Translations under genes and position numbers: made by a program
The notes under the pieces: model-generated
What the model saw: only the letters and a program-made list of their open reading frames with translations
Database searches by the model: none
What the model was told of the DNA's origin: nothing
Source of the DNA: Utricularia gibba
Lineage: Eukaryota; Plantae; Magnoliophyta
Reading direction: 5' to 3'
Assembly (NCBI GenBank): GCA_002189035.1
Contig: CM007989.1
Coordinates: forward strand, 620,001-684,000
DNA length: 64,000 nt
In this document: piece by piece, positions 1 through 64,000 of the stretch
Layout: each line of letters begins with the position of its first letter
How positions within the stretch are numbered: position 1 is the stretch's first letter

Positions 1-793
1 AAAATTTATCCTGGAGAAGAAATGCTCAAGTCATAAAACGAAAGCCAATAAAAGGGTAAACTGAGATGCAATGAAGAAATGCACTACGATCTGTCAACAT
101 GCCCAGAAAATCCATTGGTCCACGGACCACGTTGGCTTTCCCAAGGTTCATTGAAGTCCAGCACAGCCAAATGAAGGTACGGATAGCATGATGATGATCA
201 TGAATCAAGAAAGAGCACCTTATTCTCAGAAAGCATTTGAAGTACGGTACCTCCGGCGACCAAAAGCTTCCCAGGCTCAGAGAAACAGGGTTTTTCGCCT
301 CAGAAACCTCAATTACAGCATTCGCTACGCCAGGAACCTCTGTCGGACCACCGTCAAGGGTAATGCGAACGGAGTCGAAAACGTCGAGACGTCGCAGGCG
401 TGAGGTCGCGATAAAGGCGGCGCCGAGCAACTCATCGAAGTTCGTGGCGTCCCGGAGGATCGTCTCCACCTCAGATAAGATCAGAGAGTCACTAGTCTTG
501 CGGTCGCCTTTGATAACAATATCAAACACCCGCACGGGAACCCTCTCCTCGGAGAATCTCCAGACGAGATCACCGATCTTTTCTCTGGTCATGATCTGAA
601 ATTCTTCCTCTTCCTCTTCCTCCTCGATGTCGATCTCCTCGAATTCATCGCTGTCGTCATCCTCCTCGGCGTCCTCGCCTTCATCCCCGGAGTCATCCAA
701 GTAATCGATTTCGGGAGTGAAGGGCTCCGGCTGTGCCTCCATTTGCAACCCTTGTTGGAGTGGGTTTGCAGTTGGATTCCCCGTAAACGTCAT
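1..793 (-). CDS. SAM50: SAM50/TOB55-like Omp85-family outer membrane protein, 5' part (gene runs off the left edge)
   Basis: Acidic N-terminus, then a POTRA-like segment (VRVFDIVIKGDRKT...RLDVFDSVRITLDGGPTEVPGVANAVIEV) typical of plant SAM50. Exon 1 is 793-251 with a GT donor at 250; a phase-compatible acceptor CTCCAG lies at 15-10. The ORF-track residues after FWSPE are intron read-through. Confidence 0.8.
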
Positions 794-1234
794 CGTTTTG
801 AAGGTTGGGGCTCCCCTGCTCAGATGGTAAGATGACCCAATAGCCTTTCTGCCTTCCTGTGGTTGAGGGCTGTGTCACCAGAACACCATCCTTCTTCTTC
901 GACGAATCTTCACCAAAGCGGAGCGGGGAAGAAGTGATATTGAACTGAATCAGAAGACAAAAGTCACGGCGGCTGAGCTGCTTTTTCACCATAAAGACTT
1001 TCAATGGAGTACACAAGAGATGAAGCAGATCTCCAAAGATGGTTATAAATGGCAACTAATGATGCTGAGTAAGGATCTGGGGATGCTGTGCTGCTATATG
1101 AACAACATTCCTGATATACCGACCGCGCAAGCAAGGCTCGAGGGCATCAGTAAGCCCCATGCAAATGCAAACAAAAATGGTTGGGCAGCTGGATTGGGGA
1201 GCAGCAGTGGTGATGATGATGGTGGTGTGGTGGT

Positions 1235-3007
1235 TCACTCTGTAATTCCAGGGGCTGCGTTCTCGAGATCGATTTCGCCCATCCCAGTATCCTCCTCTTC
1301 TTCACTGTCATCATCACCACTGACTTCCTCGTTTTCTTGACCAAGCTTAGCCATCTGCTCGGCAAGTAGTTTGTCCTCCCGTTCGCTCACCTGAAACCAT
1401 CGAACACCGTTAGCATATGGTGTGCAAATCACAATGGGCGAGTGGAAGTAATTCCCAAGAACATTCCCAGGGAAGGGAAGGCAGCAAAACGCACCGCTCT
1501 AGGCGCCTCCTTAACAGTGAGCTTTCCTTTGTGCTTCTCAATTTCTTGTCTGCAGACTTCAATAGCATCATTAAGAATCCCAATGCCTTGTTCCTGCAAA
1601 GCCCACAATTCAAACATCGGTGAGAATTATTTTCGCAAAAGTGTAGACGAAGACAAAGATGGTTACCTTGTCGAGAGTCTGGGTGTTTAGAACATATGAA
1701 GGCGCGGCTATGAGCTTCATTTTAACAGGACAATCCTTGTTTCCAGTATCTTCTGCTTTACGCATCGCTTCCTGAAGAGACATTTTGAGGGAACATTTTC
1801 AAAACTAGCCCCGATAATGCTGCATAAACATGGAACCAAGAAAACAACCCCAACATAACGGAAACAATTCCTATTTCAGCACATCAAACGCTAGCATATC
1901 AAATTAATCTGAAGGGATTCAAAAGACAGAACATATTCAAAAATAATGCATTTGGGTGAGCCATTGAAAGGACTATGACCTTTATGTGCAAAACACCATC
2001 ATACTGAAAGCACTTCAATTCAATATCCCCACGTATCTTCAGGGGTTGTGGCGTCATTCTTCTTCTAATATTCTTAACTAAAGCATCTTTAACTTCCTCG
2101 GATAAAGCAGGTACCACTTTCTTCACCTGCATGATAACCAAACGCCAAACAATGAAACCAAATATGAACCAGTAGTCCTTTTTGGTACATTTTCAATCTC
2201 ATCCGAGAAGCTGAACCGGAATAGGAGACACCCAGGTTCACGCTATTCCGGTAAGAAGTAGAAAATCTGTCCCAAACAAAGCTTCCATAGCTTAAAATAC
2301 ATTCATTTACCTCTTGGCCATCGGGGCTAATTTCTTTCACTTCACGGGTGAGGGGGTCGAGCACAGAATCAGGATCGTTGACGATTACTTTGAATGCCTT
2401 GAGATAAAAAAAGAAGAATATCATAAGAATGAACACTACATCGTAGTCCAGGTACAGCTTTCAAATTCTATATCTATCTAACCTCAAACGCATGGCCGTA
2501 TTTCTTGTACAGAGGCCAGCCAATATGAATGTAGAGATCCTGGAGACACCCCATGACACACACAGTCAACGATTTAAGTAGCCATGTGGCTCCAACAAGC
2601 TTCAAAGAGAACGGGAAGTAAACCTCAAGATCAATCTTCAGGGTCTCGGCAACGTGTCGCATGATAGAATGCACAAGTTTACTCTTATTATACCTCTCCT
2701 CGCAAGCCTGAATATCCTCCTCGGAAACACGTCTCTTGCTGAGATCAATGTAGCCCTTGTCCTTGTCTACACGGAGAACCATCACAGGCTCAATACGGCC
2801 AACCTTGATCAAACTGCTGATACTTCGAATTCGGCGACGGGACAACTCGGAGAACAAAATCATGCCCTCTATGTCGTTGTACTCGAGAAGTGAAACGTAC
2901 GCGCCGCTGTCCGCCATACTCTTCACCTTTATCATCACCGCCTGATCCACCTCCGGATACCTCGCTTCGTACATCCGGCACTCCAGGTTAGGGCCGTTGT
3001 TTGCCAT
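1235..3007 (-). CDS. eIF2A: Eukaryotic translation initiation factor 2 subunit alpha, 7 coding exons
   Basis: S1 domain with [13 protein letters not shown] (phosphorylatable Ser) and [11 protein letters not shown]. Later exons read [11 protein letters not shown]..., [29 protein letters not shown] and the acidic tail ...[16 protein letters not shown]. All introns are GT-AG. Confidence 0.97.
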
Positions 3008-3046
3008 GCTTAGTCTCCGGCTGGAGCAGAATGCTAACCTGGTGAA

Positions 3047-3159
3047 TTAGGGTTTCTTTTTTTCCCCCTTTTTTCTGTGGATGGGTCAAGGCGAAGTTTC
3101 AATTAACAGAAGATAGTATTGGGCTTAAATGGGCCGGCTCAATTATCCGTATAGGCCCA
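3047..3159. promoter_or_regulatory. Telo-box plus site II cluster in the divergent eIF2-alpha / APY7 promoter
   Basis: TTAGGGTTT at 3047-3055 (telo-box, reverse), TGGGCT at 3120, TGGGCC at 3130 and GGCCCA at 3154. This combination is typical of plant translation-machinery promoters. Confidence 0.65.
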
Positions 3160-4135
3160 TATAATTGAACTTGGTCGTATAAAACTGTCTATGATTTATT
3201 CATGTTAGAAGGCCAGTCTCACAAACGGCTACATCTGCAGGAAAGACAAGATACAGGGTATTATTGAAAAGAAAACTACACTTCTCTTTCGCAGTGATGA
3301 TGAGATGAAGGGGAAGTTGACTTCGGCTCTCCGTTTTTAGTCTTTTTGTCATGCTTTAGGGCTGAAATCTAATTCACCCAGTTTCGGAATTCCGATCGCC
3401 GACAATGAGCCCACTGCCGGTAAATTATTGCATGGTTGTTAGTGGGCAAGTCTGCTTTCGCGCAATATTGGTTCTTGGTTAGTAGAAAGCGTTTGGGGGT
3501 TGAAGATCCGTTACTTGGTGTCGCTGCCTTTTGTGGGTGTGCCTGATTTTTTATTGAGATTTCGCCTGCTTAGGTTTTAGGCTACAAACTTGGTTGGGGA
3601 ACGTTCTTTGTTTGTAATCGAGTAGTATTTTCGATTTTTCTGTTGGGCTGAATCGTGGTTATTATCCATGCGGCTGCGCTAATTACCATTTTTGAGGAGA
3701 TTTATCAAATGACGCTTTTTTATTTCTGAGAGTATATTGATATTTTCAGCGTTAAGGATTGAATGGAGCAACTAGACAAGTCTTAATTTTTAGATGACAT
3801 GGCCAATCAGGTGCTGGGCAAAGCCAAATAGGCTAAAGCAGGCAATATTGTGATTGATGAATGAGTCTGTTGCATCATTGTACATTCAAGGAATAACAGA
3901 AACTGCACCTTTTTTTTCCTACTGTGCTGCTTTTTATTTCATTCATGTGAAAATTGCAACACTTTTTAGGTTTTGTGTTTCCAGTTTTGATATGTTTTCC
4001 TACGGTCTGAATGATGCAGGATTCATGTTTATTTGCTCAATCTTGTGCTGTCATCCACATCAAGCTATTTATTACATGAGAGGTGTAGATGTGAGACTGA
4101 AGGTTGTTTGAAGTCCGTCTTCTGGTTTCACTCAT

Positions 4136-6496
4136 ATGGCCTTCAGTAAGTTTGTGGAGTTCATTTCTGGTATATCAAATCGCATTTCAGCTCCAAAGGC
4201 TTCTGTTCATGGTTATGTTGAGTTAGTTTCAGAAAAGAGGACAAACTTGAGGCATGCTTCCTCTCTTCAAGATTTCTCTATTTATCATCAGGTTGATGTT
4301 GATCCTGATCCTATTACTGGAAAGAGACTGATTCACACACCAAATTTTTTGGGCCAAGAAAATCTTTCATCAAGTTTTTCGAAAGAGAAGGCTCTTTTGA
4401 GCTCCACTCAAAGGAAAAAATGGTTTAAGGTTATCTATGTTTTTCTTTGTCTGTTATTGCTTGCCGGTGTTTATTTCGGCCTGCTAGTTCTTTATCTCGA
4501 TTGGTTTGGAGGATCATCCAAGTTCTATGTGGTTATTGACTGCGGTAGCACCGGAAACCGTGTTTATGTGTATGAAGCATCTATGAATACTGAAAAAGGT
4601 AGCAACCTTCCAGTATTGGTGAAATCACTTCCTGAAAGTTCTGAGAGGAGGCCAGGTTCTCAGTTGTGGCGGGCTTACAACAGAATGGAGACTGAGCCAG
4701 GTTTAGATAAATTGGTGAACAATATAACTGGACTGAAGAAAGCTATAAAACCTCTTATCAAGTGGGCAGAAAAACAGATCCCTCAAAATTCACATAAAAA
4801 CACTTCACTGTTTTTATATGCAACAGCTGGAGTTCGCAGGCTGCCTCAGTCAGACTCCGATTGGCTCCTCCATAATTCCTGGTCCATTTTGAAGAATTCA
4901 CAATTCTCCTGCAAAAGAGAGTGGATAAAAATCATCACAGGCATAGAGGAAGCATATTATGGTTGGATAGCTTTGAATTATCATTCTGATGTCTTGGGTT
5001 CTATTCCCAAAAAGGAAACCTTTGGTGCACTGGACTTGGGTGGTTCTTCACTTCAGGTTACGTTCGAAGGAGCTCCAAATGATAGTCAAGATGCAAATTT
5101 AAAGCTGGAGATAGGCCCTGTTCAACATCATCTCAGTGCTTATTCTTTGTCTGGGTATGGACTGAATGATGCATTTGGCAAATCTGTGGCTCATCTTGCG
5201 AGCATGCACACCAATGTGAGCGATGCGGAAGTGGCTGGGGGTAAGATAAAACTTAAACATCCATGTTTGCAGTCTGGTTACAAAGAAAAATACTCATGCG
5301 CTCAGTGTGGACCCATCTTACTGAAGAACACCAGTACTTCTAGAGCAAGAAAACAAGGTAAAGGAAGTTTAGCTGGTGTTTCAGTCCAGCTTATTGGATC
5401 TCCAAACTGGGATAAATGCAGTGCACTGGCCAGAAGTGCTGTCAATGTGTCTGAATGGTCAGATAGTATTCCAGCAACTGATTGCCATGTGCACCCTTGT
5501 GCAATTGCCAAGGATCACCCTCGCCCTGTTGGAAATTTCTATGCAATGTCAGGATTCTATGTGGTTTACAGATTTTTTAACTTGACTGCTGATGCCTCTC
5601 TGGACAAGTTGTTGGAGAAGGGGCGTGAGTATTGCCAGAAAACATGGGATGTTGCCAGGAAAAGCGTTCCTCCACAGCCTTTCATTGAACAATACTGCTT
5701 TAGGACACCATATGTTGTTCTTCTTCTCAGAGAAGGATTGCATATCAGTGATGATCATGTGACTATTGGCTCTGGAAGCATTACATGGACCCTTGGGGTT
5801 GCTTTGTTGGAAGCAGGAAATTCTTTTCCGCACAAGAGAAGTATATACAGCTATGGGTCACTTGCAGCTAAGATAGATCCACGACTTGTATTCATCCTTG
5901 TGTTTGCTTCCTTAATCATCCTACTCTGTGCCTGCTCATGCGCTGGGAATTGGTGGTCAAAGCATAGATGGCCATGTCTTCCACTGCACAACAGTGTTGT
6001 AGCTTCCTCGGCATTAAACATTCCGGCATCTTTCCGATTTCCCCGCTGGGGTCCAAACGGTACAGGTGTGTTCTTTTGTTTACTGGCAGTTGAGGCTCTT
6101 CACTTTGCAATCCTGAATTTTCTTGGACAAATAAGGAAACATCTTATAGCTGCATAAAAGAGTGCCCCTAACCTTGCTCCATTTTGCAATTGTGGTACAG
6201 GGGATGGACGGGTAAAGATGCCACTGAGTCCTACAGTCGGAAATGATCCTGCAAGACCTTTCAACGGGGGGGCTGGTTTCAATGATGAGACCATCCAGTT
6301 CACTGATATGGCGCTGTGTTCTTCGTCCAGCAGGGTGCCACATAGTTACTCTTCAGGAAGCTTAGGACAGATGCAATTCGACAACCGCAATTTTTGGACA
6401 CCCCATAGAAGCAATATGATCCTTCAGAGTCGAAGATCACAATCTCGAGAAGACCTCAATACATCTCTCTCTGAGTTGCAGCTTGCAAAGGTCTGA
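4136..6496 (+). CDS. APY7: Apyrase 7-like (GDA1/CD39 NTPDase), 2 coding exons
   Basis: Apyrase conserved regions IDCGSTG, YATAGVR, EEAYYGW, LDLGGSS and WTLG, plus two TM segments. A phase-1 intron (about 6067-6200) joins to GDGRVKMPLSP...LQSRRSQSREDL, the APY7 C-terminus. Confidence 0.93.
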
Positions 6497-7022
6497 CTAC
6501 TGCTGATTCTTCGCATGCAACCATCCAAGTTTTGAAAATGCAGTTTCAAGAAAGTGAGTGCCTGAAGCAGATACCTCATTGGAAGTTAGAAATCTGCCTG
6601 ATGTTGCTTGCTGTGCAGAGAAAACAAACTGAATAGTCCTGTAAATAGATCCTAACTGTGGGATACATGAGTGAGCATTCGTTCATCCAGATCTGTTTCC
6701 ATGATTATGTTGTTATTCTAGTTCTTGAATCTCTTCCTCCCATGTCATTTTACGCATCCTTCCGTACGCCTAAAAGGAAAAAATTGCATTGATACGAGTT
6801 ATAAGCATGAGTCATATACAAGCATGCACAGTTTCAAATAAATGGAAGCTGTAAGTATAAGCGCTAACTACTTGGGTTCAAGGCTTGTCACTGGGCGCTC
6901 CTAGCGAAATCCCCAAACTGGAAGGAAGCATTTTTGAGGTCATGGCAGTGCCCGGTGGTGCGGTTGGGATCCTATGAAATCATTTTGCACAACAACTTCA
7001 AGGCGTTTGATGGCTCAGTAGC

Positions 7023-9651
7023 TCATTGAGGAAGCAGGTCTTCGGTGCCAGTCAGTTTAGCAAATTCACTTTCATCGATCTTGCCTTTCTTCTGTTTCCT
7101 CATCAGCCGATATATTGAGTTTATCTCGTCTTCATCTTCAGCTGATTGGATTGCACGTCTCTTCTTTGCTGTTTTCTTCTTCATGACAGGGGCTGGACGG
7201 TTGGATGTTGGTTTGCTTTTCTGTTCTTTCTCCTTCGCTTCTTGTTTGGCTTTGATGTTTTTCTTCCTCTGTTTTTCTCGAGACTTATCCCTGCATTGAT
7301 GGAGAAATAAGTTTGTACAGCTGATGGCGAAAACAATGGGAAAGCCATGAAAAGTAGAAAACAGACCTGTACTTGATGTCCTCCAAGTTCACATCTTCCA
7401 CAGGTACAAAACCTTCAGTGGAAAGGGAATGATGCTTCACTTCAGGCATAGCAGGGAGCTTCAGCAACCCATATCCCATGGCTAGCTTCCCAATCTCAAG
7501 TTCTTTCCACCTGGGCATACAGTTACTATCAGAATGAAGAAATCCACACGAACTACAGAATAGTAGTCTAAGAACCTGAAGATGAAGGAACAGTGATGCT
7601 CCTTGTATGCACGAACATGGGATACAAATGCCCTCACTCCTTTTTCCATGATGTCACGATCTTTTAGGGCAGCAGCCCGTAGCTATAGCATGGTTCGTAT
7701 TTGAATACAAAAAATAAGAAAAACATGCGGAGAAATTGATCTATATAAAAATCAGTTTACCTGAGGAATGATATCGTCACAAGCATCATCGCTGCATTGT
7801 CTCTCTTCAAGTGGTACTTTCCTGATCCTAAGGAACTCCACATAAGCTTCTTCCTGTTTAATATGGTAAAAACATCTGAGAAGCCATGAACTAAGAGAGG
7901 TGAAAGTTTTCTATCAACAGCTCCGCACCTTTGGCAACAGAAAGACAATTGCACTTCCTTGTCGACCCATCCTTGCAGTACGGCCAACTCTATGTATGAA
8001 CACATTCGGATCCTGTGGAGGGTCATACTGCGAGAAACCATTTAGCTTAAGACCAATGTCAAGTAATTAGGATAATACAATTGGGAATGCAATCCAAAAA
8101 TAAAGCCAGATTCTACCTGTACAATGCAGTCAACACCAGGAATGTCAAGTCCACGTGCTGCAACATCAGTGCAAAGAAGAACACCACTTGAAAGAGATGT
8201 GAACGATGACAAAGCTTTCTCCCTCGACAACTGTAGGATGATGTAAGTAAGAACAGACCCAACACTTACTATACAATGCAAAACGAAGCATTTAGCTTCT
8301 CATGGAAGGATTCATTACCTGTTTCATCTTCCCATGCAGAGAAATAAGAGAAAGTTCCTTCAATGTAGGGATTTGAGGGAGAACAGTTCCCCAGTAATCA
8401 ACACAAGCACATGTCATGAAGTAGCTGCACAAGAAAAAGAGGTTGCATTAAACTTCAGGATGCTAGATAAACCATGTTGCAGAGCTTCAGAAACTTTGAC
8501 ACTCACATTATGAATTTCTGAGTCTTGTTTTTAAGCAGGAGATCAACAAGTAGTTTAGATTTCTCGTCTGCTTCACATTGTACATACTGTAGGAAAACCC
8601 GATCACAAACATCAGCATACAGCGCTCATCACGCACAAATTAAGAATGAGCAATCTAGAAATTAAGAAAGAGCACACTTTCAAACACCTCAATATGAAGT
8701 CCGGATGGAGTTTTCGATGGAGCTCCCTGCTGCGAATTTTCTGAGTCCTTCGTTCTCTTGACTTCAGCTCGAACTTCCACTCTGACAGGATTCCTCAATC
8801 CAGCCGTTGCTAGCTCTTCAACTGCTTCGGTCTGTGTCGCAGAAAAGAGGCCAGTTCTACGCAGCTTGGGTAAGCGAGAAATTATGGAAGTTATCTGTTT
8901 CTGAAACCCCATGTCTAGTAACCTGTCAGCCTCATCCAGAATCAAAATCTGTATTCACAATGCACGGATGATCTTATTTGAGAGCCAGCAAAATCCATGC
9001 CAAGTACAAAACCACGCCGCATAAACGACCTAGAACCCCATCATGAAAGGAATGTAATAGATCACCTCTAGGCTACCGAAATCGAATCCATCAATACGCT
9101 CCATAATATCATTCAATCTTCCAGGCGTCCCAACCAGCAAGTTAGCACCTTGCTCTTCTATCTGCTTCAAGTCAGCTTTTACATCCCCTCCGCCAACCAA
9201 CAAAATGGGTTTAACACTCGGCAAGGTCGAAACAAATGGCTCTGCGACCTTAAATATCTGGGACGACAACTCCCGTGTTGGAGAAATAATAATTCCCATC
9301 ACCTGCATTTACCATTTAATCGAATCAAACGAGAAGAAACACTACAATGAAGTCATCAAGATAGTAACAAAAAAAAACCTGGTGAGGCTTGGGAGGGGCG
9401 GCACGGCGAAGGATTTCGACTACGGGAACAACAAATGCCAGAGTCTTTCCAGAACCAGTGGCGGCATCGACCGCAACATCTTTGAAGCTATTCAACAAGG
9501 GTATCGTCGCCGCTTGAACGGGAGTGCAATACTCAAACCCTGAGCTTCTTAGTGCATCCAAAACAGGCTCCGATAGCGGCGGATTTAGTTCAGCGAACCG
9601 CGTCTTTGTCAACGCCTTGTTTGGATTCTCATCCGCGACGGCCATGGACAT
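7023..9651 (-). CDS. RH18: DEAD-box RNA helicase RH18-like (DDX55/Spb4), multi-exon
   Basis: Q motif GFEYCTPVQ, motif [19 protein letters not shown] variant [26 protein letters not shown], and a K-rich tail ending TEDLLPQ* (stop 7023-7025). Start is 9651 or 9645. Confidence 0.93.
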
Positions 9652-10475
9652 CGAAGATTTCCCCGCCGCAAAAGTCACGCCGCCGCCACGTTAACATTTA
9701 TAGAAGGGGACTCCCTCCAAATTAATCAATACTTCCAAATAGGAAGCAGCTGCTTCGAAAGTCGGCCCATTAGTTTCGGCCCAACTGTTGCAACCGCAGA
9801 ACTCACAAGTATTCTACTGCTTTTAAATATAAATATATGAATTCAAACAGCAAAAATCACTTCCATCTTCTCGGTTCTGTACTTATGCAGGATAACAGTT
9901 ACGTCTTCCCCATGGAGGGAAGGGGCTGTTGGACGGTGATGTTGAAACTGAGAAAAATCAGAAGCACCAGGGACCTGAGGCAGAACAGCGTGAGCCGAAG
10001 GGAAACGATGCGAGGGAGTAAAACTGTCGCAGAAAGCCCCTCACCAGAATCAGAGGGAAAATACAGATACTGGACTTATTGTTATGGGTCCAATAAACAG
10101 TATACCAGATCATATATGCAAGCAGAAGTTCGTTGAGCCCTGCAATGTCCCAAGCCCAATCCAGTAGAGAGTATACTCTCCCAGTAGATGACCGTTCTGC
10201 TGAAGGAGAACGGAAACAGAAATTCTCAGAGAATAAGATATAGCGAATCACACGGCCTAACGGCTATTTTTCTGTTCTATAAATATGGCTTCGTTGTATA
10301 GGAGAAACACGCTATTTTTGTAGCTGAAAAACCTCAATACAATATTCAAAAATCTCCAACAACAACATCCATTCCCAAACAGCAACATCAGCAAAAATAT
10401 CATGTCAACCTTCATTACCACATTGTAAATCATCTATTCTACCAATATGGGCATCACGTTCCTTGGCGAGTCTCT

Positions 10476-12117
10476 CTACGCAAGGCGGGTTTCCGGATGC
10501 TCCTCTCCGCTCAGGTAGAGCTTGTTTTGGTGAATGTAATCAATAACTTCGTCTCCCGTGAGGTACTTTATGCTCAGGCCTCTTGATATGCAATCCCTGT
10601 AACACAACGCAGTTTCAACGCACTCTCAACGAAGTCCGCGCTGTGGGAGGAAAAGCCGTACCTTAATCTTGAAGAGCTGATGCTATTAGGAACGACTTCG
10701 TCAACAATTATGATATTGTCCTATGGAAAGAATGAGTGAGAATCGATTACCAAGAGGAATGGTTTGTTTCGGCTTAGTATAAGAAGCGGGTACCTTGTGT
10801 TCCTCCAAAATGTCATCTTCGGCTATGATCCGCATGATATCTTGATTGTCACGGCGAATGCAAACCAAGCCAAAGTCCCTGCATATGATCTTGACCTGGA
10901 TATGCAAGCCAAGCAACGATAAACAAGCATTCGTGGGAAGTAGTTTTTGTGTCTATGGATGAAAGAGTACCTGCTCACGGATCCAGACTCCAGGAATACT
11001 GAAAGATTGTAGCAAGTCGGAACCGCAGACAAGCATGACCTTTAGGAAATCTGCAGGTTAAATGGCAGAAAACAAGCATTAGGAGTAGATAAGAGGAGCA
11101 TGTTGTCATCTCAAAAGAGCTATAGAAGAAGAAAGACCAAAGATTAGGTCATGGCAATATGTTCAAGGAGACATCTGAAAAGTGAATAAAGGGGCGCTGC
11201 TGATAAGATAACTATATAAAGAAATGGCATATTGACGAGCAAGAGCCTACCATTTGATACAATTCCACTACTCAATATGGAATTCCTCACTCTAGACAAA
11301 ACTGTCACTGTGCGTTGGTAGCTGCTTTGAGTTGCCTATATGGTGCAACAAAATGTGATATTCATGGTTAAAAAACCTCATACAGTTGGTGGACATGGAG
11401 AAAATTCTTAAAAACAGGGGGAAGGGATATGTCCAGACCTCCCATGGGTCGACCATAATGAAATTGGAACTTCTACAAGCAAGATTACACATAGAAATAC
11501 GATGTGCAGCATTTATAAGACCCTGAAATATCATGAATTAGGTATATCAAAGCCGCTTCAACACTCCTCATTAGACAACATGCATGTCGGTAAGATTTGT
11601 ACATGCCTTTTTCTTGTATGCATCATTGACTGGTGACATGTATCCTCCAATTACAGATAATCCTCTAGAGTTTAAAGCATCCCTCGCCAACTCTGATATT
11701 TCACATGAATAGGGGTAGGAATAACTCTTGTTTACGTAAGTACTATATGGAGATTGGATAGAGAATCTAAAGACAGCATGCTGTAAGCGAAATATGATAA
11801 ACAATTACCAAAACAACGCAAGTGCATATATGTAGGAGGATTGAAACTTCCAGTGGACACCAAAACAACACTGAGCTTTGCCCTGAAAGGAGTTCAAGAC
11901 ATCATAACATTAATTGAAAGGAAAAGAATGAATTTCCTATTTCAACTACTTTTCTCCGTACTCTACCATTTCATATATCCATGTAGTTATAGAAACAAGA
12001 AGGCTTTACTGCAGTAAGAGCAAATGGCAACACGAATAAACTGTACTCGCAACATGAACTGGAAGAACCATCTTCGGTACTGCATCTGATGGATAACTTG
12101 TCCCTCGTTAACGTCAT
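10476..12117 (-). CDS. NMNAT: Nicotinamide/nicotinate mononucleotide adenylyltransferase, multi-exon
   Basis: Spliced reading gives VVLVSTGSFNPPTYMHLRCFELARDAL...GGYMSPVNDAYKKKGLINAAHR...MVDPWE...ISRGLSIKYLTGDEVIDYIHQNKLY. The start codon at 12117 is the least certain part. Confidence 0.92.
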
Positions 12118-12886
12118 ACTGTCTCTGTGGACAAACATTGGTATCAGGATCGAAACAAAAACATGTGATGTTTTAAGAAGCACAAAAACATCAGTATTTC
12201 CTTTGTTAACCCAGCAGATGTATCAAGCAAGTAGCACCAACAAGATGAATCTGAACTTATTTGACATGATCCACATATTTCATCGCATTCGTATGTTAAA
12301 GATATTCTTCAAAAAAAAAAAAAAATCTTGGGGAGCACGTCATCATTTCCGTTTCCACGGATAGTTCCTATAATCCATAACTTTGTTCCAAACTGCGGCT
12401 GTTCATTTTTTTCGTCTGCAAAATTGGAATTTTCAGATAACATAGGGTGCGTAGGACGATTTCGTTCAAATCCGAGACCGGATTTGCAACCAGAAGAAAA
12501 AGGAGAGGAGACAAGCTCTGAGAACCGGAGATCGATCAGGAAATGTTACCGTTGGAAACAACTCAGCTTCGCGGCCGTGAATATACCTTTGTACCTCGCC
12601 TGCTGTGCTGGGGAAGACTGTATGATGATGTCATTGAAGTGTACGGTAAGCGATTTTACTAAATGGGCCTATAGTTATAATTGGGCTTTATGGGCACCGA
12701 AAATGGCTTGACCGTACATGAGCTTAATGGGCTTTGCAGATCTTTCACATGGCGTGTCACTTTCCTACGTCACGATACTGTAGCATTTAGTAATGACGCG
12801 GTTCTGTAATTAGGGCTTAGATTAGGGGCTACTAATCTTAATTAATCTGACTAATTTATTTCTAAATACTCGCATACGATTTTTGA

Positions 12887-12904
12887 CTCTCTCTCTCTCT
12901 CTCT
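12887..12904. repeat. (CT)9 microsatellite in the PRA1.B 5' leader
   Basis: Directly visible CTCTCT run just upstream of the ATG at 12914. Confidence 0.9.
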
Positions 12905-12913
12905 AGAACTACG

Positions 12914-13542
12914 ATGGCTACGCTCCCCGTCTCTAACCCTCAATCGGAATCCCAGCCGCCGATCGCGTCTCCGGCATTCCGAAGTTTCATCTCCCGCCTA
13001 AGCTCCACCATCCGCCACGCCCTGTCCCAGCGACGCCCTTGGACGGAGCTCATAGATCGCTCTGCCTTCGCCCGCCCCGACAACCTAGGGGAGGCCGCAT
13101 CGCGAATTCGCAAGAATTTCTCTTATTTCCGCGTCAACTACTTCGCGGTGATTGCGCTCTCCGTCGGCCTATCCCTCCTCTCTCATCCGGTCTCCCTCCT
13201 CGTTCTGCTGACTCTCCTCGCCGCGTGGATCTTTCTCTACGCATTCCGTCCTCCGATCAGCCTCTCGTAATCGGAGGACGCACGTTTTCGGATAGGGAGA
13301 TGCTGGGGATTCTCGTTGTTTCGACCATCGTTGTAGTTTTCCTCACCAGCATTGGATCTCTGGTGATCTCTGCCTTGCTTGTCGGTCTCGCCGTTGTCTG
13401 CGCCCATGGAGCCTTCCGTATGCCGGAAGATCTGTTTTTGGATGATCAAGAACCTGCCAATTCAAGCTTCCTGTCGTTCCTTGGGGGTGCCGCTTCCACC
13501 GCCGCAGCTGCTGCTGCACCCGCCGTGGTCACACGCGTCTAA
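12914..13542 (+). CDS. PRA1.B: PRA1 family B protein (prenylated Rab acceptor), intronless; one apparent frameshift at ~13250
   Basis: RRPWTELIDRSAFARP, RIRKNFSYFRVNY and CAHGAFRMPEDLFLDDQE. Adding one C at 13250-13251 joins the two ORFs as FRPSDQPLVIGGRTFSDRE (~209 aa). Confidence 0.9.
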
Positions 13543-15412
13543 ACCCCAGTGAGATCTGAATAGCCAGGGTACCAATTCTAAGGTTCTGCATCTGTCTAGG
13601 GTTTTCATTCTCATTGAACTTTTGAGATTACCCCTCAATAGCATTGTTGTTCAGAATATTGTTGTTTCCTTTCGTGTTCTTGTCATATATGTTTTTTTGC
13701 ATTTGTCAAGATTCATGATTCATATACTTCCGCTGCAATCTCCCAATTTGGTTCATGTAAGAGATTCAAGATCCAGTCTTCATATGATCTGTAATTTTTA
13801 CTAAGTTGAGGGTGCCAAGTTCAATACCGTCCCTTGAAACATTTGGGGAACTCAAGCGCACAAATGGATGCTGATCTGATTGAAATGGCTGCTATCACTG
13901 CCCTATACATCGGCTACACTTCCTCCTGATAAAGGTCATACTTATGCTCTTTACCTTTAAGCCTCTCGTTTCCCTATGTTCATGGTTTCTGAAGCATCAG
14001 TCCAAGTTAAGATTATGAATGAATGGGTATGATACTTGTTAGCTTTTCTATCTTTTCCATTCGCACCACGGACATCCCTGCAAGCATGCTGTGAGTCTTG
14101 GATAGTTAGGTTGTGGGTTTCTGTCCTGTATTATGCAATTTGACACTATGATGGACCAAAGAACGCTTTGTTCTTGGACAGCCAAGTTCTCCTTAGATTC
14201 TGGATGATCGGTTGGCTTTACCAGGGGCCGTACTCCGAACCCCTTGTGTATTCAATACCCATGATCTTGTTTCTATCTGTTGCCAAGGAATTGATTGCGC
14301 CCCTACAGAATGTGGAACTCAATTCCCTTGTCAATGGGATGAGGGTCCCTTGCTGTCATCGCGTAGGCTCCTTGAAAGCCATGTAGGAGAGATGCGGCTT
14401 GAGGAAAGTAAAAGCACTGACCGACTGTTTAGGCTTAGACACGAATGGGCCACGGGGCAGCAATCCACTAGGAGAAAAGAAAACGGGGAAAAGTGGAATG
14501 GTGGGCACCTTTTTCCCGTGAAACAAAGTAATTGTTTGGGAACGAATAAACTGGTGTAAAAGACGACAGGTATTTTCCGCATGTGTTGCTTGGAAGTATT
14601 CGTTTTTTATATCATATTGCTTTCCGCAGTGGGGAGCGCGACTAACAAAAGCAGGGAGGGGATGGTAAGTGATTGGGAATTCTTCCCACAATGTTTAAAC
14701 CGTTCATTTTTCTGCATTTTAATTATTTTGGACTATGAATATTCATGATAGAAATTAGATTAAATTTAACAAAAATACAATAGAAGCAATTTCAAAAGTG
14801 ATTTAAATTATTGATTCCGAGCAATCAAGTTTCAAAAAATTTCTTGAGCCTCAAAACCGAAATTTGGATAGAATTTCGAACTAAATTGAAAATCCAAAAT
14901 TTCTGAAAATTTTTCGAAATTTTCAGCGCGCGTCAATCAGGTGGACTCGGGGTATAGAACGCATGGCGTGCAAGCTAATACCTTGTGTTTTTTCAGTGGA
15001 TTCAGATGTTCAAAATGACTACGGCAGCCCTCTGGACGACGATGCGTTTTCTCCATGGTTTTATTCGAGGTGCGTTTTGTTGGCATGCACATGGTGGTTT
15101 TCGTGGGGCAGAAAGTGATATTTTCAAGACAAAAGTAGAATATGATGTGAAATGATGGATGCCCCAATTTTTGACGTCAAACAAAAATAAAAAACCTGAA
15201 CTGGGAGCATTTGATGACAGCGGAACTAGTAGCAACACGAAAGATAGGCACACCAAGCAAGCACCAGATGGTACCCAAAACGGCATCGTTTGGGCCACCC
15301 TCCACAACACAGACGAGCACCACACACAGGAACCCCCGCTTTATTCTATTTTATGATAATTCTAAAGTAGCAGGGAATTAGATATTGAGGATCCGAAGCC
15401 AATCTGAAGCTT

Positions 15413-15883
15413 CTAGATGGCGAGGACCACCCCGGGAACGGATTTCCCGACCCGACCCGGAAGGCTGCTCTCCCAAACGGAGGGGCAGTGCAGCGGCGAG
15501 ATCGCGCAATCGGAACTGCTAGCGTCGCCGATACGCGTGACGGTGAGGGATGTGTTGAAGTACTCCCTCACCTGAGTGATTATCCCATCCGTTGCGGTCC
15601 AGGCGTGAACCCAGGCGATGGAGCGCGGCTTATCGAATCCTTCGGCGAGGACGACGTTGCCGACGGCGGAGATGCTGTGAGGCACGAATCGGAAAGACGT
15701 TTCCTGATCTCCGGTGAGAATGCGCATCAAAAACTGGTGCGACGGGGGACCATGGAACCACCACTCGAGATCCGGAGCAATAATCTTCTGGATCGTCTCC
15801 GCGTCGCGGCTGTTCAGAGCTTCGTACACGGCGGCCACCACCGCTTTGCTGGCTTCCTCCAGCGCTTCCTGATCGATAGCCAG
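15413..15883 (-). CDS. Wound-induced protein 1 / SAG20-like (NTF2/SnoaL fold); probable CUG start at 15883, first in-frame AUG at 15727
   Basis: LEWWFHGPP, WVHAWT, ITQVREYFNTSLTV and C-terminal SVWESSLPGRVGKSVPGVVLAI match the WUN1 family. A TATA-like TATATAA lies at about 15989-15983 on the minus strand. Confidence 0.88.
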   Translation of the reverse strand: MAIDQEALEEASKAVVAAVYEALNSRDAETIQKIIAPDLEWWFHGPPSHQFLMRILTGDQETSFRFVPHSISAVGNVVLAEGFDKPRSIAWVHAWTATDGIITQVREYFNTSLTVTRIGDASSSDCAISPLHCPSVWESSLPGRVGKSVPGVVLAI

Positions 15884-17039
15884 TTCCTGACGGCGGAAAA
15901 GATGAAAACACCGGATAACGGCAAAAGGGACCGAAGGGAACAGGATGAGATACCTAATTCAATCGGCGCTGTGGGGGCCCGGTTATATAGAACGGGGAAG
16001 GGCAGTCTCGTACCTATTCCGAGGTTCCCAAGGGTAAAATGGGGAATATACCCATCCGCAACACACGTCGCCGTCTCATTCCAGCTGTTGACGCTGCTCT
16101 TCACTGACCGACCACCCGTTGAAAATTTCCGTTCCCGCCATTGGACACCCTCGCCGGCCACGGCGGCGCCAGCCGAGCAAGAACAGGCATATCTTAATTT
16201 CCATTGGGCACTTTCACGGCGGCGTTGCCCAACGGTGAACATGTGGATTTTAAAATCACCGTCTTAATAGACCGACTTTTCTAACGAGTAATAATATACA
16301 TGCATGCTTCGTTTTACGAACTAAATATTATATAAAAATTAATTTATTTACGTCATATTTAACTACAAATAAATTAAATTGTTTAAGATAAAACCAAAGT
16401 TGCAAACTAGGAAAAGTCTTCATTGTATATTTTAGGAATTCCTTTATCAATTAAAAGACATAATATGAAAATAATATATTTCTAATAAGAAACAAAAGGT
16501 GGCAACCAGCGGTTTTCGTGGCAGCTGGCAACTGAAAGGATTGGGCCCACCATTTCACCTGGGCTGATGCACAACCACGAAAGTCCGAAAACACAGAGCC
16601 ATGGTTTTTTCTATTGCTCTCAAATAGAAGATTTAGTTATTTTTTTATGGATGTAATTATTAAATGATATTAAATAATACATATTAATAATTACATCAGC
16701 ACACCGATTTATTAAAGATTATCATTTAATATCCCTTCATTTTATTCTATTTTTTATTAGTATTTTTATCTTTCATTCTTTTTTATTTATATTCAATAAT
16801 AATAATAATATAATTATTTTTTTATATACATAAAAATTATAATTGATCAATTAATACACTAATGCATGAATATTCGAGACAACAAAGAGTAGGATATGAA
16901 GAGGAGGAAGTCTAGTAATGAAAATCACAAGGAAATTCTAGACATGAACGATGCAAGGGGAAAAGAATAGCCAGCCACAAGAAGCAAAAGTAAAGCATCG
17001 TGAGACTCACAGTGGCTGCAGCAGTTGAGAAGATGTGGC

Positions 17040-19153
17040 TCAAGTCAGATCATCCTCCTCCATCTCCTTGGCTTTGAGTGCTTCTTTCACTCTCAGGAGA
17101 AGTGTAGTCCTCCAAGCATCCTACAACCAGGCGTAATGGTAAGAATGCGCTTGACTAAGTAGCATTGGGAGATGAATGAGAGAGCTGTGCAATTCCATGA
17201 GGGGGTACCAAGTGCGTCATGCTATCGTATTCTTTCACGGCGTCTGTGAATTTTGCAACGTCTTCCTCGTCAATTGCAGCTGCTATGTCCTGTGAGGATA
17301 ATGCATTTTAGCAAAAATATGCACGGGATATGCAAAGTTGAATTCATAAGAACACTTTGCATCCAAACTGAAGATAATATGACTTTCTAAACCGAAGCTT
17401 TCCTTAACAGCCCTTCAGACTTATATTTCTGATCTAGGACAAAATCTATTGCACAGTAGAACCGTAGAATTTCGACATACCGACAGCATTTTGAATTCAC
17501 GTGTACCGGAAAATGTGGGATCCAACTCCTGCAGATGAGGAACAGCACGTTTCACTGATAGGGTGACAGATTTATGTAGAGAAACTGCTTCTTAGTATTG
17601 AGAAATACCTGGTATCTCTCTAATGCATTAGATATTGCAACGTAATCATCTTTACAAAGCTGGCAGATTCCGGCATTAAGAAGGTGCCCTTTAACGCCAT
17701 ATTTCAGTAAGTTGTTATTGAGGGACTGTCGAGCTATGTCTTCAAAGATGTCAATAGACTTTTGATACCTGAGGGACAAAGGAAAAACGTCACCCAAAAA
17801 ATAAAAGCACATCCAACAGGCCTCATTTCATCAACGCATGAATGTGCGAGAGGTTGAAAGAACTAACTGTTGCAGTTGAGCCGCAAACTGTGCAACTTTT
17901 TGTCTGCACTGATTTGCAGTTGTTGTCACTTCTTCACTTTGGAACAGATCAGCAGCTTTCTCATAGTACTCAAGAGCTTGATCCAGTTTCTGTTCCTGCT
18001 CGTATAGTTCTGCTATTTCCTGCAAAGAGAATAATTAGGAAAACAAAATTGCTTTATTAATTGAGTCTAAAACCCATCTTCTTTGTAGATCAAAACACAG
18101 CATCCTGATTGAGAATCCTTTGCATGTACAGTTTTAAATGTAAGTATTGTTTTATAACCCGGATGAGTCAATGAACAACTATGCAGTTGAACAAATTCAC
18201 GATTGGAAAAAACCAAATTTGGAGTATAAAAAATTAAAGACACTTATTCCTGATCCTTTTACCTTGTAATACCTAGCCGCCATGTTAAGCCTTCCAATGT
18301 CCATAAAAATATTCACACATTGCTCAAGGCATGATATGGCCTCTGGAAAGTAACGTAGGTTAATCAATACGTGCACCTCAACTCCTTTACTCTTGAAGAG
18401 CGACAACAACTGCTAAAACAAAAACCATGGTTCTTGGAACATGGGAAAATGTTTTTAAAAAAGGTTTCTACCACTGTATTTTTGGTTCCAAAACTGAAAA
18501 ACACTGGATAAAAACAGGAAATAGTGAGAAGGAAGCCTGGAAATGATACCTTTGACGTTGATCTTTTTATAGCAATGTGCTGCATCAGCATATGCACTCG
18601 CAGCCTCGTGCTTACTCTCCATCTGGAGCCAAAATAAATGGTCAAGTCCCAAGACTTCATATCAAGCAAGTAGTACACCAAGAATTCTTACCTTAAAATG
18701 ACAATTAGCCAACTTAACATACGCTGATCCAGCCTGATCCCCTGGTAAACCAATCGAAGTATTAATTACTGGTCAGTCTAAAACGAAAACTCACAAAACA
18801 AAACGATGGCTATTAACTTCGAGGCTTTTTAATAACTAGATTCATATGCCTGCAGAGTGACTACAAAAAGATCGCGCACCTGTTCAGAACGCGATCATGA
18901 AAGAATTAAGAGCATCAACAACACAATCAAAGAAAACCCAAAAAGCACGATCATCGGCCTCATTTTATCATAGAATGAAAAATAATCAGGTCAATAAGGG
19001 CGACTTACATGATTTCCCGAGCTTGAAAGAATTGGCAGCTTTATCGAGCAAATCAGCGGCGTCTTCGTACTTGGAACCGAAGATACCCCAGCCACTGAGC
19101 TTCTTCTCAGCTTTCTTCTCGAAATCTTGGCCTCTCGCCACATGATCACCCAT
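17040..19153 (-). CDS. ASNAP: Alpha-soluble NSF attachment protein, 9 exons
   Basis: [23 protein letters not shown]...[18 protein letters not shown]...[13 protein letters not shown]...DPTFSGTRE...[15 protein letters not shown] introns. Confidence 0.96.
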
Positions 19154-19661
19154 CGCCACAGCACCTTCTTACTCAATTTGCTTCGATGTGAAGGAAAAAC
19201 GCCGAGAAAAATTCAGACGGCTTGGCGGATTGTGAAAAGGTCCTAAGGACTACTGATTTTGCTATCGCCACTCCGTGGACGCACTTTGGTTAGTCTTCGG
19301 GTTTAGAACAGACATCGAATGGGCCTGAGCTCGTTACGGCCCAACAATATTGGAAACATGCTAATCGGGATATTGTACTGCTGGCCTTGTGCTCAAGAAA
19401 ATATGGGCCTGGGCCTTGGATTGTGCGTGTGCCACGTGGTAAAGAAAACCAGCGTCCAGTACACGAATAACACGCCCCTGCTTAGCACCGACCTTCACGT
19501 GGATCTTCCATTTCCCGCCTCCCGCCTTCCGGCGGACCGTTGTGAGTGAGACTGTATTTCAACTCATTGATTTGCGAGGGATCACACTTGAATACATAGT
19601 TTTGATTTTGAATGCATTCTTCCTGCTTCTTCAGAGTTCACCTAAATGTGACTGAGAGATC

Positions 19662-21670
19662 ATGGAGGATTTGAAGAGGAAATCCTTGTCAGATATCACC
19701 AATCGTTTCAATCTGAGGCCCATTTCCGAACTCCGCAAGCTCGTAGCCTCCACATCGAAAAAACCTGCTACATCCTCTAGGCCTGGAAATTTGATTCCCC
19801 AGACGAATTCCATTTCAACGAGACAAAAACGATGTTCCCAGGTGTCGAGTACAAGTATTGGGTCGTCCGATGTTGGAAGAACGAGAAACCCAGGAATCGC
19901 ACCACTTCATGCTCACCCTGGTACGTTAGTAATTCACTGAGTCGGGCCTTGATGTTAACCGTTCGCTTACCATTATACTGTCATATTACATTTGCGTTTT
20001 GTTGTCCCAATAATTATGGTTGTTCTAGGGATTTTATGCTCTTCGGGTGCCGTCCCTGTGAAACTGTGTGTGCATTTGGAGTTTTGCCTTGGTTTCTCTG
20101 ATTTTAAACTAGTTTTGCTCATTTTATTTTGTCTTGAGTATGCATTGTGATACCTGTGACGTACATCTTATCTGAATTGAAGTGTGTTATGTAGAATTCA
20201 GTGGCCCGGATTTATCCCACATTAGATCTTTAATGAATCCACGTTTGGAGTTATGTATGGAGGGCTACTCGCTTGTGCGAGATGCATTCGATTTTTTTCG
20301 CTGCCTGGTGCACCTTGAACTTTCCTTACTGAAACAGAGAGGTGTTTAAATTTTCTGTGAGTTTTTTTTTATGAGTTATAGAATTTTGTGTAAAGTGTAC
20401 TTTTATGGATCCAACTTTTGAGAAATACATAGGTTCTGCGGGGAGCAAAAGTCCTGGATGCATCACAGGGAACTCAAGTGAGAAATCTCAGGAAGGAAGA
20501 GAAAGTGATGTTTTTGTTGTTGGTCCGCAGCCATCCGAGAGGAGGAAAGACAAAGGAAAGTTACTGCAGCATCATTTGTTTCATCATCTGTTGGGAAAAT
20601 CAAGCCTAATCAGGTTGAAAAATTAATTGCTCATTGTTCCAGTGAGAGAAAAAATGTGAAACATAAGGACATTCATGGTCGCTTAAGTGATCGTGAGCAG
20701 ACTGCAATTTCATCTACAAGCGCTGAAAAAGGAAGTAGTGTTGATTTGTCTAGTTCTGAGGCAACAAGAGTTTCTAGAAAATACCCTATCAATCTGTCTA
20801 GCTGTTCTTCTGGAAAAGTGAGTGGTAGGAAAAATGAGGCTCCTAAGTCATGTAATTTTTCGATGTTAGAAACCAAGGACATGGGAACACAATCCTTGTG
20901 TTCTATCTCTTGTCATGAGAATACAATGCGGATTCTCCAGCCTTCAAACGAAGCTGTGACAAAAAAACTTGATTCCACATCTGATGCTTTGACTGTCATG
21001 GGAAGAAAAGCCGAAAAGAGGAAGAAGAATAACAGTGCCTTGTTGTCCTTCAGCTGCCCTCCTGCAATGACCAAATCTAAAACGTAACTTGATTACTCTA
21101 TGATATTTCTTGTCAGTTCACAAATGCCAGCGAAGAATGCAATGTTTCACGTTAGCTGGCGTGTAGCTTGATATGTCTTCTTCAGCATTAATGCTCCCCG
21201 GTTTCCAATTTCATGCTAACTGGTATTTTTTTATTGGCTTTTGTGTTTCAGGAAAGATGTCACTGAATCCAAAACTGCGCCACCAAAAGCCAAAAAGGTG
21301 TTCGATTTATGGAGTTCACATGGCATGACCTTCTGTTTTTTTATCGTGATTTTTATGACTTAGAATTTCCTTAAAAGATCAAAAGGACACGAACTGTTGA
21401 TACAAGCTGTTTGAACCTATAAAACTAAGTCCTTGAAAGACCTGTATTGTATTTTTTAGTTTCTTAAAACTTGTCTTGTGTGCTTGCCAATTAAGAGTCG
21501 TCCCAGCCAACTCAGATTTTCTTGTTTGATCATGTTGACTTCGGTATGAACCTTTGCAGATGAGAGTCTCCCCAGTATTACCTCGAGATGCTTTTGAAAA
21601 GGAGATTGCATACTTCAAAGAATTGGATGCAGAAGAACTGGTAATAGAGGAAGTTTCCTCGGATGAATAA
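19662..21670 (+). CDS. Sororin-like cohesin regulator (WAPL antagonist), multi-exon; internal exon structure uncertain
   Basis: N-terminal RKSLSDITN degron-like motif, long S/K-rich disordered middle, and C-terminal exon EIAYFKELDAEELVIEEVSSDE*, which resembles the sororin C-terminal motif of plant homologues (AYFAEIDAFELPVEEVS). Confidence 0.72.
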
Positions 21671-22516
21671 GATTAGGATTGTACAGAAAATAATCATAGG
21701 GAAGAAAATGGCCTCTTAGGAGTCTTTTGTAATCAGTTCCACTTTGTCAGTGTTGACTCTTATGCTGCCTACTAATGCAAATTTTATGCATTTTGCAAAA
21801 GAACAGTGCCAATTTTGTTATAAAGGAAATTTGGTGCGGATTTAGCAAAAGAATTGCACTGTATTATTTTCATGGATATGCATTCAACAGGAAGAAAGCG
21901 ACTGATTTTATCAGGCGAAGAAACAAGGTCACTATGAGGAATGTACCTTTTCAAGCGTGGCCTTTGTGCTAACCTTCTACGGGGACAGGAATAAATGAGG
22001 AGGGACCCCTTCGCATGTTGAAGGTCTAAGTACTCTATGGACCTTTTTCTTTAGCAAATTCATTGCTGCTTCAGCTGGCATTTTAACATACTCCATTCAC
22101 ATTTGACTGCGGTTAGTAGTTATTGATGTTTATGTTCGTATTGTATGCTTGCACCTTGACAGACTCATCATGAAATTCGAGAAAACATGTGACATGAGGT
22201 TCCTGCTACAAGTGCTTCTTATGGTCTCCTTTGGTTAGCCCTAGTGTTCGCATGCTGGTGTCAGATTCGAGCTTGATTAACTTTTCATCCTAGATTTTCA
22301 TCGTGATTAGTTGGATTCTACAGTTGAAATGGTGCATGCTTTTTCCTGGTTGTTCCTTTCGGTTGGCCCAGAATTTCTGGTACCCCTATGGGTGGATGGT
22401 CACTGCCTCCCATGAAATCACATCAAGGGACCCTGAAAATTTTCTTCGTTTCCAGACACTTAAAACACCATCTCAAATTCTTCTCACTGTGCTCCAGCTA
22501 CTGAGATTTGGAAATC

Positions 22517-23557
22517 ATGGCAACCAACCATTCTGATTCCTCCTCCGGCATTCTGGAGAATCCCATCGATAAGCTGACTGATATAGGCTCCAACATGCTT
22601 TATGTGCGTGTAGCTCGCAATGTGAGTCTTTTCTGCTTGCTACTGAGTTCTCTTGCTCTTTCATGCATATTTTATGGATACAACAGTTGCCTTCGAATGT
22701 CTTGTGTCTCTTTAAGTAAAACTGAAACTTGGTCACAGCAGCACCTGGCAGATGACTTCGATACTGTGAAACTGGTGGATCAGCTGGACAGAGATCTCAT
22801 CAGAAAAGAACAGGAAGCAGTCGACCTCTTGAAACAACTGAAAGCAACCAGGAAGATTGTTCAGGTGCTCAAAGCGGATAGTTCCATGGTTTCCGGATCC
22901 CTGCTACCAGAATTGATTCGAAACTGCAACAGAGCTTCACTTGCACTTACCCTGATCCGTGGACCAGTGGAATCCCTGAACAAAAACATGAGACAATGGG
23001 AACTTCATGAGAGGAGAATGAACTCCAACACATCATCCAAACCTGCTCTACTCTGGGATGTTGAAGAACAGCAGCTGCAAAGGATGAAGGATGCCACAAG
23101 ATACGAGTTCATGAAGGCAATGCGGGAGATGGAGATCACAAAAAACAGCATAATAATGGCAGAGATGCGGCTCAACGCAGCGAAGAGGATGGAAGAAGCC
23201 GTTAAAGCAGTTGAAGCTATTGCTGTAGCAGAAAGAAGGGGTTTCAGCAGTAAATCAGATGACCTTCTTTCCTGGAAATCCGATGCCCGGGTCGTCGACA
23301 AGAACGTGATCGAGCGACAAACCTCCGATGGAGACAAGACGATTCATATGCATCCCACCAAATTGAAGCACAGGAATCCGCCGAGACACCCGCCGCGTCG
23401 ACCGGCGATCTCCATCAGCGCGATTCTGAGCAGGAAGTTGACGACCCAATACGATCAAAAGTGTAGTGTTCATCAAAGCAACGGGCGAGGGGCTGTCGAG
23501 AAGCAGCAGGTGCCTCAAAAGAGGAACAAGACTACGGGCACCGTATTTAGGGAATAA
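22517..23557 (+). CDS. WEB-family (DUF827-like) coiled-coil protein, divergent
   Basis: Coiled-coil LDRDLIRKEQEAVDLLKQLKATRKIVQVLK and AEMRLNAAKRMEEAVKAVEAIAVAE resemble short WEB proteins. The N-terminal part is atypical and may contain a retained intron. Confidence 0.62.
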   Translation: MATNHSDSSSGILENPIDKLTDIGSNMLYVRVARNVSLFCLLLSSLALSCIFYGYNSCLRMSCVSLSKTETWSQQHLADDFDTVKLVDQLDRDLIRKEQEAVDLLKQLKATRKIVQVLKADSSMVSGSLLPELIRNCNRASLALTLIRGPVESLNKNMRQWELHERRMNSNTSSKPALLWDVEEQQLQRMKDATRYEFMKAMREMEITKNSIIMAEMRLNAAKRMEEAVKAVEAIAVAERRGFSSKSDDLLSWKSDARVVDKNVIERQTSDGDKTIHMHPTKLKHRNPPRHPPRRPAISISAILSRKLTTQYDQKCSVHQSNGRGAVEKQQVPQKRNKTTGTVFRE

Positions 23558-23780
23558 GTTACATGTGATAATTATTAATTAAATATTACGAAATTTGACG
23601 CTGCCTTGTCCATGTTATCTCCAATAAGAATTTATGGTTTTTTTTTTTTTTGAATTGATTCAATAATTTTTTAAAAAGTTATAAATATTATTAATATTGA
23701 GTTTTGTTTGCTCAATTTATATTATTAATATTAATTGTTATATATATATATATGTATATATTGCCTCTTATTTCCAAAAA

Positions 23781-23840
23781 TGGGCCCGAGGCGTGGCGTG
23801 AGGCCCATTAGTCTAAACCCTAACCCTTGTTCTCTATAAA
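23781..23840 (+). promoter_or_regulatory. RPL21 promoter: two site II elements, telo-box and TATA
   Basis: TGGGCC at 23781, AGGCCCA at 23801, AAACCCTAA at 23815-23823 and TATAAA at 23835-23840. Confidence 0.8.
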
Positions 23841-23887
23841 GTTGGCCATATAGGATTCTTCTCGATACGTAGGAAGAGTGCAACGGG

Positions 23888-25482
23888 ATGCCGGCGGGGC
23901 ACGGGCTTCGTTCACGGACGCGGGATCTTTTCGCCCGGCCGTTTAGGAAGAAGGGGCCGACGCACTTGTCGACGTATCTCCGAGTATACAAAATCGGAGA
24001 TTATGTTGATGTCAAAGTTAATGGATCCATCCACAAGGGGATGCCTCACAAGTTCTATCATGGCCGCACTGGCCGCGTTTGGAATGTAACGAAGCGTGCA
24101 ATCGGGGTCGAGGTCAACAAACAGGTCATAATTCGCTATTCTGAGTCCTTTCTTGGTACATTTTGATTTGATATGAAGTTCATATGTTTTTCCAGTATGG
24201 GGTTTCTACTTATAGTTGCCCTTGATTTTTGAAAAAGGCATGTAATGATTTTCTGTATGTTGCTTTTTCATACGTTGGTTTTGGTTTTTACTGGGTGTCG
24301 ATGATGACAAAATCAAGGCTTGTTTCTCAAAACATTCGCAGTGGCCGCCTGAGAGCTTTCGCCTTCGCCGGGCTCGAGAGCTTATGCTGCTTATTCCTTC
24401 CTTGGATGTCTGAGACTCTCTCATTGTTGTCATTTTTAAGTGAACTTGTTATGACTTTTATTCTGTATTGAGCATTTCAATTGTGTGAAGTCTTTTTCTA
24501 ATGATCATGCTCTTGGCTAGCATGTGGAGGATGTCCATGATGATAAAATCAAGGCTTGTTTCTCAAAACATTCGCAGTGGCCGCCTGAGAGCTTTCGCCT
24601 TCGCCGGGCTTGAGAGCTTGTGCTGCTTATTCCTTCCTTGGATGTCTGAGATTTTCATTGTTCCCATTTTTTGAGTAGCCTTTGTATGACCAATTTTTTA
24701 ATCAGCATCTCATTTGTTTGGGGTCTTTGTCTAATTATCATGCTGTTCGCTAGTATGTGAAAGATGTCTATGATGATAAAATCAAGGCTTGTTTCTCAAA
24801 ACATTCGCAGTGGCCGCCTGAGAGCTTTCGCCTTCGCCAGGCTTGAGAGCTTATGCTGCTTATTCCTTCCTTGGATGTCTGAGACACGCATGTTTTGCTC
24901 AGGATTGAAATTTGAAAATTTTAAAAAGATGTACCATCTCATCTATGCAGGGTTGAGATTGAACGTTTTCAGTTTTGTGGGTTTTTAGCTGCTGTCTCTA
25001 TGCATCTATGATGACAATCCTAAGGCTTGTTTCTCAAAACATTCGCAGTGGCCGCCTAAGAGCTTTCGCCTTCGCCAGGCTTGAGAGCTTGTGCTGCTTA
25101 TCCCATCCTTGGATGTCTGAGATGAAATAGTCTTCCCATTCCCAAATGTGCTGCTACATCTGTTGGGTTCCACTTTTGAGCATAGTTGAATTAACCCTGA
25201 TTCTTCTGTTCTCCATTGCAGGTTGGCAACAGAATCATCAGGAAGAGAATACATGTTCGTATCGAACATGTTCAACCATCTCGTTGCCACGAGGATTTCT
25301 TGCAGAGAGTGAGGAAAAACGACGAGCTGAAAGCGGAGGCAAAGGCGCAAGGTAAAATCATCAGCACCAAAAGGCAGCCAGAGGGACCGAAGCCTGGCTT
25401 CATGTTGTTGGAGGTCGCAACTCTTGAAACTGTAACACCAATTCCATATGATGTTGTGAATGATCTCAAGGGAGGATACTGA
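23888..25482 (+). CDS. RPL21: 60S ribosomal protein eL21; exons 23888-24124 and 25222-25482; 1097-nt intron hosts snoRNAs
   Basis: [19 protein letters not shown]...[21 protein letters not shown]...NKQ|[22 protein letters not shown]...[14 protein letters not shown]. Phase-0 GT-AG intron. Confidence 0.98.
24296..24418 (+). ncRNA. U14: U14 box C/D snoRNA, copy 1 (intronic in RPL21)
   Basis: Box C ATGATGA at 24301, domain A AACATTCGCAGT, plant Y-domain (GAGAGCTTTCGCC...GCTCGAGAGC), domain B CCTTCCTTGGATGT (complementary to 18S ACAUCCAAGGAAGG), box D CTGA at 24410, and a short terminal stem GTC/GAC. Confidence 0.95.
24532..24653 (+). ncRNA. U14: U14 box C/D snoRNA, copy 2
   Basis: Box C at 24538, domains A and B intact, box D CTGA at 24646. 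Confidence 0.95.
24764..24887 (+). ncRNA. U14: U14 box C/D snoRNA, copy 3
   Basis: Box C at 24770, domains A and B intact, box D CTGA at 24879, terminal stem TGTC/GACA. Confidence 0.95.
25002..25125 (+). ncRNA. U14: U14 box C/D snoRNA, copy 4 (most divergent)
   Basis: Box C at 25008, domain A intact, domain B variant CCATCCTTGGATGT, box D CTGA at 25117, terminal stem CATC/GATG. Confidence 0.93.
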
Positions 25483-25948
25483 GAGAGCAGGACACCCCTT
25501 TTCTCCCTTTCCAGGATATGGAATCACTTGGCGGAATTCTGCCTTTTTTTTTTTCATTTTTTAACCCAAAGCCGATATTTTTCAAATTTAATTGGCTTTT
25601 AATTCTAATAAGGTATAGAAGTTAGGTTAAAAATTCCGGAATCCCCAATTTCAATTTGGTGGCGTCTACGTCATTTTATTTCATCTAAACGACGTCGCAT
25701 TAGGCGTGCGATGAGTAATGGCTAGTCCCTGTCTGCCTCTGCCCCGAGCGAGTCAGTTTCATCTCTCAGAGGAAATTAGTTTTAGGCGATGCTGATACTT
25801 CATCGGTTTCAATTTCATTTTGTAATATTGACGTCTCTTTTCTTCATTTGATCGAGCGTTGATTTCTTCGCTGTCGCCTCCGGATTTGGGAAAGTTTGGG
25901 TTCTTCGATTTTTGTTTTTGTTTTATACTTGATCGTGAGAGCCGAAGG

Positions 25949-27591
25949 ATGGAGAGCCCTAATTCTGATGATTATCTGATGTGGAGCCTGAGGAAGATGT
26001 GGGAATAGATGACCCTTCTACTAGTTCACCCTCCAGATTGTTTGGGTCCCAGGATTCGGTTCATCCGGCGATGGCTGGCAGAAAGGGTGTGTTGTTTAAG
26101 GAGTAAATGCGCTTTTTGAATGAATTTACTCGTTACGAAAAAACTTCAAAAGCAGGTTTTGTGTGCTATTCTGAGTAAATGTGCTTTTTCGATGAATTTA
26201 ATGATCATCCTACAAATCCGTAATGGGTATTGTGGTATTCCGAGTTGTGCTGCTTTTGAAGTTATTTTTACTTGGTTAGTGATTAGCGGGAAACGAATTT
26301 ATTTGCTTCTAATTTCGTTGGATATTTATTCTGGCATCCTCTGCTTTTTCTTTCAGAGCATGAACGCAGTTATTCGTGTAGCATTTTTGAAATATGTGTT
26401 CGTTGCTGCTACTCTAATTGTCATGTATTATGCATCCGCATCTTCATTGCTCGATGACTAACTCGTATCTCTTGTTTTGTCGTTAGCTTCGGATTCCACT
26501 CAATGGAGACAACAACATATGTTGTTTGGCATAGGTGTTGCTGCTACTGTATCGTGGTTGTTAATAGAGCGCTCGGGGATATCATTTTTATCTCTTTCTT
26601 CAGACATCCTGCTGATCATAGTTGTATCTCTGTTCCTTCGAGCAAATTATGCAGTATATAGAAAAAAGTATAACTAAGTTTTTTCCAATCTTCCCTTAGA
26701 AAATTAGCTTTGCTTCACTCATGAAACATATGCACGGTTTGCTTTCTTCATACAGGCCACTTCCTACACTACCTGGACTAGTTCTCTCAGAGGAAATGAT
26801 AAATAATGCAGCTTCTGTGTTTCGTGTAAAAGTCAATTATTTCCTCCTTATGGCGCATGATATCACACTTGGCAAAGATTTCCGACTTTTCCTTAAGGTT
26901 AGCTAATTTATCTCTTTCTTCAAGGCTAACTATCCCTGTAAGCTTTTATTTACATGCTGATGTTGTCTATCACACTTTGTGTTGCCTTAGTTGGCCTGGG
27001 TTTGGCCACCATTTACTTTCCTCTATGCAGTTCATTTGATGATTATTTCATTGTTTTTATTGCAATTTCAGGTTCTGATTGCTCTGTGGCTCTTATCTGT
27101 CTGTGGTAGCATCATATCATTCAGCACTCTCGCATATATAGGTACCACTTAGCAGTTATTATCATTTGCGTGCTTCTTCTAGCTTTTTGGTCAAATGACT
27201 GGTCAGCGATTTTTGCTGTTCTAATAGTGCGTGTGCCACTTGATGTTATTGGCTTAAAGTTTGAATTGGTAGATTAAGAGTTGAAATCTTAAGGATGTTT
27301 ATTACCTTTTGGTATTTGAATCTGAAGTTGGTGCCTGAGTGTTTTTATTATTGGGTACTGTAAATTTTGTATCACTTAACCAAGGGATGGTGGGTAAGAG
27401 GAAATGGTTTATATTGAGTTGCAGGTATCATCATCTCCTTGACACTCCCAGCTTTGAACGAAAAATTTGGAGTCCAATTGGATCGCTGTACTGGGATGAT
27501 CCAGCGCTCATTCACAAAGCACTATAAGATAGTAGATGATCGTTTGCACCCAAAACTGCCCAAACCTCAACCAAAAGATAAGGATTCTTAG
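25949..27591 (+). CDS. Reticulon-like protein (RTNLB22/23-like), multi-exon; apparent frameshift at ~25972
   Basis: [17 protein letters not shown]|[31 protein letters not shown]...FLRANYA...[23 protein letters not shown]...[10 protein letters not shown] are reticulon homology domain motifs. Confidence 0.85.
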
Positions 27592-27945
27592 CCACTGGTT
27601 GTGACTTTTCCCAATCTCTTTGCACTTGAAAAGCACTAAGCAAGTATATGTTCAATCTAAGGATGTTGCTTGCTTCATTTGATATGTGACTTTGTATATG
27701 TTGAGACAAAACTCTCACCTTCCTTCGAAGTGCTTGTGTTTTTGGTGTATACAATATACATGCAGCTAGGAGGTGAATTGAAACGTTGTGACGGGTGGAA
27801 AGGGGCCATTTACAGAATCCATAAAAATCTCAAGAATGGATGACATCATGATCAGAGTAAGCAAATGCAATGAAGGGAATGAGAATTCATGACGCTTCGT
27901 CATGTTAAACACACTGTGTTTGTCATTCTGTGAACAATTACAGTA

Positions 27946-29143
27946 TCAGAACGTGGTGCTGCTTTCGCTGGCGGACACCGATGTGTCCTCATTGTTGCGG
28001 ATATCTAGGCCTTGGAACCTCCCCAGAGGATCATGTTGATGAGAGGAAATGCCTCCCGGAATGTGAGGATGGTATGGAGATACCTGCGCTCCCCTGCAGA
28101 GAGATTGTGGTTTGTTGTCTGAGGTGGGAAGTAGCCTGCTTGATTGTAGGGTGCAAATGTGAATGCATCAAGGTTGTGGGACGTTTCTCCGGTTGCAATT
28201 CGCAGCCTCTCGACTTCTTGCTTCAGTGCTTCATTCAAAGCTGAGGAAGATTGTGGCAGTAGGGCTCACAGTTTTTACAGGTGAGAGCATATGAAACAAG
28301 CATCAGTTGTTGGTTCTTGGGCTTACCATCTCGCAGCTGAGCTTGCTGTTCCATTGCCTGTAACCGGAGCTTCAGGCCCGTGTTCTCCTTGCTCAGCCCT
28401 GTTGTATCTCTCTGCCAGACAAGTGGATTTCAAATCACCTGTAAACGATAACTGAACAGAGCACTAACCTCTATTCTATGCATGAGAAGTGGTTCATGGA
28501 ACCTGGAAAAGGGTCAGCTGAGCAGATAGAGTCGTGGCCTCAGTTTGCAGGGTCTGAACCTTTCTCTCCAGCTCTGATATGTAGCGCGCTTTTCTTTCCT
28601 TTGATCGTGCCGCAGAATGGCGATTCGCCAAAATCCTGAACAATTCCGTTGAGATCCAGAGCTGGAGTTGGTGAAGAAAATGGTGATTTGAGGAATCAAA
28701 CCTTTTGGCGCGTTTGGGATCGATTGTCCATAGCTCTGCAAGTTTATCTGGAGCCATGGCTTTTTTTGCTTCAATGCTGCTAGTGCTCTCGTTCAGCAAC
28801 AAACTGGAACTATCCACCGAATTACTATACCGGTGCCGCGGCCTGATTCCGCCGCCGGGCTTGTCCTTCACAGCCGCCGAGGACCCGCCGCAGGTCACAT
28901 TGTCGGAACCCGAATCAGCGAACCCAGATCCGCCGCAGAGCTTCTCGATGTCCATATACGTAGACAGCAGATCATCCTCGGATCCCATCTCCTCGAAACT
29001 CCCAGCGGGCTCGTCAAACTGGTCGGACCCCAGATCTACACGGAAGTTGAACTCGGAGTGCGCTCGCCGGTGGTGGGCCGTCCGCATTGCCCCGAATACG
29101 GCGGCGCGTGGGATGGAGATTGCTTGGAGTTGGGATCTTGCAT
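27946..29143 (-). CDS. Group I bZIP transcription factor (bZIP18/RF2b/VIP1-like), 4 exons; two apparent frameshifts (~29091, ~28092)
   Basis: [47 protein letters not shown]|[40 protein letters not shown], and a shifted C-terminus [14 protein letters not shown]...SESSTTF*. Confidence 0.92.
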
Positions 29144-29894
29144 AGCAGCTTCACAACGCAGGAACACGCTCGCTCCCCGCGGAAATCAATCATCCATCGG
29201 AATGAGAACACAGTAGCTTCCTCCTGGTGTCGCAACTGGGCTTCGTCCCGCTTGACAATAATGGCGAAGCGCTAGCATCTGTCCATCTATCTATCCATCC
29301 ACCTTTTTGTTGCGCACCAATCCAAAAACTTCGTCATTTCTACATCCGCGTAGAAGCTCATGTCTACAGATGCACATTAACTTCCCCCTCCCACTTAACC
29401 AGTCACCGCATTGTTTACTGCACCAGACACCCTTCTTCACATGCAGTAGAATCTGCAACTTTTTTTCTACTCACACATAACCGCCCAGAAGCTTAATAAA
29501 GATGGAACGACAATTAACCCCAGAAAGCGGTTGGTTGGGATGATTTGACTGATGTTGAAGAATAGGTCCCTGTTGTTAGAAACAGTCTCTGAGGTAATGG
29601 TAATAAAGAACTCAGGGGTTGATGTGGGCTTCCACGTGTAATAATTCTTTAAAGAATCAATGTCAGTAATTGTTTGCATGTGCATGCCACTTTCTGTGGG
29701 GAGACTCCCATTAAATGCCTCCCCCCCAGCACAGTGCACAGGGATGATGATGGCTGAGGCCGTTGAATCTGTTTCTGTGTCAATCAATTTAATGGTGTGG
29801 AGGAGAAGATCAGCTGAGTTCATGGTAAGTGAAACATACAAGTTGCAACACGCAGCAGTGGAGATGAAGGATGGAGCTTGTCTGGATTTTGCAG

Positions 29895-31835
29895 TCATGG
29901 GGTTTCAGCATTGGACACGTTATCCTCTGAGGAGGGCCGGTTCTCGTGCTCCGAGGGTCGAATATCCTCGATCAGGCGAACCACTTGAGCCATGGTTGGT
30001 CTGGTTTCAGGGGTTTTAGCTACGCAGGAAAGCCCGATCTGCAGCATCTGCACCATCTCCTCTTCGATGTAGTTCACCTTCAAGAGCTCTGCATCGAACA
30101 CCTCGGCCGTCCACTCCTCCCGGACCACGGACCGCACCCATTTCGGCAGATCGAAGCCGTCGCTGTGCCCGGTGGGAGACTTTCCGGTGAGCATCTCCAG
30201 CAAGAGCACTCCAAAGCTGTAGACATCAGACTTTTGGCTGATTTTCTTTGTTTCGATGACCTCTGGGGCTCTGTAGCCCGGAGCTCGAGGCTTTACTGGG
30301 ATGTAGTTCATCATACAGCTCAGGCCGAAATCGGAGACGCAGCCAACCAGGTCTCTGGTGAGGAGTATGTTGGAGGACTTGATGTTTCCATGGAAATACC
30401 TACCGCCACCTTCAGAATGGATGTGAGCAAGTCCTCTGGCAGCTCCAAGGGAAATGCTGAGCCTTGATTCCCAATCTAAAGCCCCTTCACTCCTTCTAGT
30501 TCCTGATCAAAAATGAACAAGGAGAATTATATCGAAAACAAGGAAAATTGAATGCCTCATGAATGATTCATACAATGCACAGCAGTACCATGTAAAGCAG
30601 AGTGCAAGCTTCCCACAGACATGTACTCGTAAACGAGAAGCTTCTCATCCTTGGAGAAATAGAAAGCAAGCAATGGAATAAGATTGGGGTGCCTCCCATG
30701 CTTGTTAATGATCTCCATTTGTTGTTCGAATTCCTTCTTTCCGATTTCCAAGTCCTTTAGTCGTTTAACAACGACTACGGTTGCTTCATCCAGAATGGCT
30801 TTGTAAGCTGTTCCATAGCTTCCTTTCCCTAGAACTTCAGCTGATGCCCTCAGCAAGTCCTCTAGATCAAAGCTAAGTGAGCATCCCTCAAAGAATACAA
30901 GCTTGTTCTTTTCAGCTCCTTGCACCCACTTCCAAAATCTTCAGACTTCAAGTTGTCAGTTTTGGTATCAGTTGCAGCCTTAGCTATAATCACAGTGGTT
31001 TCTGAACTACCCTTCGTTTTCAGGAACCAACAAACAAACGCCAATGCAAAAAGAATCGAAAGAGAAGCTCCACAGATTGCGATAGCAATGATGGCTCCTG
31101 AACTAAGCCTTGCTGATTTGGAACTTCCCTGAGTAGCTGGAGAACTAGGGGCAAGTGATGGGACGAGGCCTGAGCAAGTATCAAGAGGAGAGCCACATAA
31201 CTGTTGGTTTCCGATAAAAGAAGAAACAGGGAACTTCTGAAGGGATGCAGGAATTGGACCACTCAACAAGTTATGACTCAGGTTCAGAATTCCAAGTCTG
31301 GGAAGATTCAGATCAGGGATCATCCCGGACAAGAGGTTTCCTTGGAGGTTTAAGACAGACAATCTCTTCAAATTACTCAATGACAATGGAATGTCCCCAC
31401 TGAATGAGTTAAATGAGAGATTGATTATGTTCAGATGAGGGGAAAGAGACGATGGAATTCTACCTGAGAAATTGTTGTTTTGCAGGAAAATGGAATGAAG
31501 TGATGGAATTGAAAGTATTTCAGAAGGGAGCTCTCCACTTAAAAAGTTGGATCTCAAACTGAGAACTTGTAATGCATCAAGTTTAGCAATAGTATTCCCA
31601 GGGATGGGACCATAAAGTCCAACAGCAGGGAGATGAATCCCACAACTCTACTTCCATCCCTACTACAAGTAATCCCAATCCATGAACTACATACTGGACT
31701 TGTAGATTCCCAGTTGAGCTGTCGAGCATGCGGGACGTTTACCATGAAGCTGAGAAGTGCCGATGCATCAGAGTTGAGATCAGAGTGGCCATATGGTAAA
31801 ATGAACGCCACCAGCAGCAGCAGCAGAAGCTCCAT
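29895..31835 (-). CDS. LRR-III atypical receptor kinase (At5g58300-like), 2 exons; two apparent frameshifts (~31640, ~30926)
   Basis: Signal peptide, LRRNT ([18 protein letters not shown]), LRRs, TM, KLVFFEG...[33 protein letters not shown] (no HRD), GYRAPEV and [16 protein letters not shown]. Intron at 30588-30503. Confidence 0.92.
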
Positions 31836-32899
31836 TTAGGGTTGTATTCTTCAGCAGTTAAAGCAATGAAAACCAGTGCTTGAAGAAGCAGTAAGACGAA
31901 AAAACAAAACAGAGGGGAAAAACCAATGACAACCAGCAACAAAGTGAGGCTAAACAGTAAGTAAGAGCCGTGCAAGAATCTGATAAAAAGCAAAGTGATA
32001 CCCCCAATTCAGCTTACCCCTTTATTTCAAAAAGCTAGAGAAGCTAAAGCAAAGTTTATCATAGTGGAAAGCAGACGTCACCGGTGTTCAAAATATATAT
32101 ATATATTTGTACATCATGCATTTTGTATGCATCTTGAGTTAATCATGAATCTGGGAAGCAATTAAGAAAAAAACCCACCAACATATAAAGCAAAAGCAAA
32201 AGTTTGAGAGTGGCTTTCGGCACATACTAAACCAAAGCAGGGTATTCTATGTAGGAAAGGTGTATTCCAGTGCCGTTATTAACAACTCAAAAGAACAGGA
32301 GGGGAATCCAGATTCAGAGAACAAATGCTTCATTCAAATGTAGGCAACAACATGAAACAAAAAAGCAAGGCTTACGGCACAAATACAGGAAGATGAACCA
32401 AATTTTCTGCAGAAATTGACAAACCCAAAACCGCCAAAGTAAAGAATCATGAGTTTCATGGCCATAACGGCAATGGGTCAAACCTAATTTACTACCAACG
32501 CTAATAACTGAAGTCTTAAAATGCCAGAACTTTTGAGTTTTGACAGCGAAACCTAATGCCTAACACCCAGTAGTATATCCCATATGCTACATAATCAAGG
32601 CTGGATTCATGTCTCTCCACTGACAACTACAGTAAATCAACGGAGCTTACACAGATCAGTTATTATGTATGTACTACTATTTGCAGTGAAATTCATTGCA
32701 AGTTGTTATTGGGCTGGCCTAACAAAGGATGGGCCTAAAGGCCCATTATGGGCCCATACTAAGATTTAAAACATTTTACTTAAAGAAGGAATTATCTGTA
32801 CGGTTCTACTTTTCAGTTCTCTCCGGTGCTCAATTCTCTTCAGTTTTCAGAGCAGAAAAGGAGAGGGGACGCCGCGAAGTAAATAATCAGAAGGAAATC

Positions 32900-34403
32900 A
32901 TGGCCCTTGGAGTTCCTTACTCTTCCTTCAAGATTTCCTCGCCTGTGGATCCTCAGCGCCGACATGTCTGGGACCGATCCCTGCGTGCTTGTCGGCCGAG
33001 GGCCACCCTCGCCGTGGACACTCCGTCATCCTCCGCGTCCCAACCTGGAGGCGCTCCGAAGCTCCTGCTTGAAGTCAAGGATTTATCGGCAGTTATCTCG
33101 GAGTCGAAGCAGCAAATCTTGAAAGGAGTTAACCTTACTGTCCACGAAGGCGAGGTTTGAGTTTGCTGCTCAATTTTAAATATCAGCACTTCCTAATATT
33201 GAATTTTATTCTTTTTTCCTTGTGTGTGGTGTTGGATATGAAGGTTCATGCGGTGATGGGGAAGAATGGTTCTGGGAAGAGTACATTTGCAAAGGTTACT
33301 GCAATGCTACAGAAAAAACCATATTTCCAATCAGATTTAGTGCTTGTTTGAATTTTTGTGTAGCTTGTGGTCAGGTTTTGGTAGGTCATCCAGATTATGA
33401 AATCACTGGAGGCAGTGTGATATATAAAGGTCAAAACTTGCTTGAGATGGAAGCTGAGGACAGAGCTATTGCAGGATTGTTCATGAGTTTCCAGTCACCA
33501 GTTGAGATTCCTGGCGTTTGCAATATCGATTTCCTTAATATGGCATACAACGCACGGCGAAGGAAACTTGGACTACCAGAACTTGGACCCATCGAGGTCA
33601 AATTCCTTTCACCTGTTGGGGAGGATCTGTTCAGCTTTGAGAAGTCTAATGAGTTTTGTTTTTGCAGTTTTACGGTTACGTCGCACCAAAGCTGGAGCTC
33701 GTGAACATGAAGATCGATTTCTTGAACAGAAATGTGAATGAAGGATTCAGTGGGGGTGAAAGGAAGCGTAATGAGATCCTTCAGCTAGCGGTTCTCATTC
33801 CCCTCTGCTGCTTTACCTCTATTTTGATCATATTTGCGTATTCGTTCGACTCGTTTCATAAGCATGATAAGTAGCATTTGAGCAGAAGCATCTGAACCAC
33901 TTAAAGCTTCTACATGTTAATGCTTATTTTGCAACCGAGGATCAAATAAGTGGACATGATCTCCACCATTCTCATGTTCTTGATTGAAGTGGTTTTATAA
34001 AGACTGATGTTTTACCCATCTTTTCCACTAGGTTTTGGGCGCAGATTTGGCCATTTTGGATGAAATCGACTCCGGTTTAGACGTCGATGCTCTACGGGAT
34101 GTTGCAGCAGCAGTTAACAGGCTCTTGACGCCCAAAAATTCATTCTTGATGATCACTCACTATCTGCGATTGCTGGACTTCATCAAACCTATGTATGTCC
34201 ACATAATGGTAAGTAAGATGCCACTTCCTACATCAAAATCACATGCGTTTTCGGTGAGATTTTGATCGTGCATTGCGTAACTGGTTTAATCGTGTTCGTG
34301 ACGACTGCAGGAGAACGGTAGGATCGTTGAAACCGGAGATATATCTTTAGCACAAGTTCTTGAAAGAGAGGGCTACAAAGCAATCTCAGGCTCCCAGAGA
34401 TGA
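32900..34403 (+). CDS. ABCI6: Plastid Fe-S assembly ABC ATPase SufC, multi-exon
   Basis: Transit peptide, LLEVKDL, Walker [23 protein letters not shown], signature [20 protein letters not shown], Walker [20 protein letters not shown] and C-terminal GYKAISG. Confidence 0.96.
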
Positions 34404-34531
34404 TCTCCCTGGGAGCAGCAATTTCAGACTGGCACAAATCTCTTTCAACTTGATACATGTACATTTCTCTGGATGAGAAAATAAGGTTATGTCCTCAGAA
34501 AATTGGTTTACATTTCCTTTTACATGTGGGT

Positions 34532-36169
34532 TCAGTCGAAGGGGTCTATTCTTGGGTCATGTTCGCTAGCCATCGCCATTCCGGTGCAAAGACATGTAGG
34601 GCACATCACCTGCAGGCGGGAAACCGGATTCCATCACAAATTACATGTATGATACGAATCAGGGAGGGGGATTGTGGAGGTACCTTCCCGGAACCGGAGC
34701 AGCTGGAACATCTTTCTGTTTTTGGAGGGTGCAATGGCTTGTCACCAACGTTCATTGTTGAGATGGGATCAGCAAGGACTACAGATCCAGTGCTCGAACA
34801 CCGAGCACAAGCAAGATATCCTGCGTGGTTTATGGAAAGCACAAAAAGAGTATTGCAATTAGCGCTTGGAGCGGGGTGTATTGTATGTAGTTGGAATGAT
34901 GAGAGGGCGAGAGTTCAGTCAGTGACAATGATTTAACCTGTGCCAAGGCAGTACTTGCACCTTTTCTGCTCTTGCTGCTTCACATTATTCATCTCCACGA
35001 CCATCAGTGCTGATATGACTCCAACTGCTCCTCCTGAGAAGGATGCCACAATTGGATCCACTTGACTGATAAGACCAAGAAACGCAGTTTTCAGTAAAAC
35101 ACTGAACATGGGAATACAAGGAACTACTTGCCCTAGAAACTAGAATGTGCAACTTAGGGAATAAATGAGCATTCAGAGTAACACCTCAGTTGCATTGGCA
35201 GATGCATGCTTTGGATAAAATCAGCATACGATGTTCCTCCAAGTCCAAGTTTCAGCTCTAGCTGGTGTAAGACAGTGGCGTAGTCTTGTTTCATGGACAA
35301 ATTACAAGGAACAAATAACAATCCATACTAACAAAGGGCAAGCCACAATGCACCCAAATGGTTGATCACACAAGGACACTCTAAAGTCTAGCCAAATCTT
35401 CAGGGAAATTGACGAACGCAAGCACTTACAGTCGGAGCAAGAAGTCCACCAAACAGCATGATGCCAGCCATAAGAGAAAAGCAGGTGCCGTAGTACACTC
35501 TAAGGTTGGATGAGTTCTGTTCGAAACAACATTCGGTATCGTGAAAGGTGCTAAACTCAACAAAGATCATGCTCACAATGTACTCTAAGAATGGTTGAAC
35601 TGGATTGTCTTACCAGCGGTGGCAAAAAAGGAATGAATGAAGGGTAATTTGCCAGTTCGTTTTCTTGAGTTTCCTTCGTGATCCCTAGCTCCGCATTCTT
35701 AATTCTTTGCTGTATCCTAAGCCGGCGGACCTGAATGCCGCATGATAAGACTACAGTATACCCGGTAACGCAGAATCACAATTACCTCCTCCATGTGCAG
35801 GAAAATCTTATTCCTCCGGCTCCGAATATTATCCTGAATTTCCTGCAACTCCATTTTCGCGAAATCCTGGACCGTCTCGGGGCCCTCTATTATACAAAAC
35901 CTAAATCAGAATCAATGAACATCAAACTCAATCGCGCATTCGCAAAGAACAAAAGAAGCAGTCAATCAATCCTGATGGTAATCTTACGCAGATGGACTCA
36001 TTTCAGCTGATAAATCGGTCTCCGATGAGTTCAGAGAGGCGTCGGCGTCCGCCGCCAAGGTTCTCCACCTGAGACAAAAGTTGAGATTCCGCTTCTTAAA
36101 GTGTGAGTAACAGAACAACGCCGGCGCCGGCGCCTGAGAAATTGCGAGAATTCGTCCAGAAAAGGGCAT
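34532..36169 (-). CDS. OR: ORANGE protein (DnaJ-like Cys-rich plastid chaperone), multi-exon
   Basis: FCIIEGPETVQDFAKMELQEIQDNIRSRRNKIFLHMEE; CxxCxGxG repeats CKYCLGTG, CARCSSTG, CSSCSGSG and CPTCLCTG; ends MASEHDPRIDPFD*. Confidence 0.95.
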
Positions 36170-36888
36170 CTTCGTGGAAGCGTTGAAAATCAGTAGACAC
36201 TCCCCAAAGTTTTCGCCGGGATCATCATAGCAGCACCGTCGCAGCCTCAGTCAGTCGGAGAACAAAAACAGTGGTGCGGATTTTTCCGGCTTAGGAAATC
36301 GCAGGCGGACAAATCATACGGCTGCTGCATAAGAGAAAGCAATTTGGATAATGGCAACTCTCATGGGCCCGGACCAGGCCCAAATGTAGAAATAATGCAG
36401 GTTGCCCAATCCAAAATAACTGAAAACCGCATTTGAATTTGAATTTGCACTTGCATTTGAATTTGGAATTTAAAAATAATTAAAAGGAGGTATAAAATTA
36501 TTGATTTTTTAAAAGTCAAAATATTTTAAATGGTATGCAATCTTCATGGACTTTTTTATTATTTCATTAATTTTAATTAAATAAACATTTCCACGCGCAT
36601 TTTGAAGCCAATTGTCCGCGGGGTCTTCTGTGTGTGGTGAATGGTGATTGGTTGACAGTCTTCACACACTAACACGTACCCATGTGATTGCGTGTCCCGC
36701 TTCATAGCCTTTTAGCCATTTGGCCTTCGAGTTCCTCCTACGGTAGAGGCCGGTAGAAGAATAAATCAGTCGGGGGAAAATTGGGGTTTCTTCTCCGATC
36801 AGGAAAGGAATTTCTTGATAACGGTCGAGTCCCCAATTCTGTTAAATCCTCGATCGCAAGCAAAATCCGTCTTCCCGATAGACCCACC

Positions 36889-38051
36889 ATGCATTTCGTC
36901 AAAAGATTTCTCCTTTTTCTTTGCATTGTTCATTTGGCGTTTTCTGAAGCCACTCTCGATCCCGATTTTTTTCCCGGGGAGATGGTTATTCAGATGAACG
37001 ACCCAAAATTGAAAGAGTTGATTCTAGACCACGGATGTGGAAGTTGGAGGGTGGCTGGGGAGGCCAATAATTTACTTCCTTGGAAGACGATTCCAGAAGA
37101 ATGTATTGATTATGTGAAGAAGTATATGACTGGTACAGGTTATACTCTTGATCTTCAAACGGTTTCCAGGCAGGCTGGATTGTACGCTAGAACCCTTGAT
37201 TTGAGTGGAGATGGTAAACACGCTTGGATCTTTGATGTGGATGAGACCCTGCTTTCCAATCTTCCTTATTATGCTGAACATGGTCATGGGTACGCAGTAC
37301 ACCGTTCTTTCCTGCGAAATTTTTTCTACATTTCCATGCTTCTGATTGCTTAAAATGGATGAGAAACTGATTTCCAGTCTTCCATATTATGCTCAACATG
37401 GTTTGGGTTATGTTGCTGTCCTCTTTGTACATTCTAATGCTTGTCGATTGGATGATACTCTGGTTTCTAACCTTCCATGTTATGCTCATCATGGTTATGG
37501 GTAGGCCCTGATACTCATTCTTGTTGACTGGTAAAAATGCTTGGTTTTTTTTTATGTGGATGAGACTCCAGGTTTCCTTTTTATGCTCATCATGGTTGTG
37601 CGTATGCCCTGCACATTTATAGTTTAATTTTCAGTAAGCTCCATGGGAAGTCATGCTTTGCAGGTTGGAAGTTTTTGATAACATGAAATTTGATGAGTGG
37701 ACTGAAAAGGGGATTGCCCCTGCCATAGAGCCCAGTCTGAAGCTTTATGAGGAGGTTTTGAGGTTAGGACTCAGAGTCATTCTACTGACTGGCCGGAGCG
37801 AACGCCACCGGAACATCACGGTTCAAAATCTATCCCATGCCGGATTCCGGCAGTGGGACAAGCTCCTAATGAGATCCTCAGAGGATGTGGGAAAGAGCGC
37901 AACAAGCTTCAAATCAGAGACGCGGAAGGGTCTCATTGAAGATGGGTATCGCCTCGTGGGAAACTCCGGAGACCAGTGGAGCGACCTGTTGGATTCCTAC
38001 ATGGCGAAACGTTCTTTCAAGCTTCCAAATCCCATGTACTTCATTTCCTGA
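36889..38051 (+). CDS. HAD-IIIB acid phosphatase 1-like, copy A; exons 36889-37289 and 37664-38051
   Basis: Signal peptide, CGSWRVAGEANN, HAD motif I FDVDET, LLTGR, GNSGDQWSDL and FKLPNPMYFI. Confidence 0.93.
37356..37607 (+). repeat. Three degenerate tandem copies of the exon-1 3' end plus donor site, inside intron 1 of acid phosphatase A
   Basis: Copies at ~37356-37408, 37451-37502 and 37530-37603 align to GATGAGACCCTGCTTTCCAATCTTCCTTATTATGCTGAACATGGTCATGG|GT. Each ends in a GT at the equivalent position. Confidence 0.88.
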
Positions 38052-38444
38052 TCATGGCGGCCTGCCTGCCTGCCTTGTCTGAAACACGATGGTCTCTATT
38101 TTCGAGCTTTGTGATTAATTAGTACATTGTAATTAAGGATAATTATATCGTACGGAATTTAGTTTGCGAAATCGAAAAGACGAATTTGCCCCTAGACTTT
38201 GAGGCTTCTGTTTGTTTGTATGTCGCTGATAGATTCTAAACAAATGTCTTTTTCTTTTTTTAATTCATTCGAATGGGCGGCTCTTGGTACTTTTTCTATT
38301 TGTGGTTGGCCACGTTCTCACACAAACACGTACACGTCTGTGTGCGTGTTTTGCTCCGACGCCCACTGACAGCTCCCCTGAGGGAGAAACCTGGCCTCTA
38401 TTTCATTTGTTGAGCCTTTACGCTGAAGTAGTGAATATCGAGAG

Positions 38445-39370
38445 ATGTTTCGATTCCTCCTTCCGGCCGCCATTTTGGCATTCGCCTTCACGGAAGCCGC
38501 CAGGCCGATGATCATTCAGGTTGACGGCGGCGATTCGCATCATTCGGAAGATTCGGATGTTGGTGCGGGGTGTACGAGCTGGAGAGTTGCCGAGGAGGCG
38601 AACAATCTGCTTCCGTGGAGGACGATCCCGCGAGAATGCGCCGATTACGTGAAGCGATATATGACTGGTAAGGAGTATCTTCGCGATCTACAATTGGTTA
38701 ACAGCCAAGCTGCGGCGTACGCCAGGAGTCTGAATCTGAGTGGGGATGGTAGAAGCGTATGGATTTTCGATGTGGACGAGACGTTACTTTCCAATCTTCC
38801 GTACTATGCCAGACATGCTTATGGGTATGCTGCATTGTTACCTTTGAACTCCAGAGGTTCAATTTCATGCTTATAGGCTCCCCCTTCCCGTGGATGCGCA
38901 GGTTGGAGCATTTTAATGCTACAGCATTCGATGAGTGGACTGAATTGGGGGTGGCACCTCCCATCGTCCCCACTTTGGAGCTCTATGAAGAGGTTCTGAG
39001 GTTGGGATTCAAGGTGGTTTTGTTGACGGGCCGAAGCGATACGTACCGGAACATCACAGCTCAGAATCTGCTCCTGGCTGGGTACAAGGACTGGGAGATG
39101 CTCTTGATGAGGTGAGTGAGTGTGTTCTTGATTTCAAATATCCCTACAGAAGTGTGTACCTGAAGTGCTTTTGTTCATCTGTCTGGAAATAGAACTCCTG
39201 ACGAATCAGGAATCTCTGCAACCAGATACAAGTCAAGTAGGAGGAAGGGGTTGATTGATGATGGATACCGTATTCTGGGAAACAGTGGAGATCAGTGGAG
39301 CGATCTGCTTGATTCCTCGATGGCAGACCGTTCTTTCAAGCTTCCAAATCCCATGTATTTCATTTCCTGA
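38445..39370 (+). CDS. HAD-IIIB acid phosphatase 1-like, copy B; exons 38445-38824, 38902-39111 and 39193-39370
   Basis: Signal peptide, CTSWRVAEEANN, FDVDET, LLTGR, GNSGDQWSDL and FKLPNPMYFIS. Tandem paralogue of copy A. Confidence 0.94.
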
Positions 39371-39647
39371 TCAGACAAAATTGTCTGAAACTTTCAAGGG
39401 TCCTTCATATGTTGCATGGAAGATCCCCACTCCCTGATTTGCTTTCTACTGTTGTTTGCATCATGTATCTGAATAAAAATGTGTTTTTGCTTTGATTTCA
39501 ACGTATCCGGCATATGGAAGGTATGGAAGACCTGAAGATCAGAAACATAAAAGTATTCGGACAACACAAGATCAGTAGCAAAACCCCTTCATTAGGGCAG
39601 GTTATTTTCACCTGATCACAAACTGTACAGTGCGGACTCCAGAAAAC

Positions 39648-41844
39648 TCATCTCCAGACAGTCTCATTGGCATCAGTGAAGACAGCGTTGTGATGCTCAA
39701 TCAAACAATGAATGACATCAACCGCATAGTAGTCTACTGCTGTACCATCGTCTTCGAGAGAAATGGAAGACGAGTCATTGAAAATTTCATCTTCATCTGT
39801 ATCAGATAAAGTATGATGTAAGACAAGAGCAAGAAGGTGGCCCGGGAAAAGAACGCATGAAGTGGAACAGAGATATCACCCGCAAGCATTTCCCATGCTC
39901 TGTTGGCAGTGGCAGAATTTGCTTTGGAGTCTTGCTTCCTTGTGCTACTCCAGTACTGCATGTAGTGCTCAGGTCTCTGACCCTGCTGCCACATGATGAG
40001 AGGGGCCATTTCCACGGCCAGGCTTCGCGCATCCATCTGCAGCAAGTGACTTGTGCGTAAGCAGGTTTGTCAAGTAACACAAATCAGACAAAACGGATTA
40101 TGTATGAGACATCTCTTGGCTTCATATGAGAAGCCCTTCTTCATCCTCAAATTAAGTGTTTCGATTTTTCTAGCTCCAACTTCTCAGCAGAAGGAGGAGC
40201 TGCCACAAACATATCTAATGGAATGGCCAAACACACAAACACACTGAAGAGCGGCAGAATGCTTACTTTGTTAAGAACTGATTTTTGGCTAACACGAAGC
40301 AGAAGGGCAGTAACTAATTCCAGTGTCATATAATTTGCAGTGGCAAGCTTCTTGAGAATATTTCTCATTGCAGGGATGTTTGTGTGAGCGTTCCTGATTT
40401 CTGCATACAGCTCAAATGTCGTCAGTGGCTCTGGAAGGCTTGCAATGTAGCACTTAACAAGAGCTGCAACATCCACCGCATTTAGTCCCTCAGGCAGAGA
40501 AGCATTTGGATCTGCACACACCAGGAAAATAAATAATATTGGATATTACAGACACGATGCACAAAACTGTGACAGAGTTAAGTGATACCTTGATTATACA
40601 TGGATACCAGGTGCTGGATAACCTTCAAGTCTCCTTGGGATTTAAACAGTTGCTCAGTGTTCAGTCCTGCATTTTAGTATGCAAAAAATCCTGTCATTAG
40701 GCGTTCACAAATACATAACAAAAAAGAATCTCACTTGGGGTGTAAAACCTGATAATACAAGATAATCTGCGCAGTTCATCAATATTGTAGGAACCTGAAT
40801 GGCGGACTTCTGACGGCGGATGGTACACTCAATGGGGACACCAAATACTGTTATATCCAACAGGAAAACAAAGTTCATTGAAACAAGGACATACCCAACA
40901 GAAAATGCAGGATAAAAGTAATTATGGAAATCATTCATATTATACATATTCTGTGGTCTCCAAGAAGAAATCTTGAAAAAAATAAAAGAGCTAGATGGAG
41001 TTGATCTCACTTCTCTTTGTAAACAGTTAAAAGGAACTAAAAAACATCAATTGTAAAACTTTTTATACAAGAAAATATATATCTTACCATCAGTACTGGC
41101 AACTCCCTGCAGAAACAGGAGAGAATTAGAGAGGATGAGCAAAAAGAAGAATAAAAAGCTCATACATGTTACCTTCTGCCATCTCTCAATGTCGGTCAGG
41201 AGAGACTTGCTCTTTTGTGCAGTTTTCTTGGCGACCTGCGACATAGCGGAAAGCACTAATATGGTAGGCAAAGATGACGCAGAAAAATGTGTGATAAATA
41301 AAGTCTACTACCAGACGGCAGAAAGTGACCACCTATCTCTTTGCCGGGAAATCTATTGATAACGCAAATACCAAATGAGCCTCTAGCATTACCTCTCCAA
41401 CTTTCATCTTTCCCACTGACACCTTATCTTTTGTCTCGGCAAAGCCCTTCCTGAAAATAACTCCTGTGGCAGCTGCAGCTGAAATAAGGTGTTCCTGCAT
41501 AACTTGTTTAGTAGAAGGCTGCTGAAAGACCGCCCACCGGCTTTTCAATGCTGTCCCCACTTTCCCAGCCACATCGGAGACATTAACTTTTGCATCCTTT
41601 GCCACATCGCCAACAAAAGAACCAGCACTCTGTCCAGCTTCCTTGAGTTTAACCCCTGTTTATAAGATTTCTTGATCATTGGAATGGATATTGATCCACA
41701 TGAAAATTACGCTATTTATATGTACACAAAGACGATAAACAGAAGGCATTCAAAGAAGCAACAAAAAATCTTCCATAAAGCACCTGAGGTTTGGAAGAAA
41801 CCACTAGCCTTCTCTTGCCACTGAGGCGAAACAGCTGACGGCAT
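39648..41844 (-). CDS. RhoGAP-domain protein (At5g61530-like), multi-exon
   Basis: MPSAVSPQWQEKASGFF...VFGVPIECTIRRQ...VPTILMNCADYLVLS|GLNTEQLFK...DVAALVKCYIASLPEPLTTFELY...NK|MDARSLAVEMAP...LIEHHNAVFTDANETVWR*. Confidence 0.9.
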
Positions 41845-42660
41845 TCTTTGTCCCAGAACACGGGCTTTTGGGTGCAGTGTAGAATTAAAGAAACCGGCTT
41901 CCAATTTTGATACACAACACGAACTAAAAATTCAAAGAAAAAAAACCATCAGAATCATATATACCAAGATCAAATTTTAGTCAATACAAGAAAAACCCCG
42001 CTATGGAGGGAAGAAATATGAACACTCCGTCTTCTAATTGAAAGAATCACCGATTCTTAGATCGAGCTAAATAAGCCGAAACAATACTAAAATGTGGGAA
42101 AAAGAATCCAGACCAATCAGAATCTTGATATCTTCAAATTCTTTCTGAACATTAAGAAACTAGGATGCGATACTAAACAGACCACAAACACAAAAGCTTT
42201 GACAAATAAATACTAGAAAATAGAAAACCGTCGAATTGAGAGCGTCCTTCGAAATCAAAACAACCCTAATATCATATTTACCAAGGCCTGCAGACAAAAG
42301 AACTTGGGGATCCCCGAATTTGCTCCTATATGCGCGACTGAGTTCTTCCCCTAGACGAACAAGTCAAAGGACGAACAACAGAACAAGGTAAGAGAGATAC
42401 GAATCGGGGACAAAACCGGCATTTCCAATTCACTTAAAACACCCACTGTAGGAGCATGGCGGCAGACAAGGGGTATTTTGGGAATTACACGCTTTTCAAA
42501 CGAACTACCAATAGCAGACTGGAGAGTTACTAACGAATTTGTTGATTTCGTTTTCCTGTTCTCGTGACCGGCCGGCCGTCCGCCGTTTTAATTCAAACAA
42601 CATTTGAATGAACCAGTAGTTTCTTGAAGTTCCAACTCAAAGAGGGAGAATCGATTTAAA

Positions 42661-44213
42661 ATGCCATCAGAAGAGAGTGTAAATGGAAGTCCAGCTCGTG
42701 GTGGTGATCAAGAAGTTCCTGATACTGATAGATCAGCTGATGAAAGTGATAATGAATCTCCAGAAGAAGATGATCAAGCGGTTCCCCATACTTTTTTACA
42801 CACTGATGAGGATGCAACTGAAGATACCGAAGATGACTATCAAGAAAATAGCGATAATGGCGGAAATTTTTCTCCAGAAGAAGATGATCAAGCGGTTCCC
42901 GATACTTTTTCACACACTGATGAGGATGCAACTGAAGATACGGAAGATGACTATCAAGGAAATAGCGATAATGGCGGCAATTCTTTTCCAGAAGAAGATG
43001 ATCAAGCGGTTCCCGATACTTTTTCATGCACTGATGAGGGTGCAACTGAAGAGACCGAAGATGACTATCAAGAAAATAGCGATAATGGCGGAAATTTTTC
43101 TCCAGAAGAAGATGATCAAGCGGTTCCCGATACTTTTTCACACACTGATGAGGATGCAACTGAAGATACGGAAGATGACTATCAAGGAAATAGCGATAAT
43201 GGCGGCAATTCTTTTCCAGAAGAAGATGATCAAGCGGTTCCCGATACTTTTTCATGCACTGATGAGGGTGCAACTGAAGAGACCGAAGATGACTATCAAG
43301 AAAATAGCGATAATGGCGGAAATTTTTCTCCAGAAGAAGATGATCAAGCGGTTCCCGATACTTTTTCACACACTGATGAGGGTGCAACTGAAGAGACCGA
43401 AGATGACTATCAAGAAAATAGCGATAATTGCGGCAATTCTTCTCCAGAAGAAGATGATCAAGCGGTTCCCGATACTTTTTCACACACTGATGAGGGTGCA
43501 AATGAAGATACCGAAGATGACTATCAAGAAAATAGCGATAATGGCGGCAATTCTGATGAGACTGCAACCGGAAATACTCAAGATGATCGAGAAGTTCCAG
43601 AAAACAACTCTGCAACTGGAAATAGTCAAGATGATCAAGGAGTTTCAGAAAATAACTCCAATTCGCGCTCTGAAAGAACTTCATCCAGGGGGGTGTAGAA
43701 ATGGGTCCAAGAGAATATCTTCTTGCTTGGACTTTGGTTCAAATGAGGGAGGGTAGATTTGAAACCTTGCCTGCTTCCGGATCCATGACTGGAGAAGATG
43801 ATGATGCTAGAATTCAAGGAGATGGAGATAAAGGGAAAGGCAAAGTCACCTGCAACGCTGCGTCTGTTTCTGGATTTGAGAATGATGATGATGATTCTAG
43901 GAATCAAGAAGATGGGGATGCAAAGAGACGCAAATTTATTTGCAGCACAGACTCTGCTTCTGAACCCAAGAATGGTGATTGTGATTCTGAGGATCATGGA
44001 GATGGAGATGCAGCAGGGGAAGGTTCGAAACACAAAGTTTCTTGCAACACAATATCTGCTTCTAAATCAAAGAATGGTGAGGATGGGGATACTGTGGAAG
44101 GTTCAAGCATATACTTGTGCGAGATATGCAACATGGAACTGCTGGAAAATGAGTATCGTGAGCATCTTCAAATGGGAACCTGCAAAACCAGTAACCCAAA
44201 CTCTGGAGATTGA
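42661..44213 (+). CDS. Orphan acidic tandem-repeat protein, probably one ~517-aa ORF split by a 1-base deletion in the G6 run at 43688-43693; C-terminal C2HC-like finger
   Basis: 345-aa D/E-rich ORF (42661-43698) followed after 2 nt by a 170-aa D/G-rich ORF (43701-44213). One added G gives ...TSSRGGVEMGPREY... No recognisable homologue. Confidence 0.6.
42760..43557 (+). repeat. Coding minisatellite: 7 x 114 bp (38 aa)
   Basis: The unit anchor CCAGAAGAAGATGATCAAGCGGTTCC occurs at 42760, 42874, 42988, 43102, 43216, 43330 and 43444, exactly 114 bp apart. Confidence 0.97.
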
Positions 44214-44489
44214 AAATTTGCGACAAACAAGAATCCTTCATGGTGGATGTTGCACTAGAAAATAACTGAGAAAAAAACTAAAACTTGGTGAACCTGTGGT
44301 TGGAGATGTTTTCTAGCTCCAGAAAAAGTCTGGGATCTCATTAACAAAGACATGTATAGTCTAGCGTAAAATCGGCTTCCAATCATAGCTGAAGCAGGGA
44401 AAAACTCTCACCGTAACTAAAACTGTGAGAAGTGAACTTAGCTAAATAATGGCAATGAACTAAGCGTACATCAAAGGAGAGGAAGCAAC

Positions 44490-45310
44490 TCAAGGTTGAA
44501 GTTTGTCTAAGAAGGTTGATCACACAACCACCAGTAGCTTGTTCACGATACCGAGGACAGCGAATCCAGTGGCGGAGATGGCTCTGCGGCAAAAGCATCC
44601 AAAGAATGAGATAACCAAACTGAACAGCCATGAGAATCCACGCAAGATGACAGCTAACGAGTACCAATAGGATTCATCTGAAATCACATGCTCAGTCTTT
44701 TTGAGTTCCCACATTACTGGAAACTCCAAAGGAAACAGCAGCCAAGCCTCAATATTGTCATACAACACAAGGCCCCATGTGTTGAAAATGATTGCCATCA
44801 CCACGTGCTTTATGTAAACAAAATCGATCGACATGCCCACCGACTGTGGTAAAGCCCAGCTGTAAGCAGTCAGAATGAACTGATAATCAGTTAACACACA
44901 GAGTACACCACCAGCAAATTGGTTCCAAGTGAAACCATGTCTTCACCGCTGGCCAAGGCTGCTGTGGGAAGATGGATCCTCCCGTAACATGCATCGGGAC
45001 AGCTTCCAGAAAAACAATGAAAGTGTCGACGTTTGCATGAAGCAGTACCTCACTGTGGTAATAAGAGACAGTTAGAAGGTTGTTGTAGCAGGAAAAAACA
45101 CCAAGAAGACTGGTGAAGCACTGCAATTGCGTTCAAAGTCCAGGGTATGGAATATTTTTCACTTCCCATTGTTGATAATTGAGAGTAACGAAGAAGAAAT
45201 GCATTATCAGAAGCAATCCCATATACTGAAGTTTTCTGGGAGGAAACTGCTACACCGAAACTTTGGAAGTTCGGCTGCGGATGCAGAAGCGTTTGACTGA
45301 GTTTCATCCA
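44490..45310 (-). pseudogene. GONST3: GONST3/GGLT1-like nucleotide-sugar transporter pseudogene
   Basis: Fragments in several frames: SVYGIA...CISSSLLSIIN, PYPG..LQCFTS, LLHANVDTFIVF, QPWPAVKTW, LTDYQFILTAYSWAL, IDFVYIKHVVM, NTWGLVLYDN and ISFFG..CRRAISATGFAVLGIVNKLL. There are several indels, substitution stops, an internal deletion of the ~20-codon HDPLDL segment and loss of the C-terminus. Confidence 0.85.
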
Positions 45311-46398
45311 AGTTTCTATCGCTGGATTAACCAGAAAAAAGGATCAATATGGCAGTAATTCTTTCAAATGCAAGTATGCGTGAAAAAAATCTGGATTCTA
45401 ACAACAATTCATCAGGGAAACAAGAAAACTCACCCAAATTCAGTGATCATAAAATCCAACATATCTCCGATTGATCCTTATCGAAGAGTAAAACAGGCAG
45501 ATAGCAAAAAAAAAGTATCCAGCAAACTGTTCCAGCCAACACCGTGTGTGAGAATTGAGTTCCGAAGAACAGTAAGTTGAAAAGTCCCTCTACACTAGAA
45601 ACTAAGTAGCTTTCCGGCTCCAGAGGCCTTCCATCAAGAACTTATACGCCGACGTCTGAGGCATGCTAAATGCAGCTACACAAATCAATGGATTTCAGCA
45701 GCAAAATGAGTAAGAATATCAACTTCGCTTAGCATGATTTCGCTGTTCGCAGCACGCCGCGCGATCATGACCGGCACGCTTCTCAGCCCGGAGTCGCAAA
45801 GGTGCACAACTGCTCCCTTTGGACCTTAAACCCCTCTCGTAGACCGACGATCCGTAAAATAACAAGAAACAATTAAATTGGACTAAATATGCTAATTATT
45901 CATTTATATCAATTTAAATCATAAAATATATTAATTATTTGTATTCATTTACATTAATGACTTATAAATTGCAATTTAATTCATAAATGGGAAGCTAATG
46001 TGGCTCTGGTGTCCACATTAGGCCACAACAACAAAAGGACCTACCTCTCAGCAAAGGGGCAAATCTATCCATAAATTCCTTTTCGGGTCGGGTCAGGATC
46101 CGATCCATGTGATTGTGAAATCAACCCCACAGTAATTGCCATAGCTAGCGATGGTTGGTACCATGAGACATTGACCGGCTTCTAACTTCATAAATATGAT
46201 GCCTCATTAAAAGTGGTACATCCCATCCCACTCTATGTGTACGTATGTATTAATCAAATTAAATTTAAAATAATTTGTTTGAAATTTTAGTATTATCTTT
46301 CTAAAATAGATGAAGTGAAAGGTGGAGCTTCTTTTATATATATATATTTTTAATTAACGAGTTTTTAATAAATGTTTAGCGGATTTGCGGGCGGAGCT

Positions 46399-47469
46399 TC
46401 ACGGCGGAACTCCGTACAGATCAAATGGAGCCCAAAGGTGGTCAAGAGGGCACGGCAGCTTGGCATCGAGACGTCGCCATGGCTTGCCGCTGCCGCTCCA
46501 GTGGAGGAGGCTGACGCCGCCCGGATGGAGGCTGCGACAGCTCCCATTCACATTGTCGCCGCCGAGGCCGTGCTGATTCCACCGGTGATCGATTGGGGTG
46601 ATGGCGCCGGCGAAAACCAGCAGATAGGGCGGCAGAGAGCCCAACTCGTAGATCCGGGCTGCGCTCTTCTTCTGTATCTGCATCCACATCTCGATGCGGC
46701 GCGTGTACCCGAACCGCCGCCACTTGTTTAGGTCAACCAACATGACTCCGGTGTTGAAATAGCATAGTTTCCGGCCGGAGAGCACACTGCGGAACCGTGA
46801 TTCGGACCAGAAATAGTCGGTGAAGTATTTGGTGAAGTTTGCGTTGCAATATTCCGGTGCAGCAATGGTTCGTCCCGCCATGGATGTGTTCCAAAGCTTC
46901 CAGATATCATCAACGACGACGATATCAGAATCGAAGTAAATCACTCTGTTCACGCAAATTTCCAGAAGATCGCTAAGATAATTTCGCGCATAATTCAATG
47001 GCTGTTCAAGAGCTTGACGAACAGATCTCGAAATCAAACGGCGAACCCTCTCAGGGTCGAAGTAATACGCTCTGAACTTCAATTCCGGAAACGTAGATCG
47101 GATCAGCGACTCCATTTTCGTCTCAGATACCAGGAAGTGAAAGAAGACATTCTCCGGGCACCTCGAATATTGCAGTATCGAATTGACGGCGGCAATTGAG
47201 CCACGGAGGTACTCCAAATCGAGAGTAATCGCTACATGAACCAACGATGGATCACAGACACCGCGACTCGACTGCCAGCAATCGCCAGCATTGCGAAATC
47301 GCCGCGCGATTCGGTAGGGCAACTCGCCGGACAGCGGCAATCGATGAATCAGATCATTCTGCGAAGGTCCAATCGATTCCGCCGACGGAAACGACTGTAG
47401 AGACGGCGAAAGGACAACCATCACCATCGCAGCTAGCAAAACCCAAGAAAAACTCAATACCCAAAACAT
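46399..47469 (-). CDS. Galacturonosyltransferase-like protein (GT8, GATL), intronless
   Basis: MFWVLSFS...LSPSLQSFP, VHVAITLD..YLRGSIAAV, ALEQPLNYARNYL, DxD (YFDSD), CYFNTGV, ELGSLPPYLLVFAG, HRWNQHGLGGDN and SLLHWSGSGKPW. First ATG is 47469; the ORF track starts at a TTG. Confidence 0.95.
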   Translation of the reverse strand: MFWVLSFSWVLLAAMVMVVLSPSLQSFPSAESIGPSQNDLIHRLPLSGELPYRIARRFRNAGDCWQSSRGVCDPSLVHVAITLDLEYLRGSIAAVNSILQYSRCPENVFFHFLVSETKMESLIRSTFPELKFRAYYFDPERVRRLISRSVRQALEQPLNYARNYLSDLLEICVNRVIYFDSDIVVVDDIWKLWNTSMAGRTIAAPEYCNANFTKYFTDYFWSESRFRSVLSGRKLCYFNTGVMLVDLNKWRRFGYTRRIEMWMQIQKKSAARIYELGSLPPYLLVFAGAITPIDHRWNQHGLGGDNVNGSCRSLHPGGVSLLHWSGSGKPWRRLDAKLPCPLDHLWAPFDLYGVPP

Positions 47470-48208
47470 TTTCTCCCCCTCACCCCCTGTTCCCAAAAAT
47501 CCTTCCGATTCGAAATCAGATCATTCCGCAATCGTCGAAATCAGAACAAACAGCAATCGGACCGCGAACGCAACCAATAGAACAGGACGTGGCAATAAAT
47601 CCCAAATCCAGATAACCTAATTGTGCCTTCCTTAGTACTCTCCAATGGCGTGCCGTGGAAACAAAGCGAGGCTTCCAATAGAGAGAGTCAATCAATTCAT
47701 CGCCGGACACCTGCAACCCGTTGGTATGCGCCGCCGCCGAACAGACGAAGACGGAGCGACGCCCTGAAGAGAGAGAAAGAGAGAGTACTTTCCTTTGAAC
47801 ACTGTACAGTTAGTCAATTTAAACAACGGTTATGGAGCAATCGTCCTTCACAATTGGGTAATTAATTAGTTAGTTAATAATAATGACAGTACATTAGCCC
47901 GTTTGGTCAACAAACTTCTGACTTAATTTGGTTACGCTCAAGGGCTAATTTAGTCATTTACACAAACGACCCCTTCCCTTTAAGGGCAAATAATTGGATT
48001 TATTGGGTACGGTAAATCATGGGAGCCGTTGGGCACAACCTTTTTTTATCAGGAAACTGGACACGTGTTTGGTGGCGGTTTATATAATGGGTTGTTTTTT
48101 ATTAATTAAAATTAAATTTGAAATAAAAAGGGTTAAGAGAAGTAGAACAATCGAAGTCGAAATACAACACGGGAAGGTGGTTCGCCGGAAAAGGAATGGT
48201 AACGGCAA

Positions 48209-48701
48209 CTACCGCCGGAAGGCGGAACCGGAGCAGATCAAATCGCCGTCGCGCCGTGCGATTCCCCCCGCGCCACAATCATAGATTTGCAAATCCCCAC
48301 GGCAACCCGCTCATCATTCACCTTCATCGAGGGCGCCTGTCCGCTGAGCCCGCCGCGTAATGGCGGTCAACGCCGTAGTACCCCACACCGATCAGGCGCG
48401 AACTGGCGATCCTCATCATCAGATTCACGTACGCGTCGCGGAAACCGACGAACAGCTTGCTCGGGGAGACGCACCGGAACTTGAGCTTCTTCTTCTTCTT
48501 CAGGGGCCAAAAGCGACGCCGCTTCCGCGATTCCCGATCAGGCAGCAGCACCGGCTCGGTGCTCTTCAGCCGGAGGTAGCGCTTCCCCCGGAATCTTCTG
48601 CAGAGCGCGGTGGAGAACATTGCGAAGGTGTTGGATGAGAGGGTTAGAGGGGAAGGGCCGTCGTCATTCATGTGGAGGTTGCGGCAGTTGCGGAATTGCA
48701 T
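48209..48701 (-). CDS. Plant-specific basic uncharacterised protein; two apparent frameshifts (~48350, ~48266)
   Basis: RRRFW..K...SPSKLFVGFRDAYVNLMM matches a recalled family motif (SPKK...LRDAYV.MM). Restoring single Gs continues into MKVNDERVAVGICKSMIV, like the family motif KEYDEKMIVEIYKSL. Confidence 0.68.
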
Positions 48702-48957
48702 GGCGTTGAGTTGAGTTTGGGTGCATAAATGCTGCCTGATCGGCGGCCACAGAAGGTTGGTGAAAGGTGAAGTGAAGTGATGCAGCCATTAAAATTTATT
48801 GATATAATAAGCGAAGGTGAATTAGGGTAATATTAAATTAGCAATTGAATTGAATTATTGAGGCGTCAATTTTTTTTTCTTTGAAAAAAAGAACAACTGA
48901 TAAGTGTTGTCCGCCGCACCCGCACCGATTGTTCTTAGCTCTTAACTGCCTGGTCAG

Positions 48958-49425
48958 TTACGCAAGTAATCGGCTTGCTCGTGTACTCGAGAGCTTCACC
49001 TCCGATGACGGCGATGGATTCCGATGCGATGTTCCGTTTTCACTTGCACAGTCAGTTTTTCCGGACATCTTCCGTTTTTGCTGCGTGATCGGGTCGACCT
49101 GGGGACCAATCGCTGTGGATTCGAGCTTCGGAGATGAAGCGATCGGGGGATTGGGAGGCACGTAGGGGTTATTGTCGCCCGTAGTCACCTCGGAATCCGC
49201 CGCCTCTTCGCGATTTTTCTGATCCGCATACGCGTCGCTTGGATGCACCTCCTTCAGGTAGCGCTAATTTAATATTCACAAATATAAATACTCGATGTGT
49301 ATCGCAAGTACCTCATGCTCAACGGCGTGCTCCGCCGGATCAGCAGTCCTCCCGGAGGGACTGCCGCTTGCGAGCCACCGCGCCGCATATTGCTTGCTTA
49401 AACGCCTATGAAGTAGCGCGCGCAT
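48958..49425 (-). CDS. Candidate 139-aa two-exon protein (49425-49312, 49263-48958) with an Arg-rich presequence-like N-terminus
   Basis: ATG at 49425, donor GAG|GTACTT, AT-rich 48-nt intron and acceptor ATTAG|, in frame. GRTADPAEHA, PPIASSPKLESTAI and DPITQQKR resemble a recalled plant-specific family. Confidence 0.5.
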
Positions 49426-49853
49426 CTCGAAAATGTGAGGATTTCCCGGCACTCGGAAATTTGAAGGCGCTATGACGGCCTACACGGCTGACACATGTCG
49501 CCTGTACGTGTCCACGTGTCAGATGACGCGACTCGCTTCAGTACTAAGAGTGGACGCCCCGCCGACAAGTCAACCAGCCCCCGCAAGGTACATTTGATCC
49601 GATCCTATCTGCTCCTCAGCAGCTCTGTGAGCACTTAAAAGTATTATTGGCATTAGGCCCTTGCAGTGCCAAGAGCCGGATGTTCATTACAATTTACATC
49701 CAGGAATTTGTTGAAAACTGAGTGTCAGATACAAATATTCCTTCAAAGTATGAAGTTTTCTCTTGGGCCAGATGCCTCATACAGAGGATTTAGCTTGAAC
49801 ATGGAGACTGTGAATTGAGTGTAAGGTCTCAGAACTACAGGCTCGCAGAGGAG

Positions 49854-50961
49854 TTATAAGTTGATCTTCCCAGCCAAGTACCAGGAATGAATAGCAAGGC
49901 TACCAAAAGAGAAGATGTTTGCGAGGGATGATAGCCCGTGTATCATTCCGAACTTCTTGTTCATGGCAGCCAGCTTGGGATTTTTCTTTGCCTCCTGCTG
50001 GTTCTTGGTCCACCCCACTTCGTCCCCGATGTTGGCTTCCCTTTCCACCTTGTGCCTTTCCTTCATCATCTGTTGCAAAACAAGTGTTAGGCAAGCAGAT
50101 TTTTGCAACTAGGTGTCAGATGTCCCCCAAGTGGCTGTGGTGGTGTACAGGGAGAACATTGAGCAGATTCTCAACTGCCCATGGCGATAGAAACATCATG
50201 CTATGGTTTGATATACACAACTAAACGCAGTAAGATGATGGCAATACTTTCATGTTATAGGTTCACAAGGGAACAAACCTCGATGGTCATAGGAGTAAAG
50301 ACAAGTAGATTGGACAGATTGAAAGCAAAGGCGGCGAGGAGGAAACCAAGTTGATACTTCTCCGGCGCGCCGGAACTCTTCCAGGGGTGTAAATATGCAA
50401 AGGCCCCAACAGCCGCAGCACAACAAACTCCTACCATGGAGAAGTATGCAGGGAACATCTTGCTCTGCAGGTTCCCGAATTGATGTCTCGGCAAGTTTCT
50501 GTTTCAGAGAATATGTTCCCAGTATAGTGAAACTATAAATGCAGGAAAATTCATCCAAACAAGCTCATGGAATGGAAAATTCTCAAGCCCTAGAAGCAGT
50601 TTTCTCGGCTACTGAAAATCAAAATCTAGTCGATTCCTTTTCCAAATCCCTAAGAATCTGCCTAGACATCAAAATGGCAGGCATCACTCCGAAGACTACG
50701 TTATGATTTAAGAAACACCAAGAGAGAGGGAAATCAGCTAGAGATAACCTCTTACTTGAACATGATGATGCCTCCGATAAAGGTAACCCACAGAGCAGCA
50801 CCCCAGGCAGTCGCGAAGCACAAAAGATGAACCAGCTTCAAAACAGTGACAACCACCGGCGAACTTTCGCCGCCCGACTTCGATCCGAACGTCTCCGGGG
50901 AGAAAATCACGCCGACGGCCAAAAATGCCACCGCCGCCACGAATCTCGTCATCCAACCCAT
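49854..50961 (-). CDS. TMEM205-like (DUF4149) membrane protein, 3 exons
   Basis: LLCFATAWGAALWVTFIGGIIMFK|NLPRHQFGNLQSKMFPAYF...FTPMTIE|MMKERHK...MNKKFGMIHGLSSLAN. Confidence 0.92.
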
Positions 50962-51437
50962 CTCTTCTCCAGCGGCAATTCAGAGGCGCAGAATCGATTG
51001 CAGGAAGATGTAGGCAGGTACAGCTCGCAGAAGTTTGGCGGAGAACGGCCCAAATGTGCGCACAGATTCATCTTATTTCCAGCCCAATAGAGATGTCATT
51101 ACATTAATGAATATAATATTATATTTAAAGAGAGAGATTTGTAGTTGTTGTAAATTTGTAATCAATTTGGAAATATAAACCCTATATCATCGTGCTCCAA
51201 AGAAATTTTAAAACGTTTTTTTGAAGCAACGTTTAGTTACCTGTTTTGGGAAGAATGGGACGGCGGCGCGTCTCAGTCCGGCGGAACGGACCCCATTCGT
51301 AGCGGTGCCATCTCTTCCCGTTGCTACAAAAGCGACGTCCTTTTCTTTATTCCACGTATAGACGGTATAGTACGTAAGACATTGGCATACTACATGCTCT
51401 TCTTTCTCGATCGGACCAGGCAGAGCGTCCCAAGGTC

Positions 51438-54400
51438 TCATCCTCGCAGCGCTATCCATAGCCTGTGCATCTTATGGAGTTCACTGAAACTAGAGGCCTT
51501 CAAAGATACCTTGTACAGCTCGGAAAGCGTCTGGGCACCGGCGGATTTACCGTGCATCTCGCCGCGACGTTTGTTCGCGTTTGCAGGGCGGATGGCGGCA
51601 AGCATAGTCTTGAGCACAACCTGCATCTGAGCCCAAAATCTCGCACAAATCTCACGGCTCTCGACGCTCGACGACCATGACTCGGGCACATGGCGTCCTT
51701 CCAGCAGGCGACTTAGAGCCGGTTCGAGAACCTGAACCTGCACGGCAGCAACCTCGCAATCAAGATCAGATTCCCCTCACTTAACTTCCGGTGGCAAATG
51801 TGTAACATGGGTAGCTTACAGAGGCGGTGTGAAGGTGACTCGTAAGGGCCAGGGAGAAAGCTGATCTGTCGATGAGGATGGTCAGATACATCGCCGGATG
51901 GGTGGCTGGTCCGTAGAAGTCGGAGGACTTCTGCCAATTTCTTTCAGCCAGGGAAGCGTACTGTTTCACCTTCTGAGGCATTCCATTTTCGCCTTTAACG
52001 TGCGCCTCCCTCTTTTCGTCGGAGTCCAGGAACCTCAAGCAGCAGTCCCTTTGATAGCAGGCAAGCTGGTAATATGCATACGCGGCCTCCTGTCTGCGCA
52101 TCTCCCCCAGCGACTCGTACACAGAGATGGCCTCCCGGATTGCTTCGTTGGCAGATAATTCATGCTTGCTCTGGTCACTCAGAGACTGAGTGGATGCAAA
52201 ACTCCGGAAACTATCCAGAACACAATTTTCATAAACCTCTGCAGCTGTGTTGTCTCTCGACAGCAGCATGCCTAGCCTAAGATAAGTGTGGGCAAACTGT
52301 GTTAGCACTTCATTTTTCAAGCTGCTATCAACAGAATCTGCTTCTTCAACCAGGGCATTTAGCTGAGCTTTTGCAGTTCCATAGTACCGAATTGCTTCAC
52401 TGTAATGCGATTTTGCAGTCTCGGTAGCTTGCATGCAGGCATTTTGTAATGCGGCATGCTTGCTCAGATTTTCAGAGTTAGCAACCATCTCCTCAGCCAA
52501 AGCACGCCGGCCATGTCCCAGATTACATAAAATGAGAATGGTATTTGTTATATCACCAACACAGCTGAATGCTTCGATGGCTCTCAGAAAAGAAGTTTCA
52601 GCTTTTCCAGTATCCTTGGCCTGCAATCTGTTTCGACCAAGTTCATTGCATACCCATCCTATTTTTTTAGATACAGATTGTACTTCCCCAGATGAGGCAG
52701 GGAGGGCATCCATAGCTTTATGACTTTCTTCATAGCAGTTAAGGGCAGCAGAAAGAATATGTTCAGCATCTCCAGGTACAATGTCCCTCAGATACCTGAA
52801 AATACCACCACACTTGGCTGCAGGTTTTATACCCGAAATATTCTCTGGAGATGCACACGCAGTAGAGTCCACAGTGTCTGTTTCTGGAGAATCAAAACGT
52901 TTTCTAGAGATGGAAGGTGCTAAAGACATGCCAGTTTCTGAATCAGCATCCTTGGCAGCTCCTTTTCTGGCAGCACTTTTGAGACAACTAGAGCTTTTAG
53001 TATCATAGGAGGGTTTCAGTTCAGCCTGTGGATTATCAACATGCGTGTGGCTACTTTTTCCTTTTCTATTCTGCTTTCTTCCATAATTTGATGATGAAAG
53101 ATTTCTTCCACTGCTACTAGCACTGCTGCCGCTGGTGGCCCTGTCACTGTTGCAGCTACAATTGACCAGAGAGCAGGAACTACAGTTCTGATTCACTTGG
53201 CCTAACTTCTTTTTTAGCCTCGTCAGTTCCTTCAATACTTCAGATGACATTTTCAAGTCCTTCGCACGGTTTTTCTGCTTTACCTCATTACAGTTCTCTT
53301 GACCGTTCCTTCTGTAAAATTCCACAAACACATCCCCACCAAGGACCAAGACTTAGCCAGAATATAAAATTAGAGGACAGACCCATTAACGCTTTAACAT
53401 TTTCACCCATAGAAGATCTGGTCTTCACTCGTCTACCAATACTTTCTGGCCGGTCAATGGAGGAGATGAATCTTGAATCTTGAGGCATTGAGCCATACAC
53501 CAGACATGCAAGTTCTATCACCTTCAAGGCTTGATGAAGCTGTCCATCATCCTTATAAGCCTCACCAAGTGCCAAATATGATTCGCCTAGTAACAAGACG
53601 AGCTTCCACAATCTGTCATCTATTTTTGAAGTTGGGAGCCATTCCCTAATATCACAAATCTCAATGCAATCTACAACACCACAGGTACACATGCCGAAAT
53701 CCGTAGGGGAAGGTAGATCATCTTCAACTTCATTTTCAAAGTTCAAGTCTTGTCTGGTAAGCTGCAGTCGTCGTGTACATCTGAGAGATTTTATAGCTTG
53801 GGAGACATGATGTATTGCAGCCATCTTCGCGGCCAATGGATCAATGTGAATCACAGAGCTCTCGTCAGCCTTTGTCATCAAATTAGCGACCATAGGACTT
53901 GTGCTACTATCAACCTCTGGAGAGGTTGTAGTTTGAGACACTAAAACATCATCAGAAGCTTCTTGCTCTAATTCATGAGGAGATTCAGCACCTTCAATAT
54001 GCTCAACTGAGATAGCAGGTGGAAGAAAAGCATCCTGAGAAGCTGGAGACAAGCTTGTCATCATCTCGAATGCATCAGAAATGGTGACTTCTGACTCAAC
54101 GGAAATCGATGTAGGCAACAACTCTAATTCTTCGTCACCATACGTTAAAAGGAGTCTAGCAAACTGCTCATGCGCAATTGCTCGAACCACCTAACAAAGG
54201 AGATCCTTAGAATTCTTTCCACTTATATGAAGCAAACAAGTAAACCAGTGAAATTTCCAAAAAGGAACGTACGAGATGGTCAGGATCTTCCAGCAAACCA
54301 AAACATTTCTTAAAAAACGTAATGCACCTTGCCTTGTTCTTGACTGGCTGCAAAACAACACGAATTTTTATTTGATACCAGACATTAAAAAATTCATCAT

Positions 54401-56558
54401 TCACTTGCAGCATACCCATGAGAGTGACAGCCTATGTGCAATACGGTAGAGTAAAGTGCCCAATGAGAGAATAGAATCACTTCCTCTAAAAAATGGTGGC
54501 ATAGAGCCGGAATTCTCATGAAAATCATCTGAACTGCGGTTTTTGGGAGAAAGATCAAACAGCTGGATTATATCCTCTCCGGCATTTCTGTATAACTGCA
54601 ATAAGCAAATTCTGGAACTCAGAAAACTCTACCAACCACGAGAAATTTGGAAGAAAATCTAAGGCAAAAGTTACCCAGTATACACCAGGTTCCTCCTGGC
54701 AGTTCTCCTTGAGGAACTTCATAACAGAGAGACCATTCTTCTGGATAACATGGGGATGAAAAGCAGGCATTCCATCATCATCAGATATCCCTTTTAGCAG
54801 AAAAATATCATCTGTTTTCAGAAGCTCGTAACCTTGAACAACACCATCTCTATGATAGCAGATGGCCAACTCGGGTACACTAGCCATAAAGTTGTCCAGC
54901 CAAGCTTCTAGCCAAGATAGTGGAGTTACCTGTAAATTAATTGGATATAGTATGTTTAGAATGAGTTACAGAATTCACAAAACGATTCAAAGTGATTCAT
55001 TAACCAAGTACTAGCACACCAACCTTTAGCGAAACATCCCACAAATGCAAACTCACTGCAGAATGCTTATCATTACTGAAGATAAGCATATCACTACCAG
55101 AAGCATGCGGAAATTGTGAAATTGCCAAAAGAACACTCTTAAAAAATTGTCTCCACTGACATTCACGAAATTATCCGATTCTTTTACTGAATTTCTAGGC
55201 TTTTCTTTAACTTCTGAAGCCTTCTTGACGGTTCCCTGGCCTTCACGATGATTATTTCTCTTATTTCTCATAGGGTGACATTCTTTTTCAGAAGTTAACT
55301 CTTGGTGATCCATATATTTTTCTACTTGTGCAATGCCATCATGTTGCTCATATGAACCATGGCTTTCCATTTCATCCCACGCATTTTTTTGGTACTCATC
55401 AGAATAACTGAACGATTTCTGTTGATCCTCTCCTGAAACACTATGAGTAGGTGGACAGTCACAAGCTTCCATTCTCACAGAATGCATAGCAAAATTCAAG
55501 AGCAAAGACTGGTCGACACATTTTGGAGGACTATTTTGTCTTTTGATGATCTTTTCCCCTTCTTCAACATCAGGCCTGCAAAACAACCTCTAAGAATTGC
55601 ATTAAAAATAAAATTTGCAAATGATTAGCATGTCTTACCCACTATTCAGGACAAGTGTCTGACCAATACGATGAACTGCAACTGACACTCGAGCCTTGGA
55701 GTATGGTATTTTAAGTATCTGTTTCAAAACATCGGCAGGTGCAATTACATCTACCTCATCTTCATAGTCAACAACTCCACAGACAGCAAGCTCTTCCCCT
55801 TTCCTTGCAAGATTTGACGCCACAGCACCATCTTTCCAACTTGAATCTGGCCAAAAAAAAAAAGGAGAAAAAATGACTGACAGTAATGCAAATCTAAAAT
55901 ATGAGAATGCGCAGAAGTAGCAGATGCTCATTTGCGTTGATAAAGGCATTCAGAGGCCCTTAAGTCCTACAACCTGACTGCTTCTAACAGATGTCGAACA
56001 ACCACATCAATAAAATTCATCCCTAAATGTTCAAAGTTCAAAGCAGGCATTTTTCATATTTTAATGATTCAAAAGAAACGTTGATCGACATAGAATATGG
56101 AGCAATCATTACCATTAGGTGCCCTAAACCGTGTTCTTGAAACTGGCAGCATTTTTTCCGAAACACTTGAAAGTAGCGGGAGTGCATTCAAGTCAGTTTC
56201 AGTAGGAATCATCTGGTATCTTGGAGCTCTTACCCTACCACACCACCATCAAATACCAACCACTTAAGACAAAAAAAATCACACAAATACAAACACCATA
56301 GTTCAAGATTGAAACCATTGACAAGTCATATATATGTACGTTTATCCCTCCAAAAACTTCAACAATAGTAGCAGAATGCTTGCAAAGCAACACTCACGTG
56401 GTAGAAGATGGAATGAGCGCAGAGGAGGTGAAGCCAGGGAAAGCCTCGTCGGTGGAAACAGGAATCGATCCGCATAGAAATCCCGCTGGCCTGGTCCTAA
56501 CAATTTCTAGCTTCCCAACGCACTGCAGTTCCTTGGAGAGGTGTTCTTGCTTTTCCAT
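51438..56558 (-). CDS. EDRF1-like (At1g35660-like) large TPR-containing protein, multi-exon
   Basis: ELQCVGKLEIV...GFLCGSIPV, VDVIAPADVLKQILKIPYSKARVSVAVHRIGQTLVLN, FLRVFFWQFHNFRML, WLEAWLDNFMASVPELAICYH..GVVQGYELLKTDDIF and KKIGWVCNELG. Confidence 0.88.
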
Positions 56559-58284
56559 CCAACACTAGATCACAAACTTCTGTAAAACTATCAAATGCGG
56601 TGTTCGCTGCTCTTGCGATGATGATTATTCGATTTCTCGCATAGAATGCGAAACGCAATTCAAGATCTTGGGGGTTTCAGATGACTACAGTAAGCTCCCA
56701 TACCAATTTCTTGAGTACAACATCTTCTACCATCTGTTCGACGATTTTCCACCGTGGGGGATTGATGGTTTCTTGGGCCAACGGGATAATGGAACTTTCC
56801 CCGCCGAAGGCCTGGCCCAAGGCCCCAAACTCCAAGTCCATATATATAATTTATTATTACTTACTACAATATATTTAAATATAAATATAAAACATATTTA
56901 ATATACTAAAAATATATATTTAAATATATTTAAAATATATATAACAAATTTTATAATGGGTCTCTAAAATTACAAGACCTTTCATGTTTAATCTCAATGA
57001 TCTTATTATATGATAAAAAAATGATCGTGACATTAAATTGGAAAAAAATAATCCCAAAATATTTTCCATAATAATAAAATTGATCTCCATTTCATAAGAT
57101 AATCAAATTTATCGAGTCAGTCAATGAGGTAGTTTGTCAGACGATCCATCGACAATGACATGTATTCAGATGTCCAATCCGCGTCATGCCCTCAGCATTA
57201 AACCTACCCTTAGTAGCATCACGCGTCATGGGATACGGACCCACCGCTCCTCACGTGACAATTACTTGGCTCATTAAATTAAATATACGATATAATATTA
57301 ATTTTAATATTTTGGAAATTAAATATTAAATTACATTATTTGAATTTTAATTCGGAGGCTATGATTTGGATTGAATAAAAATAATTGAGTTCAGGGAACA
57401 TGTGCTATTTCCACATGATAGGTGATAGAGTTTGGGATATTAATGATGCTTTGAAATTTGAAAAGTTTCCTGCTCACCGACCCACATAAATGAATGAATT
57501 GATTAGTGGGTTGAACATCGGGGATTCTCCAAAGATAACAATTTTAATTCGTTGACCAACCACCCCCCGCCCCAATGCAAATAGGAAACTAGGTGGGGGT
57601 GGGTGTTACGGGATTTTTGATTTTAGGTTGACTCATGCAACCCTAATGGTCCAAGAAAGTAAGAAAATGATACACATAGTTGATAATTCAGGAAGAATCG
57701 AGAGTAATTAACATATTAGAAATACAATTACATTAAGATTATTACGACTCACTCTCATTTTATACAATTTTATTTATTCGATTATCTAATTTTCATGATT
57801 TTATATTTTTTTATGAAAAATGTATATACAATATTGATAGAATCTCTATATTTAAATATGTATTTTTTCTATTTGTAACTAATGTGTGATATTTTCACTA
57901 TGGCTCTAAACTTACAAAAGGATATGAAGAAAGGTTTTTAGATAGATACTCTTTGGCAAGAATTCGATATTCGAAACTCTTAAAAAAAATGAGGGAATCA
58001 TGAAAGAAAATAAGGGAATAAAATTGTGAAGGTATTCAGACATGAGGGGCGGTTACCATTTATATGGATTTATGTTGTCTTGACTAGGAATGGACTTCAA
58101 CGGTCGCCGTGGGGATGCAGTGTGTGTCGTGTGGATCACGCACCCACGCGCGCCTTTATTCATTTATTTTGCAGTATATAAAGGATTTGTTGAGGGCGGT
58201 ACCTGGGGATATTTGTGTACTCTTCTTCTTCTTCTTCGTTCGATCGAGCATTTCCACAATTTTCTGTGAACAACCGCCAAAGTG

Positions 58285-58761
58285 ATGGGGAACTATTCAT
58301 CATCGTGTTTCAGATCTCAATCCGGAAAAGCGACGCTCATCGATCTAGATCAGGATCTCACATTCCTGATCGACGCTCCGATCAGCGCCGCGGAATTGAC
58401 GTCGGAGGAGCCCAATTATGTCGTCTCACGGCAGTCGGATCTCGCCGCTGGTCGGCGGATCTCCGCCATGAAAGGCGACGAGGTTTTAACCGCCGGCGGC
58501 GTTTATGTTCTGATTCCTGTCGCCAGAGTCGACGGCGAGATTTTTCCCATCGAGATCGCGGCGATCGAATTCGCGTGTGGTAAGAAAAGAGCATCGAATC
58601 AGAAGCACGGATCCAAGGTTTTGCCAGTGGCGAATGAGATTCCGGCAGAGGAGTGGGAGGAATTGAAGGCATCCCGTAGCGTGAGAACCGTGAAGCTGCC
58701 AATGAGGCGGAGGAAGCACTGGGAGCCTGCTCTGGAAACCATCTTCGAAGGCACATACTGA
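58285..58761 (+). CDS. PADRE / DUF4228 domain protein, intronless
   Basis: MGNYSSSC (N-myristoylation-like), SAAEL..EEPNYVV, DEVLTAGGVYVLIP and C-terminal WEPALETIFE. Confidence 0.88.
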   Translation: MGNYSSSCFRSQSGKATLIDLDQDLTFLIDAPISAAELTSEEPNYVVSRQSDLAAGRRISAMKGDEVLTAGGVYVLIPVARVDGEIFPIEIAAIEFACGKKRASNQKHGSKVLPVANEIPAEEWEELKASRSVRTVKLPMRRRKHWEPALETIFEGTY

Positions 58762-58822
58762 ACATTTGTATTATATCATCAAAATATATGCGTATTGTTT
58801 AATTCGTAGTACACGAAGGGTC

Positions 58823-59578
58823 TCAAGGTATGCGCTTGGGGCGCTTCACCACTACCACTGGGCACTTCACATGCTTGACGCAGTAGTCGCTCACGCTTCC
58901 CAACAGCATCCTGCCGTGTCACCGATTTATTATTGGTTAATTTTGAGGTTAACTAGTTGACTGGATAATGGGAGCCTTGGGCTGTACCTCTTCACAAATC
59001 CATAGTCATGGCTTCCCATGACCAATACGTCTGCTCTGAGTTGCGCCGCCGCCGCACAGATCACATCCTTGGCATCTCCGCTTCCCACCTTCTTCTCGAC
59101 TTTAAACTGCGATGCCAATCGCGATGGATGATGATCACAACAAGCATTGACAAAAAACAGAAGAAGAGAAGGCGAAATCGCCGTACACGAGTACCGAAGC
59201 TTCGGTAAACTGCGGCGGCACGCGTCATTACGGATTCCGTCAGAGCTCGCCTGCGCTTCTCGATCGCGGCCATCACATCGCCTTCGCCGGCGAGCAAATC
59301 TCCTGGAAATCGAAATCGGAATCGATTGGGATTTCGTGGTTGAAGAGGATTCCAGGCATCGGAAATTGTTGAAATTGATCGATCGATTGATTACCGGCTA
59401 GATCTAGGGAGGAGTACGCCGGCCTGACGTAGAGAAGGATTAGAGTCGTCTCCGTATGGTGGTTTTCTGCGATGAGATTGGTGAGGCACCAGGATAAGGC
59501 GTACATGCTCTCCTCACTCTCGTCAACCGCCACCACCACTCTCTTATCCTCGCTTTCTTCCATCGCTACAAGTTTCAT
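58823..59578 (-). CDS. Universal stress protein A-like, 4 exons
   Basis: VVVAVDESEESMYALSWCL...GSGDAKDVIC...LVMGSHDYGFVKR|MLLGSVSDYCVKHVKCPVVVVK. Confidence 0.92.
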
Positions 59579-59924
59579 GGAGAATGCATCTGGACTCTTA
59601 ATAGTCGCAGCAAAGCCCCGGGGCTGGCCGAACATCACCCAAGATATTTCGGCTTTTGGAATAATCTGACTGCAAAACGTACGAGAGCAAGCAATTCCAT
59701 AAATGAAACTTGTCGTGAAGACAAGGAAGGTGGGGACGACCAGAACTGCGCTATCTCCAAGCTACGGCCAGCCTTCAGGCGGCTCCTGTGGAAGCTCACT
59801 AGCCGTCTAAAAATCGTAAGTGACTTAATTTTTGTTATCAGAAAATGGATTTTGAAACCATTTAGAAGCAAATATGAATCAGCTTCTGATTCACCCAGGA
59901 CTGAGCCCAGGAGTGTAGTCTTCT

Positions 59925-63413
<3,489 letters not shown>

Positions 63414-63476
63414 ATCTCCGCCGTCAATTCGCCTGTGCAATAGCAACAGAACGGAGCGTTAGAGAGAAATGCAAAT

Positions 63477-63528
63477 GGCGGGAAATCACCGGGGAGATGG
63501 CTTGTATGGCGTCGTTTTGGGCGGGAAA
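63477..63528. promoter_or_regulatory. Two E2F/DP binding sites upstream of MCM7
   Basis: GGCGGGAAA (= TTTCCCGCC) at 63477-63485 and 63520-63528. MCM genes are established E2F targets. Confidence 0.8.
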
Positions 63529-63725
63529 TAATCCACAGATTGCATCCATCCCCTTCAAAAACCTCATATTTGCAGAGTACCCCAATCACTATTGATATTT
63601 TACAATTTTGGCCGATAAAGCGCCTCTTGAATTATTTCCCATCAACCACCAAAAACTCCAATATTGCATTTCGTCCCCCAGCCCCACGCCCCGGCAATCA
63701 GCGATCAAGAGCGCAGCTGGTAAAA

Positions 63726-64000
63726 ATGCACTTTTCTGAACTCAGCATTCAGAATCTCGCTGAAGGTGAGTTTCATCTCTCCTGCCTTCTTCTCTGTTTC
63801 TGTGTTTCTTGTGACGTCTGTTGATTTTGGTTGTTTGCCTGTGCAGATTGAATCTGCTTGAACTCCGATGATAAGAAGGATCCTGATGGAAGTTCTTATG
63901 CTTCTTCGCTCTTCCTCAATGGTGCTCCTCTACTGATTGATTCCTTGTGTTCTCGGAGGATCCGATATTTTAGCCACTTTCGAACAAAAAAACCATCCCA
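63726..64000 (+). other. Probable 5' end of a gene divergent from MCM7; reading frame unresolved
   Basis: ATG at 63726, strong donor GAAG|GTGAGT at ~63765, pyrimidine tract and TGCAG acceptor at ~63846. The spliced frame stops immediately, so the short ORF may be a uORF or a frameshifted start. Confidence 0.3.

Follow-up and report, generated by a model that had tools for sequence, protein, structure and literature searches.

U14 is among the few snoRNAs needed for the production of 18S rRNA itself, and where its genes lie determines in what way U14 supply is linked to the synthesis of ribosomes. Vertebrate hsc70 carries one U14 per intron, each freed by trimming of the excised intron; U14 also lies in RPS13 introns of Xenopus and trout, and intronic snoRNA gene clusters were reportedly described in rice by Liang et al. 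in Nucleic Acids Res in 2002. The vertebrate hsc70 gene encodes three intronic U14 copies (Liu and Maxwell 1990, reviewed in PMC7277114), and the RNA has two roles, namely base pairing for the processing of 18S pre-rRNA and one 2'-O-methylation of 18S rRNA (PMC7277114, PMC4660826). In plants, the classical U14 genes form stand-alone clusters, as in maize and potato (Leader et al. 1994, cited in PMC8351944), and most hosts of intronic snoRNAs are ribosomal-protein or ribosome-biogenesis genes (PMC4660826). Tandem intronic clusters of the same snoRNA occur in Arabidopsis, with snoR155a/b/c in intron 2 of RPL23A, snoR110-2a/b in intron 2 of RPL34B and snoR100a/b/c in At5g08180 (PMC2875012). Plant polycistronic snoRNAs undergo endonucleolytic and then exonucleolytic processing (PMC4660826, PMC5122169), and the combination of a telo-box with site II motifs has been described for both plant ribosomal-protein genes and snoRNA clusters (PMC4660826).

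Here we analyzed a 64-kb stretch of Utricularia gibba DNA (hereafter the window), in which an initial annotation, made from the sequence alone, had placed four U14 genes within the single intron of RPL21. Our results make it very probable that this region is an intron-hosted, four-copy array of the box C/D snoRNA U14 that is transcribed with RPL21, spliced out and cut into its units.

Results

The RPL21 host gene and its promoter

The two coding exons of the host gene (Table 1), once joined, encode an eL21 protein of 165 amino acids, which matched plant 60S L21 proteins bearing the Pfam domain PF01157 with 85-90% identity over 100% of the query. Its closest homologues come from the Lamiales (Forsythia, Phlomoides and Orobanche), and the exact protein of the window is absent from the public protein collection. 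RNA data were available as assembled contigs from runs whose kind is marked 'RNA?', that is, libraries in which DNA may be present. Contigs of four of these runs (X1, X3, X5 and X6), which come from three studies, contain a spliced joint at 24121/25219 (cut +3, GT..AG) that removes exactly the stretch from 24125 to 25221, so the RPL21 intron is real and spliced. The reading frame, the PF01157-bearing homologues and these spliced contigs therefore bear out RPL21, with a single coding-region intron, as the host. Transcript contigs of the gene start at ~23867-23895 and end at ~25500-25553, with both flanks devoid of coverage; such start positions fit the upstream TATA box and rule out a further leader intron.

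A motif scan recovered both site II elements and a telo-box upstream of RPL21, in agreement with the promoter type first proposed, and found no telo-box, site II or TATA motif within the intron. Since the U14 copies lie on the sense strand and the promoter motifs are located upstream of the gene, with none in the intron, gene and array most likely constitute one transcription unit; to judge from these motifs, the array would be driven by the host promoter.

Table 1. Coordinates of the RPL21 gene, the U14 copies and the intervening spacers within the window
Feature	Coordinates	Strand	Description
RPL21 promoter	23781-23840	+	Site II at 23781 (TGGGCC) and 23802 (GGCCCA); telo-box AAACCCTA at 23815; TATA box at 23835 (motif scan)
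RPL21 coding exon 1	23888-24124	+	79 codons from ATG; translation, spliced RNA contigs
RPL21 intron	24125-25221	+	1097 nt, GT..AG, 41% G+C; sole coding-region intron
U14 copy 1	24296-24417	+	SNORD14, 85.3 bits; box C 24302, domain A 24331, domain B 24396, box D 24410
Spacer 1	24418-24531	+	45% U, 34% G+C; 73% identical to spacer 2
U14 copy 2	24532-24653	+	SNORD14, 83.2 bits; box C 24538, domain A 24567, domain B 24632
Spacer 2	24654-24764	+	Duplicated along with spacer 1
U14 copy 3	24765-24886	+	SNORD14, 93.2 bits (best match); box C 24771, domain A 24800, domain B 24865
Spacer 3	24887-25002	+	Unrelated to spacers 1 and 2 (~50% identity)
U14 copy 4	25003-25124	+	SNORD14, 81.9 bits; box C 25009, domain A 25038, domain B block 25103
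RPL21 coding exon 2	25222-25482	+	86 residues and stop codon; translation, spliced contigs reaching 25499-25553

Identity and anatomy of the four U14 copies

An Rfam cmscan of the whole 64-kb window returned four matches to SNORD14 (RF00016), all on the + strand and spanning the full model (1-111), with E-values from 2e-19 to 3e-16 and no other Rfam family at threshold. A permissive rescan of the region 23500-25800 likewise yielded nothing beyond these four matches. The copies score 18-29 bits over the family threshold of 64 bits (the curated gathering score), and all their boxes are intact. Exact motif search located box C (TGATGA/UGAUGA) near the 5' end of each copy, at steps of 236, 233 and 238 nt and within 0-1 nt of the positions originally assigned. 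Every copy has an identical domain A (AACATTCGCAGT), which corresponds to the invariant block of the SNORD14 consensus; rDNA is absent from the window. Domain B reads CCTTCCTTGGATGT in copies 1-3 and CCATCCTTGGATGT in copy 4, and is followed immediately 3' by box D (CTGA) in every copy. The two changes of copy 4, at array positions 100 and 103, map close to the 5' end of domain B, the end distal to box D, leaving the 11 nt that adjoin box D unaltered. This combination of covariance-model matches with boxes and domains in each of the four units confirms their assignment to U14.

The 4-bp terminal stem is complete in copies 3 (UGUC/GACA) and 4, whereas in copies 1 and 2 its outer pairs include a non-standard one. 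A hairpin that resembles the Y-domain of yeast and plant U14 separates domain A from domain B, as is evident in the Rfam alignment and in the single folds of all four copies; a consensus fold of 11 plant U14s retains it as well and shows one compensatory change (AU to UA). Folding energies of the four copies and the three spacers were not significant (z-scores from -0.86 to +0.46), non-significant minimum-free-energy z-scores being usual for box C/D RNAs. Folding of the spacers, which are U-rich throughout (40-45% U, 34-36% G+C), revealed no convincing conserved hairpin usable as a cleavage signal.

U14 in the RPL21 introns of other plants

RPL21 genes of other plants were retrieved by exact-protein look-up, mostly one paralogue per species. 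Exon maps built with tblastn (18 loci) placed the intron after codon 79 in all plant RPL21 genes sampled. Within it, one U14 is present in Erythranthe tilingii (Phrymaceae; 80 bits), Sesamum radiatum (Pedaliaceae; 80.7 bits), Rehmannia glutinosa (Orobanchaceae; 82.5 bits) and Primulina tabacum (Gesneriaceae; 65.6 bits), and a second R. glutinosa paralogue (P0007) also contains U14, there translated as a false exon. Both Orobanche minor loci (Orobanchaceae) hold a decayed relic that scores 31 bits and carries mutations in box C, in domain A and in box D. No U14 was found in the introns of Phlomoides (Lamiaceae; two loci), which carry the H/ACA snoRNA snoR111, nor in those of Forsythia and Olea (Oleaceae; three loci), Cinchona (Gentianales), Solanum (four loci) and Raphanus.

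When the introns of the relatives were compared with that of the window, U14 alone was alignable, at 85-94% identity; no positional orthologue could be placed among the four copies, the flanking intron being unalignable. U14 lies 97 nt from the 3' splice site here (measured from the end of copy 4) versus ~270-650 nt in the relatives, a variability that speaks against coupling to splicing in the position-dependent manner of vertebrates. The U14 genes had also been held to explain the unusual length of the intron. Indeed, the array fills 829 of its 1097 nt, but the RPL21 introns of the relatives measure 0.8-2.7 kb with one U14 or none, so that U14 accounts for intron length only partly.

Public annotations missed or mis-translated the U14s of the relatives, and two Rehmannia gene models render U14 as a protein exon. 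Over-long RPL21 models were also tried as markers of intronic U14 and rejected, as only these two Rehmannia models were of that kind and other insertions at the intron position proved unrelated. A maximum-likelihood tree of 12 RPL21 coding sequences gave good support to Forsythia plus Olea only; it paired the RPL21 of the window with that of Orobanche at 92/91, under the support mark, and was too poorly resolved to part orthologues from paralogues or to test for one U14-bearing clade. Among the gene neighbors, tblastx pointed to a possibly collinear protein kinase (window ~30160-30840, minus strand) at a Solanum locus; synteny between the two loci was rejected because this lone match is too weak.

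On the simplest reading of the distribution across species, one U14 would already have resided in the RPL21 intron of the common ancestor of the sampled core Lamiales, after an entry that would predate the diversification of this group and follow, or fall near, its split from the Oleaceae. The same reading would make the amplification from one to four copies local to the lineage of the window, and U14 may have been lost from sampled or unsampled RPL21 paralogues elsewhere. These comparisons also qualify the suggestion that RPL21 is an unfamiliar host. Full-text literature searches that paired U14 with RPL21 or ribosomal protein L21 returned no plant paper, only animal or medical ones containing unrelated mentions, and the intronic U14s of the relatives are unannotated. 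However, the single U14 in four other core-Lamiales species and the Orobanche relic reveal that the host is not special to this genome, in which only the fourfold amplification is local.

The same comparisons bear on whether the array could instead be an independent snoRNA cluster, with its own promoter inside the intron and a U14 output uncoupled from RPL21. Stand-alone polycistronic genes are the usual arrangement in plants (PMC4660826), and U14 is organized in this way at an intergenic locus of Solanum commersonii, which reads snoZ221/R21b, U14 relic, U14, snoR99, U14, U14 and U14 relic. Moreover, the array is covered by RNA contigs, whereas the first 170 nt of the RPL21 intron have zero RNA-contig coverage. 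Nevertheless, exonucleolytic trimming would likewise leave the 5' flank uncovered, and the intron lacks the telo-box, site II and TATA motifs sought. Five other genera further have U14 in the same intron, with differing spacing to exon 1 and amid unrelated flanks, a situation not easily compatible with an internal promoter that is conserved. We therefore regard independent transcription as highly improbable, and expression from the RPL21 promoter as the preferred reading.

Tandem duplication and divergence within the array

Tandem Repeats Finder detected a 233-nt period with 2.5 copies and 88% matches between positions 24296 and 24885. Spacers 1 and 2, which precede copies 2 and 3 and had been described as alike, are indeed 73% identical, versus ~50% for the remaining spacer/flank pairs, which indicates that the duplicated unit consisted of U14 plus its downstream spacer. 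Both the 233-nt period and the likeness of the spacers corroborate the proposed origin by tandem duplication. Copies 1-3 are mutually 96% identical, and copy 4 is the most diverged (88-90% identity to the others); the first three may be the youngest or may have been held alike by gene conversion.

Any two of copies 1-3 are set apart by 5 differences over 122 positions; for copies 1 and 2 this compares with 31 of 115 aligned columns between the co-duplicated spacers 1 and 2 (Fisher p = 9e-7), rendering the U14 parts ~7-fold less diverged. This deficit of differences shows that the U14 part is under purifying selection or subject to gene conversion. The variable sites among the four copies (n = 16) spare domain A entirely, and only the two of copy 4 fall in or beside domain B; copy-specific variants occur at array positions 5, 13, 75, 80 and 89.

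Divergence of this kind is relevant to the idea that some or all of the copies are non-functional duplicates undergoing decay, with the U14 of the cell supplied from elsewhere. It would be in line with the altered domain B of copy 4, with the mutated relic that Orobanche minor keeps in the same intron, and with other U14 loci that seem to be expressed in this organism (see below). Yet decay is difficult to square with four copies that all exceed the SNORD14 threshold by a wide margin with every box intact, with U14 parts far better preserved than the spacers duplicated along with them, and with substitutions that avoid domain A and touch or adjoin domain B in copy 4 only. We thus deem it very unlikely that the array is decaying, and read the four copies as U14 genes expressed from the RPL21 intron.

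RNA contigs across the array and probable other U14 loci

Zero-mismatch contigs bridge copy 1-spacer 1-copy 2 (24387-24566; runs X1 and X3) and copy 2-spacer 2-copy 3 (24622-24799; two runs), and a 100-nt RNA contig, also with zero mismatch, lies within copy 1 (24315-24414). U14 bins were deeper than spacer bins in contig depth, which sums look-alike loci and is not an expression measure. The bridging contigs, the uncovered first 170 nt of the intron and the depth pattern resemble partly processed polycistronic intermediates and are supportive, not decisive, in this respect; as a sign of a stable ~120-nt RNA, the copy 1 contig and the deeper U14 bins are suggestive only.

The bridging contigs also weigh on whether the fourfold repeat could be an assembly artefact, that is, a tandem repeat mis-expanded or mis-collapsed. 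Tandem repeats of ~235 nt are prone to mis-assembly, and one RNA contig joins 24414 to 25017, skipping 602 nt. However, this joint has 22 nt on one side, inside the repeated U14, as is typical of a graph artefact, and independent contigs match both copy-spacer-copy stretches without mismatch. In addition, each copy bears private substitutions, and spacer 3 and both flanks are unique sequence. A misassembled repeat is therefore extremely improbable, and we retain four copies as the structure of the array.

Other contigs reach beyond the RPL21 locus. One of 688 nt, recovered in three runs, has in common with the locus only the final 35 nt of U14 (24385-24419) and runs on into unrelated sequence, giving a loose end at 24419; a second loose end starts at 24650; and a contig with a U14 variant (two substitutions and one inserted base) has a depth at least equal to that of the local copies. 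Judging from both loose ends and from the variant, further U14 loci probably exist, and the RPL21 array is probably not the sole source of U14.

Discussion

In the intron-hosted array that we favor, RNA polymerase II would start at the telo-box/site II/TATA promoter of RPL21 and transcribe exons and array as one precursor. Removal of the intron, for which splicing is observed, would yield the eL21 mRNA. Endonucleolytic cuts, predicted to fall in the U-rich spacers, would free the four U14s either from the intron or from precursor that is still unspliced, after which exonucleases would trim each unit down to its box C/D protein complex. Trimming a debranched intron from both ends frees only one RNA, so four RNAs need endonucleolytic cuts. 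The proposal that the units must be cut apart thus follows from the anatomy of the array, and agrees both with the processing described for plant snoRNAs (PMC4660826, PMC5122169) and with the copy-bridging contigs. By family membership, domain A of the mature ~120-nt RNA would pair with 18S pre-rRNA in early 18S processing, and domain B, acting with its box D, would direct a single 2'-O-methylation of 18S rRNA.

The type of arrangement is established: snoRNA clusters in ribosomal-protein introns under shared telo-box/site II control are already known, and, with the mechanism in place, a specialist will be little surprised. Within this known arrangement, having four copies is a variation specific to the lineage. 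The use of the RPL21 intron as a U14 host in core Lamiales appears undescribed, and this host association is common to at least five core Lamiales genera. It would offer a dated case from nature in which a snoRNA switched its mode of expression, with one copy, four copies or a relic depending on the lineage. A more far-reaching scenario holds that U14 moved from an ancestral stand-alone cluster into the RPL21 intron and was kept there, the four-copy array now being the main or only productive source; we consider it rather unlikely. If it were true, the supply of a 40S maturation factor would depend on the transcription of a 60S protein gene and compete with its splicing. Of practical use, our results flag gene models of RPL21, along with a number of 'hypothetical proteins' consisting in fact of U14 sequence.

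Comparison with the known systems delimits what is shared and what differs. Like vertebrate hsc70, the locus holds several intron-encoded U14 copies in one housekeeping protein gene; the vertebrate host is, however, a chaperone gene, whereas here a ribosomal-protein gene carries four copies in one intron and internal cuts are required. Stand-alone plant clusters, as seen in Solanum commersonii, resemble the array in that linked U14s lie ~110-130 nt apart on one precursor needing cuts. They differ from it in being intergenic, with their own promoter and mixed snoRNAs (snoZ221/R21b and snoR99 in S. commersonii), whereas the array contains U14 only and sits in a spliced intron. As far as the excerpted text of PMC2875012 goes, the Arabidopsis clusters share with the array the tandem copies of one snoRNA in one ribosomal-protein intron and, in all probability, expression along with the host; according to the same excerpts, they comprise H/ACA pseudouridylation guides or orphans, in contrast to the box C/D processing snoRNA U14 hosted here by RPL21. 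The RPL21 genes of Primulina, Erythranthe, Sesamum and Rehmannia match the locus in intron and strand and carry a U14 that is 85-94% identical, but these core-Lamiales relatives hold one U14 per intron, within unalignable flanks, as compared with four in tandem here.

Possible further U14 and RPL21 loci in Utricularia gibba

U. gibba seems to express U14 from additional loci as well. RNA contigs with loose ends at window positions 24419 and 24650 have only U14 in common with the window and then continue into unrelated sequence of 232-255 nt, and a variant U14 contig aligning at 24551-24619 differs by two substitutions (C>A at 24584 and G>A at 24587) and by a single T insertion following 24599. 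Depth of the variant was 37-85 in the RNA-run contigs, a measure that sums look-alike loci. As for the host gene, one RNA contig of run X6 presented 25 non-matching letters before 23867 and C>T at 23965; it may derive from a second RPL21 allele or from a paralogue with a different leader.

Inspection of the window RPL21 product revealed an 11-letter stretch, encoded in exon 2 at 25399-25425, in place of the GFMVEGATLE found in every other plant eL21 sampled; this segment is conserved, and the window protein departs from it by one added residue and two substitutions. The RNA contigs match the genomic sequence over 25399-25425, indicating that this unusual eL21 stretch is expressed as written.

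U14 genes annotated as protein-coding sequence

The Rehmannia glutinosa RPL21 models P0008 and P0007 contain ~40 added residues at the intron position, which are a direct translation of U14; here, U14 is annotated as a coding exon whose end is the GT within GGATGTCTGA. We also considered public "hypothetical proteins" (P0121-P0126) from Solanum commersonii, S. lycopersicum, Bauhinia variegata, Hibiscus cannabinus, H. sabdariffa, and Arachis hypogaea. Reading of P0121-P0124 established their U14-translation content, P0125 and P0126 being known as matches to the same query: P0121, P0122, and P0124 consist largely of translated U14, with several repeats each, while P0123 carries translated U14 at its N-terminus. 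P0121-P0124 are spurious gene models over U14 clusters.

Coordinates of snoRNA features at loci from other plants
Feature	Species	Locus and position	Context	Score
U14 read as protein	Rehmannia glutinosa	L013 2953-3075	RPL21 models P0008, P0007	
Intergenic polycistronic snoRNA cluster	Solanum commersonii	L014 5161-7517	Between NAM gene and MADS-box gene	
Decayed U14 relic	Orobanche minor	L009 3193-3297; L010 about 3077-3157	RPL21 intron	31 bits (below the 64-bit family threshold)
snoR111 (H/ACA)	Phlomoides rotata	L001 4847-4972; L002 4839-4964	RPL21 intron	78.5 bits

U14 clusters and the RPL21 intron in other lineages

The S. commersonii cluster comprises, in this order, snoZ221/R21b, a U14 relic (43 bits), U14, snoR99, two further U14 copies, and another U14 relic (42 bits). 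A Solanum kinase gene (L004 4921-6095) lies directly downstream of a U14-less RPL21. Protein-kinase-like coding pieces on the minus strand of the window (about 30160-30840) are collinear with this gene, perhaps a remnant of shared gene order, although the signal is too weak for a synteny call.

In the holoparasite O. minor, the homologous RPL21 intron harbors a decayed U14 relic with TGATAA as box C, CATTCTCAG as domain A, and ATGA as box D. The Cinchona calisaya RPL21 gene model (L015) covers two copies of exon 2 (3640-3897 and 6459-6720), reflecting either duplication at this locus or the fusion of two genes in the annotation. Finally, a Ph. rotata (Lamiaceae) RPL21 paralogue has a 2.7-kb intron containing snoR111, and no U14 was found in the RPL21 intron at either locus of this species; the snoRNA housed in this intron thus differs between lineages.
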